A stretch of 64,000 nucleotides of DNA from a virus (taxonomy: Duplodnaviria > Caudoviricetes): the IMG/VR virus record IMGVR_UViG_3300037721_000031, positions 128,001 to 192,000 of that record. One strand, given 5' to 3'. Under the pieces are notes generated by a model. It saw nothing but the letters and a program-made list of their open reading frames with translations. It was not told the origin of the DNA and made no database searches. Made by a program: the position numbers and the translations under genes. Below, one piece after another: positions 1-64,000 of this stretch (positions are counted from its first letter, which is position 1; the number at the start of each line of letters is the position of its first letter).

Positions 1-114
1 CAATCCTCTAACTTACCAGATGAAGAAAGCTTTAATACACTGATCGCTTTCTTAGACAACCTGGAATATAACGGAATAACATTATCAGAGTTAGAATTAG
101 GACCGACAGATTTA

Positions 115-1032
115 ATGACGTCGATTAATAGGGATGAAGTTTTATCGCATCCTACGTTTAACGCTATGGCTAAACGTTTCCAATTATTAACGTTTATTGT
201 CGGCTTAATTCTACCTAAAGAAGATGATTACATTAGGTTAGCACACCAGTTAAATCTACTTACTGATAAGGTGGACATTGGAATAGTCACTCCAATAGAA
301 CTTACACATGTTGGCAATGATAAGTATCTGCGTACGATAGAGAAGAATGTTAGAACTTTAATTGATCATCTAGATGCACCGCTTGTAGAAATTATTTTAC
401 AAGTACAGTTCGACGCAAGGTTTCTTACTCAACGTCAAGTAGGTTCACCGTCTTACGATAATTTATTTGATAAAATTCATAGCTTAGATTTACCTGTACG
501 TACAAAAGTGAACTTTACATTACCTCATGGTAGATCAAAGCTGGAGTCGGAATTAGTAGCAGGTAACTTTTTAGATTCCATACAAGCTCTTAACACATTC
601 TATCTGCGAGATATGAAGCGACGTGCTGGTAGTCTGGAACGGCGTCATCTTCCGTTTCAACTATTAAATCCTCGCCACAGCGGTGAAGTACTTTGGCACG
701 ATAATAACTTGTATATTAGGCCAGTTATTAACGAGAGATTTACTGCACTGAGTGAAGACCGTAAATTTACACAGCCATGGACGTATGATAGTTTTGTAAC
801 TACTTCTCTAGAGATGACAAATCGTTCTTTAGAGAAAGGATTACAGTTTGAAGATTGTGTCAGTTGTGAGCATTTAATGACTTGTGCTAACAGAGGTATT
901 CATGAAGTGATGGATGTTGTCGGTACTAGCAAGTGCATTATGCTTCTGAAGAATTATGGCTATTTATGTACTCCCCTGCAGAATGGGGAATTTGGTGAAA
1001 TTGATTGGGGTACTATTCTGCCTCTCCCATGA
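115..1032 (+). CDS. Radical SAM cluster-associated protein with C-terminal Cys cluster (SPASM-like), lacking the N-terminal CxxxCxxC
   Basis: 305-aa ORF; C-terminal CVSCEHLMTCANRG...SKC resembles the Cys pattern of the downstream radical SAM protein. Confidence 0.5.
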   Translation: MTSINRDEVLSHPTFNAMAKRFQLLTFIVGLILPKEDDYIRLAHQLNLLTDKVDIGIVTPIELTHVGNDKYLRTIEKNVRTLIDHLDAPLVEIILQVQFDARFLTQRQVGSPSYDNLFDKIHSLDLPVRTKVNFTLPHGRSKLESELVAGNFLDSIQALNTFYLRDMKRRAGSLERRHLPFQLLNPRHSGEVLWHDNNLYIRPVINERFTALSEDRKFTQPWTYDSFVTTSLEMTNRSLEKGLQFEDCVSCEHLMTCANRGIHEVMDVVGTSKCIMLLKNYGYLCTPLQNGEFGEIDWGTILPLP

Positions 1033-1052
1033 TTATTCTTTAGGAAATTGAC

Positions 1053-1538
1053 GTGAATAAAGCTGAAATTATGACGATGATCGAACCTTACTCGACATAC
1101 GTGCAAGTGATGCTTGATAGAATTAAGAATAAACGAGAATCTTATTCTAAGATGCTTGACAATCACTCTACCTTTTTAGAGCAGATAGCTACTCTTGGTT
1201 TAATAATTCCTCGACAACAGTGCGCTAGTATGTGGTTAACTCATGAATTTACTACGCGTAATAGTGGCGACATTATCTATGGGTACGGAAGTCTCCGATA
1301 TGTGATTTCTTCTAATTACAGTAATTGTTTGGACATGACGTTCAATGATGATTTAGTAAGTAGAATGAAGACCACTGATGACATTCGCACAAGTATTACT
1401 CACGATATCCCACCATCTGGAGATTTTATTTTTATTGATGGATCTCGTCAATTATTTAAGTGTGTGAGGGCTGGTAAATTCTATAATTGGTTAGCTAATC
1501 ACGTGGATATTAACTTTACCATAGTTTGTCTTAACTGA
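1053..1538 (+). CDS. Hypothetical protein in radical SAM operon
   Basis: 161-aa ORF, tightly spaced on the same strand; upstream AGGAAA. Confidence 0.6.
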   Translation: MNKAEIMTMIEPYSTYVQVMLDRIKNKRESYSKMLDNHSTFLEQIATLGLIIPRQQCASMWLTHEFTTRNSGDIIYGYGSLRYVISSNYSNCLDMTFNDDLVSRMKTTDDIRTSITHDIPPSGDFIFIDGSRQLFKCVRAGKFYNWLANHVDINFTIVCLN

Positions 1539-1545
1539 AAGTAAA

Positions 1546-2505
1546 GTGATGTTAGCTAATCCAAATGGCATTATACACATTAGCTTGAATCCAAGCTATC
1601 ATTGTAACTTTCGTTGTAAGAACTGCTACCTCACTGAAGAACAACTAAGCAACCGTCAGCTATTACAGTTAGAAGAGTTGGATAAACGCCTTACTGAAAT
1701 CAAAGCATCAGGTCACACCCTAGGCCATATGGACATCTACGGTGGAGAGGTGATGATTCTGCCTAAAGGTTATATTCAAAGTGTTAAAAGCATTTTACAT
1801 AATCACGGCATAAATGAAATTGAAATTATCACCAACTTATCCGCACTAAATAAAGATATAGTAGATGATGAAGATTTTGGTATTAGCGTTAGCTATGACT
1901 TCACAGCTAGAGAACGTCATGGTGAAGTATATGAAAATATGCTTAAGATGAGTAGGCATTTCACTGTACTTACTTTAGCCACACCTGAAGTAATTAAGAT
2001 GGATGTTGACGAATTGATAATGGAACTGAATACGCTTGGTAACATGTATTGTTGGGAAATAAAGCCGTATAGTACTAATCAAGCTAATCAATCCAGTGTT
2101 ACGTTTAGTGAGTTTGAAGAGTTTATTAAACGAATTTTTCAAAGCCTTATCCCTAAGAATTTTGAATTCTTGAATGCGTCTATTTTGTATGATGCTGTTA
2201 AAGGTGAACGTAATTCATTTTCAGACGACCACATCTACATTACTCCTACCGGTAAATTCGCTGTGTTAGAGTTTGATCTTAATGATAATGAATACTTTTT
2301 AGAACTTGATAACTTCGACAAGTATCTGGAGTGGTGCGTTATTGAAAAGAATAGAGTATTCAACAATAAGTTCTGTTCACAATGCGAGTTCTCAGGGAAA
2401 TGTTTATCTGAGCATTTACGGAAAGTAACGTCTCTCGATAATAGCTGCAACGGGCTTCATAATTTGATACAGTGGGCGAAGACTAATGTGGAAGTAAGAG
2501 TATGA
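1546..2505 (+). CDS. Radical SAM protein with SPASM/twitch-like C-terminal Fe-S domain
   Basis: YHCNFRCKNCY (CxxxCxxC), YGGE motif, C-terminal CSQCEFSGKC...CNG. Confidence 0.85.
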   Translation: MMLANPNGIIHISLNPSYHCNFRCKNCYLTEEQLSNRQLLQLEELDKRLTEIKASGHTLGHMDIYGGEVMILPKGYIQSVKSILHNHGINEIEIITNLSALNKDIVDDEDFGISVSYDFTARERHGEVYENMLKMSRHFTVLTLATPEVIKMDVDELIMELNTLGNMYCWEIKPYSTNQANQSSVTFSEFEEFIKRIFQSLIPKNFEFLNASILYDAVKGERNSFSDDHIYITPTGKFAVLEFDLNDNEYFLELDNFDKYLEWCVIEKNRVFNNKFCSQCEFSGKCLSEHLRKVTSLDNSCNGLHNLIQWAKTNVEVRV

Positions 2506-2933
2506 AAGAATGGAAAGATTATCAGGAAATATATCGTCGATTAGTAACTGAACATACTGATGCGCGTCATCTACATAAGCGTGTAATGAGTGATGAAAAA
2601 GTAGATAACGCAATTCGCTATGTTCAAGCCCAAGATGATTATGGTATTTATCCTGCTAAGAGTTACATTATAGCGATCATATATGCATTCATGATACAGG
2701 AAGTATATGGTGAAGATCTGTATGAATCATTGAACGATCCTGAGTTACTTCCTCAAGATGATTTCTTTGTTACGTATGAAGAAGACTCTGAAACCTACGA
2801 TGCTATTCTTACTAAACTAGAAGGAATTCCTGACTGGATTAAAGGTGGTTGGGCTCCTAGAACAGTCGAGTACTTCTATGCCGAGTGTACTGAAGAAGGT
2901 GTGAATTCTATTAATGGAGTCATTAATGAATAA
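2502..2933 (+). CDS. Hypothetical protein, translationally coupled to the radical SAM gene
   Basis: 143-aa ORF; ATGA overlap with the upstream stop. Confidence 0.7.
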   Translation: MKEWKDYQEIYRRLVTEHTDARHLHKRVMSDEKVDNAIRYVQAQDDYGIYPAKSYIIAIIYAFMIQEVYGEDLYESLNDPELLPQDDFFVTYEEDSETYDAILTKLEGIPDWIKGGWAPRTVEYFYAECTEEGVNSINGVINE

Positions 2934-3123
2934 CCCATTTAAGAACAGAGCTGCTGAAACAATGGGACATGAGAGTCCTCCAGAATTTAGAAGAACTTCT
3001 GGATCTGTAATTTGTCAGACTTGCGGTAAAGAGTATCGCAGACATCCTGGTAGTGAGCATAAAGACTGGAATGGTGACTACTTTCTGAAACAGTTATGTG
3101 ATGGAAGCTTGGTAAAGCTATAA
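2926..3123 (+). CDS. Small Cys/His-containing (putative Zn-binding) protein
   Basis: CQTC...H...H...C; start overlaps the upstream stop (track start 2914, likely 2926). Confidence 0.5.
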   Translation: MNNPFKNRAAETMGHESPPEFRRTSGSVICQTCGKEYRRHPGSEHKDWNGDYFLKQLCDGSLVKL

Positions 3124-3165
3124 AGCAGCATAAAAGCCTGGCAATTGCCAGGCTTTTATGCTGCT
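3124..3165. terminator. Bidirectional terminator / perfect 42-bp palindrome
   Basis: agcagcataaaagcctggcaattgccaggcttttatgctgct between convergent genes. Confidence 0.8.
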
Positions 3166-3181
3166 ATGTAAATACAATCAA

Positions 3182-3847
3182 TTACTTATCGAGAGTAGGA
3201 TTTTTCTTAAGAAAGATGGTCTCATACAACTCAGAAATCTTCTTCTTTTGTTCAGGATCCTGAGTAGTATCATAAATCAATTCAGAAGTCTTAAGTGGTA
3301 ATTCAGGAATATCTACAGGTACATCCTTGAACTCTAAGTCAATTTTAACCCACTCGTAGTAGGTGCCGTCTTCTTTAAGGTATACGTCTACTTCGAATAC
3401 TAATTCAGTCCCGTTAATAGGAAAATGGAAACGATGTTTACACATTCCATTTTCAGCTAAGAGCTTAAACAAGTCAAACATGTCTTTACTAGCAGGAAGA
3501 GGAACTTCTGCACGATCATCAGCTTTACGTTCTGCTTTAACAGTAATCACATATTGAACAGAATCTTCGTTAGTATCTGTAAGTTCGAAACCTTTATCAG
3601 TCTTGGTTAAAGGTATGATCTTGCGGACACGCATAGTGCCCTTGGCTGCATTCTTATCAGTCTTAGGTAGTTTGATCTGCCATTGCTCTTGCGAGTCTAC
3701 AGAGACCGCATTATTCAGTTCACTTAGATCTGAGAGCTTAGCATAAATAACACGCTCACGTTCACGAAAGAGCTTACCATCTTGGACATCTTCTTCCATG
3801 CCGATCTCTAACGACATAATAGCTAATAATTGATTTTTCTTCGACAT
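3182..3847 (-). CDS. CYTH-domain (triphosphate tunnel metalloenzyme-like) protein
   Basis: N-terminal ERER, MRVRK, KHRFHF, EVDVY and KIDLEF match the CYTH pattern. Confidence 0.7.
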   Translation of the reverse strand: MSKKNQLLAIMSLEIGMEEDVQDGKLFRERERVIYAKLSDLSELNNAVSVDSQEQWQIKLPKTDKNAAKGTMRVRKIIPLTKTDKGFELTDTNEDSVQYVITVKAERKADDRAEVPLPASKDMFDLFKLLAENGMCKHRFHFPINGTELVFEVDVYLKEDGTYYEWVKIDLEFKDVPVDIPELPLKTSELIYDTTQDPEQKKKISELYETIFLKKNPTLDK

Positions 3848-3970
3848 AATCGTAAGTCCTAATTTAAAAGTAATACTAGAAGCACTATCACATATAAAGT
3901 AGATTGCGACATAAAGAACTACTGACCCATTATAGAGTCAGTAGTTCTTATAGTCTTAAAACACATCTAC

Positions 3971-4249
3971 TCATACTGGCGCTAATATGATTTTTATAAT
4001 TTCAGATAATGTCTGAAGGAATAGACCAATAGTACTTTCTTTTATAGAAGACTTACTAGTCACAGACAAATACAAAAATGTTAACACAACAAGAGTAGTG
4101 AGTAATGCTAATGTCAATATCAGTACTTTGACAATCCAGTGCTTCAGGCGTCTTACTTCAGCCTTTTCATTAGCATCAGCTACATTACACATTACTTCTT
4201 TATCGTTTTTAGCGTTTTTACGTATGGATGTTATCTTTAGCTTATTCAT
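3971..4249 (-). CDS. Small membrane protein (possible holin/antiholin)
   Basis: 92 aa; basic N-terminus followed by long hydrophobic segments. Confidence 0.5.
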   Translation of the reverse strand: MNKLKITSIRKNAKNDKEVMCNVADANEKAEVRRLKHWIVKVLILTLALLTTLVVLTFLYLSVTSKSSIKESTIGLFLQTLSEIIKIILAPV

Positions 4250-4316
4250 GCTTCACTACCTATTAAAGCCTACAAACAATAAGGGATCGGTAGTGTAATC
4301 CTAATTTACTATATTA

Positions 4317-6437
4317 TTAATTTCCAGGTGGCGATAACATGGAATATAGTTCTTGTACCTGTGCTTCAAGTTGCAGTATCCTAGCGTCGGATGCTTTTAC
4401 CTTAGCATGAAGTTGTTGAGTAGCTTTAATAAGAGGCGATATGAATTGTTCATATCTCAGAGCTTGCGATGAATCGGGATTGTTAACATCTTCTAAAACC
4501 CATCCAGCAAAGTCTTCAACGTTGAGTGTATCCAGAACTTGTTTTACTTGCTGAGCACTTAAACCATAATGCCTGCGAACGCCAGGAATTAATGTCTGAG
4601 TATTTTCTCCATCTTCAGATACAGCTATTTGTCCAACTATTTTACGGTAAGATATAGCCCAAAGCAGATCTATAAAATCTAACCCTAGGGCTGAGTCTTC
4701 TACATCAGTCTTAGTACGTATATCTGACGTCACAGTTACAGCATTAGCTGAAAAAATATCTCTATATGCTGTAGTTAATTCACCAAGATCTCGTGCGTTA
4801 TGTGTCTGAGATACGAACGCATTACTACCATACATGAACGCTGCGACATTGTTAGCTGCTAGACCTACAACACCAGCCGCCTTCTTATACATCCCATCAG
4901 TTGGACCGGTTGTACTAGTTGGAATGAATGATGTTGCTTCTAAACCTGCAGTCGTAGTAGATGCAATAGTGACGCCAGCATGCTTTACAATAACGGCACC
5001 TTTACTACCGCCGCCAGTACTATTACCTGATCCAATAGTTACGGTACCACCATTACCACTACCGGTAGTATCACCGCCTAAGAGTTCAACATTACCTGAA
5101 TGTGAGACACCTGCACCTGCACCACCTTTAAGTCTCAGTACACCAGCATCTCTAACACCTGAAGTCGCATCACCAGTAATTATCGTTAGTGACGCAGACT
5201 CTGTTCCAGAAGCTGCAGTCGCTGTCCTAATGATACTTATACCAGCGCCTGTACCAAGTTGTACAGTATTAGTAGCACTATCATACGTCAATGAACTACT
5301 GCCACTTAACAGATTAGAACCATCACCCACACCGATCTGTTTATTATTAAGTGTTGCTGAGCTACTGATAGACTTCCATGTTCCATCACCGCACCAGAAT
5401 GTAGTACCGCTAGCATTAGTACCGCTGTTAAGGTTTGCTACCGGTAAATTACCAGTGATGTGAGCAGTTAAATCAACCTTACCATAGCTAGGAGCTACAC
5501 CTACACCACCAGAAATTAATACATTACCAGTTGCAACACCTGCAAGCTTACTCAAAGTGTTTGTCGCACTAGCGTAAGGAAGATCACCAGTGGTCCAGCT
5601 AGTAATGTTAGTACCACCGTAAGCAGTACCAATCGGTGTTGCATTCCATGTAGCTGTTGTAACTGTACCTAACGTATTAATAGATGTTTGGCCAGCATAA
5701 GTAGCTGAAACTGTGACTGTAATGTTACCAGCTACACCATCTTCATTAGTTACAGTAATCTTATCAGCAGTACCAGTAACTAAACGTACTTGCCAAATAT
5801 TAGTAGCCGTACGAACTGCAATACCAGTACCGGAGATACCTTCAACAGCCTCTAAATCATCAGATAACGCCAGTGTGCGTGTACTCGTACCTGAAACAGT
5901 TATACCCGCAGCGGGTTGGACTATACTAGAGACCGCATCATTAGCTGTAGATAACGCGGTACTAGCATCACTGGCTGCAGAATTAGCAGCAGTCAGTGCG
6001 TCATTAGCGTTGTCTGCCGCAGTACCTGCAATTGCTAGTGCGGAGTTAGCTGTGGCATTAGCACCACTAGCGGTACTACTGGCAGCAGCGGCAGCTTGTA
6101 ATGCGTCAGCAGCATCATCAATTGCTGTTACAGCGTTAGAATTTGCAGATGACGCCATCTGACTTGCTTCGCTTATTTGTTGTCCAAGTGTAGACTCTAC
6201 CGTACTAATGGCAGTTGCAACAGTACTAATTTCTCCAGACAAGTTTACAGATAACTGACTTATCTGTGTAGACACGTCAGTAGATAATTGACTTATTGCA
6301 GTATCAGTATCATTAGAAAGTGTACTAATTTGTCCAGAAAGATCGTCTGACGTTTCACTAATCTGAGTGAAAGCTTGAGTAATACGCTTATTAACACCAA
6401 GAGCATCAATTGCCTTAGCAACTTGAGCAATAGTCAT
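4317..6437 (-). CDS. Tail fibre/spike protein with C-terminal peptidase S74 intramolecular chaperone
   Basis: Ala/Ser-rich coiled N-terminus, Gly/Thr-rich beta repeats, C-terminal TSDIRTK...HYGLSAQQV...LRYEQFISPLIKATQQL. Confidence 0.85.
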   Translation of the reverse strand: MTIAQVAKAIDALGVNKRITQAFTQISETSDDLSGQISTLSNDTDTAISQLSTDVSTQISQLSVNLSGEISTVATAISTVESTLGQQISEASQMASSANSNAVTAIDDAADALQAAAAASSTASGANATANSALAIAGTAADNANDALTAANSAASDASTALSTANDAVSSIVQPAAGITVSGTSTRTLALSDDLEAVEGISGTGIAVRTATNIWQVRLVTGTADKITVTNEDGVAGNITVTVSATYAGQTSINTLGTVTTATWNATPIGTAYGGTNITSWTTGDLPYASATNTLSKLAGVATGNVLISGGVGVAPSYGKVDLTAHITGNLPVANLNSGTNASGTTFWCGDGTWKSISSSATLNNKQIGVGDGSNLLSGSSSLTYDSATNTVQLGTGAGISIIRTATAASGTESASLTIITGDATSGVRDAGVLRLKGGAGAGVSHSGNVELLGGDTTGSGNGGTVTIGSGNSTGGGSKGAVIVKHAGVTIASTTTAGLEATSFIPTSTTGPTDGMYKKAAGVVGLAANNVAAFMYGSNAFVSQTHNARDLGELTTAYRDIFSANAVTVTSDIRTKTDVEDSALGLDFIDLLWAISYRKIVGQIAVSEDGENTQTLIPGVRRHYGLSAQQVKQVLDTLNVEDFAGWVLEDVNNPDSSQALRYEQFISPLIKATQQLHAKVKASDARILQLEAQVQELYSMLSPPGN

Positions 6438-7117
6438 TCTCTTACTCCCTTACCAGCTAAATCTCCATCGGTAGTAAAAAAGAATGTTTCTGATGTACCG
6501 TCGGCATAATCATAAACAACATCATTAGCATTGTCCGGAGTACGACCTTGGATTGTAAACGGATCATCCTTCTCAACAATCTGTACTGCAGTAGCGCGTA
6601 ACTGAGCATTGCTAAGACCTAAAGATCCAACAAGTTCAAGATTACTAATGGATGGTGCCGATACAAAATCAACTCCAGTAGTTTGATTACGCCAAACAGT
6701 TGTAACTGTAGATGCTACAGATCCAGAGACGTCAAGTATCTGAACTAAGGTAACAACATCACCAACAGACGAGTCATCAAAGTCAATAGCCACACGGTAT
6801 GTCGTTGTGACTAATTCTCGATCAGTGGTAGTAGTATCTGATTCACCACCAGGGAATGTCCCTGTGGTAATAGCAAAGTCATCATCACTGCGTTCAGTAA
6901 AGATATAAACTTCACCGATAACTCCTGAACATTCAAAGAGTTCATTACCGAGATATTTTTCACCGGTAACTTCTTCCGCCGGTTCACCACCGGTAGTTAC
7001 AGCGACGCACCACCAGCGACTACCGCTAAGAGCATTACTCTTAATTCTGATATATCCAGGATCTGTAGCGACTAACGTCCAAGTTCTCTGGTCTGGTTGA
7101 ATATTATCTGTTTGCAT
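6434..7117 (-). CDS. Hypothetical (probable virion/tail-associated) protein
   Basis: 227-aa beta-rich ORF coupled by a 4-nt overlap to the fibre gene. Confidence 0.6.
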   Translation of the reverse strand: MQTDNIQPDQRTWTLVATDPGYIRIKSNALSGSRWWCVAVTTGGEPAEEVTGEKYLGNELFECSGVIGEVYIFTERSDDDFAITTGTFPGGESDTTTTDRELVTTTYRVAIDFDDSSVGDVVTLVQILDVSGSVASTVTTVWRNQTTGVDFVSAPSISNLELVGSLGLSNAQLRATAVQIVEKDDPFTIQGRTPDNANDVVYDYADGTSETFFFTTDGDLAGKGVRE

Positions 7118-7126
7118 ATATCCTGC

Positions 7127-7447
7127 CTATGGTTTTTGATCTTTAGTCGAATAAATTTCTTGCTGCTTTTGTTTCCAGTCGCGCAAGGTCTTCTTACTGA
7201 CATTACATAGGATAGTTTTGCGAACCGAGCCATGATAAGCAGTAACAAGTAAAGCCTCTTTATCAGACCATTCTGACTTAGTGTATTCTTCAATATTTGG
7301 AGGAGGTTGAAGTTCACAGTCTTTTAGTAATTCATCAGGAGGTGTTACTAAAACAGTATTATAAACTATTCTTTCTTCTGGTACAGTCGGATTGACCTGG
7401 CACGCAGTCAGGAGAGAAACTAGCAGAAATGTAATAAAAAGCTTCAT
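7127..7447 (-). CDS. o-spanin (Rz1-like lipoprotein)
   Basis: Signal peptide with lipobox LLTAC and Pro-rich segment; directly downstream of the i-spanin. Confidence 0.8.
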   Translation of the reverse strand: MKLFITFLLVSLLTACQVNPTVPEERIVYNTVLVTPPDELLKDCELQPPPNIEEYTKSEWSDKEALLVTAYHGSVRKTILCNVSKKTLRDWKQKQQEIYSTKDQKP

Positions 7448-7461
7448 GATATTTCCTCAAA

Positions 7462-7938
7462 TTACTTTACTGTACATTGCGGTGAAGATGCACTATTTGT
7501 ACAGAATGATGCCCATAATCCATTTATCCTCGCACTGCTAATTTCCGCTTCTTCAGCTTTCTTATTTTCAACAGTACGTTCTTTATCCTCATACTTTTTC
7601 TTGATGTCGTTTACTTTAGAAGCTACACGCTGATCTACTAAATCAAAACGGTCTTTGTAAATAACTGCAGTCTTAGTACCTTCGTCTAAGACATCACTAG
7701 TTGCTTTACCAGACTGTTGAAGCTGTTTAAGCTGTGATTCTAGTCCAGCATACTGATCTTTTAACAACTTATGCTTAGCATCGAGATTAGTGAAATTACT
7801 TTCAGATATAGTTAACTTATTAGTAATTCTACTATTCTGAATAAACTGATAAGTACAAAAAATTCCAAGAGCAGCTATAGACCCAAGCATTACCTTGCTT
7901 AGTATTCCAGAGAAGGCCGTTTTTATAAAACTGAACAT
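7462..7938 (-). CDS. i-spanin (Rz-like)
   Basis: N-terminal transmembrane helix, long coiled coil, C-terminal Cys pair. Confidence 0.75.
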   Translation of the reverse strand: MFSFIKTAFSGILSKVMLGSIAALGIFCTYQFIQNSRITNKLTISESNFTNLDAKHKLLKDQYAGLESQLKQLQQSGKATSDVLDEGTKTAVIYKDRFDLVDQRVASKVNDIKKKYEDKERTVENKKAEEAEISSARINGLWASFCTNSASSPQCTVK

Positions 7939-7953
7939 GATGATTCCTTTTAT

Positions 7954-8526
7954 TTAGGTAATGGATCTGTATTGCATTATTTTAGAATAACAGACAGCGA
8001 TAGCATCTATAGAATGCTCATCAATCTCAAGTAATGAAGAAGGACCGATGAAGTTTAAGTCAGGTAAGTTTAAAACAAGTTTCTTCATCTCATCTTTATC
8101 TGCATTACCTTTACCGCCAACACAACGTTTAACAGTAGGTGGGTCGATGAGGTCTAATGGCATGCACTGGTCATGTTCCCATACAGCCTGACGAATAGCG
8201 TCCAGTGTTTCTACAAGGGCGCCATATGCCTGAGGACGAGTTGGGTTGTAGAACGGAGACTCACACACTACGGCTACTGGTAGACAGTGCTGTAAGATCC
8301 TTTTAATATTTTCTTTATGAGCAGAGATTCTAGCAAATCTAGGAGAATGTATCTGTTCCATCCACGGGTTGATTTGTAGCTTCGAGGCTGTAAATGTAAT
8401 TGCTTGAGTACACACAATCTCAAGTGTATGTACATCTATAGACATGCATGAGATGCCTAAAGTAGAACTACCAGGATCAATCCCTAGGATTTGTGCTGAT
8501 TGACTATTAGCTGGGATATGAAACAT
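7954..8526 (-). CDS. ruvC: RuvC-like Holliday junction resolvase
   Basis: ILGIDPGSSTLG, VVCESPF, GKGNADKDEM, DAIAV; start moved to Met36 of the track ORF. Confidence 0.85.
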   Translation of the reverse strand: MFHIPANSQSAQILGIDPGSSTLGISCMSIDVHTLEIVCTQAITFTASKLQINPWMEQIHSPRFARISAHKENIKRILQHCLPVAVVCESPFYNPTRPQAYGALVETLDAIRQAVWEHDQCMPLDLIDPPTVKRCVGGKGNADKDEMKKLVLNLPDLNFIGPSSLLEIDEHSIDAIAVCYSKIMQYRSIT

Positions 8527-8590
8527 ATATGTAATTCCTTGACGGCATAGAAGAGAACAGGAGTTTATCCTGTCTCTTCTATACTGTATA

Positions 8591-9439
8591 TTAGAGACTA
8601 CTAATAGCAAACAATGGTTCAGTGGCCCCAACAGCCAGCGTGATATCAGTACCAGTGTTACTAAACTTTAGAGGAATCATAGCAGGGATATGGGATGCGA
8701 TTTGAACAACGATAGCTTCATTGAAGTTAAATGTTCCACCAATACTGCTAGTTACCTGTACGACTTTATCAATACCTGTGCAGAGCCCGATCTCAGAAAT
8801 GATAGAATAATATTCATCATTATAAAGCACTTTGGCTACATTGATTAGTTCTAATGCATCACTTTCAGTCAGACTAAGCGTAAGAATAGCTGATGCTGAA
8901 ACATACTCGCCATTAGTAACATTAACACCAGAGTTAATGATGTCCGGAGGTGTCGGATTCAGATTACTACTGTTAGGAACAAATACAGTAGTTTGTTCCA
9001 CACCGTTAGTGACTACTTTGTAGTTCATCACGGGTGTGACATTGGTCATGTCAAGACGACGTAAGTAGTAAGCGATATATGTATCACCGTTATGAGTTTC
9101 CTCACGACGTAATGCATACCTAGCTCTTTCTATACTAGTCAAATCGTCTGTAATTTCTCGAAGTACAAACGGGATATGTCCATACAGTGCGGCATCAGTA
9201 GCTCTATGTTGCACTGGCTCTGGCTTGGGAATACCCTCACCACCTACTACCAATTGGTGACCGCGATTACCGATACAGTAGTACCTGAGGCTCGGTCGTT
9301 CAGTTGATATCGGTAATGTTCCATTTTGGATACCGAACTTCTGATTGAGAGTAGAATTTGCTGGATATGCGGGAGCGATATTCAGAAGCATACAAGTCTG
9401 AATATAACTGGAATATACGGTGCGTGTGACTGATTCCAT
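8591..9439 (-). CDS. Virion structural protein (phiKZ gp127-like, baseplate region)
   Basis: 285 aa; YYCIGNRGH and ISEIGLCTGID motifs; synteny with the gp128/portal block. Confidence 0.6.
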   Translation of the reverse strand: MESVTRTVYSSYIQTCMLLNIAPAYPANSTLNQKFGIQNGTLPISTERPSLRYYCIGNRGHQLVVGGEGIPKPEPVQHRATDAALYGHIPFVLREITDDLTSIERARYALRREETHNGDTYIAYYLRRLDMTNVTPVMNYKVVTNGVEQTTVFVPNSSNLNPTPPDIINSGVNVTNGEYVSASAILTLSLTESDALELINVAKVLYNDEYYSIISEIGLCTGIDKVVQVTSSIGGTFNFNEAIVVQIASHIPAMIPLKFSNTGTDITLAVGATEPLFAISSL

Positions 9440-9565
9440 ATTTATCACATTTAGAAGTAATTTGTATTAGACTACTACTCTACATCAAGTAGATTAATAG
9501 CTGGCGTAATCATCACAAGATGAGGCTCATTAGGTAAGTTTTAACCTACCTAATGAGTATTCTCA

Positions 9566-11758
9566 CTATACGTGCCAAAAGTCAGGAACGGTCATTTGTT
9601 CTTCAATATCTAATTCAAGATATCTATCAATTCCTATTACATTAGTTACGTCTCTAGGATTATTAACTAACTCTGGTAAATCATAGCTAACGTCTACTGA
9701 AATAGGAGAACGGTTATAATACGTAGCACTGACGTCGGTCAGACTAGGTTTAACAGGTATGTCCAATTCTGCACTGATTTTACGGCCAACATGAATAACT
9801 TCATCAAACGTGGCTGATCCGATATCGAAATAACCACCTTGCTTTTGTTTTTGATCAGCTGTCAATACACCGACAGTCATTGGAAGCTTTTGATGATACT
9901 TTGTATAGCCGGTGATATTATCAGGCCTTGTTCCTGATTCTCCAGCATCCAATATTGCAGTACTATTAATAGCTGAATTATATTGCACACTGTAACTAGA
10001 CAACTGTGACATTATGCGAATCATGGCTCGCTGAATATCTTCTAAACTTATAGCTTTAGAAGCAATGATACCTGTTGCCGCCTCAAGTAAATCTACAGAT
10101 AGTTGTGCTAAGTGAGATAGTGTATATTCAGATATAGTTATATTTCTATCTGAGAACCAATCTGCGTAGAACTGTCCTTCTTCACCTAACTGTATACCTA
10201 CATCGGCCCAGAAACGAGTAATAAGTCCCATTTTCTGACCGCGGGCATTATTAAATTGCTCAGATGATGCGTACCCATACTGAAGTAATGCGCACTTCTG
10301 AATACTGCGACAGTGTTCGTTGAAAGTGTCTACAGAGATCATTGGGTTAGTGGTCGGTACTAAGCTCAACATATTTTGAGCAAACTCAGTACTAACTACT
10401 TTTGGATTAACAACAGACATTACATCCTGTACTGTTGGTTTTGGTACTAGCATAACTCGTTCAGCAACTACTTTAGGTAGCCTAACCAAAGTAATATTCA
10501 TATTCACACAAGTAGCGTATGTGTAAAATACGAAGGCGTCTCTTGCAGTCATAACTAATGCTTCACCAGTCAGTGGAGAAGTTACACTGATGAATGCACG
10601 GTAATGATCTAGATGACTAAGCCACAGCCAGTGATTAAGTAATATATCTGCTAGCGTGTAACGTTCAGATCCTGTGAAGTCAATAATTGACGATTCTAAA
10701 AGTTTAGTCTTCAATTCATTAGCAAGAGAATATTCCATTACTCTAGCTGCTACTCTTTGTTCTGAGTCACGATACTTGGTATTATCACGTGCTAGAAAGT
10801 CTTCTTTATCCATGACTTGAGTCAAGGTAAAAGTATCTTTCATGTCGTAATTAGTCTTAGTATTCAGAGGTATTTTCTTGAATGATATTTCTGGCTTTAG
10901 ATTACCAGGCATATCTTGCAAGTCATGTCGCATTTGATATTCAGCAAGAGGTAAACCTCTGCTGGTCATGATATGTTCTGTCAACCATTCAAACACTTCT
11001 TGTTTGCCGCTATTTCTCTCAATGTAAGCTATGTTACGATACAGCCAAAGCGCTTGTGATCTAGTGAGGTACATCAAGTATACATCAAGTAATCCGTGGC
11101 TCGCTAAGTATTGCCGTAAGTGATAGCTATGCACTTCATTTGTTTTACATGCTCTTAATCTGAGATTGATAATACTAGCAACCATGTTGATATAAAGTAT
11201 ACCAAGCATTGTTGTTGAGTATAGATTATCAGATAATCCATATTGAGGATTATCCCATCTAGACAGGTAACTGTATATCCACTCTTGCAAGTTATTAATA
11301 AGTGAATATTCGTGCTCTTCCACTAACTGTGGGGGATACGATAAAATAGTTCCATTACGGGCTGAAATAGCAGCGTCAATATTGCAAGGATGTAAAATAC
11401 CAAGAATTAGTCTTTCTTGATTCGGATAGCGATTAACTAATTCTTTATAGTACTGTCCGCCGTAGGCGTATGTTTTAGCGGTAGTGCGGTGAAACTGCAA
11501 GTTATCCTTGGTGAAATTTACCACCTCTAACGTATCTAATGATATCACAGTCATCATAGTGTCGTCGTAATGATAGACACCAGATACGTGTAGATAGTAT
11601 TTCCATGTGGTAGGATCAAGACGATCTACAGCCTGAGGACCTAGACGAATATACAACTCATCGTTAATTGCATTTGCAGTGTCTTTAGACTTTAGGACGA
11701 TACTCTCTGCCAGTCTAAATACTGACTCGGCATAGATTGAATAATAATTATCTTCCAC
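9566..11758 (-). CDS. Virion structural protein (phiKZ gp128-like, baseplate wedge-like)
   Basis: 730 aa, GTG start; TWKYYLHVSGVYH and LWLYRNIAYIERNSGKQ motifs; divergent from the portal gene. Confidence 0.65.
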   Translation of the reverse strand: MEDNYYSIYAESVFRLAESIVLKSKDTANAINDELYIRLGPQAVDRLDPTTWKYYLHVSGVYHYDDTMMTVISLDTLEVVNFTKDNLQFHRTTAKTYAYGGQYYKELVNRYPNQERLILGILHPCNIDAAISARNGTILSYPPQLVEEHEYSLINNLQEWIYSYLSRWDNPQYGLSDNLYSTTMLGILYINMVASIINLRLRACKTNEVHSYHLRQYLASHGLLDVYLMYLTRSQALWLYRNIAYIERNSGKQEVFEWLTEHIMTSRGLPLAEYQMRHDLQDMPGNLKPEISFKKIPLNTKTNYDMKDTFTLTQVMDKEDFLARDNTKYRDSEQRVAARVMEYSLANELKTKLLESSIIDFTGSERYTLADILLNHWLWLSHLDHYRAFISVTSPLTGEALVMTARDAFVFYTYATCVNMNITLVRLPKVVAERVMLVPKPTVQDVMSVVNPKVVSTEFAQNMLSLVPTTNPMISVDTFNEHCRSIQKCALLQYGYASSEQFNNARGQKMGLITRFWADVGIQLGEEGQFYADWFSDRNITISEYTLSHLAQLSVDLLEAATGIIASKAISLEDIQRAMIRIMSQLSSYSVQYNSAINSTAILDAGESGTRPDNITGYTKYHQKLPMTVGVLTADQKQKQGGYFDIGSATFDEVIHVGRKISAELDIPVKPSLTDVSATYYNRSPISVDVSYDLPELVNNPRDVTNVIGIDRYLELDIEEQMTVPDFWHV

Positions 11759-11796
11759 GATATCTCCAACCCATTCCTTCAGAATTAGAAACTGAA

Positions 11797-14745
11797 ATGA
11801 GCAAAAATACGATTATTAAGACGATCGGTTTAGCCAATAAAGGCCAAACCTACCCCGTGATGAAGCTGGTTTCTGATAACCCTGATATGGCTGCGCTTAT
11901 CAGTAAGATGGTTAGTAATCCAGCAACCCCTACTTCTTACGATAATAAAGGCCAGCGCACAATAGCTCAGCCGAACTCTTATGAATTTAAGAATACATCA
12001 TGGAGAACTGCTCGTAATGCAAATGATGCTAGAGCAGTAATGCAGATGTTTCCTGACATGGAGTTGGCTGCGCAGATTTTAGTTAGTTCTATCTTGTCTC
12101 CAAAAGACATGATGACAACAGAACTAATTTTTCAAGCACCAGAGAATGTTGTTAGTAATCAGATCAGTGGTGAACTGCTACGTATTATTCGGCAACACTT
12201 TGATCAGGTCTATAAAATTAAGCCAATGTTAGGCAGAATCTTAAGAGATATCCTGTTTGAAAAAGGTAGCTATATCTGCGCAGTTATTCCTGAAAATAGC
12301 TTAGACGAAATTATTAATCGTCACACTACTATTACGATGGAAGGTATTTCTGAACTTATTGACAAAGAAGGTAAGGTAAGAAGTATTGGTATTCTTGGTC
12401 CTAGTAAGAAGCCTAATGGTGCACCTGATAGTGTTGATCCGTCACCTGGAGTATCTTTAGAAAGCTTTGCACAATATGATTTCCGGACAGCGCATCGTAG
12501 TATCGACGGCCGTCTGAATATGGAAGGATTTAAGGATGGTAACACCTTACAAAATCCATATCTTCTAGTTACAGATAACCCGGACGTTTTAAAGTTTCCC
12601 AAGATCCAAAAGAAATTGACTGAGCAGCGTGTTAATGATTCACTGAAACACATCGGAAATTCGTTAGCTTCTAGAGTAAATCGTAATTCTTCTATTGCGT
12701 TAGAAGCAATGGCCAGGAATAGAGTTACTAACCAAAATAAGTTAACTGACCGTGAACTGACTAGTGCCATTTACAAGAACGCAAGTAATACGCATGAAGG
12801 TGTAGCGTTACTCAAAACAGATCAACAGCTCAAGCGTAAATCTGTAAGTAACCCCCTGATTATGGACTTACCGTCAGAATCTGTTATACCGGTGCATGTG
12901 CCAGGACAAGAAGAAAAACATATCGGATACTTCGTTCTGCTCGATATGAACGGTAATCCAATTAATTCTGTTGGTGATAAAGATTACTACGGTGAACTAA
13001 CTGAACGTATGAACGGTGGTGGTAACTCTAGTAGCTTCCCAAGTCAGCTGCTGAATCGTATTAAGAGTATGCACAGTGGTTTTGACTGTACTAATAAAGA
13101 GCACTTGGATTACAGTACTCGAGTATATGCCGATATGATCGAACAAGATCTTATCGCACGTCTGAAAAATGGTATTTATACAAACGGTGTACAACTTGCT
13201 CGAAATGAAGAAGTATATCGAATAATGCTCGCACGTACATTTTCTAGACAGCAGACTCAAATGTTGTTCTTACCTGTAGAACTGGTTACCTATTATGCAT
13301 TTAGATATACTGCAGATGGTATCGGTAAGTCATTAATGGATGACATGAAGGTACTGAATTCATTACGAGCAACGACAATGTTTGCAAATGTCATGGCGTC
13401 TATTCGTAATTCAGTAGCACAGACAAATGTAAAGTTGAAGCTAGATGAACATGATCCTGATCCGTATAAGTCAATCGAACGGATGATGAATGAAATTGTT
13501 CGTGCTAAGCAGCAGTCATTTCCATTAGGTGCAAACTCTCCAGTTGATATTGTAAATTGGTTACAACGTGCAGGGTATCAATGGGCATTTGAAGGTCACC
13601 CAGGTCTTCCCGATATTCAAGTTGAGTTTAGTGAAAGTTCAACAAACTATCCAAAACCAGATAGTGAGTTAGAAGAGAGTTTACGTAAACGTGCTATCAT
13701 GTCGACTGGCTTGAATCCAGAAACTGTGGATAATGGTTTTAGTGGTGAGTTTGCAACATCTGTTGTGGCAAATAATGTATTACTGTCTAGACGGGTAATG
13801 CAGATTCAAGAACAGTTCTGTCCTCTTCTTAATGATAATATTCAGAAAATTATTCTAGCTACACCGTCTTTACTTGATAACATGAGAAGTGTTATTGAAA
13901 ACGGGTATAACTCAATTAAACTAGAAGATGATCAAAGGAAGAGAATTTGTTCTGGTTTAGCTGATGAGAAAAGTGCGATAATTGATTATGTGCTATTAGA
14001 ATGGATTCATGGGATGGAAACTCAACTCCCACGTCCCAACTCTGTAACATTAGAAAATCAGTTTCAAGCATATGAGACATATTCCAAGATTCTAGATCAA
14101 CTTCTAGATGCGTGGATTAACGAATCGTTCTTTACAGCAGAGACTGGTGGTGATGTTGCGCAACACGTAACTACTATGCGTAATGCAGTGCGTGCTCACT
14201 TCATACGTAAGTGGTCTGCTGAGAACGGTGTAATGCCGGAGTTGTCAGACATTACAGCAATGACAGAAGAAGGCTCTGCACAGACTAACTTCTGGGAAAT
14301 TCAGCAGTCGCATATGGGATCACTCATGAAAACTATGAGTGAGTTTCTGAAGAGTCTTCAACCTGCAAAAGATAAATCTGATGCAGTGCTTGCCAATAGT
14401 ACTGATATGGCTGAAGCTCCAGAACAAAGTATGAATTCTAATACTGATTCTAGTAGTGGAGCAGATGGTCTAGATACTGATTTAGATAACAATGATCTAG
14501 ACAATACAGAAATTTTTGACGATAGTGATCAGACTAGTGATTTAGAAAGTACTGTTTCCGACAGTAGTATTGATGTCACTACTGATACTGATGACGAAGT
14601 TCCTAAGGAAGACTCAGACGCTATTCTACCGGTTGGTGATGTCAAAACAGAATCATTAAAGGAAGAGTCTCAGAATACAAGTAGTGGTGGGAAGAAGATA
14701 AAGTCAATCACACCTACATACGTGTATAAACCTAAGCGGACTTGA
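11797..14745 (+). CDS. Portal protein (phiKZ gp129-like) with acidic C-terminal extension
   Basis: ~980 aa; FPDMELAAQILVSSILSP motif; SLE/ALE prohead-protease-type sites; position next to the gp128-like gene. Confidence 0.75.
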   Translation: MSKNTIIKTIGLANKGQTYPVMKLVSDNPDMAALISKMVSNPATPTSYDNKGQRTIAQPNSYEFKNTSWRTARNANDARAVMQMFPDMELAAQILVSSILSPKDMMTTELIFQAPENVVSNQISGELLRIIRQHFDQVYKIKPMLGRILRDILFEKGSYICAVIPENSLDEIINRHTTITMEGISELIDKEGKVRSIGILGPSKKPNGAPDSVDPSPGVSLESFAQYDFRTAHRSIDGRLNMEGFKDGNTLQNPYLLVTDNPDVLKFPKIQKKLTEQRVNDSLKHIGNSLASRVNRNSSIALEAMARNRVTNQNKLTDRELTSAIYKNASNTHEGVALLKTDQQLKRKSVSNPLIMDLPSESVIPVHVPGQEEKHIGYFVLLDMNGNPINSVGDKDYYGELTERMNGGGNSSSFPSQLLNRIKSMHSGFDCTNKEHLDYSTRVYADMIEQDLIARLKNGIYTNGVQLARNEEVYRIMLARTFSRQQTQMLFLPVELVTYYAFRYTADGIGKSLMDDMKVLNSLRATTMFANVMASIRNSVAQTNVKLKLDEHDPDPYKSIERMMNEIVRAKQQSFPLGANSPVDIVNWLQRAGYQWAFEGHPGLPDIQVEFSESSTNYPKPDSELEESLRKRAIMSTGLNPETVDNGFSGEFATSVVANNVLLSRRVMQIQEQFCPLLNDNIQKIILATPSLLDNMRSVIENGYNSIKLEDDQRKRICSGLADEKSAIIDYVLLEWIHGMETQLPRPNSVTLENQFQAYETYSKILDQLLDAWINESFFTAETGGDVAQHVTTMRNAVRAHFIRKWSAENGVMPELSDITAMTEEGSAQTNFWEIQQSHMGSLMKTMSEFLKSLQPAKDKSDAVLANSTDMAEAPEQSMNSNTDSSSGADGLDTDLDNNDLDNTEIFDDSDQTSDLESTVSDSSIDVTTDTDDEVPKEDSDAILPVGDVKTESLKEESQNTSSGGKKIKSITPTYVYKPKRT

Positions 14746-14779
14746 TTCTACTGTTAATCAAAAAAAAAATAACAGCATA

Positions 14780-14807
14780 CAGAGCTAGGGCAATTGCCCT
14801 AGCTCTG
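14780..14807. terminator. Perfect 28-bp palindrome / terminator
   Basis: cagagctagggcaattgccctagctctg between convergent genes. Confidence 0.75.
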
Positions 14808-14839
14808 ATTATGCCGTAGCTCATCGGTTTACTAATAAA

Positions 14840-15265
14840 TCAAAACACTGCTTCAGTTTTTCCACTCAAAATATCAGAATAGCAAGTGCGCATGTCTTTA
14901 TAAATATTAAACGCATTAGCTGTAGTGGGCCAGTGTGCACCGATAAATGAAGACACTTCTTCAACAGATGTCTCAAATGCTTTAGAGCAATCATTCCATG
15001 TTAGTAGCTTTTTACCGAATGACTCTTCCAGCCCTAACGCAATGCAGCGGTTATCTAGAAATTCGTTACCACTAATGACTCGAGCGTTAGGATTAACTTC
15101 TAAGGTATAGACGATGACTCCAGTATCCCAGCAGTTCCTATCCTTAACAGATACTACTCCACCAATTGCTCGCCCGGTAAATAGATGTAATTTACCTTTT
15201 GCAGAAAAGATTAGGAATGGCTTGTGCTTTCTAGATTGCGAACTATTCCTGTAAACCACTTCCAT
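14840..15265 (-). CDS. Hypothetical protein
   Basis: 141-aa ORF bounded by hairpins. Confidence 0.6.
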   Translation of the reverse strand: MEVVYRNSSQSRKHKPFLIFSAKGKLHLFTGRAIGGVVSVKDRNCWDTGVIVYTLEVNPNARVISGNEFLDNRCIALGLEESFGKKLLTWNDCSKAFETSVEEVSSFIGAHWPTTANAFNIYKDMRTCYSDILSGKTEAVF

Positions 15266-15370
15266 ATAGTATCCCTTAGTTACTTGTTAACAAAAAATTA
15301 GCTTGTAGACATTGCAGTAACAGGGTATAACTCCTGTTACTGCATATGCCGACTTTGTTTTTAATAAATA

Positions 15371-17497
15371 CTAGACGCGCCGGACGAGGATAGCTTCTTT
15401 ATTGATGAAACCGTTAGTCACTTGCATAACTACATTATCGGTTGTCACCATATAAATTTGGTAGGCACCCTTCTGGATGGCTCCAAGAGACTTTGTCAGA
15501 ATTGCAAAGAGTTCTTTGTTACCAGCTTCAGTTACGAGAACCGTTCTGTTACCAGTATCCGCAAGATTGATATCCCTGGAGTGAAGCTTAAGACAAATGT
15601 ATGCCATATCAGCAGCACTGAAAGCCACGGTTCCATTCTTATAATCATTACCCCAGCTATCACCAATCACACCCTTCACATACATTGCGGTATCTTCCTT
15701 ACCGAGCAGAAGGAGTCGGTGCATAATTGACTCTTCCTCAGCCTCAAGAGAGTTACCAACAGTGTCACCGAACGCTTGTGAAAGAGCAGTACTGAGTCCA
15801 AGAGTATCGTTAAATGAATCGATAGTAACGTTGTCCAACCCCATCTCAAGACTCAATACTGAATTAATACTATCCACCAGTATCTTGTCAATGAACGGGA
15901 GAAGATGAATCTTACCATCGCTACTCATATCCTTGATAATCTCCAGACCTTCACTGAACGTCTTTGACGATGACAGAAGCAGAACGACTGTGCGAAGTTC
16001 TTCTTCTAGTTCCCGAGTGTCTACGAACAAAGGCGTGACAACAGTCATCTTTACAATGCATGCATCATTGCTGGACAGATACTCATCCTGCTTTGCTTTG
16101 AGTCTTGCAATGCTTACTGCTGCTTCACTACATGTAGCGATCATAGAACCACTAGTGTCTTCGACAACAGTGACTTCAAATGGTTTCGAAATAATGTTCA
16201 CAATCTTCCCATCGATGTTGTCTTGCGTACTTTCAGATACAGACTGATTCACTGGTCGCCTACCGACCAAATGTTTCTCGTATTCCATCATACCCTTTTC
16301 CTCTTCAGAGAGATCAATTAAAACGCAAATGCAAGCACCATCTACTACGGTGTACATCGGCTTTTGGATTGTAGGATTCCATATTGGGTGATAAGGTTGC
16401 TTATCACTACGTTCCCACTTCATTCCACTAGGTAATGCTTCCGGACTGTAAACAGTCGTCTCGTAAGAGCTTGTAACTTTTCTTTCTTCTCTGATACTTT
16501 CACCAGTTACCTGATTATTAAACCAGTCATTTGGTTGAGTATTCATTACAGACGTTGGTTGAGAGGCCCGTGCATTTGGTGAGAAGGTAGCTTCTGACAC
16601 AACTGCTGGTTCACGAGATACGAATGGTTGTTGAATGCTACCAGTCTTCATCAAATCAGCAACAGTTGCTCGTGCAGAAGACTTCCCAGAAAACTGAGAC
16701 GGTGCAGTCTGCTGTACGGGAGTAGAACTATACTGGTGGCTAGTATTGAAGCTGTTAGTATTCTGTTCACTCAATTGCTTCTTGTAACGGTTAATGGCCC
16801 CACCAGAGCTATGACTAGCATTTACAATGTTGTTCTGAGGAAATGATTGCCTATTAGCTTGACCAAATAAGCCGTACCCGTCTTCTGATACGCCAGCCAT
16901 AGTAGGAACTGCGCCACCCATTCCACTACGAACAGGCATTTGCGTGTTATACCCGCCTTGTTGACGAGTACTGGCGGTGATGTCACGCACAATAGTCTCT
17001 AAAGCTCTGGTTCCATTCACAGCACTTTGTTGTAAATCCGGCTGTAGGAGTTGCATGAGTGAAGGAAAAGGTTTGATCTGTGCACACGCCATCATAGTCA
17101 CAACGTTTTGCACCACGCCAAGAACAGCACCTTCGATAGAATTATATTCCCTACCATTCATCATAACTAGATGAATGTAGTTTGAACAAATCTCCACAAG
17201 TTCCGTAAATTCCCTATTGTTGTATTGATTCATACTGTAGAGATTAAACATAAATACTCGCAGAGGATTCTGCTGCATTTTGTTTTGAATCTCCATTATG
17301 ATCACAGATGTAATCAGAGGGATATATTGCTGTATTTGCTGAGGCACATTCACAGCAGGTATGAAATGCGGCTGACCTGGAGATACGTTTACCGGTTGAT
17401 TTGTGATTTGTGTTGGATTTACAGGCAGCTGCATTTGAGGTTGCATTTGCATGCCTGAATTATTAGGATAACCGTTATTCTGAGGATAATAGCTCAC
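15371..17497 (-). CDS. Conserved phiKZ-like protein (gp124-like) with Gln/Pro/Asn-rich low-complexity regions
   Basis: 708 aa, immediately downstream of the nvRNAP subunit, as in phiKZ-like phages. Confidence 0.6.
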   Translation of the reverse strand: MSYYPQNNGYPNNSGMQMQPQMQLPVNPTQITNQPVNVSPGQPHFIPAVNVPQQIQQYIPLITSVIIMEIQNKMQQNPLRVFMFNLYSMNQYNNREFTELVEICSNYIHLVMMNGREYNSIEGAVLGVVQNVVTMMACAQIKPFPSLMQLLQPDLQQSAVNGTRALETIVRDITASTRQQGGYNTQMPVRSGMGGAVPTMAGVSEDGYGLFGQANRQSFPQNNIVNASHSSGGAINRYKKQLSEQNTNSFNTSHQYSSTPVQQTAPSQFSGKSSARATVADLMKTGSIQQPFVSREPAVVSEATFSPNARASQPTSVMNTQPNDWFNNQVTGESIREERKVTSSYETTVYSPEALPSGMKWERSDKQPYHPIWNPTIQKPMYTVVDGACICVLIDLSEEEKGMMEYEKHLVGRRPVNQSVSESTQDNIDGKIVNIISKPFEVTVVEDTSGSMIATCSEAAVSIARLKAKQDEYLSSNDACIVKMTVVTPLFVDTRELEEELRTVVLLLSSSKTFSEGLEIIKDMSSDGKIHLLPFIDKILVDSINSVLSLEMGLDNVTIDSFNDTLGLSTALSQAFGDTVGNSLEAEEESIMHRLLLLGKEDTAMYVKGVIGDSWGNDYKNGTVAFSAADMAYICLKLHSRDINLADTGNRTVLVTEAGNKELFAILTKSLGAIQKGAYQIYMVTTDNVVMQVTNGFINKEAILVRRV

Positions 17498-17573
17498 TTT
17501 AGAAACCCTTTTTCAAATAAAGTAAGAGATGTGTTGTGTAAGTTTCCAATTTACTCAATACATCTCAAATGTA

Positions 17574-19283
17574 TCATACCTCAATATCTCCGACAACATC
17601 CTCACTAGGAATAGCTGAGATATGCTGCCTTGATATTTTAGCCTGAGCGTCATCAAGAAGAGGAGCCAGTGCGATGTTTCTAACTATCCTGCCTTTATGA
17701 TCGATCAACGCATGGTGATTTAGCTTACCATGACCTGATGGGTCACTTTTAGCCATACCACTGTACGAGCCAATTTCTGCTACCGATACGTGAAACTTCT
17801 TGCTTGGATCACCAATTGATCCACGATCACTTGATTTACCCATTCCGCGACGAGTAGCGCTGGACTGAGGTACAAGAATAGAAGTAATCTTAAACGCCAT
17901 GTTGTCACCAGAGTAACTATTACTCGAGACTTCACCGTGATCTTTACGCAGATCAAAGATCCTGCGCGCAGTCATCATGGTGTTCATGGTGTTCACGATA
18001 TCCTTCTTCGTCAACTCCTTATTAGGACGAGCTGCTGTTGCGTTAATCTTGTAATAAAACGTGAATATAGCTTTGGTAATATCCATCAAAGCGTAATACA
18101 CCGTTACTAACTCTTTGTCGTACATTGAGTTAATTTTACTAGATCCTTCAAGCAACCAGTCATTGTACTTTGCAATGATGATTGCAAAGAACTCGTACAA
18201 GTTACCGACGTGAACACCAGACTCAGCCATATTGGCTTTAACAATTGTATCTACATATTCATCTAGAGAATGTATGTGGCTTTGCATCTTCTCAAGTAAC
18301 TTACCTGCGCCAATACCGCCTGAAAACAGAATATGACCCATTAGAACTTGCCACTGCAATACGGAATCTACATACTCTGGCTTCATTTGCTGTGGGAAAT
18401 GATCCACGACGTAAAAGAATGCAGCTATCATGGCCTTGACCATAGGTGTATAGTGTTCACGCCTAACAGCTACTTTTAGAGGAGTACTCTCGTAATACTC
18501 TTTACTGTTTCCACGACCATATCCTCTAGGCTTCATTCCTGGACTGCTGTAGATAGTCGAGCAGATGATCCACATATCCTTGGGATACATGTCAGGATCA
18601 AAGCTTTCTGCAACAACTGGCTCAGCTCCTGTAAAACGCTTGAATGCTTCTGTGAATCCATACTTACAGAATAAGTAATGAACCATTGAGGATTGCGCCC
18701 TAACTGTCGGGTGAACGCTCTTTTCCTTATGGATACGCGAATGAACTATCTGTTCAGTTTCACGCTCTCCATCTGCCATGTACGCACACAGAGATCTTTC
18801 GAACGTAATCTTATCACGTACGAATCTTACGAATATACTGCTGGCGCCAATGCTGAATACCCTGTCCTGAATCACTGGTGAAATAGTGAAACGACTACCG
18901 CTGATATAGATACTACCAGCTTGTGAAACAAAAGGTAGATAGATATACCTGGGGTCAAGAAGTTCACCATTGAACTTGAAGAAGTACTTCATGAGGTAAA
19001 TATCTGAACGAGCTGTCTCGTGTGTTCTCTTAGAACGCTTTACCCCACCACCACGCTTCGTATTGTGCTTGATCGCTTCAGTGTACTCTTCTTCAGGAGT
19101 GCATCGTTGACAGCCGGCGTAAGTTAGTCCTTGAGGAAAGTCTTTTGCGGCAGACTTAAATACTTCATCAATGTACCGTTCTGCAAACGTCATTTGATGA
19201 GTTGCAAGGCCCTCCGCTAACAATGAATTTAAACATGGCGTAGTATCTTTTATAAACTTAACTAATTCTGGATGTAATGCCAT
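17574..19283 (-). CDS. Non-virion RNA polymerase beta-like subunit (phiKZ gp123-like)
   Basis: 569 aa; AERYIDEVFKSAAKDFPQGLTY..C.RCTPEEEY N-terminus; synteny downstream of the capsid gene. Confidence 0.8.
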   Translation of the reverse strand: MALHPELVKFIKDTTPCLNSLLAEGLATHQMTFAERYIDEVFKSAAKDFPQGLTYAGCQRCTPEEEYTEAIKHNTKRGGGVKRSKRTHETARSDIYLMKYFFKFNGELLDPRYIYLPFVSQAGSIYISGSRFTISPVIQDRVFSIGASSIFVRFVRDKITFERSLCAYMADGERETEQIVHSRIHKEKSVHPTVRAQSSMVHYLFCKYGFTEAFKRFTGAEPVVAESFDPDMYPKDMWIICSTIYSSPGMKPRGYGRGNSKEYYESTPLKVAVRREHYTPMVKAMIAAFFYVVDHFPQQMKPEYVDSVLQWQVLMGHILFSGGIGAGKLLEKMQSHIHSLDEYVDTIVKANMAESGVHVGNLYEFFAIIIAKYNDWLLEGSSKINSMYDKELVTVYYALMDITKAIFTFYYKINATAARPNKELTKKDIVNTMNTMMTARRIFDLRKDHGEVSSNSYSGDNMAFKITSILVPQSSATRRGMGKSSDRGSIGDPSKKFHVSVAEIGSYSGMAKSDPSGHGKLNHHALIDHKGRIVRNIALAPLLDDAQAKISRQHISAIPSEDVVGDIEV

Positions 19284-19322
19284 CGTTACTCACCTTTATT
19301 GATTATGCCAAACAAGAGTCAG

Positions 19323-20516
19323 TTAAAGTTTCTGATGCGGAGTAGTCATTTTCTTATAAAATACATATAGACCAACTACACTAGTGATGGCAATAGGTAC
19401 GGTCTTTATTAATTCTAAAACACTTTTTCGTTCGATAGACTTTCGTTCTTCTTGTTCACGCAGCTCTGAAGTCTTACGCTCTTCACGCATAGTTTCAACT
19501 TTATTCCTAAAGAACTCTACTTCATTTTGATGCTTTATAATTGATGCTTCCAATTCTCTTTGTAAGCTATCACGTTCTACTGTTAAACGTTCCGCATCTA
19601 ATTCAGCACGACGTGTCTTATTCTTACTCTCTTCTTCTCGTGTTTGTAAGTCCTGAATAGCTAGTTGTGCTTTTCTTACCTCAGAACTCACCTCATCATT
19701 CAATGCTTCTATGTAAGATCTATGTAATTTGAAGAATGGAATGTCATCGCAAACATCATACCGTTCAGCTATTACTTCACTCTTTTCCATCTCATTGCGG
19801 ACAGGACTATTCGTGAGTACGTAAATTCCATCCCGCATCCCAATTTCTTTATGGGATTTAATAACATAGATATCATTTCCAATTTTAACGAACCTATCGC
19901 CAATTATACCACTGTTATCAACAATCCTAATGCTTCTAGTAAAATTATGGCAGGCAGTAAAATTGTTACCGGTATCAACCTCTGTCAATGAATTCTTTAA
20001 CGAGTTATGACTAACTTTAATTATTTCACTAATGATGGAGTATGGGTGAAAGAAGTTTTCCGTTACGCCGTAAATACTAAAGGCGTAATCTATATCTTTA
20101 ATGTAAACTGTACCACCGTACTTCTTTAGGAGTTGTAAGGGGATACTATACTCAGTACGCATTACGTCACCACTATAGTTAGTTATAGTAGCCGTACTCA
20201 TATTTGTCCAATATGTTTTAGCTATCTGTAATTCTACGCTGTTCTCATAATCTTGTTGATTCATTAACTGCATTAATTGTTTCTTAATGTTTGAATCAAC
20301 AAATGTCTCAACTCTTACGATGAGATTGTTTTCATTAACCGAACAGCGTTTATCTATAGTGAATCTTAGACCGTCACGTGTAGCTACGGCAATATCAACA
20401 GGTAGGCAATTGATAATTGTAATATTTCTTCTGTACGATGCATTGTTTTGCAGGCTTCTATCGTTCCATGGACTAATGTGATTTTCTAAGCCAATATGGG
20501 GAAACTCTGTAGTCAT
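19323..20516 (-). CDS. Conserved phiKZ-like protein (gp122-like) with C-terminal coiled coil and hydrophobic tail
   Basis: ORF between capsid and nvRNAP genes; start adjusted to Met37. Confidence 0.6.
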   Translation of the reverse strand: MTTEFPHIGLENHISPWNDRSLQNNASYRRNITIINCLPVDIAVATRDGLRFTIDKRCSVNENNLIVRVETFVDSNIKKQLMQLMNQQDYENSVELQIAKTYWTNMSTATITNYSGDVMRTEYSIPLQLLKKYGGTVYIKDIDYAFSIYGVTENFFHPYSIISEIIKVSHNSLKNSLTEVDTGNNFTACHNFTRSIRIVDNSGIIGDRFVKIGNDIYVIKSHKEIGMRDGIYVLTNSPVRNEMEKSEVIAERYDVCDDIPFFKLHRSYIEALNDEVSSEVRKAQLAIQDLQTREEESKNKTRRAELDAERLTVERDSLQRELEASIIKHQNEVEFFRNKVETMREERKTSELREQEERKSIERKSVLELIKTVPIAITSVVGLYVFYKKMTTPHQKL

Positions 20517-20661
20517 TATCAATACTTCCTTTTCTTCTTTATTTATTATTATTTTCATCATGAGAATAAATTCTAGTAATACAGCTATTGCATTACTCAG
20601 GATTGTAATATGTATCTGAAACAAAATTCATTAGAGTATAAAAGACAGCATAAAAAAGTAT

Positions 20662-20820
20662 TAACAGTCAGGCTACAATGTAGCCTGACTGTCTATGCGG
20701 CATAAATCCCAAACAGAGCAATTACGCTCTGTTTGGGACAAGCCCCAAGAAAACATCTTGCTCTGGAAACAAGAATGAATTCCTGGTGTAGATGATCATT
20801 ACTAATCATCTACACCATTG
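20662..20820. terminator. Cluster of four hairpins downstream of the major capsid gene
   Basis: acagtcaggctac/gtagcctgactgt; tcccaaacagagc/gctctgtttggga; ttcttg/caagaa; tggtgtagatgat/atcatctacacca. Confidence 0.65.
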
Positions 20821-20831
20821 TCAAGTATTTA

Positions 20832-23009
20832 TCAAGTCACATCATGAAAGTCGATAGAGATCTTGCTGTTGGTCAGTTCGGCCAGACCAGACACCTCGAG
20901 CACGCCCAGGACAGGCAGGTTCGTGATGTGCAGGAATGACGGCTGCACCGTCAGTTCCTTGCTGTTTGCGCCATTGCGATGCAGCGGCAGAACCAGCGTC
21001 AGTTCAGGCTTCCAAGCCATGTTACCGAATTGCAGAGGATTGGGAACACCAGAAGCAGCGCCTTCAGAAGTACCGAAGGTCACGAAGATCTTACCAGTGA
21101 CACGGATATCCAGCGTAGACACGACCTTAACATTGAAATGATCACCCAGCAGACGCGGGTCACCAGTAATGTTCAAGTAACGTGACAGAACCGGATCAGT
21201 AGCGATAATGACTGTCGGAGTTTGAGCAACGCCGCCATTCAGAGCATCAGCAGCAGCCTTGTAGCCGCTGTCACGGTACATGCGATAGACCAGCGAACGG
21301 ATGATCGACACCAGAGCACCTTGGATGTCTTGATCCTTTTCAGCTGACTTAATGCTATTCGTGATATCGGCCACATCCACAGAAATCAGTTCGAAGAACG
21401 GATCCACCAGGAAGCGAGCCACACCCAGAATTTCAGGAGAATCACCGATTGCATCGTTGTTATTCACATACGCTTGCAGCAGATCACGTGCACGCAGAAG
21501 TTCAGTCACAGCAGCGTTGCTGGTACGGATGCGAGTAGCAGTAATCAGAGCAGCCAGATCCGAAGCGTCGGTGTTGTCACCTTGGCCCAGAGGACGCGGC
21601 ACGGTAATCGGAGCCAGCAGGGGCACTGCGTAAGTCTGATTGAAAACGGTCACGTCCAGCAGTTGACCACGTTGACGACGGTTAGTGTTCGTACGACGAG
21701 CATCCAGATCGAAACCGACCAGGACAGCCGAACTAAATGCAGCAACGATAGCCGACACAGCGCTATCAGTCGGAGCATACTTAACACCGTCTTCATCAGT
21801 CACACTCACAACGCTAACGGCACCAGTCAGAAGTTCCGTATCAGCGGTTTCCATATTCACGGAACCATTGATCGTGACACCCAGACGCACAGTGTAGTTA
21901 CCAGAAGCAACACCAGCCAGAATGACAGAACTAGCACCGGTAACAAGCTTGGTGTCAGCGTCAATCTTCAACGAACTCGTGGTGAAGTTCAGTTGCATCA
22001 GACGGTAGTTACCTTGCACTGCGTGATTAAACGTAGCCAGGGGCAGATCAGCAGTCGTAAACTTGATGATTTCGTTGATATCCGGATTCGCGCCATTGGC
22101 ATCAAACAGATGCATGTACACAGCGCCCAGACGAACAGCGGTATCGATAGCATCAGTACTATCTTGTTGGCCAGTAGCCAGCAACGAAGCTGATTGCGAA
22201 ATACCCAGCAGCGAGAACTTCTTAGCGAAGGCCAGAGCCGACGTCGTCAGAGATTCGTCACCCAGCAACACAGTACGCGGCGTCAGAAGAGTGGAACTCA
22301 CGAAGTTAGCAGCAGAACCGACAGCGTGAATAGGAACAATCTTCGTCAGATCATTTTGCAGGATCGAAGGATCGCGCAGAGCGTGAATGATATTGCGACG
22401 ACGGAACTGGTCAAGAGCACCAGTAGCCAGACGACGAACTTCATTGTACACTTGCACCAGATGCACAGACACAGTGTAACCGACTTGATCGGGAGTCACG
22501 GTGACGGTAGGATACAGAGCTTCACCGAACTCATCTTGACGAGCGGCTTGCATGTTGTACGCAACAGAATACACTGCAGCGTTCTTGTTTTCCTTCTCGT
22601 CGTAAGCTTCCATAGCTTGCGACAGACGGTTAACACCACTGGAGGTACCAATGTAACGGTCACCTTCAGTCGACGTCGGCATCGGCTTCGCAGTACGCAT
22701 CCACGAGCTGATATCACCAGACATCACGCCAGCCACCAAACCGGCTTCTTGAGAAGACACAGAAACTTGTTCCATGCCCATCGACTTACCGGATTGCATA
22801 ATCAAGTTCAGAGCGTTTTGCAAACGATCAATTGAATTATGCAGATGGCTAACGTGGGTATCAGACATGCTTTCCATAGCCACTGCGGCGCGGGAAAGAC
22901 TAGCATCAACAAACGAACCGCCGCCATTGGCGTTAACGTCACGCTTGAGTTGTTCCACCAGCTGACCGAGGCCAGTAGTGGGCTTTTGCTTTTGAAACAT
23001 ATTCTTCAT
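20832..23009 (-). CDS. Major capsid protein (phiKZ gp120-like)
   Basis: ~725 aa; AME/GME cleavage motifs in the N-terminal propeptide; ARQDEFGEALYPTV and GNMAWKPEL; strongly biased, higher-GC codons. Confidence 0.9.
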   Translation of the reverse strand: MKNMFQKQKPTTGLGQLVEQLKRDVNANGGGSFVDASLSRAAVAMESMSDTHVSHLHNSIDRLQNALNLIMQSGKSMGMEQVSVSSQEAGLVAGVMSGDISSWMRTAKPMPTSTEGDRYIGTSSGVNRLSQAMEAYDEKENKNAAVYSVAYNMQAARQDEFGEALYPTVTVTPDQVGYTVSVHLVQVYNEVRRLATGALDQFRRRNIIHALRDPSILQNDLTKIVPIHAVGSAANFVSSTLLTPRTVLLGDESLTTSALAFAKKFSLLGISQSASLLATGQQDSTDAIDTAVRLGAVYMHLFDANGANPDINEIIKFTTADLPLATFNHAVQGNYRLMQLNFTTSSLKIDADTKLVTGASSVILAGVASGNYTVRLGVTINGSVNMETADTELLTGAVSVVSVTDEDGVKYAPTDSAVSAIVAAFSSAVLVGFDLDARRTNTNRRQRGQLLDVTVFNQTYAVPLLAPITVPRPLGQGDNTDASDLAALITATRIRTSNAAVTELLRARDLLQAYVNNNDAIGDSPEILGVARFLVDPFFELISVDVADITNSIKSAEKDQDIQGALVSIIRSLVYRMYRDSGYKAAADALNGGVAQTPTVIIATDPVLSRYLNITGDPRLLGDHFNVKVVSTLDIRVTGKIFVTFGTSEGAASGVPNPLQFGNMAWKPELTLVLPLHRNGANSKELTVQPSFLHITNLPVLGVLEVSGLAELTNSKISIDFHDVT

Positions 23010-23088
23010 GATTAAGACTTTCCTATTTTCCAGAGAAAGAGATTTTGTTGGGACACGCAAACAAAAAAAGATGTTTTATTGCAGACTA

Positions 23089-23640
23089 TTATTCCTGCGA
23101 TAAAAGCTCGAGATACCTGAGATACAACCCGGAAGCTGTAACAGGAGTGCGCTTTTCGTACACATACAATTGCTTCAGTATGTCACGAATAACCGACAGA
23201 TGATGATCGTTCGCCTTAGTGCCCGCGAAAGCACCAGGTGAAATCACCACGCCGATAGCGAGGTCAGCCAAAGGCACTACCTCGAATGGTGGTTGTCCAC
23301 TCAGATTATTAGTCTCAGTAAACAGTAAAGAATGTACGGTATCTCGTTGAAATTTATCTTTAGATAATGGTTCTATTTGTGTATTGATATAAACTTTATC
23401 CACATCATTAGCAGTAGAATACCATTCATAAAGAATAGATTGATTTTCTTTAATACCAATAACTTCTTTGAAGTACGATTGCGCAGCTTCAATGCTGAGC
23501 AAATCATTCATAGAAAGGATAGATTTAATCTTGTTAAACACAAGTAAATCTGATAGTTGCATTTGATGACGTTTTAGTGTGGCTGCAATCCAATTAGGAA
23601 TTACATACACACACTGGTGCATCGGGCTGAATCGGTACAT
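23089..23640 (-). CDS. Virion/head protein upstream of capsid (gp119-like)
   Basis: 183 aa; synteny. Confidence 0.55.
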   Translation of the reverse strand: MYRFSPMHQCVYVIPNWIAATLKRHQMQLSDLLVFNKIKSILSMNDLLSIEAAQSYFKEVIGIKENQSILYEWYSTANDVDKVYINTQIEPLSKDKFQRDTVHSLLFTETNNLSGQPPFEVVPLADLAIGVVISPGAFAGTKANDHHLSVIRDILKQLYVYEKRTPVTASGLYLRYLELLSQE

Positions 23641-23802
23641 AATGTTTGTTCCCGGTTTATAATAACCAATGTATGGTCCACTACATTATTTATAACTATT
23701 ATTGTAAGTGCTGTTGTTTTTTATAGGATCGTTAAATGTTTTGTCATAGGAAATGTAGTTACATTATTTTCCTTAAAGAATTTTTTCTAAAAGAAATACC
23801 TC

Positions 23803-25353
23803 ATGAACGACAAAAAACTTATCCTAGTGAAATGTGTTACGTTACTATTTCGTGAGAGTCAGCTACCTAACATTACTGATAATTCTACTGATCTTGTAAA
23901 GACAATTATCAGTAATGTGGCATTGCCAGAAGTTAGTGTTGGGTTAGTTAATACAGAACGCGACTTACTTGGTGGGCTTAAAGAAATCTGCATGGAGATG
24001 TGTAGTTTCGATGCAAGTCATCAATATTCTAAAACAGAATTGCTCCAAAGAATCCGTCACGTTACTCGTGATGAAGAGTCTTTATATACTTCTTTTTCTG
24101 AAGGAATAGAAGTTGACTTAGACGAAAATGAGTTAAAGAAATTCTGTATCAATTTACGTTTCTCACTTAACGATCATCAACGTGAAGAAAAAGTAACTCA
24201 AATAATTTCAGCAGCAGCTAGAAAGATTCGTTTTGAGAGAGACAAGATTACAAGTATTTCTCAATTTGTTGCAGAAGTGCAAATTGAACTTGAGCCATAT
24301 TTAAACACCACTAAGACTATAGATCCAGCTATTGTAAATTCAATAGACTTAGGAGATTCAAAGTCTATTGAAAAAGTGTTGGGTCAAGCACGAGAACTTA
24401 ATGACGATAAAGGTATCATGAAGTTTGGATGGCAAGCTTTGAACAGAATGACACAAGGCGGTTTACGACGTGGCGAGTGTGTTGTAATTGGAGCTTTGCA
24501 ACATAACTTCAAGACAGGTATGACATTATCTTTATTCAAGCATATCGCTCTATACAATAAACCGTACATGCTTAATCCGAATAAGAAACCTCTTCTTCTT
24601 CGTATCTCTTTTGAAGATCCTCTAAGTCTAAATCTACCGTTTCTATATAGAAACATTTATGAGAATAAGACTGGTAAGTTAGCTGATATAAATGGAAAGT
24701 CACTTGAAGAGCTTTCTGAGTATATTACTAACGAGCTGACTGTAAACGGATACCACATCAAGATGATGCATGTGAATCCGTCACTATGGACATACCGAGA
24801 TCTCTGTAATAAGATTCTAGAGTTAGAGGCTGAAGGGTACGAGATACATCTGTGCATGTTGGATTATCTTCCAATGTTACCTACAACAGGATGTATGGAA
24901 GGAGGACCAATTGGTTCACCGATGCGTGACATGTACCGTCGTACAAGAAATTTCTTTTCATCTAGAAAGATATCTCTCATTACACCTCATCAGTTATCAA
25001 CTGAAGCAAAGATGCTTATCCGAAATGGCATGGATGAAAACTTTGTAAAAGAGATTGCTAATAAAGGTTATTACGATGGTTGTAGAACAGTGGATCAGGA
25101 AGTTGACCTTGAGTTGTACATCCATAAAGTTATTGTGAACGGTAAGTCGTATCTAACTATTCAACGTGGTAAGCATAGAGTTGTTATTCAGACACCAGAA
25201 GAACACAAATTTTGTGTTCTACCATTTGAAGATGTTGGTGATATTCGTGATGATATAAACGGACCTGATACATCGACTAAACGGCCAGGTGCTGTAAAGT
25301 TGAGTGATGGATCTGAGAAAGCTGCCTTTTTTCAATTTAACGACGCTGCGTGA
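23803..25353 (+). CDS. dnaB: DnaB-like replicative helicase (phiKZ gp118-like)
   Basis: FGWQALNRMTQGGLRRGE, Walker A-like GALQHNFKT, MLDYL, PHQLS, IQRGKHR. Confidence 0.85.
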   Translation: MNDKKLILVKCVTLLFRESQLPNITDNSTDLVKTIISNVALPEVSVGLVNTERDLLGGLKEICMEMCSFDASHQYSKTELLQRIRHVTRDEESLYTSFSEGIEVDLDENELKKFCINLRFSLNDHQREEKVTQIISAAARKIRFERDKITSISQFVAEVQIELEPYLNTTKTIDPAIVNSIDLGDSKSIEKVLGQARELNDDKGIMKFGWQALNRMTQGGLRRGECVVIGALQHNFKTGMTLSLFKHIALYNKPYMLNPNKKPLLLRISFEDPLSLNLPFLYRNIYENKTGKLADINGKSLEELSEYITNELTVNGYHIKMMHVNPSLWTYRDLCNKILELEAEGYEIHLCMLDYLPMLPTTGCMEGGPIGSPMRDMYRRTRNFFSSRKISLITPHQLSTEAKMLIRNGMDENFVKEIANKGYYDGCRTVDQEVDLELYIHKVIVNGKSYLTIQRGKHRVVIQTPEEHKFCVLPFEDVGDIRDDINGPDTSTKRPGAVKLSDGSEKAAFFQFNDAA

Positions 25354-25414
25354 TTGACATTAGTACTAAGTATAAATCATATGTCGTATTTTACTTAACA
25401 TGTGAGTAGTTAAA

Positions 25415-26164
25415 ATGTCTAGAAAAGAAATAGAAGAATATCTTAACAGAATTCCAAATAGTGTCGTTAGATCATGTAATGTAGAGTCTTTGGAAGAGTC
25501 AGCTATTCCTCAGATTCTACATATTTCCATGAATACTAATTTGAAAGAAATGGTACCAAGGATTTCTACCAGGCAGATGAGTAGAGAAGATCGCACTACG
25601 CCTAGAATTGTAGGTGCACCAACTCTATACGGTTGTATGCTCGGATACTCAACTATTGTAGATGACTACATGGGTAACGCTTCACGTACTGCTGAGAATA
25701 AAGCAGACTGGAAAAACGGTTATCGTATTTACAAGATACCGTATGAATTCTGTTTGAAGCCTGATAAGACATTAGTACCTGATGCTAAGCAAAGTGATGA
25801 GACATGGCTTGTTAATTACAATGAAGGTACTCGTACTTATAAGCCTATTCCAGCAGGCCGTGTTTTTTGTACTAAGTTTACATTTATTCCTCGCATTGGT
25901 GAGCTACCTCAATATGAAGCCACTATCTATGTAGATGTAGTTCTTGATGAAGGTTTATGGTTTTCTAAGAATTATAGATTAGGTAAAGGTTACTGGAAGA
26001 TCGAAGCACCTGTTTGTGATTCTGATAATTTTAAGAATCTTTCATGGGATAGTGATAACGATCTTACAGTTGATGAAATTAAAGCATCAGATTTTTTTAG
26101 TGCTAAACGTTCAGTAGCTGATTTACTATCAATTAAGGATGCTCCTCCTTTTTTGAGTTGGTAG
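25415..26164 (+). CDS. Probable head (virion) protein processed by the prohead protease
   Basis: N-terminal SLEES motif; HISMN...PR motif typical of phiKZ-like head proteins. Confidence 0.5.
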   Translation: MSRKEIEEYLNRIPNSVVRSCNVESLEESAIPQILHISMNTNLKEMVPRISTRQMSREDRTTPRIVGAPTLYGCMLGYSTIVDDYMGNASRTAENKADWKNGYRIYKIPYEFCLKPDKTLVPDAKQSDETWLVNYNEGTRTYKPIPAGRVFCTKFTFIPRIGELPQYEATIYVDVVLDEGLWFSKNYRLGKGYWKIEAPVCDSDNFKNLSWDSDNDLTVDEIKASDFFSAKRSVADLLSIKDAPPFLSW

Positions 26165-26185
26165 TTCAAAAAAAAAAGAATAAGA

Positions 26186-26223
26186 CATAAAACCCGGAAC
26201 CTATTATGGTTCCGGGTTTTATG
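26186..26223. terminator. Bidirectional terminator
   Basis: cataaaacccggaacc-tattat-ggttccgggttttatg. Confidence 0.8.
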
Positions 26224-26235
26224 CAGTCAATTTTC

Positions 26236-26829
26236 TTACAAAGGTTTACGCCACCCAAGAATATCTGTCATTGCGAATGTTCTACGATCATCACGAATAT
26301 GACAATATGCATCAATAAGCCACTGATGATCAGGATGATGCTTACTAGTACCATAACGCGGCGGCCATCTCATTGTGATAAGACGCCATTCCCTTTTCCC
26401 AGCATAATTCACATAATCGATTTCAACAGCACCAGAAGAAGCGCACAGCATTACCATAGTAGCTAGGTGCGTGACCTGTCTTCTACTATTATCGTTATCA
26501 ACATAAAAAGTTTCAAGAGAATGATGCCACCACTTCGGTCTTTTATCGTTCGGCATCAAACTCAGTAGCTTTAGTAACTTAATAATAAAGCTGCTTAAAT
26601 GTTCAATAGCAATGTTAATTGTTCCTGATTGCTTTACTTTACCGCGCGGATCAGTAAACACGGCACATATTTTAAACACAGCCTGCGTAATGTCAATACG
26701 CGGTGAGATGATTGGAATAGCTACAGCCATTACATTTTGCTCTGTACTCTTTACGTCACCGTCAATTCGTACACCGCACATATGTCTATTACCGACTGCA
26801 GATGAAACATAATACATTACTTTATTCAT
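26236..26829 (-). CDS. Protein with C-terminal WYL-like domain
   Basis: VEIDYVNYAGKREWRLI...WLIDAYCHIRDDRRTFAMTDI. Confidence 0.65.
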   Translation of the reverse strand: MNKVMYYVSSAVGNRHMCGVRIDGDVKSTEQNVMAVAIPIISPRIDITQAVFKICAVFTDPRGKVKQSGTINIAIEHLSSFIIKLLKLLSLMPNDKRPKWWHHSLETFYVDNDNSRRQVTHLATMVMLCASSGAVEIDYVNYAGKREWRLITMRWPPRYGTSKHHPDHQWLIDAYCHIRDDRRTFAMTDILGWRKPL

Positions 26830-26878
26830 AGCGGGACCTTACCTATTCATTTAAAAAAATAAATACATTAAAACAATG

Positions 26879-26910
26879 ACACTATAATGCGCAATTGCGC
26901 ATTATAGTGT
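26879..26910. terminator. Perfect 32-bp palindrome
   Basis: acactataatgcgcaattgcgcattatagtgt. Confidence 0.7.
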
Positions 26911-26927
26911 TTACTGGTAAATGGTTA

Positions 26928-27302
26928 TTACCATTCCATGACTTTAACATCTTTTTGTTCAGGTTCTTTTTGCTTGTCGAGTTGGTTCAGTAATGTACCA
27001 ATCTCGTTCCGACGGTAGATAATTTTCATGTAGACACAGACGTTTGTCATGCAGCCAGTGTTGGCCTTCTTAACCCACGCACTGTGTTGTCTGTCGTAGT
27101 TGTTTTTGAAGTCTTGGGTCAGTTTCTTGCTGTCGTAGACTTGACCAAGGAAATAGTCCATCTCCATCTGAGCGATCCGAAGCTGACCTGCATAACACTG
27201 ATCGACAGCATACGCATCACGTTGCATGTCACAAGCGAGGTTCTGCGCTGAAGAAGAAATTGACAGTATGCTCAGGAAGATGAATGCAATAAGCTTTTTC
27301 AT
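26928..27302 (-). CDS. Secreted LprI/DUF1311-like (lysozyme inhibitor-like) protein
   Basis: Signal peptide; C...C...Q.AW...C....C...R pattern. Confidence 0.55.
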   Translation of the reverse strand: MKKLIAFIFLSILSISSSAQNLACDMQRDAYAVDQCYAGQLRIAQMEMDYFLGQVYDSKKLTQDFKNNYDRQHSAWVKKANTGCMTNVCVYMKIIYRRNEIGTLLNQLDKQKEPEQKDVKVMEW

Positions 27303-27333
27303 GATGAAACTTTCTAGAGGATGTTGAACGATA

Positions 27334-27376
27334 CGGCATACAAGGCTATGGGATTAGTCCATAGCCTTGTATGCCG
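27334..27376. terminator. Terminator hairpin
   Basis: cggcatacaaggctatgg...ccatagccttgtatgccg. Confidence 0.75.
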
Positions 27377-27402
27377 CGATTGATTATCTCTAACGAGAAC
27401 TA

Positions 27403-27765
27403 TTAAACTTCAGCCAGCTGGAGATGCTTGTAGTCACAGACGCCATTTCGGTCAAGACCCTGTGTATCACATCCGAAGATGTCATAGCCTTCACGGTCGA
27501 AACCATGCACGTCACGACCGTCGACGTTGTAACCGTCATGAGGTGAATTCATGAAGTCAACCAATTCGGCATTGGTGCGATCTTTGTGATTCAACCAGTC
27601 CAGCTGCGCTTCCGTCAATTCGAAACGCTCCAGTACGGTGTTGCGATGGAATCGAGTATTAACTGTAGATAGACCCAGAGCGTATACTGCAGTCTCAAAG
27701 AAACTGCTTTCAGAAGCAGCCATGTACGAAATGATGCGCTCAAAACGTTCAGTATCAAATACCAT
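27403..27765 (-). CDS. Hypothetical protein with C-terminal (D/G)xxG(Y/F)D short repeats
   Basis: DGYNVDGRDVHGFDREGYDIFGCDTQGLDRNG. Confidence 0.6.
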   Translation of the reverse strand: MVFDTERFERIISYMAASESSFFETAVYALGLSTVNTRFHRNTVLERFELTEAQLDWLNHKDRTNAELVDFMNSPHDGYNVDGRDVHGFDREGYDIFGCDTQGLDRNGVCDYKHLQLAEV

Positions 27766-27912
27766 AAGGTTCTCCAATTGAGTGAATCGGTTTGAGAAAA
27801 CTATCAGATAAAATCTAGAAAATCTCATTTGATAGTAAAGTAACTTACAGAGTCGTGCTAAGTGGCACGACTCTGTAGTTACACTGACCTACACTGATTT
27901 CTTATTTTTTTT

Positions 27913-29316
27913 TTACTTACTCTGCAAAGCATTCTTCAGCTTGTCAGCAAAAGCCGACTTCACTTCATCACCCACCGTGTACGACTTCCGCTGCTTGTTG
28001 TTATTGGGAAGAGGATCACCCAGAGCAGCATGGACATCACCACGTTGGACATGCTCTTTTACAGCATTCACTACAGCAGCTGTATCGAAAGTCACCAGAG
28101 TACCAGCACCGGATGACGCAACAGGACTGTCATCCATGTACTGAATACTCGGAGTCATTCCACGCGCAAACTTTTCACCGTGACCAGCATTACCATTGGA
28201 CTTACCACGGCCACCTTTCGCTTTTGACGAAGGCGCACGCGTGCTATCGCTAAGCTCATTGGCATTAGTGAACTTATCACCGCTAGTATCAAACTTACCG
28301 TCTTGGAAACGAGGCTTGCGCTCAACCTTAACCTTACCACGACCATCAGGGACGTTGTTGGCCACAACACCAATCGAATCCATTTCAGCGAGCAAAGTCT
28401 GCTTGAGACGAGTAGCTGTATCAAGCAACGCCGTCAGGTCTTGCTTCAGATTTTCGTACGAGTTACTGGGTTCGATCTTCGACTGTTCCTTGACCACCGG
28501 CTTACGGGTACTGTTGTTATATACCCGAGCGCTACGAGTTGCGGTGTTGTTTTGAATTGCTTGGTAAGGCACCCGAAGAGTTCCGGCGATACCGACCGGA
28601 ATCTTTCCAGTCAGACGAACCTTCAACACCTTCTCACCGAATTGAGCAGCCATCGTCACCAGACCACTGGCTTGATCGATTTCGTTCTTCAGCACCGACC
28701 CAGACACCAGGATGCTCTGGAAAGTAGCAGACAGTTGATTCTTCCTCTCAGCACTCATTGCGGAATACGTGCCACCCAGAACACGAGCAAGTCCATCACC
28801 AAGATCCAACACCTTTTCATAACCAAACTCAGGAAACTCACCCATCAGGGCAGTCATGAAAGTTGCTGCGCGGCTAGTATCGGCCGGATCCTTGTAACGA
28901 CAGATGCTTTCCGGCTTGTTACCGTCGTTCGAGAGGGCCATGATGACACCATGCAACACCGCCAATACCATGTGATCCCACACCGGCACAGACACTTGGG
29001 GAGTCTTGTACAGCACGTCAAAGGTACCATTGACATGAGTAGACACACGCACCAGGCCAGTTGAATCTTCCCAGATTTCACTCTGAGAAACTGGCTTACG
29101 CGGGGTCTTTTCCTTGACCGGGTTCACCAGCTCATCAGTCACCGTGTTACTGAGATCGATAACTGCACTGGCTTGGTGAGTACTGGCTGAAGTATCCGAC
29201 GTCAGGCCAGGGATGCTGTTTGCTGCCGCTTCTGCTTGAACATAGGAACCGGGACGTTCAGAAAGAACTTCACAAAGTGTGACGTCAGAAACAACAGAGT
29301 TAGAATCGTTCGACAT
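27913..29316 (-). CDS. Hypothetical, probably highly expressed protein
   Basis: Higher-GC codon usage like the capsid gene; start adjusted to Met27 (GGAT upstream). Confidence 0.7.
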   Translation of the reverse strand: MSNDSNSVVSDVTLCEVLSERPGSYVQAEAAANSIPGLTSDTSASTHQASAVIDLSNTVTDELVNPVKEKTPRKPVSQSEIWEDSTGLVRVSTHVNGTFDVLYKTPQVSVPVWDHMVLAVLHGVIMALSNDGNKPESICRYKDPADTSRAATFMTALMGEFPEFGYEKVLDLGDGLARVLGGTYSAMSAERKNQLSATFQSILVSGSVLKNEIDQASGLVTMAAQFGEKVLKVRLTGKIPVGIAGTLRVPYQAIQNNTATRSARVYNNSTRKPVVKEQSKIEPSNSYENLKQDLTALLDTATRLKQTLLAEMDSIGVVANNVPDGRGKVKVERKPRFQDGKFDTSGDKFTNANELSDSTRAPSSKAKGGRGKSNGNAGHGEKFARGMTPSIQYMDDSPVASSGAGTLVTFDTAAVVNAVKEHVQRGDVHAALGDPLPNNNKQRKSYTVGDEVKSAFADKLKNALQSK

Positions 29317-29448
29317 GGTAAATCCTTTTAGGGAGAGTTGGTTGGTTTGGTGGGTTACACGATAACTAGTCAACCATAACTTGTTAACGTGCATTTTTCT
29401 CTTGATAAGAATAATGCTTTACTATTACTCTATCTAGAGAGAATTTCT

Positions 29449-29856
29449 TTAGTAGACTCCATTTATCACGGAAATCAAAACTGGACTACCGCTGGCCACG
29501 CTTCGAATTGTAAGAACGTACGTCGAAGTTGTTTCAATAGCTCCAAAGTATGTCAGTTGTACAATGAAGTGTTTTGACTTTGTCTTATGGCTCAGATACT
29601 CGTGACAACCTGTCAGTGCTGCAGTAAATCCAATCAGACACTCACTGAACTCTTCAGAGATAGCGCTGGTGGGATTGGCTGACCTCACTAACCGAGTACG
29701 AGCCAATCGCTTCTCGATTGTGTGGAACAAAGATGAATCTGGAGAGGTGATCTGAATCATCTTTTCATCAACACCATTACCACCCAGAAACACAATGAGT
29801 GCGCTGAAGAGACCTCGCTTGTTGTATGTTTCCAAGGCGCATGCTAGTTTTGACAT
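29449..29856 (-). CDS. Hypothetical protein
   Basis: 135-aa ORF with AGGAT RBS. Confidence 0.65.
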   Translation of the reverse strand: MSKLACALETYNKRGLFSALIVFLGGNGVDEKMIQITSPDSSLFHTIEKRLARTRLVRSANPTSAISEEFSECLIGFTAALTGCHEYLSHKTKSKHFIVQLTYFGAIETTSTYVLTIRSVASGSPVLISVINGVY

Positions 29857-29868
29857 GATTTATCCTAT

Positions 29869-30096
29869 TTAGGAAAGATTGGGGTACGGATCGGAAGACA
29901 GTGATTCCAGCATATTCTTTATTTCTTGGATGTTTTCTTGACTGTATGCCGTCACACGGATATGACTATCAGTCTGCTCATCAGCCAACCACGTGATACC
30001 GGTGGCGCTGATGATTCCCCAGTTTTCACTGGAGTTTACTACATCGACAGAAAAGGGCTTCGATTTTTCAATACAGACTAATTGATCCATGATCAT
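29869..30096 (-). CDS. Hypothetical protein
   Basis: 75-aa ORF in the same operon. Confidence 0.55.
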   Translation of the reverse strand: MIMDQLVCIEKSKPFSVDVVNSSENWGIISATGITWLADEQTDSHIRVTAYSQENIQEIKNMLESLSSDPYPNLS

Positions 30097-30289
30097 TTCC
30101 CATTAATGGTTGATTGTGATAAAAAGAAAATATGTAACAGCAAGAATAAAAGCACATCCTGCCTCTATTTCAATTTTGTTATATGTATCTGAAATAAAAT
30201 ACAATTAAAAAATAATTACAGATTACATTAGGGCATAAAGAATCAAGACCTTCTAAAAGACCTTGATTCTTTATTCTAATTTATGTAAT

Positions 30290-30877
30290 TCAGGTACGTA
30301 GTGCTTTTTTCTTCATTTCAACCAGTAGTTTCTGACTAGCAAATTCTGAAGCATCACATTCAGTCCTAAGCATTAGAAGAATGTTCTCTGTATTACTAGA
30401 CAACTTCATTTTAGCTAATTGCATCATGTGGCTGTGTTTTACTTTTTCATTCTCTCTGAAAATAAACTGAACAAAGGTACCACGATCTGAGTTATCAAAG
30501 AAATGATGCGGAACAGAAATACTATCGACTATTTCAGACAAAGTGCAAGACAAGAGCTTGACAGCAGTCTTATTACTGCGAGACTGCAATGGATTACTTA
30601 CTTTGCTAGAAACTATTTTAATTTCTGAGTTAAATCCATAGTCGATGTTTCTTACTAGATTTGACAATGTATTCATAAATTGGAAGTTATATGTGTTCTT
30701 ATCCAACTTCAAACCATTGCGACACTTTAACCAATCTTTAGCACCCATCAATACTAGCTGAATCCATAGAGCATTGGCTGGATTCATGTACCAGTTATCA
30801 TCATTCCAAGCAATAGCCCCCTGTGTAATTACATACCTAGAACCATCTTGAGCCGGAAGTAGTTTTGAAATGATCAA
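30290..30877 (-). CDS. Hypothetical protein
   Basis: 195-aa ORF with GAGGA RBS. Confidence 0.65.
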   Translation of the reverse strand: MIISKLLPAQDGSRYVITQGAIAWNDDNWYMNPANALWIQLVLMGAKDWLKCRNGLKLDKNTYNFQFMNTLSNLVRNIDYGFNSEIKIVSSKVSNPLQSRSNKTAVKLLSCTLSEIVDSISVPHHFFDNSDRGTFVQFIFRENEKVKHSHMMQLAKMKLSSNTENILLMLRTECDASEFASQKLLVEMKKKALRT

Positions 30878-30947
30878 TTTATCCTCACTATGAGTCTGGT
30901 TACAATCACACTATTGCCATTTATAACATAAAAAAATTTTAACAGAA

Positions 30948-30976
30948 AAGAGGATGGGAGTTAATCCCATCCTCTT
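30948..30976 (-). terminator. Rho-independent terminator closing the 31-kb noncoding region
   Basis: aagaggatggga-gttaa-tcccatcctctt with a U-rich tail on the minus strand. Confidence 0.8.
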
Positions 30977-30989
30977 CCTGCCTACTACC

Positions 30990-37836: not shown

Positions 37837-38790
37837 TGGATTCGATGATAAAAGAAATAGTGACGGCCACGACACTGAACAATCGTCAGCGCTGCCGTCT
37901 CTACCCATAACAGGCAGCTTTACTTCCACTAAGACCAACTATGGTCTTAGTGGAAGTGGATTGTCGATCACATTCCCAATTGTAGTCAGGAATTATCAGC
38001 TCTGGCCAGATCCCTCCGGACAGCATTTGACATCATGTCTTGTGGACTAGACATCAAATAAAAGGCCATACACACAGGTCCCAGAATACTAACCTAAATC
38101 TCAGAGAACTTCTGATGAGGCTACCAACCTCAGCACTCTCACGAGTGTCAGACTCTTGCAAGATCTAATAGCTAAATATTCCTGGAGTCAAGATGATGGA
38201 AGAATATGATTAAAGTCATACCCGTATTCGTCTGTGGATGGCGAAACTGTTTACATCTATCGGATAAAAGACTACGTACAGACTCATTACTGTTACTCGG
38301 CTGTAGTATTACCGGCAACGTGTTTATCACTACGCTACCGATTCTATAAGCCTACATATTTGCCTGTACGTAGTAAAAACTGTTGAAAACACAATCTCAG
38401 TATCACGAGTAAATCTCGCCGTCTCGAAACGGCAAGACTGGTTGTTCGAGCAACCATCCAATATAAAGCTTCAGCAATATACCGAACAACTCATGATCTA
38501 GAGGCTGCATTCTCGAACCATTAGTTTAGTGGCTTCAACACTTGCGACTTTCGTCCAAGCTCCACCCTGCATCACCTAGGTTCAGACTTACAACTTGGCA
38601 GAAACAAGGAGTACCACCCCCTACGAATCTACCCATAGTGTTTCGATTAGTTGGTGCTAATCATCAGACCATATACCGTATTGAGAGTCTCAGTGTGTGT
38701 CTCCTGGACACACAACTCTCATAGTACATGACTCTTTAACACTTAAGATCAAATGACTCTCGGAAATACTCTCTGAGTCGTCTAACAAAT
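37837..38790 (-). ncRNA. Candidate large ornate structured ncRNA (~950 nt)
   Basis: No credible ORF; 16-bp hairpin 37922-37957; 11-bp long-range helix 38271-38281/38364-38374; GNRA-capped stems on the minus strand; possible 3' CCA at 37837. Confidence 0.55.
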
Positions 38791-39088
38791 TATAATGAGT
38801 TCGAATATTTTCTTACACATTTCAATCAAGAACAGCATACTTCTACACTATTCCACTTATGTCATATGTGTTTGAAATTTCTTTGATTCAAGAAATAAGA
38901 TACAGATAACCAGCGAATGCTGTTAGACAAACAATCTTGACATAATGTTTACGGAGGATACCGTTAGCAGCCACCAATGTCAATCCACAGATATTTTTAC
39001 CAACCATAATTACAGTCTTAGTCAAACTCATTTCGTTGTGCATATGCATCCTTAAGAGTACTGCAGTAGATTACTAGCTATTACTTCA

Positions 39089-39412
39089 TCAAAGAGTTTT
39101 AAGTCGTTGCTTGACTTCTTGATACATTATACTCACACATGCAGAAATTGACCCCTCATAATCTGAAAGTTTATCCCTGAGCCAGGTGTTTAGTCCTGGA
39201 CTAAACTTTTGTTCTTCTCGAAGGTTATCAAATTCTTGCACAACCTTCATTCCAACTTTATGAAATTTCTCACAAACATCTTCGGCATGCGCAATCAGCA
39301 TTTCTTGTATATCGAAGCCGTCATACCTTTGAGCCTCTTTTATTGCTGAAAATGCAACTTTTTGCACATCAATTGCATGTCGTACCAGCTTCTTCAACTT
39401 CTTCATTCCCAT
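39089..39412 (-). CDS. Hypothetical protein
   Basis: 107-aa ORF. Confidence 0.6.
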   Translation of the reverse strand: MGMKKLKKLVRHAIDVQKVAFSAIKEAQRYDGFDIQEMLIAHAEDVCEKFHKVGMKVVQEFDNLREEQKFSPGLNTWLRDKLSDYEGSISACVSIMYQEVKQRLKTL

Positions 39413-39445
39413 GATATTTCCTAGTTAAACTCATTAAAGCGTGGC

Positions 39446-39769
39446 TTAAAACAAGCTATCTGCTGTCCCTTTGTGGTCTACCTTATTCTCTTTACTATCG
39501 CGGTAACAAAACACAATAACGTAAGCAAGATTAGACAAGGTGAATGCAGCATATAACGTTATAATAACTGCCACTGCATTATTCGTATAAACAACTGGAG
39601 ATTCTTCCGTGATACCTAAATGGTATCTGATGATCTGTGCCAATATAAGAACACACGGTGCTAGCGCTAAAGTCCAACTAGTAGCCAAAGCAAACAACAT
39701 TGTTTTACTTAGTCTTTTCCTTAAAGCTTTCTGATTAGCTAAAAGATTATTGCAGGTAGAGTTATTCAC
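39446..39769 (-). CDS. Membrane protein (two transmembrane segments)
   Basis: Two hydrophobic stretches. Confidence 0.6.
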   Translation of the reverse strand: MNNSTCNNLLANQKALRKRLSKTMLFALATSWTLALAPCVLILAQIIRYHLGITEESPVVYTNNAVAVIITLYAAFTLSNLAYVIVFCYRDSKENKVDHKGTADSLF

Positions 39770-40185
39770 AACGTCACCTTCCAGTTAGGTGATTGAAGAT
39801 CATGTTCTTTTTCAGAATACAGATGATTCCGAAATGTGATGTTGTAAACTGTATTCAGCTGCGCGGTGGAATGTACGAAGCTGATATCTGTTGTACCATT
39901 GATGAAATCAATTTCTTTGACTACTACCTCAAACATCAATCCAACATCAAATTCTCTTTGGAACGAGAGCTCGGCGTATTCCCTGAGCATTGTGTATAGT
40001 GGAACGAATGCAATTCTCAGCTTTGACACTCCGGGGTCATCAGTCTTGAACGAATTCATGACTGACATACATTCATGAATCGCTCGTGTCAGTCGCTTCG
40101 ATTCTGACTGAGAGATATCGACAACTCTAAAATTCTTCTTCATGATCTTGCGATTACTGGGCAATTGTGGGAGGCCGTGTTGCAT
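39766..40185 (-). CDS. Hypothetical protein
   Basis: 139-aa ORF coupled to the downstream gene. Confidence 0.6.
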   Translation of the reverse strand: MQHGLPQLPSNRKIMKKNFRVVDISQSESKRLTRAIHECMSVMNSFKTDDPGVSKLRIAFVPLYTMLREYAELSFQREFDVGLMFEVVVKEIDFINGTTDISFVHSTAQLNTVYNITFRNHLYSEKEHDLQSPNWKVTL

Positions 40186-40224
40186 GATTGATTTCCTTTT
40201 TTACAGTGGATAACCGGTACTACT

Positions 40225-40608
40225 TTACTGTTGTAGTTCACCGTGAAAGATTACAGACTTACCTAGACTCTGTAGATAGGTTATGACTAGTGGTGCGAAT
40301 AAATGACGATGGCAGTAATCTCCTGCTTTGCAATAGCAGGCTAATGCCATTAGTTTATTGTCTGCTAATTTCCTCCACTCATCTAAGTTATAATCCGAAG
40401 AACTTATAACCTTGTCGTAGTACTGCTTAGTATATTCTTCTTTAGACATTAAACCTGCTTTATAAGCTCGCAGGTTCTCCCACGTAGGAGCGAATGAATT
40501 GATACCTGATTTTACCGTTACATCAATCAGTGCGATTCCGTTATCACGAGCTAATCGCCAAGCACCTATCTGAATGGTCCAGATATGATAATCTTTATCT
40601 TGAGACAT
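40225..40608 (-). CDS. DUF488/YeaO-like protein
   Basis: FAPTWE...Y...Y...LACYC...CHRHL. Confidence 0.65.
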   Translation of the reverse strand: MSQDKDYHIWTIQIGAWRLARDNGIALIDVTVKSGINSFAPTWENLRAYKAGLMSKEEYTKQYYDKVISSSDYNLDEWRKLADNKLMALACYCKAGDYCHRHLFAPLVITYLQSLGKSVIFHGELQQ

Positions 40609-40671
40609 GATTTAACTCGTATATAGTTTTACACTACATGAATTGTAGTTTATTGTATTTTCTATACTACG

Positions 40672-40719
40672 GCATAAACAGTAACGAAGTTCCAATACGG
40701 ACTTCGTTACTGTTTATGC
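40672..40719. terminator. Terminator hairpin
   Basis: gcataaacagtaacgaagt...acttcgttactgtttatgc. Confidence 0.75.
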
Positions 40720-40728
40720 TCTTTTTTG

Positions 40729-41031
40729 TTATACCCTGTCGACTGACGAATTAAGTGCAACATACCCTTTAATCTCAAAACCACTAGCGCAATAATGCAG
40801 AAGATCACTATTTGTGACGAAATCTTCGTGCTTCAGAACAACGCTGTCGAACATACCGTCATAGTAAACTTTTATTGTAGTGTCTTTTTGTGAAACTACA
40901 GATATGTGGACCCAGTTTCCTTCTTCAATACGTTCCAGTAAAGTTCTTGATTTAAGTAAAAGAGCTTTACATACATTCTTAAACATTTGCTGTTGAGATA
41001 CAGATGTATTATAACGAAGACAGAGTTCCAT
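40729..41031 (-). CDS. Hypothetical protein
   Basis: 100-aa ORF with AGGAG RBS. Confidence 0.6.
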   Translation of the reverse strand: MELCLRYNTSVSQQQMFKNVCKALLLKSRTLLERIEEGNWVHISVVSQKDTTIKVYYDGMFDSVVLKHEDFVTNSDLLHYCASGFEIKGYVALNSSVDRV

Positions 41032-41044
41032 AACGTTAACTCCT

Positions 41045-41467
41045 TTACGGGCTACCCAGCATTTTTCCAGTTGGATCAGGACATCCTAATCGTGATACTT
41101 TCAGAGCTTCTTCCAGATCTTTAACTACTACTCCCTCAGGAGTACACCAACCCCAAACCTCGTTAGCGTGCTTTTCAACAGCGAGCGGGTTATCATCAAT
41201 CCAAATATTTATTCGAATGCCGAGAGATTCAGTTACTTTACGTTTAGCTTGCCGTCCGGTACAGATAATACCATCTACTTCTTTCAGGAAGTGATCTGGG
41301 ATAGCTCTGTTAGGAAAGTTAGGATCATTAACTTCGCTTTCATAACGCATAGTCACTACGTAGACTTTATGACCGCTAGCTCGAGCAAGTCTTACGAACA
41401 TGAGCCAGAGATTAATGTCCTCAGATACAGTACCATCATAATCTAGGCCGATAGTGAGTGTCTTCAT
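41045..41467 (-). CDS. HAD-superfamily phosphatase-like protein
   Basis: GLDYDGTV (DxDxT), VVTMR, K, WIDDNP. Confidence 0.75.
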   Translation of the reverse strand: MKTLTIGLDYDGTVSEDINLWLMFVRLARASGHKVYVVTMRYESEVNDPNFPNRAIPDHFLKEVDGIICTGRQAKRKVTESLGIRINIWIDDNPLAVEKHANEVWGWCTPEGVVVKDLEEALKVSRLGCPDPTGKMLGSP

Positions 41468-41513
41468 AATTACCTGGTTAAGTATGAGAGAAAAGTGGTA
41501 AATTAGTAAATTG

Positions 41514-42227
41514 TCAGTGTTCGTAACTGATTGGTATCACTTCAAATTCTTCATCATCGTCAACATACTCGTCAGCACGATGAAGTTCAGACTCGTCAGC
41601 GCCAAGAGTTTCAATGAGTTCAGCGTCTGCAGATATAGCGCTTAAGTTAAGCATGATGCTGATAAGTTGATACTTATTATTAGAATTATAAAACAGTATA
41701 ATCAACTCACCATCGTTAGTTTCATGCGTATCAAAAAAGACGTAACTGTGCTGCTGAGTACTGTTAATTACTCCGATGATCGCATAAATGAAATCAGAAT
41801 TTTGACACTCATGTCTTCGAGCATGTTCATACATTACTTCTTGAGGATCGCTGTCTAAACGCTCATATCTTTCGAACTCTAAAGGCTTATCTAAAAAAGT
41901 AACAGACATGAAAATTCTGTTGTGCGGAGAATTCTCATTATCGTCACGACAACGTCGAATGTCACTAGAGAAGAAAGCCTGTTCTCCAACATTGTTAGGA
42001 GTTAATTCTCGTCGACTGTCACCATCAACACATAGCCAATCAGTCATGTGTATTGAACAATTACGAAAAAAACTAACACCTGTTTGAATAATTGGGATGG
42101 CTTCTCTAGTGCATGCATTTGGTATAAAACTTAATAGCTCATCCAGTCTGTCATTCTTGACATCTTTAGAGTTCAGAGCGTAATCAAGCATATCTGAAAG
42201 ATTCATGTAAACTCCATGTCGTAGCAT
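41514..42227 (-). CDS. Hypothetical protein with acidic C-terminus
   Basis: 237-aa ORF. Confidence 0.6.
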   Translation of the reverse strand: MLRHGVYMNLSDMLDYALNSKDVKNDRLDELLSFIPNACTREAIPIIQTGVSFFRNCSIHMTDWLCVDGDSRRELTPNNVGEQAFFSSDIRRCRDDNENSPHNRIFMSVTFLDKPLEFERYERLDSDPQEVMYEHARRHECQNSDFIYAIIGVINSTQQHSYVFFDTHETNDGELIILFYNSNNKYQLISIMLNLSAISADAELIETLGADESELHRADEYVDDDEEFEVIPISYEH

Positions 42228-42323
42228 TTTCTAGTATCTTGTTGAAAAGTATATGACTGTACAGTCCTACATAAAGTAAGTAGTCGTCATATACTTTCAT
42301 GCTCTAAACATTTAATTTATAAG

Positions 42324-42581
42324 TCACCCGTTATAATTCACGGCTTCTTGATTAAAGTACTCACTAAAACGTGAGAACGAAATCATTTCAAGCATAAATT
42401 CGCATTTATTTTTAAAGTCTTCGTATGCTTCAAAATAATTATTAAAATTAGCATTTTCATCGATAGTAAAGCGACTACCAGAAAATAGTACTTTAAAATC
42501 GTAACCTGTTCCTGTTTCTTTCGAAAGTAAACAGACATTATCACCCAGTAGCTCAAACTTTGAAATAAGCTTAAACGTCAT
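42324..42581 (-). CDS. Hypothetical protein
   Basis: 85-aa ORF. Confidence 0.55.
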   Translation of the reverse strand: MTFKLISKFELLGDNVCLLSKETGTGYDFKVLFSGSRFTIDENANFNNYFEAYEDFKNKCEFMLEMISFSRFSEYFNQEAVNYNG

Positions 42582-42598
42582 GTAGGACCTTCTATATC

Positions 42599-43204
42599 TT
42601 AAAATGGCAACTTATGTTCGTCCATCTGAGGACAACAGTAATTCTGTCTATTACCATAATGTTCATCGATCTCTTGCGTATCTAGAGTAGAATTTGTATC
42701 GTAAAAATGAACTCTAGGTATAACGATCTTACACTCAGCTGTGATAAGATTTACTTCCATCAAGAATCTACGGTAATGGACGTTAGCCTTACTGTCTGAT
42801 TCACCACCAACATGCCACATTAAGGTGTCGGAGTTTGTACGATGAAACTCTTTACTAGAGTCTTCTCCTGGAAGAAGGGTATCTGCCCACTTAAATGTAT
42901 CTTCTAGTGACACATTTTCTGTTTTAGGAATACAAGACCAGAAAGCTAACTTCCAAGCATTATCTTGTAATTGTGGGTTTTGTTTTACTAACGGCTTCAC
43001 TCTGCAGCCAGATTTTCTATCACCGTTATGAGCCCATCCGCGGTCAGTATATGTGGCCTTAGGGTCTGCATCACGCATAGGCCGGTACCCGTCAACAGGC
43101 CAATGATGGTAATGAGGTTTATCAGTCCACAGTAAGAAGTGACGCCATCCACCCATCATAACTTCATGGTTATATGGCCTAGTAATATATATTAGCAAAT
43201 TCAT
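42599..43204 (-). CDS. Hypothetical Trp/His-rich protein
   Basis: 201-aa ORF with GGAG RBS. Confidence 0.6.
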   Translation of the reverse strand: MNLLIYITRPYNHEVMMGGWRHFLLWTDKPHYHHWPVDGYRPMRDADPKATYTDRGWAHNGDRKSGCRVKPLVKQNPQLQDNAWKLAFWSCIPKTENVSLEDTFKWADTLLPGEDSSKEFHRTNSDTLMWHVGGESDSKANVHYRRFLMEVNLITAECKIVIPRVHFYDTNSTLDTQEIDEHYGNRQNYCCPQMDEHKLPF

Positions 43205-43242
43205 CTCCTAGTAATAAGTCAGCAAAACGTCAAGATACGTTA

Positions 43243-44169
43243 TCATACACAATCATCCTGACAGGAGCTAACTTCCAAATTTTGCAGAAGAATACCGTAG
43301 TCTTTATCAAGGAATTCATTAAACTTATTTAAGAATGCTGAAAACTCCTTGTTTATAAGGCGATTGACTAAGTTAATATCCATATTAGATTTATTAAGAT
43401 TATAGATATTTTGCACAGTCACATTGTACAATTGCTCTAGAGCTGTAGGTGTCTTACGAATTAAAGAGATTCTGTGACGTGTTTGAATTTCTGATGTCTG
43501 ACGGTTCATCCCATCTTTCATCTTCTTCAGATCTTCTGCCGAGTATGTCACTTGTGTTTGTACAAAACAAATCATACGCTGACAAAAGCTAGTAAGATAC
43601 AGTGGTGGAGAAGCCACATCAGGCTCAGGAATGACTCCTCGAAGAGCATGCGTGATTGTCCAGTATTTCACACCATCTCTAACTATACGGTACCATACTT
43701 CAAATACCTTATTAGAATTCTTTTCTTTGAGAACCAGTTTTTCTTTTGTAATGATCATGACCTTATCATGACCTACAGTCATTTCCAACCTTACTTCTTT
43801 AGACTGGTTTACTTTAGATACGGTGATAGCAATAGCGCTGATGAAGCCGGAGCTTCCTGGTTGTACGCTTGTATCGTAACGACGACCGGCAGACATGTAC
43901 GCTTGATGAAATACAGTGCTGTAAATGGTGATATCACCTTCCACAATGTCCTCTGCCCACTGGATAGCGCCAACAGGATAGTTACATCCTTCTTCAGTGA
44001 ACCATTCTGCCTGAGGCTCCAGCATTACCTCCATTGGAAGACAACGTTGCTTTTGAAGCTCTACAAACTTCTCAACACTAATCATCTTACTCATGGCGAC
44101 ATGAGCAGATACTTGATTTACGGATGGATTGTTAGAAACTTGATTAGTAGTCATGATTTTCCACAGCAT
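43243..44169 (-). CDS. Hypothetical protein
   Basis: 308-aa ORF. Confidence 0.6.
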   Translation of the reverse strand: MLWKIMTTNQVSNNPSVNQVSAHVAMSKMISVEKFVELQKQRCLPMEVMLEPQAEWFTEEGCNYPVGAIQWAEDIVEGDITIYSTVFHQAYMSAGRRYDTSVQPGSSGFISAIAITVSKVNQSKEVRLEMTVGHDKVMIITKEKLVLKEKNSNKVFEVWYRIVRDGVKYWTITHALRGVIPEPDVASPPLYLTSFCQRMICFVQTQVTYSAEDLKKMKDGMNRQTSEIQTRHRISLIRKTPTALEQLYNVTVQNIYNLNKSNMDINLVNRLINKEFSAFLNKFNEFLDKDYGILLQNLEVSSCQDDCV

Positions 44170-44220
44170 TAATTAGTTACGGCATAAAGAGAGTTCTTGA
44201 CTCTCTTTACTTACAGGGTA

Positions 44221-44556
44221 TTAAGACGCAGTTACTGACTTCTGTTCTGAATGAGTAAGCTCTTGCAGTTCACTATCCTTGTTAGGCCACCCATTAATTG
44301 CTTTGACTAGACTGGTAATAACTTTCTCGTAATCACCATCTACTCTGAAGTAAGATCCCAATATATCCTTCATCCAAGCCATCCCGTACCTACTCTGCTG
44401 AATAGTCACGTGAGTGTTCAATATTTTAGAATTCCACATTCTCCGAACTATCTCGTGCGACTTATTCCGATCATCGCTGAGTGTACCTGCCAGGTGACCA
44501 ATCAGCTTATTAAAAGACACAATAGCCGCTTGATTATTTTCTTGAGTTGACGACAT
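44221..44556 (-). CDS. Hypothetical protein
   Basis: 111-aa ORF with AGGAG RBS. Confidence 0.6.
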   Translation of the reverse strand: MSSTQENNQAAIVSFNKLIGHLAGTLSDDRNKSHEIVRRMWNSKILNTHVTIQQSRYGMAWMKDILGSYFRVDGDYEKVITSLVKAINGWPNKDSELQELTHSEQKSVTAS

Positions 44557-44741
44557 GAGTTCTCCTGATTAGTAGGTAGGAGGTAATGAGAGTATGTGTA
44601 GGTGAATCAATACATTTGAAGTATCTGTATTCTTTTACAATCCATGATATGGGAGTTTATCGATAGTTTATATCTTAAAGAGTATAAACTCTTATAAAAT
44701 ACACTATAAGAAATACCTAAACTTTCTACAAAGGAAATATC

Positions 44742-44999
44742 ATGAAATTTGAACTGATTGAAAATTGGAAAACCTTTTACAAGATGTATTCCATGTGGGC
44801 ATTCGTGATCCTGGGTCTTACCCCGGATCTCTATAATCTCGCAGTGCAATACCATATGGTTGATGGTAGCAGCGCTCCTGCTGCTCTTGCTGGTATGATC
44901 AATACCCTTGCTTTTGCTGGCGCAGCATTGCGTCTCGTTAAGCAAAAGAAGTTAGAAGCTGATGTGGCTGAAGCTGCTGAACGTCCTGTTAGCAAGTAA
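44742..44999 (+). CDS. Putative holin (small two-TM protein)
   Basis: MKFELIENWK...YSMW N-terminus, two transmembrane segments, basic tail; AAGGA RBS; followed by a terminator at 45013-45044. Confidence 0.6.
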   Translation: MKFELIENWKTFYKMYSMWAFVILGLTPDLYNLAVQYHMVDGSSAPAALAGMINTLAFAGAALRLVKQKKLEADVAEAAERPVSK

Positions 45000-45059
45000 T
45001 ATCTTGTGTTTGTAAATAGTGGTGGGATTTCCCACCACTATTTATGCCGCATGACTTAT

Positions 45060-45842
45060 TTACTTTCTGTATCGGAGAATGATGTCTTTAACAATTGCAT
45101 TCCTGACTATTTCGTCTTCATCAAACTCACAGACACAATAGTCTTGCATTCCACGCAATCTCTCCAACATATCCACTAGGCCAGATGTTTCAGTTATGTC
45201 TATCTGTCCAATATCACCGTCCACAACTACAGTGCAGTCGTTACCTATACGGGTCAAGAAGGTCAGCATTTCCTTATTAGTAGTGTTTTGTGCTTCATCC
45301 AGAATCACAAAAGCATTCTCAAATGTACTACCGCGGAGATATTCCAGAGGAGCTATTTCAATCTGTCCGTTTTTAATCATGTTCTCTACATGACTGACAC
45401 CCAGACGCTTCTCAAGAATTACACGAACTGGCTTAAAGTACGGAGCCCACTTATCTTCGATCTCACCAGGCAAGAAACCCAGACCTCTACCTGATTCAAC
45501 AGCTGGCCTACAGATAATGATTTTAGATATCTTCTTTTCCATTAACAGCATTGACGCTGTAGTTACAGCTATGTGCGTTTTACCGGTACCAGGGGGACCT
45601 ATACCTATTGTTAAGGTATGTGACAGAATCATCTGGTGATATGTTTTTTGCTTCGGGGTCTTGTACTGAATTGGTCCTGTCTGTATGCTCTCATTGCGCA
45701 ATGAAGCGATATATGAGTGTGACTGCTGATTACCTATACCTGAGACAATGTTTCTTCCTTCACGCTTTGCTGATCGCTGTTCGCGACGCTCTGCTCTTGT
45801 GATGACACTGGAAGACCGTTTACCCCGTTGGAACTTTGCCAT
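45060..45842 (-). CDS. phoH: PhoH-family ATPase
   Basis: GPPGTGKT, RPAVE...GFLPG, YLRGSTF, ILDEAQN, GDxxQxD; start adjusted to Met19. Confidence 0.95.
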   Translation of the reverse strand: MAKFQRGKRSSSVITRAERREQRSAKREGRNIVSGIGNQQSHSYIASLRNESIQTGPIQYKTPKQKTYHQMILSHTLTIGIGPPGTGKTHIAVTTASMLLMEKKISKIIICRPAVESGRGLGFLPGEIEDKWAPYFKPVRVILEKRLGVSHVENMIKNGQIEIAPLEYLRGSTFENAFVILDEAQNTTNKEMLTFLTRIGNDCTVVVDGDIGQIDITETSGLVDMLERLRGMQDYCVCEFDEDEIVRNAIVKDIILRYRK

Positions 45843-46059
45843 AGAATGATACTTTCTATAAAGACTACCGCGATGCAAAATGAGATCCGAACCCACTCAT
45901 TCACAGTATCTATGCAACCGTTTTATCTTAATAAAAAGTACTTAATTCTATGATCCGACGCGATTATGAATTTGGTATCTTTATCTTATTTAGTAAAAAA
46001 TATTCTTTAAAATAGACTTTAATAGCCAGGGTAGTTTCCCTGGCTATTATGCCGTAATA

Positions 46060-46428
46060 TCAAACGGATAGCTCGCCATAGTCATTATAAACATCACAGA
46101 TCTTCATGATACTGAGCTTTGTAGCGTCACATGCTAGAAGTGAACTAGCGTTACATGACTGAATGAGATTTGTAGCATTGGATACAGCACGGTGTTCGAT
46201 AAGCTTAATAAATCTATCTTTACTAAGCCTAGCTTCTTCCAATGTTACTTTTATTGCAACACTCAGCTTACTTGTCTTACTGAGAGTTGGTTTGAATGGA
46301 ACAATACTGTTAGTCACTAACTCTAGATCAACTAAGTACAAGTGTCCAACGACATTAGATTTGTCAAGACCGAGAAACCTCTTAAACAAAGTAAGTTTCT
46401 TTGAAAAATAATTTAGAACAGTATTCAC
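46060..46428 (-). CDS. Hypothetical protein
   Basis: 122-aa ORF overlapping the upstream stop. Confidence 0.55.
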   Translation of the reverse strand: MNTVLNYFSKKLTLFKRFLGLDKSNVVGHLYLVDLELVTNSIVPFKPTLSKTSKLSVAIKVTLEEARLSKDRFIKLIEHRAVSNATNLIQSCNASSLLACDATKLSIMKICDVYNDYGELSV

Positions 46429-47048
46429 AATCCTACCCTTCCAAGTAAAGTCTTATATTCTCGTGCAATTACTGGATAACACATCGTCAGTTCTACGGTC
46501 TGTAGACCATTTGACATTTTAATCTTGAAACTTGAGTTTTCTGTCTTAACATCATCAAGTCTAATCATCAAAGTTCGATACTGATAGACCTCAGCGTAAA
46601 CGCTAATAAAGTATAAAAGGAACGAAGCAAGCGATGACAACTTTTCATCTTCTTGAATCCACTGCTTGTAGTACTGTTCTGCAGCGTATATTGAATTCTC
46701 AGGAGTAGGCTCCCTTTTCAATACATTTTCCTTTTCTCTTTCTGTAGCGGAGTAAATACGCAGTGATCCAAACTCAGGCATTCTGATCTGATCATCAGTG
46801 CGTCTAAGTAGGTTAAGATGATTATCTAGCATCTTAACTACAAAACCACTATCATCACTCGTGTAACTATACGCAATTACAGAACAACCAATAGGTCCAT
46901 TCATGTCTGCCAAAGTATCAATATAGTCAAGAAGTGCTTCTCTGTGCTGCAGAGAAAATTGTTGATTATTAATAGACAAAAACTTGTTGATATACTCATT
47001 TCGACAGTCTTCGATTGAGCTACCGACATTACCGTTATTGATACTCAT
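46425..47048 (-). CDS. Hypothetical protein
   Basis: 207-aa ORF. Confidence 0.6.
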   Translation of the reverse strand: MSINNGNVGSSIEDCRNEYINKFLSINNQQFSLQHREALLDYIDTLADMNGPIGCSVIAYSYTSDDSGFVVKMLDNHLNLLRRTDDQIRMPEFGSLRIYSATEREKENVLKREPTPENSIYAAEQYYKQWIQEDEKLSSLASFLLYFISVYAEVYQYRTLMIRLDDVKTENSSFKIKMSNGLQTVELTMCYPVIAREYKTLLGRVGL

Positions 47049-47072
47049 GGTTTACCTTGAATGGTTACCGAA

Positions 47073-47999
47073 TTAATTACTAAGTTGATTGATGAAGGTT
47101 CCACACGAAGCGTATACATCGCGACCAACGCGGGGTACAACCTTTGAACCAGAAAGCTTCATAGCAGAGCTTAGTTGCTCGAACCGCTCCTGTACTACCT
47201 CTTCAGCAGGCTCCCGCCCCTGAGCAGGACTGTAGGGGTTATAGCGTACTAAATTAAAGCGGGTGCTTAGACCTGACTTATTAACAAGATCGATAATCTT
47301 ATCAACATCTTCCTTACTATCATTCTGACCTTCAATGAAAGCCCAATGAAGAACTACTGCGTCATCAATGCCGTAGTTATCAAGACAGAAATCTTGATAA
47401 CTCTTAAGATGTTTCATAGCCTCTTTAGGAGCCATTGCTTTTGGCAGCCACCTCTTACGGAAATTTTCATCTGTACTGTATAGAGAGTAATAAATAGTAG
47501 GTAGCGATGGCTGTGTTGAAAACACCTTGAAGCCATTAAGAGGATTCTGAACATCAGGCATGATGGTAGAGATTTTGAACTTCGATTCATAAACTCCTAC
47601 ATTGTGCGCATGAAATCCGCACAATGCATCAATATATTTCCATGATGAAATCAAGTGAGGATTCAAAAGAGGTTCACCACGAGCCATCCAGTTGAAGTGT
47701 ACCTTTTTCAGCACTGGAATCTTATCGTTACCGAGTAGGCTCATGTAATGATCCGTGACATACTTCATCTGTATCTCATACTCATCCACTGTGGCTGGAG
47801 TCATATCGGTTTGTTTAGTTTGCGTCAGATGACAGAACCTACACGCTTGGTCGCAACCTCTATGAGAAGACAGATACACGATAAAGTAATCCGTACCAGG
47901 ACGGTGAACAAATCGAGCTTCAAGACCGTTAGGAAACACGAAATTAACACTAGCATCCAGGACGCTGTGTAAAATCTTAGGAGCAGTGACTAAATCCAT
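47073..47999 (-). CDS. RlmN/Cfr-like radical SAM protein
   Basis: YLSSHRGCDQACRFCH, ARGEPLLN, YSLYS, FNLVRYNP, GRDVYASCG. Confidence 0.8.
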   Translation of the reverse strand: MDLVTAPKILHSVLDASVNFVFPNGLEARFVHRPGTDYFIVYLSSHRGCDQACRFCHLTQTKQTDMTPATVDEYEIQMKYVTDHYMSLLGNDKIPVLKKVHFNWMARGEPLLNPHLISSWKYIDALCGFHAHNVGVYESKFKISTIMPDVQNPLNGFKVFSTQPSLPTIYYSLYSTDENFRKRWLPKAMAPKEAMKHLKSYQDFCLDNYGIDDAVVLHWAFIEGQNDSKEDVDKIIDLVNKSGLSTRFNLVRYNPYSPAQGREPAEEVVQERFEQLSSAMKLSGSKVVPRVGRDVYASCGTFINQLSN

Positions 48000-48056
48000 A
48001 ATAACGTAACCCTTGAATGCAGTGTGGATAATTAGAAATTGAAGACTTTATTCTTG

Positions 48057-48761
48057 TTATGAGTTAACTGAATTCTTCTTCTTATACTCAGGATCAGTGA
48101 AGTTTATTTTCTTTAGAACTCGATTCATTCGCTCAGTAATATCCTTCTTAGTAGGATTTACAGTTACAAATAACTCATTCGTAACTCTGCTGTATGTACT
48201 GTACGAATTCGAACTACTTGAATCAAGGCCCGCTGCAAAGTAGAATACGTCTACAAAGCTTAACTCTGACGTATTAATTCTATCTTTAAGGATATTGAAT
48301 ATAGCATTACCGCTACCAAACACGACACTACTATTACCATCTAAACAATGTTTAGTTTTTATTAAATATGTACGGGTTGTCGTTCCACCAATACCGCTTA
48401 CTGTAATACCATTATGTTTAACATCACCAGATACAATAACGCATTCTCCATCTTCTAACAGACAGACAATTTCGTAATCTGATTGATGATTACGATGAAC
48501 AGGCATTCCGTTTAATATTTTTGTAAGTGTTTCGAGTTCAAAGCCTGCAAGATCTGAATGACTCATTAATGATTTTACATAGCTACTCGAACTAACATCA
48601 CCACAAGCAGCCATAGCAACTATTCGTTTACCTTTGTGAACGACAGTGCAGTCTGTCTCTATTTTGCATTTATTATCAAAATAGGTCTTCTCATTATGCC
48701 GGAGACTAGTAACTCTACAATCAGTAATCATGAAATCACGCGTTACCAAAATAGTAGTCAT
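48057..48761 (-). CDS. HslV/proteasome-beta-like Ntn-hydrolase fold protein
   Basis: N-terminal MTTI...ITDCRVT, AMAACGD, FGSG. Confidence 0.5.
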   Translation of the reverse strand: MTTILVTRDFMITDCRVTSLRHNEKTYFDNKCKIETDCTVVHKGKRIVAMAACGDVSSSSYVKSLMSHSDLAGFELETLTKILNGMPVHRNHQSDYEIVCLLEDGECVIVSGDVKHNGITVSGIGGTTTRTYLIKTKHCLDGNSSVVFGSGNAIFNILKDRINTSELSFVDVFYFAAGLDSSSSNSYSTYSRVTNELFVTVNPTKKDITERMNRVLKKINFTDPEYKKKNSVNS

Positions 48762-49243
48762 ACTCGCACTTTACTAGTAGAGATATCGTTAACAACCCAC
48801 TTACAGTTATTCTTCTCGTAGTTACCGTCAGTCTGTATTCTCTTCAGAATAGATTTACCTGGAGGCTTAGGACCCATGTCAGTTAGAAAATTCTGAAATG
48901 AGCTTAACCAACGATCACAAACCTCAATACCCTTTGCACCATAACACTTGTAGTTCGTAGAATTCTTATTGGTACAACGTTGAATTATTATAGACCACGC
49001 CATGTACGTCTTTGTATATGACATATCGTGGATGGTGTTAACTTTAATAGCTTGTTCTTTTCTATAACATCCACAACTAGTTGTACTTCCTCTAATAAGG
49101 TTACTGCCCGCTACAGTAACTTTGTTTCCACATTTACAGAGACAGTCCCAATGAATTGATCTACTCTTAGTTTTTACAGTGTTTTTATTTTGAACTGTTA
49201 GCTTTCCGAATATCTTATTTGTTAATTCTAAAGCTTTAGTCAT
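48758..49243 (-). CDS. HNH-type homing endonuclease-like protein, possibly degenerate
   Basis: GKLTV...WDCLCKCG...TTSCGC...YGAKGIEVCDRW..FQNFLTDMG...GNYEKNNCKW; the usual SIDRID reads SILKRIQ. Confidence 0.7.
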   Translation of the reverse strand: MTKALELTNKIFGKLTVQNKNTVKTKSRSIHWDCLCKCGNKVTVAGSNLIRGSTTSCGCYRKEQAIKVNTIHDMSYTKTYMAWSIIIQRCTNKNSTNYKCYGAKGIEVCDRWLSSFQNFLTDMGPKPPGKSILKRIQTDGNYEKNNCKWVVNDISTSKVRV

Positions 49244-49269
49244 TTCATACTCTTAAGTTTAAATGTTTG

Positions 49270-49926
49270 TCACTTATAAGCTATTAATAAATTTTTATAA
49301 GTGTAGAACAGATGTTTGTTGATTCTTTTAACCATTGCAAATACTCTAGACCAACGTGGCCTGACGTATACTGCATGATAAAATAAACTATTAGAGACAG
49401 GGTTATTAGACTTACCTGTCAATATTTCTAAAGCTAATTCCGTAGCTTTCAAATACGAATCTTGATCTGTAACAACATCTGGTAGGCCATCGCAGTACCA
49501 TGTGAATTGACATTTATACCTAACGGGTTTTCCCTTTACATGTTTTCCCTGCTTTACAACACCGCAGATAGTTTTTGGAAAACGATCATCGGCCACTCTA
49601 TTCAATACAACATACCCTACGGCTAGCATGCCCTCATCACCCTCTCCACGGGCTTCAAAATACATCACCTCTGTCATGCAAGCCAATTCTTTATAATCCA
49701 ACTGCAGGCTATTAATGAAAGATGATTGATTAAATAATGAAAGGATCCTACGCTTCTCATCAGAATCAGGTATATCAACTGTGGATTCAATAGCATTGTC
49801 ATTTTGGATAATGTCTGCTACGGGTGACACTACATTCAAAACTGTTCCACTATCTTCAACGTGCTTCGTTGTAGTGCATGCTGTGAATAATAGTTGCATT
49901 AATAGTAACCAGAAATATTTCTTCAT
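49270..49926 (-). CDS. SleB-like cell wall hydrolase (Hydrolase_2), probable lipoprotein
   Basis: Lipobox LFTAC; VMYFEARGEG...AVGYVVLNRV...FPKTICGVVKQ...CQFTWYCDG...FYHA...HLFY. Confidence 0.85.
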   Translation of the reverse strand: MKKYFWLLLMQLLFTACTTTKHVEDSGTVLNVVSPVADIIQNDNAIESTVDIPDSDEKRRILSLFNQSSFINSLQLDYKELACMTEVMYFEARGEGDEGMLAVGYVVLNRVADDRFPKTICGVVKQGKHVKGKPVRYKCQFTWYCDGLPDVVTDQDSYLKATELALEILTGKSNNPVSNSLFYHAVYVRPRWSRVFAMVKRINKHLFYTYKNLLIAYK

Positions 49927-50057
49927 TATATTCTTTCATTATGTTTTAAATTAACATCGTAAAACTTCATTACACACTGTATAAAGAAGCAACAAGTTTC
50001 TCTAACGTCTTGTCGTATTTGTAATATATGATTGAAAGAATATTGGCTTCAATTACG

Positions 50058-50095
50058 GCATAAAAGCTCAGGGATAGTACCCTGAGCTTTTATGC
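50058..50095. terminator. Terminator hairpin
   Basis: gcataaaagctcaggg-atagta-ccctgagcttttatgc. Confidence 0.75.
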
Positions 50096-50100
50096 TACCG

Positions 50101-50367
50101 TCACAAATACGTTGTACAGCTTTGAACAGCATCCGGATCTACCTCAGTAATACTGGGCATACGGAACTGGATTACATTATCCTTACCATCATTACGGTAG
50201 GTGAGCTCTTCCCACCCCGATGAAGTACGAATTTTCTCTAGAGCTAATTTATCCTCTTCAGTTAATGATTTTCCAGACCGAATATCGAACTTTGGGCAAT
50301 TTCCTTGCCTAAGCTTAATTGCTTTTTCCGATAGCCGATCATAAGAACGTGAAAGATTCGAGCTCAT
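50101..50367 (-). CDS. Hypothetical protein
   Basis: 88-aa ORF. Confidence 0.55.
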   Translation of the reverse strand: MSSNLSRSYDRLSEKAIKLRQGNCPKFDIRSGKSLTEEDKLALEKIRTSSGWEELTYRNDGKDNVIQFRMPSITEVDPDAVQSCTTYL

Positions 50368-50572
50368 TACTTAATACCTTTAGAAAACTGTGTTACGACA
50401 GACTCACAGTCAGATGTCGTGGGTTATTTTGTATTTGAGGTAGATGGAGTCACTAACGCTATCCCTGAGTTAGTCTACCTCATAAGTAATACTGCCTATT
50501 TTATTAAGCAGAAATTTGTGTTACTGTATCATCGTAAACAGTGAACATTTTCTACTATATTTGTAACAATTA

Positions 50573-50923
50573 CTAATTTGATTGCACAGAGTTGCAGTTA
50601 CTGACCGCCATATCAAAAACGGTACTAAGCTTAGGAGCCACCATACCACCAATAGCGTTGTACAACTTCTCGCCATTGACGATCAATTGTAAAGTAGGTA
50701 CGGCAGCAACACCCATACTCATAACGAACTGACGATGAGTTTCACAGTCAATTGTGACTACTTTGACCAGAGGATTATCCTCAGTCATCTTCTCAATAAT
50801 TGGAGTTAACTGCTTACAAGGTCCGCACCAAGGGGTCTTAAAGTAAACAACAACTGGTTTATCAGACTTTAGTACTTCTTGCTGGTAGTTACTTGGGGTA
50901 ATTTCTTGCAGAATTGTAGACAT
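50573..50923 (-). CDS. trxA: Thioredoxin
   Basis: WCGPC active site, VPTL. Confidence 0.9.
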   Translation of the reverse strand: MSTILQEITPSNYQQEVLKSDKPVVVYFKTPWCGPCKQLTPIIEKMTEDNPLVKVVTIDCETHRQFVMSMGVAAVPTLQLIVNGEKLYNAIGGMVAPKLSTVFDMAVSNCNSVQSN

Positions 50924-50929
50924 ATTAGT

Positions 50930-51244
50930 TCAACTAGATAATGGAATTAAGGGCATGAAGGATAAGTCTAGAAAGCACTCACCAAATCCAATCGATAACG
51001 TATAGGCTATTCGACCATGTGGTTTCTTTCCAGGCTCACCAATCACTTTAAAACTAAAGGTAGTCGCCATCTCATTCACTACTGTATCAGGAGTGCTTGG
51101 GCTCTCTACCCAGGGAATGCAGACTATATCGAAGTCACGAGCTAGTGATCCGTGAACCGATAGTGCGTAACCGTGCTTTCTAGCTATCTCAGTTAATTCA
51201 GGGTATAAAGCACAATACACCGGTGAGTAGTTAGGAGATTTCAT
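50930..51244 (-). CDS. Hypothetical phage protein (nucleotidyltransferase-like HGS..RDFD motif)
   Basis: GYALSVHGSLARDFDIV. Confidence 0.5.
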   Translation of the reverse strand: MKSPNYSPVYCALYPELTEIARKHGYALSVHGSLARDFDIVCIPWVESPSTPDTVVNEMATTFSFKVIGEPGKKPHGRIAYTLSIGFGECFLDLSFMPLIPLSS

Positions 51245-52965
51245 AGTACAACTTCAGCTTTCTCCAAGTACCTGACCATTAGCTGTAATGATCTACGGTC
51301 TTTCCAAGAATTGACATTTAACTCATAAGCTACACGGATTAGTCCGTGCGGTTCAGGGCCTTTTAATCCATTGAAGTATATCGCTTCATAACTAGAGTTA
51401 CTTTTAGGATCGATTAGCTTCATCTTTAGATGCTTTCCGCCCAGTACAACATAGTCTTCACAGTAGAAAACATTATCGAAAACAGGTTCTGGAAACGCTT
51501 GACCCCATGGTCCACAGGCTGCTAGGTGATCCGCAAAATCAATATTAATCAGGTCAGACGATAATTCACCATCACTATATATCACAGCACTTAGTAGATC
51601 ATCATTTAGAAGTTCTTTTGCCACATTATCAAAAGCAATTCTGAATCTTTCTAAATCAGCCTCTTTGATACTAAGACCAGCAGCCATAGCGTGACCACCA
51701 AACTTTTGTATTAACCCTGGATTACGTGTGTCTACTAGCACAAGTGCATCACGCATGTGGAATCCAGCAATTGACCGGCAAGATCCACGTAGAATTACTT
51801 CTGGTGATTCATCAGGTGCAAATGCTATTACCGGTCTATGCAAGTTCTCTTTTAGACGTGCAGCTACTAGACCTACGATACCGTGATGCCATGACTTATC
51901 GTAAACAACAATACCGACTTCACCAGTTTCCTTTATGTTCAAAACATGCTTTTCAGCCTGCTCAATCATATCAGTTTGCTTCTCGCGCCTATCCTGATTA
52001 ATTTCATCTAGACATTTAGCAAGTTCTAAAGCTTTAGCTGGATCAGTTTCTAATAGTGTTAAGACACCTACGCGCATGTCTTGCATTCTACCAGCAGCAT
52101 TAATGCGTGGAGCGAGACTGAATGAGATGTCCTTAGAAATGATCTTACTGTAGTCTTTCTTAGCTATCTGTGCTAACGCCAGGATACCTGGACTACAATT
52201 ACCAGAGCGTATCCGACGAAGACCTGTTTCTACTAGAATACGATTATTCTGATCTAGAGGTACAAGATCAGCAATTGTACCAAATGCTACCAGATCAGTT
52301 AGTTCCATCAATGATGGTTCTTTCTTATCTTTCCAGTGACCGATTAGTCTCAGCTTTGTCCTAATAGCCATCAAGACGTAGAACATAACACCTACACCGG
52401 CTAGCATCTTACTAGGAAACTGATCACCCTTTAAGTTAGGGTTAACGATCGCGTCAGCTGGTGGTAATGGACCTTCTGGTGGTAAATGATGATCCGTAAT
52501 AACTACCACAATACCTTTGGACTTAGCATGTATAACACCTTCTACACTAGCTACTCCGGAATCTACAGTAACTATTACATCTGGCTTGAATTCGGACATA
52601 GCGTCTACCAGAGGTACGCTGAGACCATAACCGTGCAGGAAGCGATTAGGGATGATGAACTCTGTACACGTAGCACCTAGTATACGGAGTCCTTTAATCG
52701 CCACTGCAGTGCCTGTAGCCCCATCACAGTCGTAGTCTCCAGCCACCATTATTCTCTTATTCTTTAGAATAGCGTTGATCAGTATTTCTACTGCTGTATC
52801 TATACCACCTAGACGACTAGGAGATATTAAATCAACTAGTCGCTGACTTAAACCTTCTGGAGAAACTACACCACGAGCAGCATAGATACGCTGCATAACG
52901 TCAGGAGTATCTGTTGACCAATTAATTGGTTTTCCAAATAACTTTCTTCTTTTGATAGTTGTCAC
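51241..52965 (-). CDS. recJ: ssDNA-specific exonuclease RecJ
   Basis: GDYDCDG, VTVDSG, ITDHH, APRINAAGR, GSCRS, GGHAMAAG, PWGQAFPEP. Confidence 0.95.
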   Translation of the reverse strand: MTTIKRRKLFGKPINWSTDTPDVMQRIYAARGVVSPEGLSQRLVDLISPSRLGGIDTAVEILINAILKNKRIMVAGDYDCDGATGTAVAIKGLRILGATCTEFIIPNRFLHGYGLSVPLVDAMSEFKPDVIVTVDSGVASVEGVIHAKSKGIVVVITDHHLPPEGPLPPADAIVNPNLKGDQFPSKMLAGVGVMFYVLMAIRTKLRLIGHWKDKKEPSLMELTDLVAFGTIADLVPLDQNNRILVETGLRRIRSGNCSPGILALAQIAKKDYSKIISKDISFSLAPRINAAGRMQDMRVGVLTLLETDPAKALELAKCLDEINQDRREKQTDMIEQAEKHVLNIKETGEVGIVVYDKSWHHGIVGLVAARLKENLHRPVIAFAPDESPEVILRGSCRSIAGFHMRDALVLVDTRNPGLIQKFGGHAMAAGLSIKEADLERFRIAFDNVAKELLNDDLLSAVIYSDGELSSDLINIDFADHLAACGPWGQAFPEPVFDNVFYCEDYVVLGGKHLKMKLIDPKSNSSYEAIYFNGLKGPEPHGLIRVAYELNVNSWKDRRSLQLMVRYLEKAEVVL

Positions 52966-52981
52966 TTGGAATTCCTATAAT

Positions 52982-53449
52982 TTAAGGTTTATACTGACCG
53001 ATAGACAACGGCTTGCCTGATAGCGTGATAGGCTGAATGAACGTGGCCTTCTTACGTGGATCAAACACAGGAGCTGGATCATTTGCACGGGTTGTCAATG
53101 CTGAGATACCACCAGGGTCACGAGACAGCGACACAGGTTGAATTGTAACTGTCTTAACTGCCTTGCTGACAGGTGTAGTACTCTTAGCAGCTTTAGAACT
53201 ACTAACCGCAGTCTTCTTAGGAGCTGACTTCTTAGCAACTTGCTTTACAGCCACAACGTTCTTTGTCTTCTTTTCGGAGACCTTCGATACAGTTGTCAGA
53301 TTTGTATTGACTTCAGCTAGTGCTTTCTTAGCCAAGTCTTTGGCCTTTTTCAGACCGGCAACATTCTTATCAGTCTTCACAGACGTATCCACGATAAAGT
53401 TTACTTTACCGAGAGGTACTTTGTTGACACTAGTGGTATTTTTCTTCAT
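52982..53449 (-). CDS. Lys/Ala-rich basic (histone-like) protein
   Basis: Low-complexity K/A/V/S/T composition. Confidence 0.55.
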   Translation of the reverse strand: MKKNTTSVNKVPLGKVNFIVDTSVKTDKNVAGLKKAKDLAKKALAEVNTNLTTVSKVSEKKTKNVVAVKQVAKKSAPKKTAVSSSKAAKSTTPVSKAVKTVTIQPVSLSRDPGGISALTTRANDPAPVFDPRKKATFIQPITLSGKPLSIGQYKP

Positions 53450-53464
53450 GATTGTTTCCTATTA

Positions 53465-53710
53465 TTAATCCGGTGTGTCCGAATAAGGAGTTGATGGTAG
53501 ATACTTCTTAATCTCTGTATTAAACTCATCAATTAGTTGGTCAATTGGATTATTGTATCCAATTAGTCCTCTAGTAATTCTGAGTTCGTGTACAGTATGT
53601 GGTGACCCTGTAAGTGCAGTTAAAACTTCATTCAAAGCCTTTGCACTTACGCTGACTTTTAAATCAGTTTCGTTTGAAGACGTTACTGATTTATTTTCAT
53701 TATTATCCAT
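53465..53710 (-). CDS. Hypothetical protein
   Basis: 81-aa ORF. Confidence 0.55.
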   Translation of the reverse strand: MDNNENKSVTSSNETDLKVSVSAKALNEVLTALTGSPHTVHELRITRGLIGYNNPIDQLIDEFNTEIKKYLPSTPYSDTPD

Positions 53711-53783
53711 GAATATTTTTTCCTGTGGAGAATTAGTTAAGTCGTATTATTGAAACTCTAAATAAAAAAATAAGTAAGACACC

Positions 53784-53819
53784 TCTGTATATTACTAGTT
53801 ATAACTAGTAATATACAGA
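53784..53819. promoter_or_regulatory. Perfect 36-bp palindrome carrying TATATTAC on both strands
   Basis: tctgtatattactagttataactagtaatatacaga; TATATTAC is the reported phiKZ early promoter motif. Confidence 0.45.
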
Positions 53820-53878
53820 TAGTGACTATGTCCCTTTATTTATTGTTTTGCAGCATAAAAGAAAAGTAAATATGGCAG

Positions 53879-54235
53879 TCAGGCAGATACCCTGATAGTA
53901 GTACCGTTGAACCTCAATGTAATACTATTAGCTTCAATAAACGGTACTTCAGTCACATCACGCGTAAGCTTTACATGCATACTGTCAAAGCTCCTCATTG
54001 GGAAGTTCATACCGTCAAAAACTTTAAGATCAACCGAGTGAATCTTAGTTACGGATCCATTCGTTTCAACAGTACATACTGCCATATCCACTGCATCGCT
54101 TTTGTCAATGGTTATTCCGTATTTTCCATCTGACTCAGGCAGCATTGAATTATTTTCAAAGTACGTGATAATGGAAGCTGCGTACCTACGAACAGCTGCG
54201 CCATCCACTACATTAGTCTGCTTAACTACAGTCAT
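53879..54235 (-). CDS. Hypothetical protein
   Basis: 118-aa ORF. Confidence 0.55.
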   Translation of the reverse strand: MTVVKQTNVVDGAAVRRYAASIITYFENNSMLPESDGKYGITIDKSDAVDMAVCTVETNGSVTKIHSVDLKVFDGMNFPMRSFDSMHVKLTRDVTEVPFIEANSITLRFNGTTIRVSA

Positions 54236-54382
54236 TTTACTTACCTAATTAATTTAATAACTGAAGATAGTTCATCGAAATTAAATACAATAAACTTCGA
54301 TGAACTATGCCGTATACTACACGCTATGTCTTAGAACTTTAGATACTCATTCTTTATTAAACACTACCCGAACACTCTAGTG

Positions 54383-54703
54383 TTAGAGTGTCTTCATGAG
54401 AATGCGTCCTTGCTTATGAGTCTGGTAAATAACAGGGTTACCAGACTCTTGAGCCCATTGTAAACGTATGGTACTAAGAAAACTCTCATCGTTTAAATGG
54501 TGTTTTGATAACACATCCTGAACAGTCTCAGCATTTATCCACATTCCGTCACCTCTAAGGAACTGGGGCGACCAGCTACTTTTGATCGTGACGATGTTAT
54601 GTTTAGGGACCACTATGTTCATCAAGCTCTCAGCTTTAACAACTGCAGGCGCGGCAACTATCAAGCTAAGTCCACGTAAGAAGTTCCTACGACTATTAAC
54701 CAT
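54383..54703 (-). CDS. Protein with twin-arginine (Tat)-like N-terminal motif
   Basis: NSRRNFLRGLSLIVAAPAVVKA. Confidence 0.55.
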   Translation of the reverse strand: MVNSRRNFLRGLSLIVAAPAVVKAESLMNIVVPKHNIVTIKSSWSPQFLRGDGMWINAETVQDVLSKHHLNDESFLSTIRLQWAQESGNPVIYQTHKQGRILMKTL

Positions 54704-54847
54704 TTTAGCCTTCTTTCTTTAATGGAGTTCGCTGACTCATAGACTTGTCCTTAAAATACTCAGTATAGAGCTTCAAGTTTAGACCAAGAATAATGAGATT
54801 AGCAATTAAAATTACTGAGTTAAAGATGGCGAAAGATATCTCCACTA

Positions 54848-55051
54848 TTAAACCTTTGAGATTATGATTATCTCTTTAGCTTTACGACGCAGTTGTATCT
54901 GGCTGTCCAAGAAATCTTTTAACGAAGTCTTAATTGAAACTGCCTTGGCCTTTTCCCACATACGTTCATGAAATGCACGACGTTGTTCTTCTGTAGATTG
55001 TCCAAGAGGATGATTCTCTAAAGGAGTTGACATTACTTTTAGTTGCTGCAT
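54848..55051 (-). CDS. Hypothetical protein
   Basis: 67-aa ORF 3 nt downstream of dcd. Confidence 0.5.
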   Translation of the reverse strand: MQQLKVMSTPLENHPLGQSTEEQRRAFHERMWEKAKAVSIKTSLKDFLDSQIQLRRKAKEIIIISKV

Positions 55052-55054
55052 TAT

Positions 55055-55654
55055 TTACACCTTTGGAAGAACAATTTCAGCTGCTTGTCCTTGATACTTA
55101 CCACTACGATCGCGATAAGTCACACTCGGCCTAGCTCCTCGAAAGAACTGAATTTGCAGACCGCCTTCATTAGCATAAATTTTTGCAGGCGAAGGAGTTG
55201 TATTTGCAAACTCAAGAGTGAGGTATCCTTCCCACCCAGGCTCTAGAGGAGTAACTAAGCAGTTAATACCGACTCTAGCAATTGTAGACTTACCAACGCA
55301 GATCCCGACTACATCTTCCGGCATACTGAAACGATCCAATGTTCGTGTCAGAATAAATGAGTTCGGAGGGATGATGCAGTAATCGCCTTCTTTTTCTACG
55401 TAATTCTTAGGATTGAAGTCCTTTGGATCGACAATTGTAGAGTGTACGTTAGTGAAGACTTTAAACTCAGGGGCGACTCGTGCATCATAACCAAACGATG
55501 ATAGTCCGTAACTAATGATGCGCTCATTCTTATCATTAGCTTTTACAGAATGATCAACGAAGGGTGAAATCATTGGATTAGGACCCTGACAGAGCTCAGC
55601 AATCTGCCAGTCTGCTAAGATACCATAGTGATTTTCTGTAGATGACATGATCAA
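55055..55654 (-). CDS. dcd: dCTP deaminase
   Basis: [45 protein letters not shown]. Confidence 0.95.
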
Positions 55655-56163
55655 TGTACCAACCTAAGATGAGGACGCGGCTTCTCCACAGTAGCTTCAG
55701 ATGTCTTATCTTCTCTCAGCTCGGTAGCTTCGCCTGCAACCTTACTGCTCACAGCCAGTGTTTCTTGACCATAGTACAGTGAGAAGTTAGATGCCGCAAT
55801 GTTACGAATATCGTCAGGTGATGAAATCGCTACAATTGATTCAAACGGAAGAAACACGTCAGTAGAGTTTCCGTTAAAACGCATTTTGGCACCAAATCCC
55901 TTATCATTCTGATAAAAAGAACTAGTTGCCATTAAACCAAAGTTTAGCGTCAGTATCTCTACATAAATCATCTCATGATGGCTGTCGCCGTTAGCGTCTT
56001 TAGTCATCACTGGACATGGAGCGGTTCGCATAGCGACACCAGCAGGGGCGACTACGCCAGGGCACTTACCTGCAGCATGCAGGTGAACCTTCTCGAAGTT
56101 TTCACACATCCATGAAAACAGTGCCGGAAGCATGTGGCGGCGCGGATCAGTCATGTCGATCAT
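55651..56163 (-). CDS. sspB: Stringent starvation protein B (ClpXP adaptor)-like
   Basis: A.FSW..EN, LNFG, MRFNG...[12 protein letters not shown]-terminal XB-like RPHLRLVH. Confidence 0.75.
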
Positions 56164-56194
56164 ATTCGTTATCCTTTTTTGATTAATATTCAGT

Positions 56195-56473
56195 TTATAC
56201 TGAACCAGGGTTTACAATGTTCCAACAAGCATCAGGAAGCTGACTTTTCTCAACGGTGAAATGTAAAGCTGAATCTTGTTTTATACGGCGCAGTACTTCG
56301 GCTTCAACGTCGCGCATAACTTTCAGCGCGTCAGTCTGCGTAAGCCAGATTTGAGTTTTTGGCTTATCGTTATTAAGCGATATTGTAGGAAGTAATGCGA
56401 ACATCTCCGCATCAGTTAATGTTTTACTAGTCATTTTATATCCTATCAGAAAACACAAACTAAATGTTATCAA
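56195..56473 (-). CDS. Hypothetical protein
   Basis: 92-aa ORF; true start may be the internal Met. Confidence 0.5.
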   Translation of the reverse strand: MITFSLCFLIGYKMTSKTLTDAEMFALLPTISLNNDKPKTQIWLTQTDALKVMRDVEAEVLRRIKQDSALHFTVEKSQLPDACWNIVNPGSV

Positions 56474-56480
56474 TGTAATT

Positions 56481-56897
56481 TCATCGTTCTAGAAACATTT
56501 TCCATTTCGATGGGAATGAGCAGTTAATAGCTTCTGCGAAGAACGGTGCAATTTGTGAAGCAGAATGACCAGCATACCCGCAAGCAACACCAGTTACCCA
56601 CCACTTTAATTCTAAGTGTTTCTTTGTGAAATCAGAAAAGAGCATGACTGATTTTCTTATGTTAGTCAAAGGTAGTGTTATTATATCTTTCGTAGACCTA
56701 ATATACAGTCTTGTAGGGATAGCGTATGCTTCACCAGTCATGCCTTCAGAAACACCTATCTTTGCACCGAACGATACTCTGGCTTTTAAAGCAGCACCAG
56801 CACCATGAATGCCACCAGTATTACTTCCGAATACAAAGATCTCACCTTGTTCTGGTAAAGTACCATCAGTGTGGTACGCGCGCTTTATCGTTTCCAT
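56481..56897 (-). CDS. Conserved phage protein with macro-like FVFGSN..G.HG.GAA motif
   Basis: EIFVFGSNTGGIHGAGAA...YAIPT...VTGVACGYAG. Confidence 0.65.
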   Translation of the reverse strand: METIKRAYHTDGTLPEQGEIFVFGSNTGGIHGAGAALKARVSFGAKIGVSEGMTGEAYAIPTRLYIRSTKDIITLPLTNIRKSVMLFSDFTKKHLELKWWVTGVACGYAGHSASQIAPFFAEAINCSFPSKWKMFLER

Positions 56898-57214
56898 TGT
56901 TTATAATGCTGTTCTATGAGTACAGGTATACAAATGAAGATCTGAAAAATGTAGAACGCTATAATAACTATTGATAATACTGGTACTAGTCCAGCAAACA
57001 AGATAGTAAACGCGTCTGACATTTTTGGCTTCGTATACAACTTCATTTCGAAAGGACCATAGATGAATAATAGGTAACCTACACCTATAATCACAGGTAC
57101 CTTCGTTCCAGTCGGTATCATCCACACATACACTAAAGTATACAATGTATGAATGGTGAGTAATGTGCTTGGAAGTAACCATGCGTAGACTACTACGTTT
57201 TGAAAGTTTTCCAT
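56885..57214 (-). CDS. Membrane protein (about three TM segments)
   Basis: Highly hydrophobic 109-aa ORF. Confidence 0.55.
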   Translation of the reverse strand: MENFQNVVVYAWLLPSTLLTIHTLYTLVYVWMIPTGTKVPVIIGVGYLLFIYGPFEMKLYTKPKMSDAFTILFAGLVPVLSIVIIAFYIFQIFICIPVLIEQHYKQWKR

Positions 57215-57269
57215 AAAGTTCCAATAATACTGTTTCTCAACAAATAAACCGATCCATTATTACATTTAT

Positions 57270-57277
57270 GTAATATA
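57270..57277 (-). promoter_or_regulatory. Putative early promoter motif TATATTAC
   Basis: Intergenic, upstream of a minus-strand operon; a second intergenic copy lies at 50021-50028. Confidence 0.45.
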
Positions 57278-57312
57278 GGCTTAAAAGAATCTAGATTCTT
57301 ACTACTACAGGT

Positions 57313-57678
57313 TCAGTTTAGGGACTTACTATCGTCGATCCCTGTTAATACACTAACATCCTTAGGATCAATATTGGCATCCATGAGTAACGCAGGTAAC
57401 GCCATACTGAACATCATGTTTTGTCTAGCATTCTCATCAGAGTCCATAAATTTTTGACGTAATTCTAAAGACCATCCTAACTGTGACTTACAACAAGAGA
57501 AATCTGGACAACACTCACCACCTTCAATCTTCATTATACGAATTACGTTATCATTGTCATCCACTATCTTTATGTCTGCATCGTTATTGTGAATAGAAAC
57601 ACCCTTAACCCATTCACTGAGTTGATGATCATGCGATTGCTTATAGGTCATGTTTATATCTTCTGCATAGTTGAACAT
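57313..57678 (-). CDS. Hypothetical Cys-containing protein
   Basis: W..G...HN...ECCPDFSCC. Confidence 0.6.
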   Translation of the reverse strand: MFNYAEDINMTYKQSHDHQLSEWVKGVSIHNNDADIKIVDDNDNVIRIMKIEGGECCPDFSCCKSQLGWSLELRQKFMDSDENARQNMMFSMALPALLMDANIDPKDVSVLTGIDDSKSLN

Positions 57679-57803
57679 TATAATTCTAGCACTCTTGTAA
57701 AAAATATAAAACGACAGAATACGTTAGTTGAATCTTATGAAATCGATTAACGTATTCTGTTTAATTAGTTGAACATTAATTATAACTCTAAGGAAGTTCT
57801 GGT

Positions 57804-59240
57804 ATGAGTATAGTGAAACCGTATCTTGGTCTTAGCAGAAATAGACTCACTGATTTAATTAATACTGATAACAATCCAGATCGTGTAGAAGGAGTGGACT
57901 TTACATACGGTCTTCCTCAGACGGTAACTGGTCCTAATGATGAAAACACCACTGTTACACTAACACCAGTGCAAGGAACTAACTATCGTAGTCCTGTAAA
58001 TGTTTTCTATAATAGACTCTCGATAGCTGTAGTAGGTGACCTACCGTATAACTCTATCGAACCAGCTGTGATTTCTAGTGCCCCATTCTGGATCAGAAAT
58101 GTTCTTCCAGAGATAAATAGAGCACTAGGACTAAACCTTGTGCCAGATGAAGTTGTTAACAGGTTATATACCTCTATACAACCAACTTACGAACTAACAA
58201 TCAACGGTAGTAAATCTTTAGCTTGGCTGTCTAGCACATTACAGTTTGACGCAGTTACTACCCCACTATTTAGGCTTGATACCTCAATAACAACTAGTCT
58301 ACTGTCAGGTTTTAATAGCCAAAGCATACAGCTTAATAGTAAAATCACATTAAGTACTTTAGACGGATTTGATTTAGGTCTTATAAATATCAATAGTCTT
58401 ATTACAAGTGATAATCTGGATGGATTTGATGTACAGAAGATGTCTCTTACAAGTACTATAACTGATGAGAGTTTAGATGGATTTGATATAGCTGCTGCAA
58501 CGTTGAATAGTTCAATGGTTAGTAACCTTGACGGATTTGATATAGTCTATGCTGATATTAACAGTACAATCAATACTGAGTATCTAGATGGCTTCGATAG
58601 CGCGGAAGTCGATGTCTCAAACTTTATCACATTTACTAACTTTGATGGCTTTAGTATTACGACAGTAGATATTAATCAGTTGATATCTCAAGATGATCTA
58701 GATGGATTTGATAAAGTAACTGCTCCACTATCTAATTCGATATCTACTAATTTAGATGGATTTGACAGTACACTCGCTAGTATTAATACCGTTATAAGTA
58801 CACCGAATTTAGATGGATTTGATAGCCAACTTGCTAATGTCTCCGAGTTAATAACATTAACAAATTTTGATGGTTTCAGTCCTACAACTGTTAGTATAGA
58901 ACAACTGGTGCTTGAAGAAATACTTGACGGATTTGATAAAGTCACTGAATCAATAGATAACTTAGTATCAACAGATGTATTAGATGGTTTCGATCTAATG
59001 CCGGAATCAATGGATAATCTGATACCTGAAGAAGTCTTAGATGGATTTGATAAGGTTACAGAAACTATAAGTAATCTAATGCCGGTAGGTCAGTTAGATG
59101 GGTTTACACCAGTGACTGTATCCCTTGATGAACTTATACTTAGTGAGTCACTTGATGGATTCGACAAAGTGACTGCGTCAATGGATGAATTAGTACTTGA
59201 TGACGTTCTTGACGGATTTGACCCAGAGATTATGATTTAA
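57804..59240 (+). CDS. Virion tail/baseplate-associated protein with 17 tandem ~19-aa LDGF repeats
   Basis: phiKZ-like N-terminal domain (NTTVTL...YNRL) followed by (x)nLDGFD repeats to the C-terminus. Confidence 0.75.
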   Translation: MSIVKPYLGLSRNRLTDLINTDNNPDRVEGVDFTYGLPQTVTGPNDENTTVTLTPVQGTNYRSPVNVFYNRLSIAVVGDLPYNSIEPAVISSAPFWIRNVLPEINRALGLNLVPDEVVNRLYTSIQPTYELTINGSKSLAWLSSTLQFDAVTTPLFRLDTSITTSLLSGFNSQSIQLNSKITLSTLDGFDLGLININSLITSDNLDGFDVQKMSLTSTITDESLDGFDIAAATLNSSMVSNLDGFDIVYADINSTINTEYLDGFDSAEVDVSNFITFTNFDGFSITTVDINQLISQDDLDGFDKVTAPLSNSISTNLDGFDSTLASINTVISTPNLDGFDSQLANVSELITLTNFDGFSPTTVSIEQLVLEEILDGFDKVTESIDNLVSTDVLDGFDLMPESMDNLIPEEVLDGFDKVTETISNLMPVGQLDGFTPVTVSLDELILSESLDGFDKVTASMDELVLDDVLDGFDPEIMI

Positions 59241-59364
59241 AGAAGTTAACTACAACTTCTGTAATGAATTCTAATTAAGGGAATTTAGGGTTCAGGTGGT
59301 AATATTTCTTTTTGTACAGTACTGACGTTAGTCATCGTACATAATTTACTTTTTTGGAAACAAC

Positions 59365-59826
59365 ATGCCTCACCAAATTGATAGAACCAAGACAGCCAGA
59401 CAAAATTTTATTGATCTCGTCAATACGGGGTCCGATTATGTTTTTGTTGGAACAGAATTTACAGAATCTGGTAGTCCTGAATTGTACACAGGGCAACCTG
59501 AAGTCAGTAATACTCAAATCACCTTAGAATCCACGCCTAACTCGGGATTTGTAGGAACGAAGACTGTGTATTATAGAAGACTAGATGCCGGTAACACTCG
59601 TACCGCAGCAGCTCTTGATTTCGATATTACTGAAACTGACGACTTAGCTAGCTTAAAGAATTTAATTTGTATTGAACATAATCTGGTAGCTAGCGAAGTT
59701 AACATCGTCGGTGACTTACCTACTGAAGTCGATGAGACTACGGTAATAAACGTATTCTTAGACCCATTTAGCCTTCTTTATACTGGTGGTACGTTTGAAG
59801 TTAATGTTACGTTAGTTGATATCTAA
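59365..59826 (+). CDS. Tail-associated protein, MPHQID paralog 1 (adaptor domain only)
   Basis: MPHQIDRTK..NFIDLVN...SNTQITL...GF.GTKT..YRRL. Confidence 0.7.
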   Translation: MPHQIDRTKTARQNFIDLVNTGSDYVFVGTEFTESGSPELYTGQPEVSNTQITLESTPNSGFVGTKTVYYRRLDAGNTRTAAALDFDITETDDLASLKNLICIEHNLVASEVNIVGDLPTEVDETTVINVFLDPFSLLYTGGTFEVNVTLVDI

Positions 59827-59916
59827 TGTAATTACTAGAATTAATGAGCGCATAAATGATGAGGACTTTTTCCTCATCATTTATATTATTTAAATAGATC
59901 ATTATACTAGGAAATT

Positions 59917-60390
59917 ATGCCTCACCAAATTGATAGAACTAAAAGCAGTTACCAGAATTTTATTGACCTTGTAAATACAGGATCGACACACACATTTACT
60001 GGTGATGAGTTTTTTGAGATTAGTACTCAGAATGTACAACCTTATACAGAAGAGCCTGGGATTGTTAATACTCAAGCAGAATTAATAGCTGCACCAGGCT
60101 CAGGATTTACAGGATCTAAGTTTATTCGATATAATCGTTTAGAGCCTGGCAATACTCGTTTCGGTGCATCTCTAGATTATGAGATTACATCTGAAGACAA
60201 TGATGCTTCTTTAAAAGAAAAGATCTGTGTGGAACACAATCTTATATTTAACGAAGTCAGTGTGGATGGTCAGATTCCTGAAATAGTCGGTGATACAAGT
60301 CAGATGACTGTGGTCTTTCCAGAGTTTAGTCTTATATACATCGCAGGCAGTATGCTTATCAATGTGACATTAGTAGAATCTAATCCTTAA
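59917..60390 (+). CDS. Tail-associated protein, MPHQID paralog 2 (adaptor domain only)
   Basis: Same conserved N-terminal architecture. Confidence 0.7.
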   Translation: MPHQIDRTKSSYQNFIDLVNTGSTHTFTGDEFFEISTQNVQPYTEEPGIVNTQAELIAAPGSGFTGSKFIRYNRLEPGNTRFGASLDYEITSEDNDASLKEKICVEHNLIFNEVSVDGQIPEIVGDTSQMTVVFPEFSLIYIAGSMLINVTLVESNP

Positions 60391-60524
60391 ATAATAATAA
60401 TAATAATAATAGTTATAATAAAGACATAATCAGTGGAGGCATAAATAGCTAGAATATATTCTCGTTATTTATGACGTTTGAGTTTAGCCGACTTCGTAAC
60501 TCTCGTCATAAAGGAGTCTCACAC

Positions 60525-61523
60525 ATGAGTCTTTTGAAGCCTTATTTAAGGTTAACACGCGACAGATTAACATCTCTCATAAATAACGACAGCGATCAAG
60601 ATAGAGTAGAAGGGGTTGACTTCGTATATAGCGACCCACAACAAGCTTTGGGTCCAAACGGTACAAACACAGTAGTTACTTTAATTCCGTTACCTGGATC
60701 TAGCTATTACGAACCTACTCAAGTTTACTATAACAGATTACATATATCTGTAGCTGCACAGTCATTTTATAACGCTGTTGAACCTGTTATTATTTTAAAT
60801 GTTCCGTTTAGGATGCACGATGTCCTAAACGAGATTAATAGAGTATTTGGATTGAGTCTTACTACAGACGACGTGATTAATACTGAACATACGTCTGAGG
60901 AAAGCTCGTATACTTTATTTACGAATGGTGATAAATCGTTAATCTGGATGTCAAGTACATTACAGTTTAGAGCTACAGTAGTGACAACAGGTACTGATTC
61001 TTTAGATAATCTAATACCAGTTGATTGTCTTGATGGATTTAGTCTACAATCAGCATCTTTATGCGAATTACTTGATGTGACTATTCTTGATGGATTCGGT
61101 TTGACCAATATGGTCCCACATGGTGATTTGGGTGGTATGGTTAATAGTCCATTAGATGGATTTGATTCAGACTGTATAGTTTTATCGCAAGCTATCAGCA
61201 ATACATTTCTAGACGGGTTCAGTGCCGGCACTGCAGTTCTGGATGATGTTATTGAATTGAGTTACCTGGACGGATTCAGCACTCTTAAAGTAAGTTTAGA
61301 AGATGTCTTTGAAAGTAATAATCTAAACGGCTTTACTAGCTATCCTTCAGAGCTAAGCTCAGTGTTGAATTCAAATATTCTTGATGGATTTACTTTTACG
61401 ATAGCCAGTCTTAGTGATATACTGAGTCAAGATGTATACGATGGCTTTGACCCTATCGAAACCGATTTGGAAGAAGTAATTCTTAGTACAAACTTTGACG
61501 GTTTTAACCCTAATGCATTATAG
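60525..61523 (+). CDS. Paralog of 57804-59240 with 9 LDGF repeats
   Basis: MSLLKPYLRLTRDRL... (AAGGAG RBS before 60525); L(D/N)GF repeats. Confidence 0.75.
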   Translation: MSLLKPYLRLTRDRLTSLINNDSDQDRVEGVDFVYSDPQQALGPNGTNTVVTLIPLPGSSYYEPTQVYYNRLHISVAAQSFYNAVEPVIILNVPFRMHDVLNEINRVFGLSLTTDDVINTEHTSEESSYTLFTNGDKSLIWMSSTLQFRATVVTTGTDSLDNLIPVDCLDGFSLQSASLCELLDVTILDGFGLTNMVPHGDLGGMVNSPLDGFDSDCIVLSQAISNTFLDGFSAGTAVLDDVIELSYLDGFSTLKVSLEDVFESNNLNGFTSYPSELSSVLNSNILDGFTFTIASLSDILSQDVYDGFDPIETDLEEVILSTNFDGFNPNAL

Positions 61524-61582
61524 TAAAGCATTAGTACTAAGTAGTCCAATCAGTAATTAACCTTATTTTTCGTAGAAACAAT

Positions 61583-62635
61583 ATGCCACATCAAATTGAT
61601 AAAACTAAAACTGCCGAACAGAACTTGATTGATCTTATTAACGCTACATCTGAGTATACTTTTACAGGAGAAGAATTTACACATGGTACTCCTGAAGAGT
61701 ATACTCCTGAATCACCAGATATAAGCAACACACAGGTACTATTAACAGCTGTACCTGGATCTGGCGTTACTGGTACCAAGATTATTACGTATCGTCGTCT
61801 GGAAATGGGTAAGACTGTTACAGCGGCACCTCGGACTTTCGAAGTCACTTCTTCTGATAATCAAGCTAGTGTTGAAGAACTTATTGCTGAAGCGCATAAC
61901 TTAGTATATGGTCAGTTTTACCTGTCTGGCTCTATCCCGTCACCAGGTGGTTCAGATACAAACTGTACATTACACGCCTACAGTGATAGCTTGCTGTATT
62001 TCGGCACATGTCCAATTACATTAACCTCAGAAGAAGTTGCACCTCCTGCTGAACAAAATGTGTTTCAATTGAGAACACGTACACCGAATATACAGTATAC
62101 AAGTGTGTATTTAGCAGATGTTCCAACTGCGATTGTTATTGGTAATGATGCGAATACTGCTACAGAAGAGTGGAGTACTGCGTTTAATCCGAATATTACT
62201 ACGGATGAATCAACTGTATCGTTAAGTGGTCCAGGTACTGCAGCAGATTTCTTCACCACGCGCCAACCTTCCACAGAAGGTCCTCGTTATTGGGAAATAC
62301 TTATTGTTAACGTCGCACCTGAATTGGGTACTTTTGCTATTGGCTTGTACGGTCATCCGTTTAATGATTTCAATGAAAATCTTTATGTTGGTGGTGCGCC
62401 AGATATCGGCGGCAGTGCAACTTATTACGAGTCGACTGGCTTTATTGTAAACAACAATAGCACTGTTACATCAGGTCCTGTACTTGCAGAAGGTGACGTT
62501 GTTGGTATTGTTGTTAGTAATCCGGCAGTGCCTAATGCAGCTAGGTTCTATGTTAATGGTGTATTTATTGGTACAGCAGACGTAGCCGCTTCATCAGTAA
62601 CACCAATTGCTTCACAGAAACAAATTGAAGTTTAA
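61583..62635 (+). CDS. Tail-associated protein, MPHQID paralog 3 with C-terminal SPRY/lectin-like domain
   Basis: Adaptor domain plus GPRYWEI...FAIGL...GDVVGIVV...FYVNG. Confidence 0.65.
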   Translation: MPHQIDKTKTAEQNLIDLINATSEYTFTGEEFTHGTPEEYTPESPDISNTQVLLTAVPGSGVTGTKIITYRRLEMGKTVTAAPRTFEVTSSDNQASVEELIAEAHNLVYGQFYLSGSIPSPGGSDTNCTLHAYSDSLLYFGTCPITLTSEEVAPPAEQNVFQLRTRTPNIQYTSVYLADVPTAIVIGNDANTATEEWSTAFNPNITTDESTVSLSGPGTAADFFTTRQPSTEGPRYWEILIVNVAPELGTFAIGLYGHPFNDFNENLYVGGAPDIGGSATYYESTGFIVNNNSTVTSGPVLAEGDVVGIVVSNPAVPNAARFYVNGVFIGTADVAASSVTPIASQKQIEV

Positions 62636-62685
62636 GTACTCTATAACGTTTTTAATAATTTAACTTCTTAAAGAAGGAAAAAAAC

Positions 62686-63699
62686 ATGCCTCATCAAATC
62701 GACAGAGCAAAGACTGCTGATGAAAATCTGATTGACCTTATTAATACGGCATCTACTTATACTTTTACAGGAACCGAATTCACACACGGTGATCCTGCTG
62801 AGTATACTCCAGAGTCACCTGACACGAGTAATACTCAAATTACTCTTACATCAGTACCCGGGTCTGGTGTTACTGGTGCGAAGACCGTAAGATATCGCCG
62901 CTTAGAGATGGGTGAAACGCGAACTGGTGCTTCAACTACTTTTACAGTTGAAGATGGTGACGATAGAACTAGTCTCGAAGCAAAGATCGCTGTTGAACAT
63001 AACTTAGTTATTGGTCAGTTTACCTTAGTAGGTACTATACCTGAATACGGTGACGCTGATTCTAATTGTACAATAGAAGCTGTAACTAACAGCGTTCTCT
63101 ACTATGGGACAGCGGCTGTAGTTCTGAGTGAAGATTTGAGTGAACCGGTACCAGCTGGATATTCAGTCCGCATGCGTACAGTGCTGGAAGACATGATATA
63201 TGAAAGTAGTTATGTCGCTGCAGTAGCGGATGTTACAGGGCGAGCAGGCACTATAGATCCAGCGTCTATTGGTCCAGGCGTTACGTTGTCTGAACTGGAT
63301 ATGACGGCTGAATCTTCTGGTCTTGCTGCCTCTTGCCATGGTACTGAGAATAGCTTAGTACCAAATGGTATTGTCTGTGAGTGGGAGATTATTGGATCTG
63401 GTGATGCAAGAATGTCTGTTGGATTCTTATCTGGATCAGGTTCGTACGACAACAGTGCATTCCGTGCTGGCGATGATAACTTCCCGGGACCGTTCGGTAC
63501 GTGGTACGACAGTGATGGACAGGTAGTAGCTGCAGGTCAATCATCACTTGTTGCACCGACATACACTGTGGGTGATGTCATCGGTATTATCAATCGCTCT
63601 GGTACCGGTACTTTATTCTTCAAAAATGGAACTCAAGTACTTAACCCATCAGGCACATTGAACTTCCCAAGAGCTGCAATCTCTTTTGAAGCTGTTTAA
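62686..63699 (+). CDS. Tail-associated protein, MPHQID paralog 4 with C-terminal SPRY/lectin-like domain
   Basis: Adaptor domain plus CEWEI...SVGF...YTVGDVIGI...FFKNG. Confidence 0.65.
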   Translation: MPHQIDRAKTADENLIDLINTASTYTFTGTEFTHGDPAEYTPESPDTSNTQITLTSVPGSGVTGAKTVRYRRLEMGETRTGASTTFTVEDGDDRTSLEAKIAVEHNLVIGQFTLVGTIPEYGDADSNCTIEAVTNSVLYYGTAAVVLSEDLSEPVPAGYSVRMRTVLEDMIYESSYVAAVADVTGRAGTIDPASIGPGVTLSELDMTAESSGLAASCHGTENSLVPNGIVCEWEIIGSGDARMSVGFLSGSGSYDNSAFRAGDDNFPGPFGTWYDSDGQVVAAGQSSLVAPTYTVGDVIGIINRSGTGTLFFKNGTQVLNPSGTLNFPRAAISFEAV

Positions 63700-63746
63700 T
63701 ATCTGATTAAGAAGTTAATGTAGTTTTTATAAAGAAAAAAAGATGT

Positions 63747-63779
63747 CATAAGAGCCCGGGGAATTCCCCGGGCTCTATG
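63747..63779. terminator. Bidirectional terminator / palindrome
   Basis: cata-agagcccggggaattccccgggctct-atg. Confidence 0.75.
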
Positions 63780-63785
63780 CTGTAA

Positions 63786-64000
63786 TTAAACAGAATGATG
63801 ATCAACATCTGAAGTAGTATCAATGCTGGTGCTAATGACAATACTATCTATTAGAAATAGTTTAGCGTCACTTGTCCTACCGCAGTAACCTAAGTCTCTG
63901 TAGAATATACCAGCCACTTTAGTATAGATACTAGCTAGACCAGAAGTAGTCTGAATTACAGTTAGCGCAGTATCGCTAAAGAAGCTAAGTAAAAGGTCTT
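63786..64000 (-). CDS. C-terminal fragment of a gene running off the window
   Basis: Open frame ...DLLLSFFSDTALTVIQTTSG...DHHSV* ending at 63786. Confidence 0.5.
   Translation of the reverse strand, partial: DLLLSFFSDTALTVIQTTSGLASIYTKVAGIFYRDLGYCGRTSDAKLFLIDSIVISTSIDTTSDVDHHSV

What the first reader, a model, noticed from the sequence alone, without database searches (positions are those of the whole stretch)
37837..38790. Second ~950-nt ornate ncRNA candidate at the head of the tRNA cluster
Seen: no credible ORF; a 16-bp perfect hairpin (37922-37957); an 11-bp long-range helix (38271-38281/38364-38374). Minus-strand stems include GAC-GAAA-GTC, CACTC-GTGA-GAGTG, GCCGT/ACGGC, GGTTG/CAACC and a GAGAGT/ACTCTC stem enclosing TGTGTGTC/GACACACA. 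TATGGGTAGA occurs twice (~37905 and ~38630), and the putative 3' end reads ...GAATCCA just before tRNA-Ser. It shares no obvious sequence with the 31-kb element, so it would be a separate family.
Basis: partly seen in the sequence, partly recalled or inferred. Interest (0 to 1): 0.75.

Follow-up and report, generated by a model that had tools for sequence, protein, structure and literature searches.

The report
New giant RNA in jumbo phage
The gene-free kilobase at the head of this giant phage's tRNA cluster encodes a real, elaborately folded non-coding RNA that matches no catalogued family. It is built from exchangeable folded domains, its function is unknown, and it carries two perfectly matching loops that could let copies join hand in hand.

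Summary
Window 37826-38887 has no coding signal. Its minus strand folds far better than shuffles (z about -7 to -8.6; ten coding controls -0.5 to -3.8).

Seven homologous stretches (five distinct lineages) from related uncultivated phiKZ-like phages keep the helices through compensatory changes. In the core, 15 of 100 pairs are compensatory, against 1-4 with slid partners. No Rfam family matches in the window or in the relatives, so this is an uncatalogued RNA family.

The RNA is longer than reported, about 38855 to 37826. It starts behind a promoter-like motif that recurs before 11 other minus-strand gene starts. It ends at a terminator-like hairpin or at tRNA-Ser.

The 5' half is a conserved core. 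The 3' half is a string of domains that relatives gain, lose, swap or move. One module also occurs in the neighbouring group-I-like RNA.

The only two fully invariant hairpin loops, CUCGAA and UUCGAG, are exactly complementary. They sit on directly abutting hairpins, which suggests pairing between molecules. This is inferred, not shown.

The GAAUCCA 'CCA end' is not conserved, and no supported helix joins the two halves. Function is unknown. By size and setting the nearest analogues are GOLLD and ROOL.

Earlier scan notes cover only this same genome.

The parts
38860..38877 (-). Promoter-like motif TTTCA-N3-ACATAT-N-ACA directly upstream of the RNA
   Evidence: 12 sites with at most 1 mismatch in the 266-kb genome. 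All are on the minus strand and intergenic. The other 11 lie 60-180 nt upstream of an ORF. The motif is conserved in all homologues. Function as a promoter is inferred.
38830..38853 (-). 5' hairpin (e38-47/e52-61), likely the first structure of the transcript
   Evidence: 10-bp hairpin kept in all lineages, with one compensatory change in L009.
38755..38779 (-). Hairpin A1 with invariant UAUU apical loop
   Evidence: The stem is completely replaced by a different complementary stem in L009, and changes G-C to A-U in L008. The loop is invariant.
38633..38747 (-). Domain A: three-way junction with a closing helix (AGUGUU/AACACU), a variable arm Y (38666-38735) and a conserved hairpin Z (38645-38662)
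   Evidence: Hairpin Z has two independent compensatory changes. The base of arm Y covaries (win/L026/L009), while its tip is swapped for domains of 70 to about 250 nt in relatives. Junction strands are invariant.
38597..38633 (-). Hairpin A' (GGUAGA/UCUGCC), containing the first UAUGGGUAGA copy
   Evidence: Compensatory U-G to G-U and A-U changes at one pair.
38515..38586 (-). Domain B0 with a GAAA-capped hairpin (38540-38560); its fold is less certain
   Evidence: The GAAA hairpin is replaced by a different hairpin in a soil metatranscriptome contig and by the whole C-type module in L009. Two alternative outer pairings exist.
38385..38514 (-). Domain B: a 24-bp helix closing a tight four-way junction of three hairpins. 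Loops CUCGAA (38445-38450) and UUCGAG (38423-38428) are invariant and complementary.
   Evidence: Compensatory changes occur in the long helix and in all three hairpins, four of them in hairpin Hc of L026. Covariance model R1 scores 182.6 bits on the minus strand against 30.3 on the plus strand.
38271..38374 (-). GCCGAGUAACA
   Evidence: The closing helix is kept in L008 and L026. The domain is expanded in L008/L031, absent at this site in L009 and present there at another site. The L008/L031/L009 versions are about 78-80% identical over 99-128 nt to window 35002-35128.
38065..38242 (-). Domain D, closed by an 11-bp long-range helix; contains a GUGA (GNRA) hairpin and a 7-nt-loop hairpin
   Evidence: L009 shows 3 + 2 + 3 + 1 compensatory changes across its helices. 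The whole domain is absent in L008, between 12-nt direct repeats CUUUUAUYYGAU.
38024..38060 (-). Hairpin E1, an insertion hot spot
   Evidence: The tip carries roughly 170-410 extra nt in L027 and L026 and 736 nt in a root-metagenome relative (table 5).
38002..38023 (-). Hairpin E2
   Evidence: Compensatory changes in L008 and in L009.
37922..37957 (-). 16-bp perfect hairpin (variable module)
   Evidence: Present as described. It is replaced by unrelated sequence in L026/L027, and by 127 nt in two metagenome relatives.
37862..37917 (-). 3' hairpins (second UAUGGGUAGA copy; GACGGC...GCCGUC stem) followed by a U-rich tract: terminator-like
   Evidence: Nearly identical in win, L008 and L026/27. 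L009 instead ends in a different 11-bp hairpin plus a U-rich tail and has no tRNA. The terminator role is inferred.
37826..37861 (-). A/U-rich conserved tail up to the tRNA
   Evidence: Conserved in sequence among close relatives, with no supported pairing.
37736..37825 (-). tRNA-Ser(UGA) directly downstream; its 5' processing would set a 3' end for the RNA
   Evidence: ARAGORN and Rfam. Present at the same place in L008. A divergent tRNA-like copy is present in L026 (37.7 bits to the tRNA-Sec model), and none in L009.

Best explanation
This is the gene for a roughly 1.03-kb, multi-domain structured non-coding RNA of an uncatalogued family. The family is confined to a small clade of uncultivated phiKZ-like jumbo phages.

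Shown:
- It is non-coding.
- The minus strand is the folded strand.
- Many helices are kept by compensatory substitutions.
- The 5' half (domains A, A', B0, B) is a conserved core.
- The 3' half is a chain of independently closed domains that relatives gain, lose, swap or relocate.

Inferred:
- It is transcribed from its own phage-type promoter (38877-38860) as the first product of the minus-strand tRNA/RNA island.
- Its 3' end is made by the terminator-like hairpin near 37862, or by RNase P cutting at the 5' end of tRNA-Ser.
- It then acts in trans as a stable RNA scaffold, in the manner of the phage tRNA-island RNAs GOLLD and ROOL.

Most likely mechanistic feature:
- The two invariant 6-nt loops of domain B (CUCGAA and UUCGAG) are exact complements.
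- They sit on directly abutting hairpins, so they should not be able to pair within one molecule.
- They would therefore pair between molecules, hand in hand as in phi29 pRNA, giving dimers, rings or larger assemblies.
- The exchangeable 3' domains would be peripheral decorations or binding sites.

My confidence by part:
- Real structured RNA gene: about 0.9.
- One functional trans-acting RNA: about 0.5.
- Self-association through the twin loops: about 0.25.
For: Folding:
- z is -8.6 (37826-38800) and -7.2 (the whole gap) on the minus strand, against -5.6 and -5.8 on the plus strand.
- Coding controls give -0.5 to -3.8.

Non-coding status.

Homologues:
- They lie at the syntenic place in five lineages, found through the flanking 86-aa and 107-aa proteins.
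- Alignments are A2 and A3.

Covariation:
- RNAalifold on e226-515 gives 97 pairs, 14 of them with both-side changes.
- My recount gives 15 of 100 pairs. Slid 3' partners give 1-4, and 500 permutations give 5.4 +/- 1.6 (maximum 12). 95.8% of cells are paired.
- Domain D helices carry 9 more compensatory positions in L009.

Strand: model R1 scores 182.6 bits on minus against 30.3 bits on plus.

Promoter-like motif:
- 12 sites, all on the minus strand and all intergenic.
- 11 sites precede ORFs. This one precedes the RNA.

Twin loops:
- They are the only fully invariant hairpin loops.
- They are the only loop pair with 5 nt or more of complementarity.
- Their stems covary and the linker between the hairpins is 0 nt.
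- The pair is unique in the genome.

RNA presence:
- A soil metatranscriptome contig matches 38570-38760 with 2 differences.
- In that contig the next hairpin is replaced by a different hairpin.

Context resembles GOLLD and ROOL: phage-encoded, next to tRNA islands, 600-800+ nt, assembling through RNA-RNA contacts (PMC12286853, read).
Against: - No RNA-seq reads could be laid, so transcription, ends and abundance are not shown.
- The metatranscriptome evidence is one contig, and DNA carry-over is possible.
- No supported helix links the 5' core to the 3' half. The two predicted long-range helices (e7-14/e1033-1040 and e296-306/e904-913) are broken in relatives.
- Whole domains are dispensable in some relatives. 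L008 lacks domain D, and L009 lacks domain C at its usual site.
- The twin loops are invariant, so there is no covariation to prove that they pair. The same invariance would arise if each bound a protein.
- The argument that they cannot pair in cis rests on geometry, not on a model.
- The family is small (five lineages plus a few sequencing runs), which limits statistical power.
Confidence: 0.5

Rival explanations
1. It is an array of independent RNA modules. The stretch would be part of the long tRNA-island transcript and consist of separately folding, separately evolving domains. These could be stabilisers, processing signals, or individual protein-binding or decoy hairpins. They would be cut apart or act one by one, with no common architecture.
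For: - No supported inter-domain helix exists. Each domain has its own closing helix.
- Domains are deleted, inserted, swapped or moved between close relatives.
- Domain C recurs inside a different RNA at 35002-35128.
- Short contigs from other habitats carry one domain with unlike flanks.
- An earlier follow-up reached the same reading for the 31-kb element (e1-5381526).
Against: - The order and sequence of the 5' domains A, A', B0 and B are kept in all five lineages, with invariant junction strands and 0-2-nt linkers.
- A C-type module is retained in four of the five lineages, at a different position in L009. L026/27 carry an unrelated module in the same closing helix. This retention looks more like a required part of one RNA.
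- One promoter-like motif and one terminator-like end frame the whole element.
Confidence: 0.27
2. It is a cis-acting leader. The structured RNA would be a giant 5' leader controlling transcription read-through, processing or stability of tRNA-Ser and the downstream genes of the island.
For: - It lies between a promoter-like motif and tRNA-Ser.
- The 3' end has mutually exclusive pairings (GCUGCC/GGCAGC versus GACGGC/GCCGUC) followed by a U-rich tract. This is the layout of an attenuator (read from the sequence).
Against: - About 1 kb with at least 9 domains is far beyond any known leader.
- L009 has the RNA but no tRNA behind it.
- No T-box or riboswitch model matches.
- The alternative 3' pairings show no covariation.
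Confidence: 0.1
3. It is a ribozyme or a relic of a self-splicing intron, such as a divergent group I or II intron or a new catalytic RNA. The neighbouring 35-kb element would be a parallel case.
For: - The neighbour at 35173-35694 gives a weak group I match (22.8 bits, E 0.024) and shares domain C with this family.
- HNH homing endonuclease genes lie nearby.
- The element has an invariant CUGAUGA ... hairpin ... GAAAC stretch and GNRA loops.
Against: - No group I, group II, hammerhead or other ribozyme model matches the element at E<=10, in the window or in relatives.
- The hammerhead-like stretch has two extra nucleotides (UC) between stem II and GAAA, and its GA pairs with that UC.
- There is no interrupted host gene or exon-like flanks.
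- R- and S-like words occur in the wrong order and in variable parts.
Confidence: 0.06
4. It is a DNA-level feature, such as a hairpin-rich recombination or replication region or homing-endonuclease scar tissue, with no RNA function.
For: Mosaic replacement of segments next to HNH genes. The plus strand also folds better than shuffles (z -5.6).
Against: - The helices contain many conserved G-U pairs, which would be A-C mismatches on the other strand.
- The minus strand is about 70-90 kcal/mol more stable than the plus strand.
- The covariance model scores 182.6 against 30.3 bits.
- Compensatory changes preserve pairing in the sense of the surrounding genes.
Confidence: 0.04

Closest known systems
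GOLLD RNA (Rfam RF01998)
   Same: Phage-encoded, at least 800 nt, next to or interleaved with tRNA genes. One half is conserved and the other variable. Function is unknown. It assembles by RNA-RNA contacts (PMC12286853).
   Different: - No covariance-model match, even at E<=10.
- Here the 5' half is conserved and the 3' half variable, the reverse of GOLLD.
- The host phage is a phiKZ-like jumbo phage.
- Multimer formation is untested.
ROOL RNA (Rfam RF03087)
   Same: A large ornate RNA of phages and prophages, often near tRNA islands. No protein partner is known. It forms cages through intermolecular contacts (PMC12286853).
   Different: No model match. The secondary structure is unrelated, and this RNA is nearly twice the size.
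   Same: A phage RNA with two loops that are complementary to each other but pair only between molecules, giving rings. This comes from established knowledge and from reference 35 of PMC12286853. The twin 6-nt loops here have the same logic.
   Different: pRNA is about 120-170 nt, uses 4-nt loop pairs and is tied to the packaging motor. There is no sequence or model match here. The pairing here is only predicted.
Stable RNAs of the phage T4 tRNA cluster (species 1 and 2, rnaC/rnaD)
   Different: Those are about 120-140 nt single-domain RNAs. This one is about 1 kb with at least 9 domains.
Neighbouring group-I-like RNA at window 34831-35794
   Same: Same transcription direction and the same RNA island. 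It shares the domain-C module (about 78-80% over 99-128 nt with the L008/L031/L009 versions).
   Different: That element gives a weak group I match. This one gives none, and the rest of the two RNAs is unrelated.

Membership tests
GOLLD (RF01998) | Match to the family covariance model | tested here: not met
   No hit at the gathering score or at E<=10 in the window, and none at E<=5 in four relatives' loci.
GOLLD (RF01998) | Universally conserved 3' region with a variable 5' region | tested here: not met
   Here the 5' half (e100-510) is conserved in all lineages and the 3' half is variable.
GOLLD / ROOL (shared context) | Phage-encoded, adjacent to a tRNA island | tested here: met
   The record is a 266-kb phiKZ-like virus. 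tRNA-Ser is directly downstream, and the element heads a cluster of 8 tRNAs.
GOLLD / ROOL (shared property) | Homo-oligomeric cage held by intermolecular RNA contacts | not testable with these tools
   Only a lead exists: invariant complementary loops CUCGAA/UUCGAG on abutting hairpins.
ROOL (RF03087) | Match to the family covariance model | tested here: not met
   No hit.
Group I intron (RF00028) | Catalytic core (P3-P9 with a G-binding P7) recognised by the model; flanking exons | tested here: not met
   No hit in 37826-38890 at E<=10, although the same search detects the neighbour at 35173-35694. No interrupted gene surrounds the element.
Group II intron (RF00029 and domain models) | Domain V hairpin with the AGC triad, a 2-nt bulge and a GNRA loop | tested here: not met
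   No model hit. The GAAA hairpin at 38540-38560 has only 5+3 bp with a 1-nt bulge, and it is replaced in relatives.
Hammerhead ribozyme (RF00008, RF00163 and others) | CUGAUGA - stem II - GAAA core around a three-way junction with a cleavage-site triplet | tested here: not met
   CUGAUGA, a covarying hairpin and GAAAC are present and invariant. However, two extra nucleotides (UC) separate stem II from GAAA and pair with the GA of CUGAUGA. The other junction strands have the wrong lengths, and no model hits.
tRNA-like RNA with a CCA end | Conserved 3' CCA on an acceptor-like stem | tested here: not met
   GAAUCCA becomes GAAUUCA in L008 and GAAUUGA in L026/27. It lies 11 nt before the tRNA in an unpaired tail. 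ARAGORN and Rfam find no tRNA or tmRNA in the element.
Csr/Rsm-type protein sponge RNA | Many GGA motifs exposed in hairpin loops | tested here: not met
   There are 11 GGA against 16.7 +/- 3.6 expected. Only three are predicted to be mostly unpaired, and one of those lies in a variable arm.
   Complementary loops are present and invariant, but no Rfam family matches and pairing is untested. This is an analogy, not membership.

The most novel reading that the evidence does not exclude
This is a third, unrelated family of giant phage tRNA-island RNAs, and the first in nucleus-forming phiKZ-like jumbo phages. Its exchangeable outer domains, one of them shared with a neighbouring group-I-like RNA, would be swapped between phages as cassettes.
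Probability: 0.15. Interest if true: 0.85.

Novelty: new variant of a known kind. Interest (0 to 1): 0.62.

Why it matters
Only a handful of natural RNAs of about 1 kb with extensive conserved structure are known. Two of them, GOLLD and ROOL, are also phage RNAs next to tRNA islands and were recently shown to build RNA-only cages of unknown purpose.

A third, unrelated family in the same genomic setting would suggest that giant RNAs beside phage tRNA clusters are a recurrent solution to a problem not yet understood. Finding it in a quite different phage group, one that builds a nucleus-like compartment, would broaden that point.

This family offers two concrete handles. One is a pair of invariant, mutually complementary loops that can be mutated and restored. 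The other is natural variants that lack or relocate whole domains, which mark what is core and what is decoration.

Tried and rejected
Searches that found nothing:
- Rfam at gathering and at permissive thresholds, on the window and on relatives: only tRNAs.
- blastn 'distant' of the element against 50,697 phage records: no match.
- Exact-pattern scans with a 23-mer and an 18-mer in viral contigs: no match.
- A 17-mer in viral contigs gave 5 loci, none homologous by nhmmer.
- An 18-mer in metagenome contigs gave 6 chance matches.
- The twin-loop pattern gave 0 matches in viral contigs and 22 in genome contigs, all rejected by model R1.
- Model R1 finds no copy in three more distant jumbo-phage records or elsewhere in this genome.
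- Loci of more distant relatives of the 86-aa protein have no similar sequence and no comparable ORF-free gap.
- No relative of the 107-aa protein was found in viral contigs.

Ideas rejected:
- Csr/Rsm sponge: GGA is not enriched.
- Hidden coding region or alternative genetic code.
- Conserved micro-ORF.
- Hammerhead reading of CUGAUGA...GAAAC.
- Group I R/S-like words: wrong order, and in variable parts.
- 11-nt GAAA receptor reading of UAUGG: the partner strand lacks CCUAAG.
- Paired 5' and 3' ends: e7-14/e1033-1040 is broken in relatives.
- Conserved CCA end.

Other points:
- Flanking proteins have no informative Pfam or PHROG family.
- In read laying the RNA-library runs gave no cover over the flanking genes. 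This is only absence of contigs and is not used as evidence.
- I did not use the count of structure pairs, because it needs a typed structure string. The equivalent controls were computed.
Full report
**Setting**

The window is bases 128001-192000 of a 266,566-bp virus record with 98% estimated completeness. Its RNA-polymerase beta-like protein is at most 43% identical to those of Ralstonia, Burkholderia, Xanthomonas and Klebsiella phiKZ-like jumbo phages. It is therefore an uncultivated, distant member of that group.

Genes around the finding run on the minus strand. In transcription order they are:
- a 107-aa ORF (39412-39089);
- a 53-aa hydrophobic ORF (39049-38888);
- the ORF-free stretch;
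- tRNA-Ser(UGA) (37825-37736);
- an 86-aa ORF (37716-37456);
- an HNH endonuclease gene.

**The observation**

This covers the 16-bp hairpin, the long-range helix (13 bp rather than 11), the named stems and the duplicated UAUGGGUAGA.

The stretch is not coding:
- The longest ORF is 60 aa.
- No long frame opens under any reassignment of stop codons.
- Substitutions against three relatives show no codon periodicity.
- No ORF is conserved in length or frame among homologues.

The minus strand of 37826-38800 folds to -337 kcal/mol, against -270 +/- 7.8 for dinucleotide shuffles (z -8.6). The plus strand gives z -5.6 and is about 70 kcal/mol weaker. The whole gap gives z -7.2. Ten 1-kb coding segments of the same genome give z between -0.5 and -3.8.

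**Homologues**

DNA searches of phage records and pattern scans of the public collections found nothing real. Relatives of the two flanking proteins led to JGI metagenome contigs with the same gene order and an ORF-free gap of 1.0-1.8 kb. These are L008 (=L028), L009, L026 and L027, plus the partial L030 and L031.

Identity to the window:
- L008 and L031: about 89-90% in the 5' half.
- L026, L027 and L030: about 84%.
- L009: about 70%.

The first 200 nt of the gap (39088-38888) evolve like a gene and keep one frame and one stop codon, so the 53-aa ORF is real. Conserved non-coding sequence starts right behind its stop. In what follows, e-coordinates count along the minus strand, with e = 38891 minus the window coordinate.

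**Covariation**

On the alignment of e226-515 (A3), RNAalifold predicts 97 pairs, and 14 of them keep pairing through changes on both sides.

My own count on the same alignment gives 15 of 100 pairs, with 95.8% of cells paired. Sliding the 3' partner by one to three columns gives 1-4 compensatory pairs. Across 500 within-column permutations the mean is 5.4 +/- 1.6 and the maximum 12.

Helices with compensatory support:
- hairpin Z (e229-246), with two independent events;
- e258-263/289-294;
- the 24-bp helix e377-402/481-506;
- the three hairpins it encloses, including four changes in one hairpin of L026;
- in the 3' half, e649-659/814-826 (three changes, spanning 165 nt), e668-689, e705-731/789-812, e744-757 (GUGA to GUAA, so the GNRA loop is kept) and e868-889.

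Many conserved pairs are G-U, which would be mismatches on the other strand. A covariance model of domain B scores 182.6 bits on the minus strand and 30.3 on the plus strand. The folded molecule is therefore minus-strand RNA, not DNA.

**Anatomy**

In order along the RNA:
- a 5' hairpin;
- a variable leader;
- hairpin A1, with an invariant UAUU loop and a fully replaced stem in L009;
- domain A, a three-way junction with invariant junction strands, one conserved hairpin and one arm whose tip ranges from 70 to about 250 nt among relatives;
- hairpin A';
- domain B0;
- domain B, a long helix closing a tight four-way junction;
- domain D;
- hairpins E1, E2 and the 16-bp hairpin;
- two 3' hairpins and an A/U-rich tail.

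The two predicted helices that would tie the ends or the halves together (e7-14/e1033-1040 and e296-306/e904-913) are broken in relatives. So the supported picture is a chain of independently closed domains with very short linkers.

**Modularity**

Laying contigs of other sequencing runs on the locus showed a relative from a root metagenome. It is about 92-95% identical in blocks, but has whole segments replaced:
- the 16-bp hairpin is replaced by 127 nt;
- the tip of E1 is replaced by 736 nt;
- the interior of domain C is replaced by 110 nt;
- the tip of arm Y is also replaced.

The fetched homologues show the same pattern:
- L008 lacks domain D between two copies of a 12-nt direct repeat.
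- L026 and L027 carry roughly 410 and 170 extra nt in E1.
- L009 lacks domain C at its usual site but carries the same module in place of the GAAA hairpin of B0.
- L026 and L027 carry a different, unrelated module inside the domain-C closing helix.

The domain-C module has the motif pair GUAGGCUUA.AGA ... GCCGAGUAACA around a 1x5 internal loop, with a covarying closing helix. It also occurs at window 35002-35128, inside the neighbouring RNA that gives a weak group I match. Folded modules are therefore exchanged between positions and between different RNAs of the island.

**Ends**

At 38877-38860 lies TTTCA-N3-ACATAT-N-ACA. The genome has 12 sites with at most one mismatch. All are on the minus strand and all are intergenic. 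Eleven lie 60-180 nt upstream of an ORF, and this one lies upstream of the RNA. The motif is conserved in all homologues. I read it as a promoter for a phage polymerase, which is an inference.

At the 3' end, a G+C-rich stem (37862-37899) is followed by a U-rich tract and then by tRNA-Ser. L009 ends instead in a different hairpin plus a U-rich tail and has no tRNA. The RNA therefore probably ends at a terminator-like hairpin, or at the RNase P site of the tRNA, giving about 1.0 kb.

**Transcription**

Only indirect evidence exists. A soil metatranscriptome holds a third of the sampled words of the core. Its 233-nt contig matches 38570-38760 with two differences. The contig then continues with a different hairpin in place of the GAAA hairpin, between conserved flanks. 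This fits an expressed relative, but DNA carry-over cannot be excluded.

**What it is not**

No Rfam family matches the element in the window or in relatives, even at permissive thresholds. Specific readings tested and rejected:
- The invariant CUGAUGA-hairpin-GAAAC looks like a hammerhead core, but it has two extra nucleotides that pair with the GA, and it has wrong junction lengths.
- The GAAA hairpin is too short for a group II domain V, and it is replaceable.
- GGA motifs are fewer than expected.

**The twin loops**

Among 23 hairpin loops, only two are invariant in all seven sequences: CUCGAA (38445-38450) and UUCGAG (38423-38428). They are also the only loop pair with five or more complementary bases, and they are exact 6-nt complements. 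Their stems covary, and the two hairpins abut without a linker in a four-way junction.

Six-base loop-loop helices stack end to end between their stems. Two hairpins joined base to base therefore should not reach each other within one molecule.

This is a prediction. Invariance alone would also fit protein binding.

**Verdict**

A real, previously uncatalogued, roughly 1-kb structured RNA gene occurs in a narrow clade of phiKZ-like phages. It has a conserved 5' core and a cassette-like 3' half. By size and setting it resembles GOLLD and ROOL, but it is not a member of either family. Function is unknown. The best-supported working model is a stable trans-acting scaffold RNA that may self-associate through the twin loops. 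The main rival is an array of independent modules within the tRNA-island transcript.

Earlier notes of this scan concern only this same genome. No look-alike on other DNA was on record.

Noticed in passing
window 38888-39049 (minus): A 53-aa hydrophobic ORF directly upstream of the RNA. A 47-53-aa ORF sits at the same place in every relative and evolves like a coding sequence. It has no family match.
   Followed up: partly
genome-wide; in the window at 20621, 30194, 38877 and 50037 (minus): A promoter-like motif TTTCA-N3-ACATAT-N-ACA has 12 sites with at most 1 mismatch. All are on the minus strand and intergenic, and they are often followed by a hairpin. It is probably a promoter class of this phage.
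   Followed up: partly
window 35002-35128 (minus): A module of about 125 nt inside the group-I-like RNA is about 78-80% identical over 99-128 nt to domain C of this family's relatives (L008, L031, L009). It is a folded RNA cassette shared between different large RNAs.
   Followed up: partly
window 30878-31863 and 34461-35743; genome 48176-49029 and 240540-241280 (outside the window): Four further ORF-free gaps of 0.7-1.3 kb fold far better than shuffles (z -5 to -10). The two outside the window were not examined further.
   Followed up: no
window 36929-37004 (minus): Rfam calls a tRNA here (51.4 bits) that ARAGORN does not report.
   Followed up: no
L026:6227-6313: At the place of tRNA-Ser, L026 and L027 have a divergent tRNA-like sequence with an encoded CCA. 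ARAGORN misses it, and it scores 37.7 bits against the tRNA-Sec model.
   Followed up: no
window 38024-38048: A root-metagenome relative carries 736 extra nt in the tip of hairpin E1. This is long enough for a small gene such as a homing endonuclease. The contig could not be fetched.
   Followed up: no
window 38259-38270 and 38054-38065 (minus): A 12-nt direct repeat, CUUUUAUYYGAU, flanks domain D. L008 has one copy and no domain D, which suggests gain or loss by recombination between the repeats.
   Followed up: partly
L009:5700-5830 and L026:5830-5990 (approximate): By eye, a second module is shared at different positions in two relatives (CUACCGAA ... UUUAAACCCG ... GGAAACGAGAUCC). It has no Rfam match, and blastn did not report it.
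   Followed up: no
window 38116-38132 (minus): A conserved hairpin in domain D has a 5-bp stem and the 7-nt loop UUGGUAG, with U at loop position 2 and a purine at position 6. This is the shape of a tRNA anticodon arm and may be chance.
   Followed up: no

Follow-up and report, generated by a model that had tools for sequence, protein, structure and literature searches.

What does a phage encode in the DNA at the head of its tRNA cluster when that DNA contains no credible open reading frame (ORF)? We addressed this question in a 64-kb stretch of DNA, hereafter called the window, which comprises bases 128001-192000 of a 266.6-kb IMG/VR virus record with an estimated completeness of 98%. The locus very likely represents a genuine, selected, structured RNA gene and a new family of large ornate phage RNA, with its transcription, function, and oligomerization being inferred.

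Genome setting and homologues of the locus

The major capsid protein encoded in this phage genome is of the PhiKZ type (PF25620, E 7e-194), and the closest cultured relative of the phage is Burkholderia phage FLC9, the capsid protein of which is merely 53% identical. Eight minus-strand tRNAs, identified with ARAGORN and Rfam, lie within window 32.4-37.8 kb, where HNH_3 endonuclease ORFs and three long stretches devoid of ORFs are found between them. Directly upstream of the first tRNA of this cluster in the minus-strand direction, tRNA-Ser(UGA), is the RNA locus studied here (Table 1). The 5' end of the RNA is uncertain and falls between about 38790 and 38830, and the non-coding unit is bounded on that side by a small hydrophobic ORF.

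The absence of a credible ORF, claimed in the original prediction from sequence alone, was borne out, with no ORF of more than 60 aa in any frame. Reassignment of a single stop codon (TAG, TGA, or TAA read through) opened at most 143 codons and never spanned the region; we rejected an alternative genetic code because no single stop reassignment opens a frame across it. All of the hairpins, helices, and repeats that had been listed were likewise present where they had been placed. These include the 16-bp perfect hairpin (37922-37937/37942-37957), the 11-bp long-range helix (38271-38281/38364-38374), the GAGAGT...ACTCTC stem around the TGTGTGTC/GACACACA stem, and the CACTC-GTGA-GAGTG hairpin, while the GAC-GAAA-GTC, GCCGT/ACGGC, and GGTTG/CAACC stems each fall in consensus helices. 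The repeat TATGGGTAGA has exactly two copies in the 64-kb window (minus strand, 37900-37909 and 38628-38637), against a chance expectation of 0.19 copies. The one claim about the sequence that failed concerns the 3' end, which had been read as GAATCCA. This sequence is not conserved, with TTCA and TTGA in homologues, and is therefore not a CCA-like end.

Table 1. Features of the RNA locus and its borders, listed in the minus-strand direction (window coordinates)
Feature	Coordinates	Strand	Remarks
Small ORF	38888-39049	minus	53 aa, hydrophobic; upstream, bounds the non-coding unit on its 5' side
Promoter-like or regulatory motif TTTCAAnCACATATGACATAAnTGGAATA	38848-38877	minus	27-30 nt; 60-90 nt upstream of the first conserved helix; promoter function inferred
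Large ncRNA body	37826-38790	minus	~965 nt; no ORF, MFE z -8.6, homologues in six contigs, covariation
5' domain	38645-38786	minus	P1 (38780-38786 with 38663-38669) encloses three hairpins, followed by a GAUUAG/CUAAUC hairpin
Swappable peripheral hairpin GAGAGU...ACUCUC	38683-38720	minus	Sequence unique in the window
Near-invariant core	38386-38644	minus	Closing helix (38638-38644 with 38386-38392) around multi-helix junctions
GAAA-tetraloop hairpin	38540-38560	minus	One-nucleotide bulge; consensus helix
Adjacent hairpin pair with complementary loops	38412-38455	minus	CUCGAA 38445-38450, UUCGAG 38423-38428
Variable module	38271-38374	minus	Closed by the 11-bp long-range helix; enlarged in L022/L059
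Middle domain	38040-38270	minus	Dispensable; includes GUGA-tetraloop hairpin 38134-38147
Conserved 3' domain	37862-38023	minus	GCUGUCCGG hairpin, variable hairpins (16-bp, 37922-37957), terminal hairpin
Terminal hairpin	37862-37899	minus	Invariant apex GACGAUUGUUC; three stem versions
U-rich tail	37826-37861	minus	Unstructured; reaches the first base of the tRNA
tRNA-Ser(UGA)	37736-37825	minus	Directly 3' of the RNA; ARAGORN and Rfam

Relatives of the locus were reached through homologues of both flanking proteins in a large protein collection, which led to metagenomic contigs with the same order of genes around a 1.3-1.8-kb gap that contains none. Six of these contigs have a homologue of the RNA in their DNA, three of them covering its full length (L022, L054, and L055), two cut at the 3' end (L058 and L059), and one cut at the 5' end (L023). 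A further contig, P0004, has a neighbor identity of 77% and the same 1.3-kb gap, the DNA of which was not compared. No gene was called in the homologous gap of any relative, no ORF is conserved there, and stop codons occur in every frame in all homologues. Across the core (38386-38669), nucleotide identity reaches 95% with L022 and 90% with L054. For the flanking genes, the corresponding values are 90% and 85% for a 107-aa gene and 60% and 64% for the 53-aa ORF, and an 86-aa gene is 80% identical in the L022 comparison only. The RNA core is thus conserved equally to or above the flanking genes (95%/90% versus 60-90%). Similarity is distributed in mosaic blocks, with the window closer to L022 in some and to L054 in others. 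The homologue set is small, with approximately four independent lineages that come mostly from samples with adjacent JGI sample numbers, and the covariation described below therefore rests on few events.

The 53-aa ORF aligns with its L022 counterpart without indels at ~60% nucleotide identity, and its position is conserved, with genes of 47-52 aa called there in L054, L055, L058, and the P0004 contig. As a search query it matched itself alone. A separate observation from the same contigs concerns a PhoH-like gene of 617 aa in L022 (864-2717) and 260 aa in L054 (3909-4691). The L022 version has faint LAGLIDADG matches, and an intein or endonuclease insertion is possible.

Structure, covariation, and folding of the RNA

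RNAalifold predicted 132 pairs for the 5' domain and core (alignment A3), with 97.7% of cells paired, and 16 of these pairs show compensatory double changes compared to 0-2 in slid controls, in which the 3' partner was moved by one to three columns. The 3' domain has 57 consensus pairs with 93.8% of cells paired, and 15 are compensated compared to 3-5 in the slid controls. Across the 132 and 57 pairs, a total of 31 are supported by compensatory double changes, with controls at 0-5. Pairs were counted with a purpose-written script, and alignment A8, which mixes both strands, was left out. For the minus strand of the window, the alifold energies reached -118.5 and -52.1 kcal/mol, compared to -73.2 and -20.2 kcal/mol for the other strand, and many consensus pairs are G-U on the minus strand. 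Given the folding energy and the G-U pairs, we place the RNA on the minus strand, in the same polarity as the tRNAs. Individual helices illustrate the pattern: a 12-bp hairpin has four double changes in L054 with its loop unchanged, and in the terminal 3' hairpin 6 of 14 pairs are compensated across three stem versions around an invariant apex. The region is non-coding, conserved, covarying, minus-strand, modular, tRNA-linked, and outside known families. It meets the generic criteria of a functional structured ncRNA in being non-coding and conserved with strand-specific compensatory changes, in the absence of expression data.

The folding energy points in the same direction with less force. 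The minus strand has a minimum free energy (MFE) of -337 kcal/mol compared to -270 +/- 7.8 kcal/mol for dinucleotide shuffles (z -8.6), and the plus strand of the same region reaches z -5.6. For the L022 homologue, in which the domains follow one another in the same order, the value is z -8.05. Two coding segments of equal length, taken from the same window as controls, gave z -2.9 and -4.5; the fold remains exceptional, but the raw z therefore overstates it. When the whole genome was scanned in 480-nt windows, the three spanning the RNA were placed at about 7th-11th of ~1,110 on the minus strand. The MFE evidence is consequently moderate: the fold is unusual but not decisive alone, and better folding than in shuffles is a property of the entire genome.

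From 5' to 3', the RNA alternates between conserved and exchangeable parts. The 5' domain is closed by the 7-bp helix P1, and its consensus helices carry compensatory changes of AU to GC, GC to AU, and UA to CG. Its peripheral hairpin is replaced in L054, L055, L058, and L059 by a branched insert of 150-190 nt, the base of which (GAGAAU...AUUCUC) covaries. The core includes a three-way junction and holds most of the 132 consensus pairs. Its bulged GAAA hairpin is kept in all homologues, with one L058 substitution breaking one pair. The middle domain is near-identical in L054 and L055, and L022 lacks ~38066-38264 and has other hairpins instead. The bracket motifs of the 3' domain occur as two tandem copies in L054, and some variants only (L054:11750-11990 and L023:185-340) carry an optional accessory module of ~125-240 nt beside this domain. 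The accessory module contains a second minimal 3'-domain bracket (GCTGTCTGG...GACGATTGTTC), and its hairpins covary between L054 and L023. The U-rich tail is conserved in the window, L022, L054, and L055 and is unpaired in the centroid and consensus folds, bar a weak 4-bp consensus helix touching 37837-37840. A pairing of the two ends (37848-37858 with 38877-38887) was also considered and was rejected, as it is not conserved in homologues.

The loops CUCGAA and UUCGAG cap two adjacent hairpins that belong to the three-way junction of the core. The MFE fold has 19 hairpin loops, and these two are the sole pair with Watson-Crick complementarity of at least 5 nt, extending over 6 nt; the chance of a 6-nt match among 19 random loops is ~0.15. 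Both loops are invariant in all homologues, and the second stem carries four compensatory changes. Because the complementary loops never vary, a contact between them has no covariation support. We regard this pair as a candidate kissing-loop contact, inferred rather than shown, and, in the absence of oligomerization data, as the most promising hint of self-assembly.

Borders, neighboring elements, and known RNA families

The motif TTTCAAnCACATATGACATAAnTGGAATA is kept in all six homologues that reach it and comes after the small ORF and the hairpin of that ORF. One further genomic copy lies outside the window, at about 243,620-243,660 (L003:1480-1540), ~110 nt upstream of a 196-aa minus-strand ORF. 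The position of this second copy suggests a rare class of phage promoter or operator, and we read the motif as a putative phage-specific promoter or operator, a function that is inferred. Scans for sigma-70 promoters and for terminators gave results at chance level, and the motif contains no sigma-70 consensus; PhiKZ-type promoters are not recognizable by such scans. PhiKZ-type phages use their own polymerases, which fits the absence of a sigma-70 promoter.

At the other border, tRNA-Ser is adjacent to the RNA in the window, L022, and L023, and L054 and L055 have a degenerate tRNA-Ser-like element at the same spot (tRNA-Sec model, 37.7 bits). A tRNA-Ser(UGA) or Ser-like tRNA thus directly follows the RNA in five of the five copies with the 3' end on the contig. 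We propose that tRNA-Ser(UGA) may set the 3' end of the RNA via RNase P cleavage, with the processing being inferred.

Several other features of the cluster and its surroundings are recorded here as observations in their own right. A second long ORF-free element occupies window 34461-35830 on the minus strand. It has a sub-threshold group I intron match at 35173-35694 (22.8 bits, E 0.012), and ARAGORN, with introns allowed, calls an intron-containing tRNA within it (34483-34806, 231-nt intron). The 31-kb element (window 30878-31863, minus strand) is also ORF-free and is patchily conserved in L022 (81-84%), and its MFE z of only -4.4 is no better than the coding controls (-2.9 and -4.5). At window 36929-37004, Rfam identifies a full tRNA (51 bits) that ARAGORN missed, and the L022 equivalent is called as tRNA-Met. 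The end of this tRNA is overlapped by an HNH_3 endonuclease ORF (36990-37400, 136 aa), the L022 and L054 homologues of which have 313 aa. With introns allowed, ARAGORN reports a doubtful "tRNA-Phe with a 438-nt intron" around window 36929-37400. Finally, a distantly related 180-kb phage contig contains a tmRNA (L004:10936-11305) with the tag peptide AANDSTFAQRLAA.

One neighboring element shares sequence with the RNA family. The enlarged variable module of L022 and L059 is 79-90% identical to window 35002-35128, the RNA of the window itself has a shorter version of the module, and 57 columns are invariant across the four sequences. A module is thus common to the RNA and the neighboring element, and we therefore suggest that the RNA is built from modules moving between the non-coding elements of these phages.

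We searched widely for known RNA families at this locus. At the gathering score, cmscan with all 4,227 Rfam 15 families found tRNAs only in the whole window, and at E up to 10 it found nothing relevant over 37000-39600 and five homologous loci. The GOLLD model had no match at the gathering score in the whole window or at E up to 10 in 37000-39600 and the five homologous loci. ROOL (RF03087) had none at E up to 10 in the whole 266-kb genome or the homologues; 14 control genomes were also without a match, leaving this search without a positive control. Group-II-D1D4-1 (RF01998) was unmatched in the whole genome, and neither domain V/VI nor D1-D4 was matched in the region or its homologues. The group I intron model (RF00028) had no match at E up to 10 in 37000-39600 or the homologues, and the search could have seen group I introns here, given that the same model weakly matches the neighboring element. 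RNase P RNA, tmRNA, 6S, OLE, raiA, HEARO, and other catalogued large RNAs were not matched at E up to 10. ARAGORN found no tmRNA in the window and nothing in the RNA region even with introns allowed. BLAST of the region against GenBank phages matched the tRNA and nothing else, and full-text searches of a paper collection returned no description of such an RNA in jumbo phages.

The distribution of the RNA was examined with a covariance model, R1, built on the core junction (the 3' part of the core). R1 scores 115-141 bits in all homologues and has a single copy in the genome that contains the window. It matched nothing in nine other jumbo-phage records, of which eight were searched in full and one over a 12-kb locus, and nothing, with filters off, in the FLC9 locus and six other loci. 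The equivalent spot of FLC9 holds tRNAs only, with no covariance-model match. IMG/VR relatives reached through the 86-aa neighbor (37-53% identity) or the capsid (43-53%) had no sequence or R1 match, and contigs with 51-56% homologues of the 86-aa protein are densely coding and gapless. Exact-motif scans yielded zero hits or chance 18-20-mers in IMG/VR (five patterns), 30 hits in JGI metagenomes that were all chance, and zero in GTDB genomes. As far as the searched collections show, from which the closest records to the window may have been excluded, the RNA family is narrow and lineage-restricted.

These results bear on the interpretation in the original prediction, that of an ornate ncRNA forming a family of its own. 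The ncRNA reading is supported by the homologues, by a core conserved at least as well as the flanking genes, and by the 31 compensated minus-strand pairs. It was to be considered refuted if folding energy and covariation were no better than controls; both are clearly better, and it is not refuted. The claim of a separate family stands because no Rfam family matches; GOLLD, ROOL, RNase P, and group II were among those checked with cmscan. No similarity was detected to the 31-kb element, from which the RNA had been predicted to be distinct in sequence. This separateness needs qualification, in that ~130 nt of the variable module of L022 and L059 match the ORF-free element at window 35002-35160. 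Transcription and the suggested assembly into a cage or oligomer are not shown by this sequence analysis.

Explanations considered and comparison with known systems

Taken as a whole, and without expression data, the locus is best explained as the transcription unit of a ~1-kb trans-acting structured RNA on the minus strand at the head of the tRNA cluster, a reading that we hold with moderate confidence. In this model, transcription would start downstream of the conserved phage-specific promoter-like motif and would read through the RNA into tRNA-Ser(UGA). RNase P would cut at the 5' end of the tRNA and free the RNA with its U-rich 3' tail. The RNA is then predicted to fold such that a variable middle, in which modules are swapped, connects the invariant multi-junction core with the conserved 3' domain. 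By analogy with GOLLD and ROOL, it may function during infection as a particle of folded RNA whose task is connected with the phage tRNAs, and the CUCGAA/UUCGAG loops together with GNRA tetraloops may hold several copies together as a homo-oligomer. The promoter, the co-transcription, the RNase P-defined end, the oligomerization, and the tRNA-related role are all inferred.

A bolder version, which we consider unlikely, would add an independent third family to GOLLD and ROOL as phage RNAs that assemble on their own into a multimer or cage made only of RNA, with subunits joined by CUCGAA/UUCGAG and each made as a fusion to tRNA-Ser. If true, it would be the first such RNA in a PhiKZ-type (nucleus-forming-type) jumbo phage and would give RNA cages a functional connection with the supply or protection of phage tRNAs.

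The rival explanation that survives best, though still improbable in our view, is a cis-acting giant leader of tRNA-Ser(UGA) that controls the processing, folding, stability, or timing of the tRNA and is degraded after cleavage. It is favored by the direct fusion seen wherever a copy of the RNA includes its 3' end, with either tRNA-Ser(UGA) or a Ser-like tRNA as the partner, and by the conservation of the tRNA-proximal 3' domain, which is duplicated in one variant. However, an invariant multi-junction core in an RNA of ~1 kb far exceeds the need of any known tRNA leader, the RNA is intact in L054 and L055 although the downstream tRNA is degenerate, and the other tRNAs of the cluster have no such leader.

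Much less probable is a divergent group I or group II element without an ORF, either a self-splicing intron or a ribozyme derived from one, that settled in a tRNA region rich in introns and homing endonucleases. Points in its favor are the sub-threshold group I match and the intron-containing tRNA call in the neighboring element, the HNH_3 endonuclease genes nearby, and the module in common with that element. The bulged GAAA hairpin after AGC also loosely recalls group II domain V. Against it, at E up to 10 neither the window nor five homologous loci match the models for group I, group II domain V/VI, or D1-D4. Exons do not flank the unit, which instead lies between an intact small ORF with its stop codon on the upstream side and a complete tRNA on the downstream side. 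It also has a promoter-like motif of its own, and no homologue shows an intron-less host gene. The last alternative, a non-functional spacer, decayed gene, or recombination debris with incidental hairpins, could draw on coding controls of the same genome that also beat shuffles and on a middle region that is mosaic and partly dispensable, but it is all but ruled out by a core at least as conserved as the flanking genes, invariant loops and junctions, 31 compensated pairs versus 0-5 in controls, and stops in all frames of all homologues.

The preferred reading, a trans-acting structured RNA, matters in that very few bacterial or phage RNAs this large and complex are known, and cryo-EM structures of GOLLD and ROOL have not revealed what these two RNAs do. 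An unrelated, tRNA-fused family in the same niche would show that phages evolved such RNAs more than once, and a repeated origin would point to a general tRNA- or translation-linked role. The RNA also offers a compact new test case, with an invariant core, swappable modules, and one clear candidate intermolecular contact open to mutation.

We file the RNA as a new family of the GOLLD/ROOL kind because its setting and layout match these RNAs but the membership tests fail. In the MALAT1/mascRNA type, a long RNA is directly followed by a tRNA-like element and RNase P makes the 3' end. The likeness lies in the tRNA directly after a long structured RNA, with RNase P cleavage being inferred here, whereas that system is eukaryotic and unrelated in sequence. 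Group I and group II introns are likewise large structured RNAs with GNRA tetraloops, and the region has homing endonucleases and a probable group I intron; in contrast, our RNA has no model match, exon context, or intron-encoded protein and has its own promoter-like motif. ROOL is an ornate phage and prophage RNA found near tRNA islands, with junctions and a variable internal linker, and its conserved loop-loop contacts proved to be intermolecular (PMC12286853). The position at a tRNA island, the variable linker, and the complementary loops are shared, but ROOL has ~580 nt compared to ~965 nt or more here, and the host lineage here is a PhiKZ-type jumbo phage. GOLLD is a large (over 800 nt) phage and prophage RNA of unknown function beside tRNA genes, with separately conserved domains, a variable linker able to hold tRNAs, and prominent GNRA and kissing loops (PMC12286853). 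Our RNA is like it in size, in its phage location next to tRNA genes, and in having conserved domains around a variable linker; however, the universally conserved part of GOLLD is its 3' region, whereas the most invariant part of the RNA described here is the 5'-proximal core.

Follow-up and report, generated by a model that had tools for sequence, protein, structure and literature searches.

Two genes in the 64,000-nucleotide stretch of phage DNA analyzed here (hereafter the window) encode proteins that end in long tandem arrays of a short motif with the core LDGF. They raise the question of where such arrays come from, and whether each unit is a site at which another protein docks or an element of a self-folding fibre.

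A block of six DUF7941 genes in a phiKZ-like phage

The source record of 266.5 kb codes for a phiKZ-type major head protein (phrog_3231), a phrog_3004 protein and a gp35-like baseplate wedge protein, and its sequence identifies it as the genome of a phiKZ-like (chimallivirus) jumbo phage. The nearest cultured relatives by tblastn are Ralstonia and Burkholderia jumbo phages. A megablast search of the locus against cultured phages returned no match, and in tblastn only the N-terminal domain was matched, in Burkholderia phage FLC9 and Ralstonia jumbo phages; the array itself was not detected in any cultured phage of the searched collection at the sensitivity of tblastn. To judge from these searches, such arrays are so far known only from metagenomic phages.

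DUF7941 (Pfam PF25613) is a chimallivirus-specific virion family described as forming head-to-tail baseplate filaments in phage Goslar; its members were recognized in 2026 as abundant virion components, and a host-sensing ‘fibre cloud’ was proposed (bioRxiv 10.64898/2026.04.21.720040). In AlphaFold 3 predictions for both Goslar and phiKZ, the N-terminal domain (NTD) of each protomer receives the linker of the preceding one, with the filaments anchored at the peripheral baseplate; the contact rests on these predictions and on the filaments formed by purified Goslar gp22 in negative stain (bioRxiv 10.64898/2026.04.21.720040).

All six genes of a tandem block on the plus strand (57804-63699) have an N-terminal DUF7941 domain in common: five score above the PF25613 cut-off of 27 bits, and the sixth, at 26.1 bits, lies just below it. 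A scan of the genome found the domain in seven places. The first gene (57804..59240; P0001, 478 aa; PF25613 65.6 bits; phrog_1037 ‘virion structural protein’) encodes the NTD (residues 1-152, nucleotides 57804-58259), 17 LDGF units (residues 153-472, nucleotides 58260-59219) and a 6-residue tail. Upstream of it, where the flanking genes diverge, a repeat search located an 18-nt inverted repeat in the intergenic DNA (57714..57760). The next two genes encode proteins of the MPHQID type, namely P0015 (59365..59826; 153 aa; 31.2 bits) and a 157-aa paralogue 51% identical to it (59917..60390; the 26.1-bit member); both consist of the NTD only and end ahead of the linker columns (for P0015, in alignment A2). 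A consensus scan placed a terminator-like hairpin on the plus strand behind the 153-aa gene (59852..59884), the evidence for which is weak because such sites are no more numerous than expected from shuffled sequence. The fourth gene (60525..61523; 68.7 bits) encodes the second array protein, a DUF7941 NTD followed by nine LDGF units (332 aa, P0002 residues 19-350). It probably starts at the ATG at 60525, leaving the listed ORF start at 60471 unused, as this codon is preceded, at a distance of 8 nt, by an AAGGAG and coincides with the start of the 332-aa homologues P0005-P0007.

The last two genes encode proteins of 350 aa (61583..62635; 46.7 bits) and 337 aa (62686..63699; 50.7 bits), each with an MPHQID-type DUF7941 NTD, no linker and a C-terminal domain that is SPRY/ConA-like in the former (a weak SPRY match) and SPRY-like in the latter (E = 0.0026). 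In the ESM Atlas the 337-aa protein has a feature score of 0.91 to SPRY clusters and TM values of 0.65-0.70 to SPRY models; a PDB sequence search with it gave only chance-level matches to TolC and a Ran-binding protein. The two SPRY domains are candidate receptor-binding tips. The block ends, between convergent genes, in a perfect 13+13-nt GC-rich palindrome found by repeat search (63751..63776), likely a bidirectional terminator.

In P0001 and P0002 the NTD is followed by the linker motif, as in other DUF7941 members, by alignment A2, the PF25613 match and the linker profile described below; the match in P0001 (residues 10-176 on profile positions 7-176) extends through the first repeat. Canonical members of ~275 aa also have a C-terminal globular domain (profile positions ~180-276), which both proteins lack, their matches ending at profile position 171-176. 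This domain is not required for membership, since the accepted member Goslar gp23 lacks it too. We infer the presence of P0001 and P0002 in the virion and their attachment to the peripheral baseplate from Goslar mass spectrometry, the phiKZ map and the PHROG label. The phiKZ proteins gp126 and gp127 are DUF7941 members of the outer peripheral baseplate described as forming a head-to-tail heterodimer (PDB 9QXD as cited by the Goslar preprint, bioRxiv 10.64898/2026.04.21.720040), and in the model the gp127 NTD sits where the gp139 spoke of the baseplate ends (bioRxiv 10.64898/2026.04.21.720040; PMC13250141). Goslar gp32, the spoke protein beside the position of gp127's homologue, has no LDGF-like motif, and a sequence search of PDB chains with P0001 found nothing.

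The LDGF unit is the family linker in tandem

Motif counts in the ORFs agree with the original prediction of 17 and nine repeats. P0001 has 17 G-F motifs from residue 169 to 472, spaced by 19 residues in fourteen cases and by 18 in two; the first unit has LSGF, FDGF occurs twice and the remaining fourteen units have LDGF. The ORF at 60471-61523 has nine LDGF units and one degenerate LGGM insert. Counted from the preceding F, the unit consensus is L/I at +7, L/V at +10, I/V at +11, L/F at +16, D at +17 (93%), G at +18 and F at +19 (100%), and only P0001 and P0002, among the 626 ORFs of the 266.5-kb genome, contain at least three such motifs. The DNA beneath this strict protein motif is diverged, as had also been claimed: mean identity between units is 0.46 for nucleotides and 0.36 for amino acids, four Leu and four Gly codons are used in the motif, and Tandem Repeats Finder detected no array in the repeat-coding DNA. 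The only common indel is of one residue within the unit, and the spacing from G-F to the hydrophobic positions of the next unit is fixed. The period, 19 or 18 residues here, is 20 in the relatives P0011, P0012 and P0028.

Sequence comparison shows that the 17- and 9-copy tracts are tandem amplifications of the single-copy DUF7941 linker motif, L-x2-[LV]-[IV]-x4-L-D-G-[FL]. In alignment A2 the first repeats of P0001 and P0002 line up, column for column, with the linkers of Goslar gp22, gp23, gp31, gp33 and gp34 and of seven canonical paralogues at another locus (L004); the hydrophobic positions -12, -9, -8, -3 and 0, along with D-G, are common to repeats and single linkers. A linker profile trained exclusively on single-copy tails from other phages (n=48) matched just three of the 626 ORFs: P0001 (54.4 bits, E = 1.6e-16), P0002 (36.7 bits) and a gp23-like protein (28 bits); among 300 shuffled tracts the highest score was 10.5 bits. 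The phage's own gp23-like gene lies outside the window, and its product ends ...FLDGFNVWSA. Exactly one terminal motif is present in 49 of 50 gp23-like homologues (177-197 aa), which bears out the original statement that related phiKZ-like proteins carry a single copy; MPHQID-type homologues of 152-153 aa (n=5) have none. After the last unit P0001 and P0002 end within 5-6 residues, as the gp23-like proteins do after their single linker.

The conserved positions are kept in single copies that have no neighbouring repeat, and for this reason we consider a partner surface a simpler account of their conservation than packing between repeats. The Asp of LDGF is equally conserved in single-copy linkers of proteins with other binding domains. 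An aromatic residue two positions past G-[FL] (LDGLxYP, LDGFNxW) is conserved in single-copy linkers and mostly missing from the units of P0001 and P0002, which counts against a docking role for them. The tracts are indeed very acidic, as noted originally (net charge -53 in P0001 and -29 in P0002; pI ~4.05), but acidity is not, from the sequences compared, a defining or conserved feature of the repeats, because all proteins of the six-gene cluster are acidic and the Lys-rich repeat tracts of P0011, P0012 and P0028 contain 13-14% basic residues. The tracts are also fairly hydrophobic (GRAVY +0.14 to +0.28).

Docking sites or fibre shaft

Unit number ranges from 6 to ~70 among relatives and is nine in each of the close orthologues P0002 and P0005-P0007. 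At eight loci (G000, L003, L007, L008, L009, L010, L013 and L014) the multi-repeat gene is the sole linker-bearing DUF7941 gene of its cluster, and behind it lie between one and several DUF7941 genes without a linker. These followers are NTD-only proteins of 151-157 aa at six of the eight, and orthologues of P0015 (152-157 aa) lie behind the multi-repeat genes of L003, L007, L010, L013 and L014. The MPHQID-type domain without linker occurs in four adjacent genes here, and the same layout is found at seven other loci. The domain attached to the units is of the KPYL type in most relatives, and MPHQID-like in P0026. Similar units also occur outside the family. The homologue of Goslar gp35, an upper-wedge baseplate protein, in the window (9566..11758, minus strand; phrog_3222, E = 4e-204; 37% identity to gp35, E = 8e-128) has no repeats; its orthologue P0033 in another phage, whose residues 1-649 match phrog_3222, has 12 GFDY-type repeats at its C-terminus. 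As this gp35-like wedge protein bears 12 similar C-terminal units, the array is, on present sequences, a transferable module attached to the baseplate. Two further proteins from the repeat search, P0035 with eukaryote-like MLDGFDAAPQRKP repeats and the LRR-like bacterial protein P0036, were judged convergent and rejected as relatives.

Our preferred reading, to which we give a probability of about 45%, is that the tracts of P0001 and P0002 are multivalent docking threads. If each amplified unit keeps the predicted docking role of the linker, the tract would be a thread of back-to-back sockets. The array protein's own NTD would occupy a socket provided either by the baseplate or by a further DUF7941 protein, and the sockets of the thread would receive NTDs from the linker-less paralogues next door, two of them NTD-only ‘beads’ and two of them NTD-SPRY ‘tips’. 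Instead of an open-ended polymer, this would yield a fibre or brush whose length and valence are fixed genetically and which multiplies receptor-binding tips around the baseplate. A more specific and slightly more tentative proposal is that every 19-residue unit captures one DUF7941 NTD; the 478-aa protein would then build a fixed-length fibre or brush with ~17 bead or receptor-binding subunits, and relatives with 50-70 units might build fibres of hundreds of nanometres on one polypeptide ruler. The idea of a scaffold is a reasoned hypothesis rather than a guess, because the repeats are real, the single-copy linker is predicted to dock, the neighbours have the NTD without the linker and the pairing of genes is conserved. 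The scaffold interpretation in the original prediction is thus partly supported, by the linker identity, the linker-less NTD neighbours and the conserved gene pairing; acidity as a key property has no support, and nothing points to the Ca2+-binding alternative. The short tails after the last units, the array on a gp35-like wedge protein and the non-compact AlphaFold2 model of eight units (described below) also speak for docking. Charge complementarity between the tract and its putative partners was considered and rejected, all of them being acidic. A complex prediction of the 153-aa NTD-only protein (61-row alignment A3) with three P0001 units (64-row alignment A4), run without controls, scored 0.00 and speaks neither for nor against binding.

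Several observations stand against docking, and there is a competing account that we regard as credible though doubtful: an autonomous fibre shaft, in which the 18-20-residue units fold by themselves, as a monomeric beta-solenoid or a fibrous oligomer, and serve as a rigid spacer from the baseplate-bound NTD. Unit number would then set length, the units would be linker-derived but no longer binding, and the linker-less paralogues would attach elsewhere, for example to the baseplate directly. The fixed spacing between units and the single common indel suggest a regular superstructure, not independent sites; the period is one that coils of beta-solenoids commonly have, its register is strict, and repeat number is stable in the close orthologues. 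The positive GRAVY suggests a foldable tract. In L003 (1425 aa), L013, L014 and P0026 the NTD is followed by 29-62 units and then a C-terminal globular domain, the classic anchor-shaft-tip layout of a fibre, for which docking is not needed. Goslar, moreover, has no array and yet encodes a short DUF7941 protein without evident linker (gp91), which shows that proteins of this kind also occur in phages that lack arrays.

Structure predictions of the tract are of low confidence and mutually contradictory. The ESM Atlas model (pLDDT 0.64) is beta-helix-like, and the structural neighbours of residues 160-478 include a pentapeptide-repeat family (TM by query 0.89) and a TPS/filamentous-haemagglutinin family (0.81). 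A first AlphaFold2 run on whole P0001 with a 10-row alignment (pLDDT 48) gave strands across the tract, but left the NTD itself unfolded and is not usable; eight units with a 49-row in-register alignment, the deepest, gave a weak, non-compact model with short helical turns (pLDDT 62, pTM 0.15). A regular repeat of ~18-25 residues, as in beta-solenoid and LRR proteins, is present; the alternating inward hydrophobic pattern of such proteins (LxL, LxxLxLxxN) is absent, the unit reading L-x2-L-[IV]-x4-L-D-G-F, and no LRR, pentapeptide, beta-helix or haemagglutinin Pfam family matched at E <= 1. The shaft account further has to accommodate conserved positions identical to those of single-copy linkers, which are unable to form a solenoid, and gives no reason for the conserved presence of NTD-only genes next door; in P0001 and P0002, which have no tip domain, it would yield a bare shaft with no evident purpose.

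Two other accounts appear improbable. The units might bind their own KPYL-type NTD or the NTDs of other copies, making self-polymerizing bundles or gels in place of recruiting MPHQID-type proteins. The Goslar linker-NTD contact is predicted to be both homo- and heterotypic, purified gp22 alone forms filaments and bundles, and the KPYL-type domain is physically joined to the units in most relatives; but one domain per 9-17 sockets would leave most sockets empty, the P0026 array sits on an MPHQID-like domain, and the conserved NTD-only neighbours again go unexplained. Least probable, by a little, is that the acidic repeats act outward, as a Ca2+/Mg2+-binding fibre or an adhesin for a host surface polymer with the LDGF Asp as ligand. 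The 93% conservation of this Asp, the net charge of P0001 and the terminal position of the tracts, which would leave them exposed, fit this account; the conservation of the same Asp in single-copy linkers and the unconserved acidity do not, and the acidity of all cluster proteins suggests that the charge reflects the general composition of the phage. The sequence shows no known Ca2+-binding signature (GGxGxD, EF-hand or thrombospondin type), and none is matched in Pfam.

Comparison with known systems

The new point, from sequence, is that the LDGF unit is a known family linker, tandemly amplified; the Goslar preprint (bioRxiv 10.64898/2026.04.21.720040), as read for this analysis, has no description of linker arrays, and a literature search for ‘LDGF’ with ‘phage’ found nothing relevant. 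As a natural variant, these phages split the two halves of the predicted contact, placing 9 to ~70 linkers on one protein and the domain alone on separate proteins, which offers a direct and easy test of the contact by mixing and stoichiometry. If the units are sockets, they would represent a new principle for making phage fibres that have a defined length and bind receptors multivalently, as well as a modular display scaffold; if they form a solenoid, a docking peptide has been turned into a structural repeat. Either outcome would clarify host recognition by jumbo phages.

The closest counterparts are Goslar gp23 (...LATVLADNVADGFVKP) and gp22 (...LDLANIIKVTNLGNLTY), which like P0001 and P0002 have a DUF7941 NTD with the same linker directly behind it; gp23 also shares the absence of the canonical C-terminal globular domain. 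Goslar, however, has one linker per NTD and open-ended 1:1 head-to-tail polymers, whereas here there are 17 or nine linkers per NTD, and up to ~70 in relatives, beside paralogues without any linker. The Goslar ‘LRR/beta-helix’ DUF7941 proteins were rejected as LDGF arrays, the repeats of gp161 being of a different type and unrelated in sequence. The phiKZ pair gp126/gp127, compared with P0001 by description only, indicates the likely location of the family in the virion. The beta-solenoid repeats (the 19-residue type of filamentous haemagglutinin and the pentapeptide type) resemble the tract in their 18-20-residue period, conserved Gly, hydrophobic positions and ESM Atlas superposition, but the tract differs in that its hydrophobic pattern is not alternating, Pfam gave no match and none of its models is confident. 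Under the docking reading the logic would be that of the cellulosome scaffoldin with its cohesin-dockerin pairs, in which many tandem sockets receive different proteins sharing a plug domain; a true thread of sockets would be the equivalent of scaffoldin in a phage and would set fibre length and valence in a new manner. The two share no homology, and the size relation is reversed: here the putative socket is a linear motif of 18-19 residues and the plug a domain of 150 residues.

The LDGF-repeat proteins and their locus

The window covers bases 128001-192000 of a 266.5-kb IMG/VR virus record, whose completeness is estimated at 98%. The record contains several jumbo-phage genes, including those for a phiKZ-type major head protein (phrog_3231), a polymerase-annotated protein (phrog_2943) and a DnaB-like helicase. 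Judged by the N-terminal domain (NTD) of protein 1, the cultured phages closest to it are Burkholderia phage FLC9 and Ralstonia jumbo phages. The repeat proteins belong to a block of six genes sharing one direction (57804-63699), all of which possess an N-terminal DUF7941 domain (PF25613; phrog_1037, ‘virion structural protein’). Upstream, the divergent intergenic region that separates protein 1 from a minus-strand gene (end at 57678) holds an 18-nt inverted repeat (57714-57760; 89% complementary, 11-nt loop), a possible regulatory site or bidirectional terminator. The downstream border of the block is a perfect 13+13 GC-rich palindrome.

The arrays are as originally predicted: protein 1 (P0001; 57804-59240, 478 aa) has 17 G-F motifs across residues 169-472 with a spacing of 19 or 18, and protein 2 (P0002; ending at 61523) has nine. 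For the latter the most likely start is the ATG at 60525: an AAGGAG precedes it by 8 nt, and 332-aa homologues agree with it. These are the only two of the 626 ORFs in the genome with at least three such motifs, and both are without a tip domain. The claim that the underlying DNA is diverged also holds: no tandem repeat is detectable at the DNA level across the arrays, nucleotide identity between units being 46% and residue identity 36%, with the invariant L-D-G-F encoded via four Leu and four Gly codons. The array is therefore old, and selection at the protein level maintains it. Units follow one another in strict register, a one-residue indel within the unit being the sole common one, and the GRAVY of the tract is positive. 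Separately, an (AAT) microsatellite of ~10.7 copies (60390-60421), which is the sole DNA-level tandem repeat within 55000-64000, begins on the last stop-codon base of a 157-aa gene upstream of protein 2.

The LDGF unit and the DUF7941 linker

DUF7941 is a chimallivirus-specific family (bioRxiv 10.64898/2026.04.21.720040). In the chimallivirus Goslar, each virion holds ~580 copies of gp22 and ~2140 of gp23, and both proteins display an N-terminal globular domain and a ‘disordered linker’, with a further C-terminal domain in gp22; purified gp22 forms filaments, and in AlphaFold 3 predictions the NTD of each protomer receives the linker of the preceding one (bioRxiv 10.64898/2026.04.21.720040). 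Some members bear carbohydrate-binding or LRR domains, and the Goslar authors have proposed a baseplate-anchored ‘fibre cloud’ (bioRxiv 10.64898/2026.04.21.720040). In phiKZ, gp127 sits at the tip of the gp139 spoke in the peripheral baseplate (PMC13250141), the portion modelled there being its NTD (bioRxiv 10.64898/2026.04.21.720040).

Judging by sequence, the LDGF unit is the single-copy DUF7941 linker, tandemly amplified. Direct inspection of five Goslar genes showed one motif in each, immediately C-terminal to the NTD: gp23 (LATVLADNVADGFVKP), gp22 (LDLANIIKVTNLGNLTY), gp31 (LNNLVRNNMLAGLNY), gp33 (IAGMMKSTVMTGLNF) and gp34 (LDDIIAIKELDGLKF). In a 26-sequence alignment the first repeat of proteins 1 and 2 shares columns with these motifs and with the linkers that seven canonical paralogues carry in another phage locus (L004), and the MPHQID-type proteins, i.e. 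the linker-less neighbouring paralogues, stop short of these columns. Among the homologues recovered using this alignment, 49 of 50 gp23-like proteins (177-197 aa) have exactly one C-terminal copy, with the consensus PL[IV]xxxxLDGFNx[WY], and the motif is absent in all five MPHQID-type proteins of 152-153 aa. When all 626 ORFs were searched with a profile based solely on 48 single-copy tails from other phages, it matched protein 1 (54.4 bits), protein 2 (36.7 bits), a gp23-like protein (28 bits) and no others, the best of 300 shuffled tracts scoring 10.5 bits. Counted back from the final residue of the motif, the unit is conserved at the same positions as the canonical linker, with hydrophobic residues at -12, -9, -8, -3 and 0, D at -2 and G at -1. 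The phage's own gp23-like gene lies outside the window (whole-genome coordinates 107515-108054, minus strand) and adjoins a 415-aa ORF; its 179-aa product, with one LDGF linker and the C-terminus FLDGFNVWSA, is likely to be a self-polymerising filament subunit.

Relatives and unit numbers

At E <= 0.001 the tract matched only 21 of 1.84 billion representative proteins, of which about a dozen are true relatives. The unit number is constant between close orthologues and ranges widely beyond them: ~6 (P0010), ~7 (P0009), ~9 (protein 2 and P0005-P0008), ~17-18 (protein 1, P0003 and P0004), ~29 (P0026), ~38 (P0027), ~52 (locus L013), ~62-66 (loci L003 and L014) and ~72 (P0025). No arrays were found in cultured phages in the collection searched. 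In several long forms a globular domain is attached at the C-terminus. The 52-62-unit proteins end in a conserved domain of ~150 residues (...WDTLPxTWxxWxTW...; L003:11790-12257, with equivalents in L013 and L014), which had no match in Pfam and PHROG searches and is a candidate receptor-binding tip. P0025 (1870 aa, residues ~780-1500) and P0027 (1184 aa, ~700-1150) have a second repeat module of ~55-60 residues besides the LDGF units, reading ...PEPEWR...L..V..P.L..AI.KN..YT..., with no match in Pfam or PHROG. In a sub-family (P0011, P0012 and P0028) the unit has a Lys-rich form of 20 residues (LDGFDSDKxKLL...) and occurs 16-22 times, preceded by a tandem pair of DUF7941-like segments (aa ~60-170 and 182-321).

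P0010 (624 aa), from a 35.5-kb metagenome contig also encoding P0003, is an in-frame fusion: the KPYL-type NTD of most array proteins and 6 LDGF units are followed by a second DUF7941 domain (...PSHQINRTKTAKQN...) and an SPRY-like domain, the neighbouring gene being joined minus its Met. Conceivable origins are read-through, an error in sequencing or a genuine covalent thread-plus-tip. P0033 (945 aa, from another phage), which is homologous to the upper-wedge baseplate protein gp35 of Goslar (phrog_3222), has 12 C-terminal units of the [LV][DN]GFDY type (18-19 residues), whose similarity to the linker profile is weak; the gp35 homologue in the window (9566-11758, minus strand) is without repeat units.

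A putative docking thread

Eight loci share a layout where the sole linker-bearing DUF7941 gene of the cluster is the multi-repeat one and linker-less DUF7941 genes follow it on the same strand; a ninth contig, compared in gene sizes only, has the same sizes. The present phage has two NTD-only and two NTD-SPRY genes, SPRY being assigned from low-score Pfam matches and ESM Atlas features and structure. L010, whose array protein is 472 aa long, has two NTD-only genes (153 and 152 aa) and nothing further; L003, L013 and L014 have one apiece; L007 has two and a series of other linker-less DUF7941-type genes, three with a Laminin_G_3 match; and L009 has an 833-aa Laminin_G_3 protein with an MPHQID-like opening segment, then four NTD+tip genes.

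The docking model needs one plug (NTD) and one socket (linker) per subunit (bioRxiv 10.64898/2026.04.21.720040). In the present phage the two are split up: some proteins are plug only, and one has one plug and many sockets. On the simplest reading the amplified sockets are still functional, and the array would be a thread where the linker-less proteins dock, yielding a fibre or brush of fixed valence. An extended 19-residue unit would span at most ~6.5 nm, which by arithmetic and inference would let each unit hold one 150-residue domain. Such a thread is the scaffold idea of the original prediction, now grounded in homology and gene pairing; we give it a probability of roughly 0.45.

That the tract instead folds by itself into a shaft is the main rival reading, somewhat less probable than the thread. 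The strict register, the positive GRAVY and the anchor-shaft-tip layout of the long relatives fit such a shaft equally well. Structure predictions are of low confidence and disagree. The ESM Atlas model of the tract (pLDDT 0.64) resembles pentapeptide-repeat and haemagglutinin-type beta-helices. AlphaFold2 gave strands in the tract with 10 sequences (pLDDT 48), and short helical turns with no compact fold for eight units with a 49-row in-register alignment (pLDDT 62, pTM 0.15). Against a shaft, the hydrophobic pattern differs from the alternating solenoid one, no solenoid family matches, the conserved positions are those of single-copy linkers, proteins 1 and 2 have no tip, and the NTD-only neighbours are left unexplained. 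Homotypic self-assembly of the array proteins is improbable, as most sockets would stay empty. The Ca2+-binding fibre, suggested originally as an alternative, found no specific support: acidic units with a Ca2+-binding or adhesin role are very improbable, given that the acidity is not conserved among relatives and that the entire cluster is acidic.

A 2026 preprint and one paper already cover the DUF7941 family, its role in the virion and the docking of linkers. The texts consulted do not describe an amplified tandem linker, its pairing with paralogues that have none or its presence on a wedge protein of the baseplate; the array and the linker-less paralogues thereby offer a clean two-component test of the docking model.
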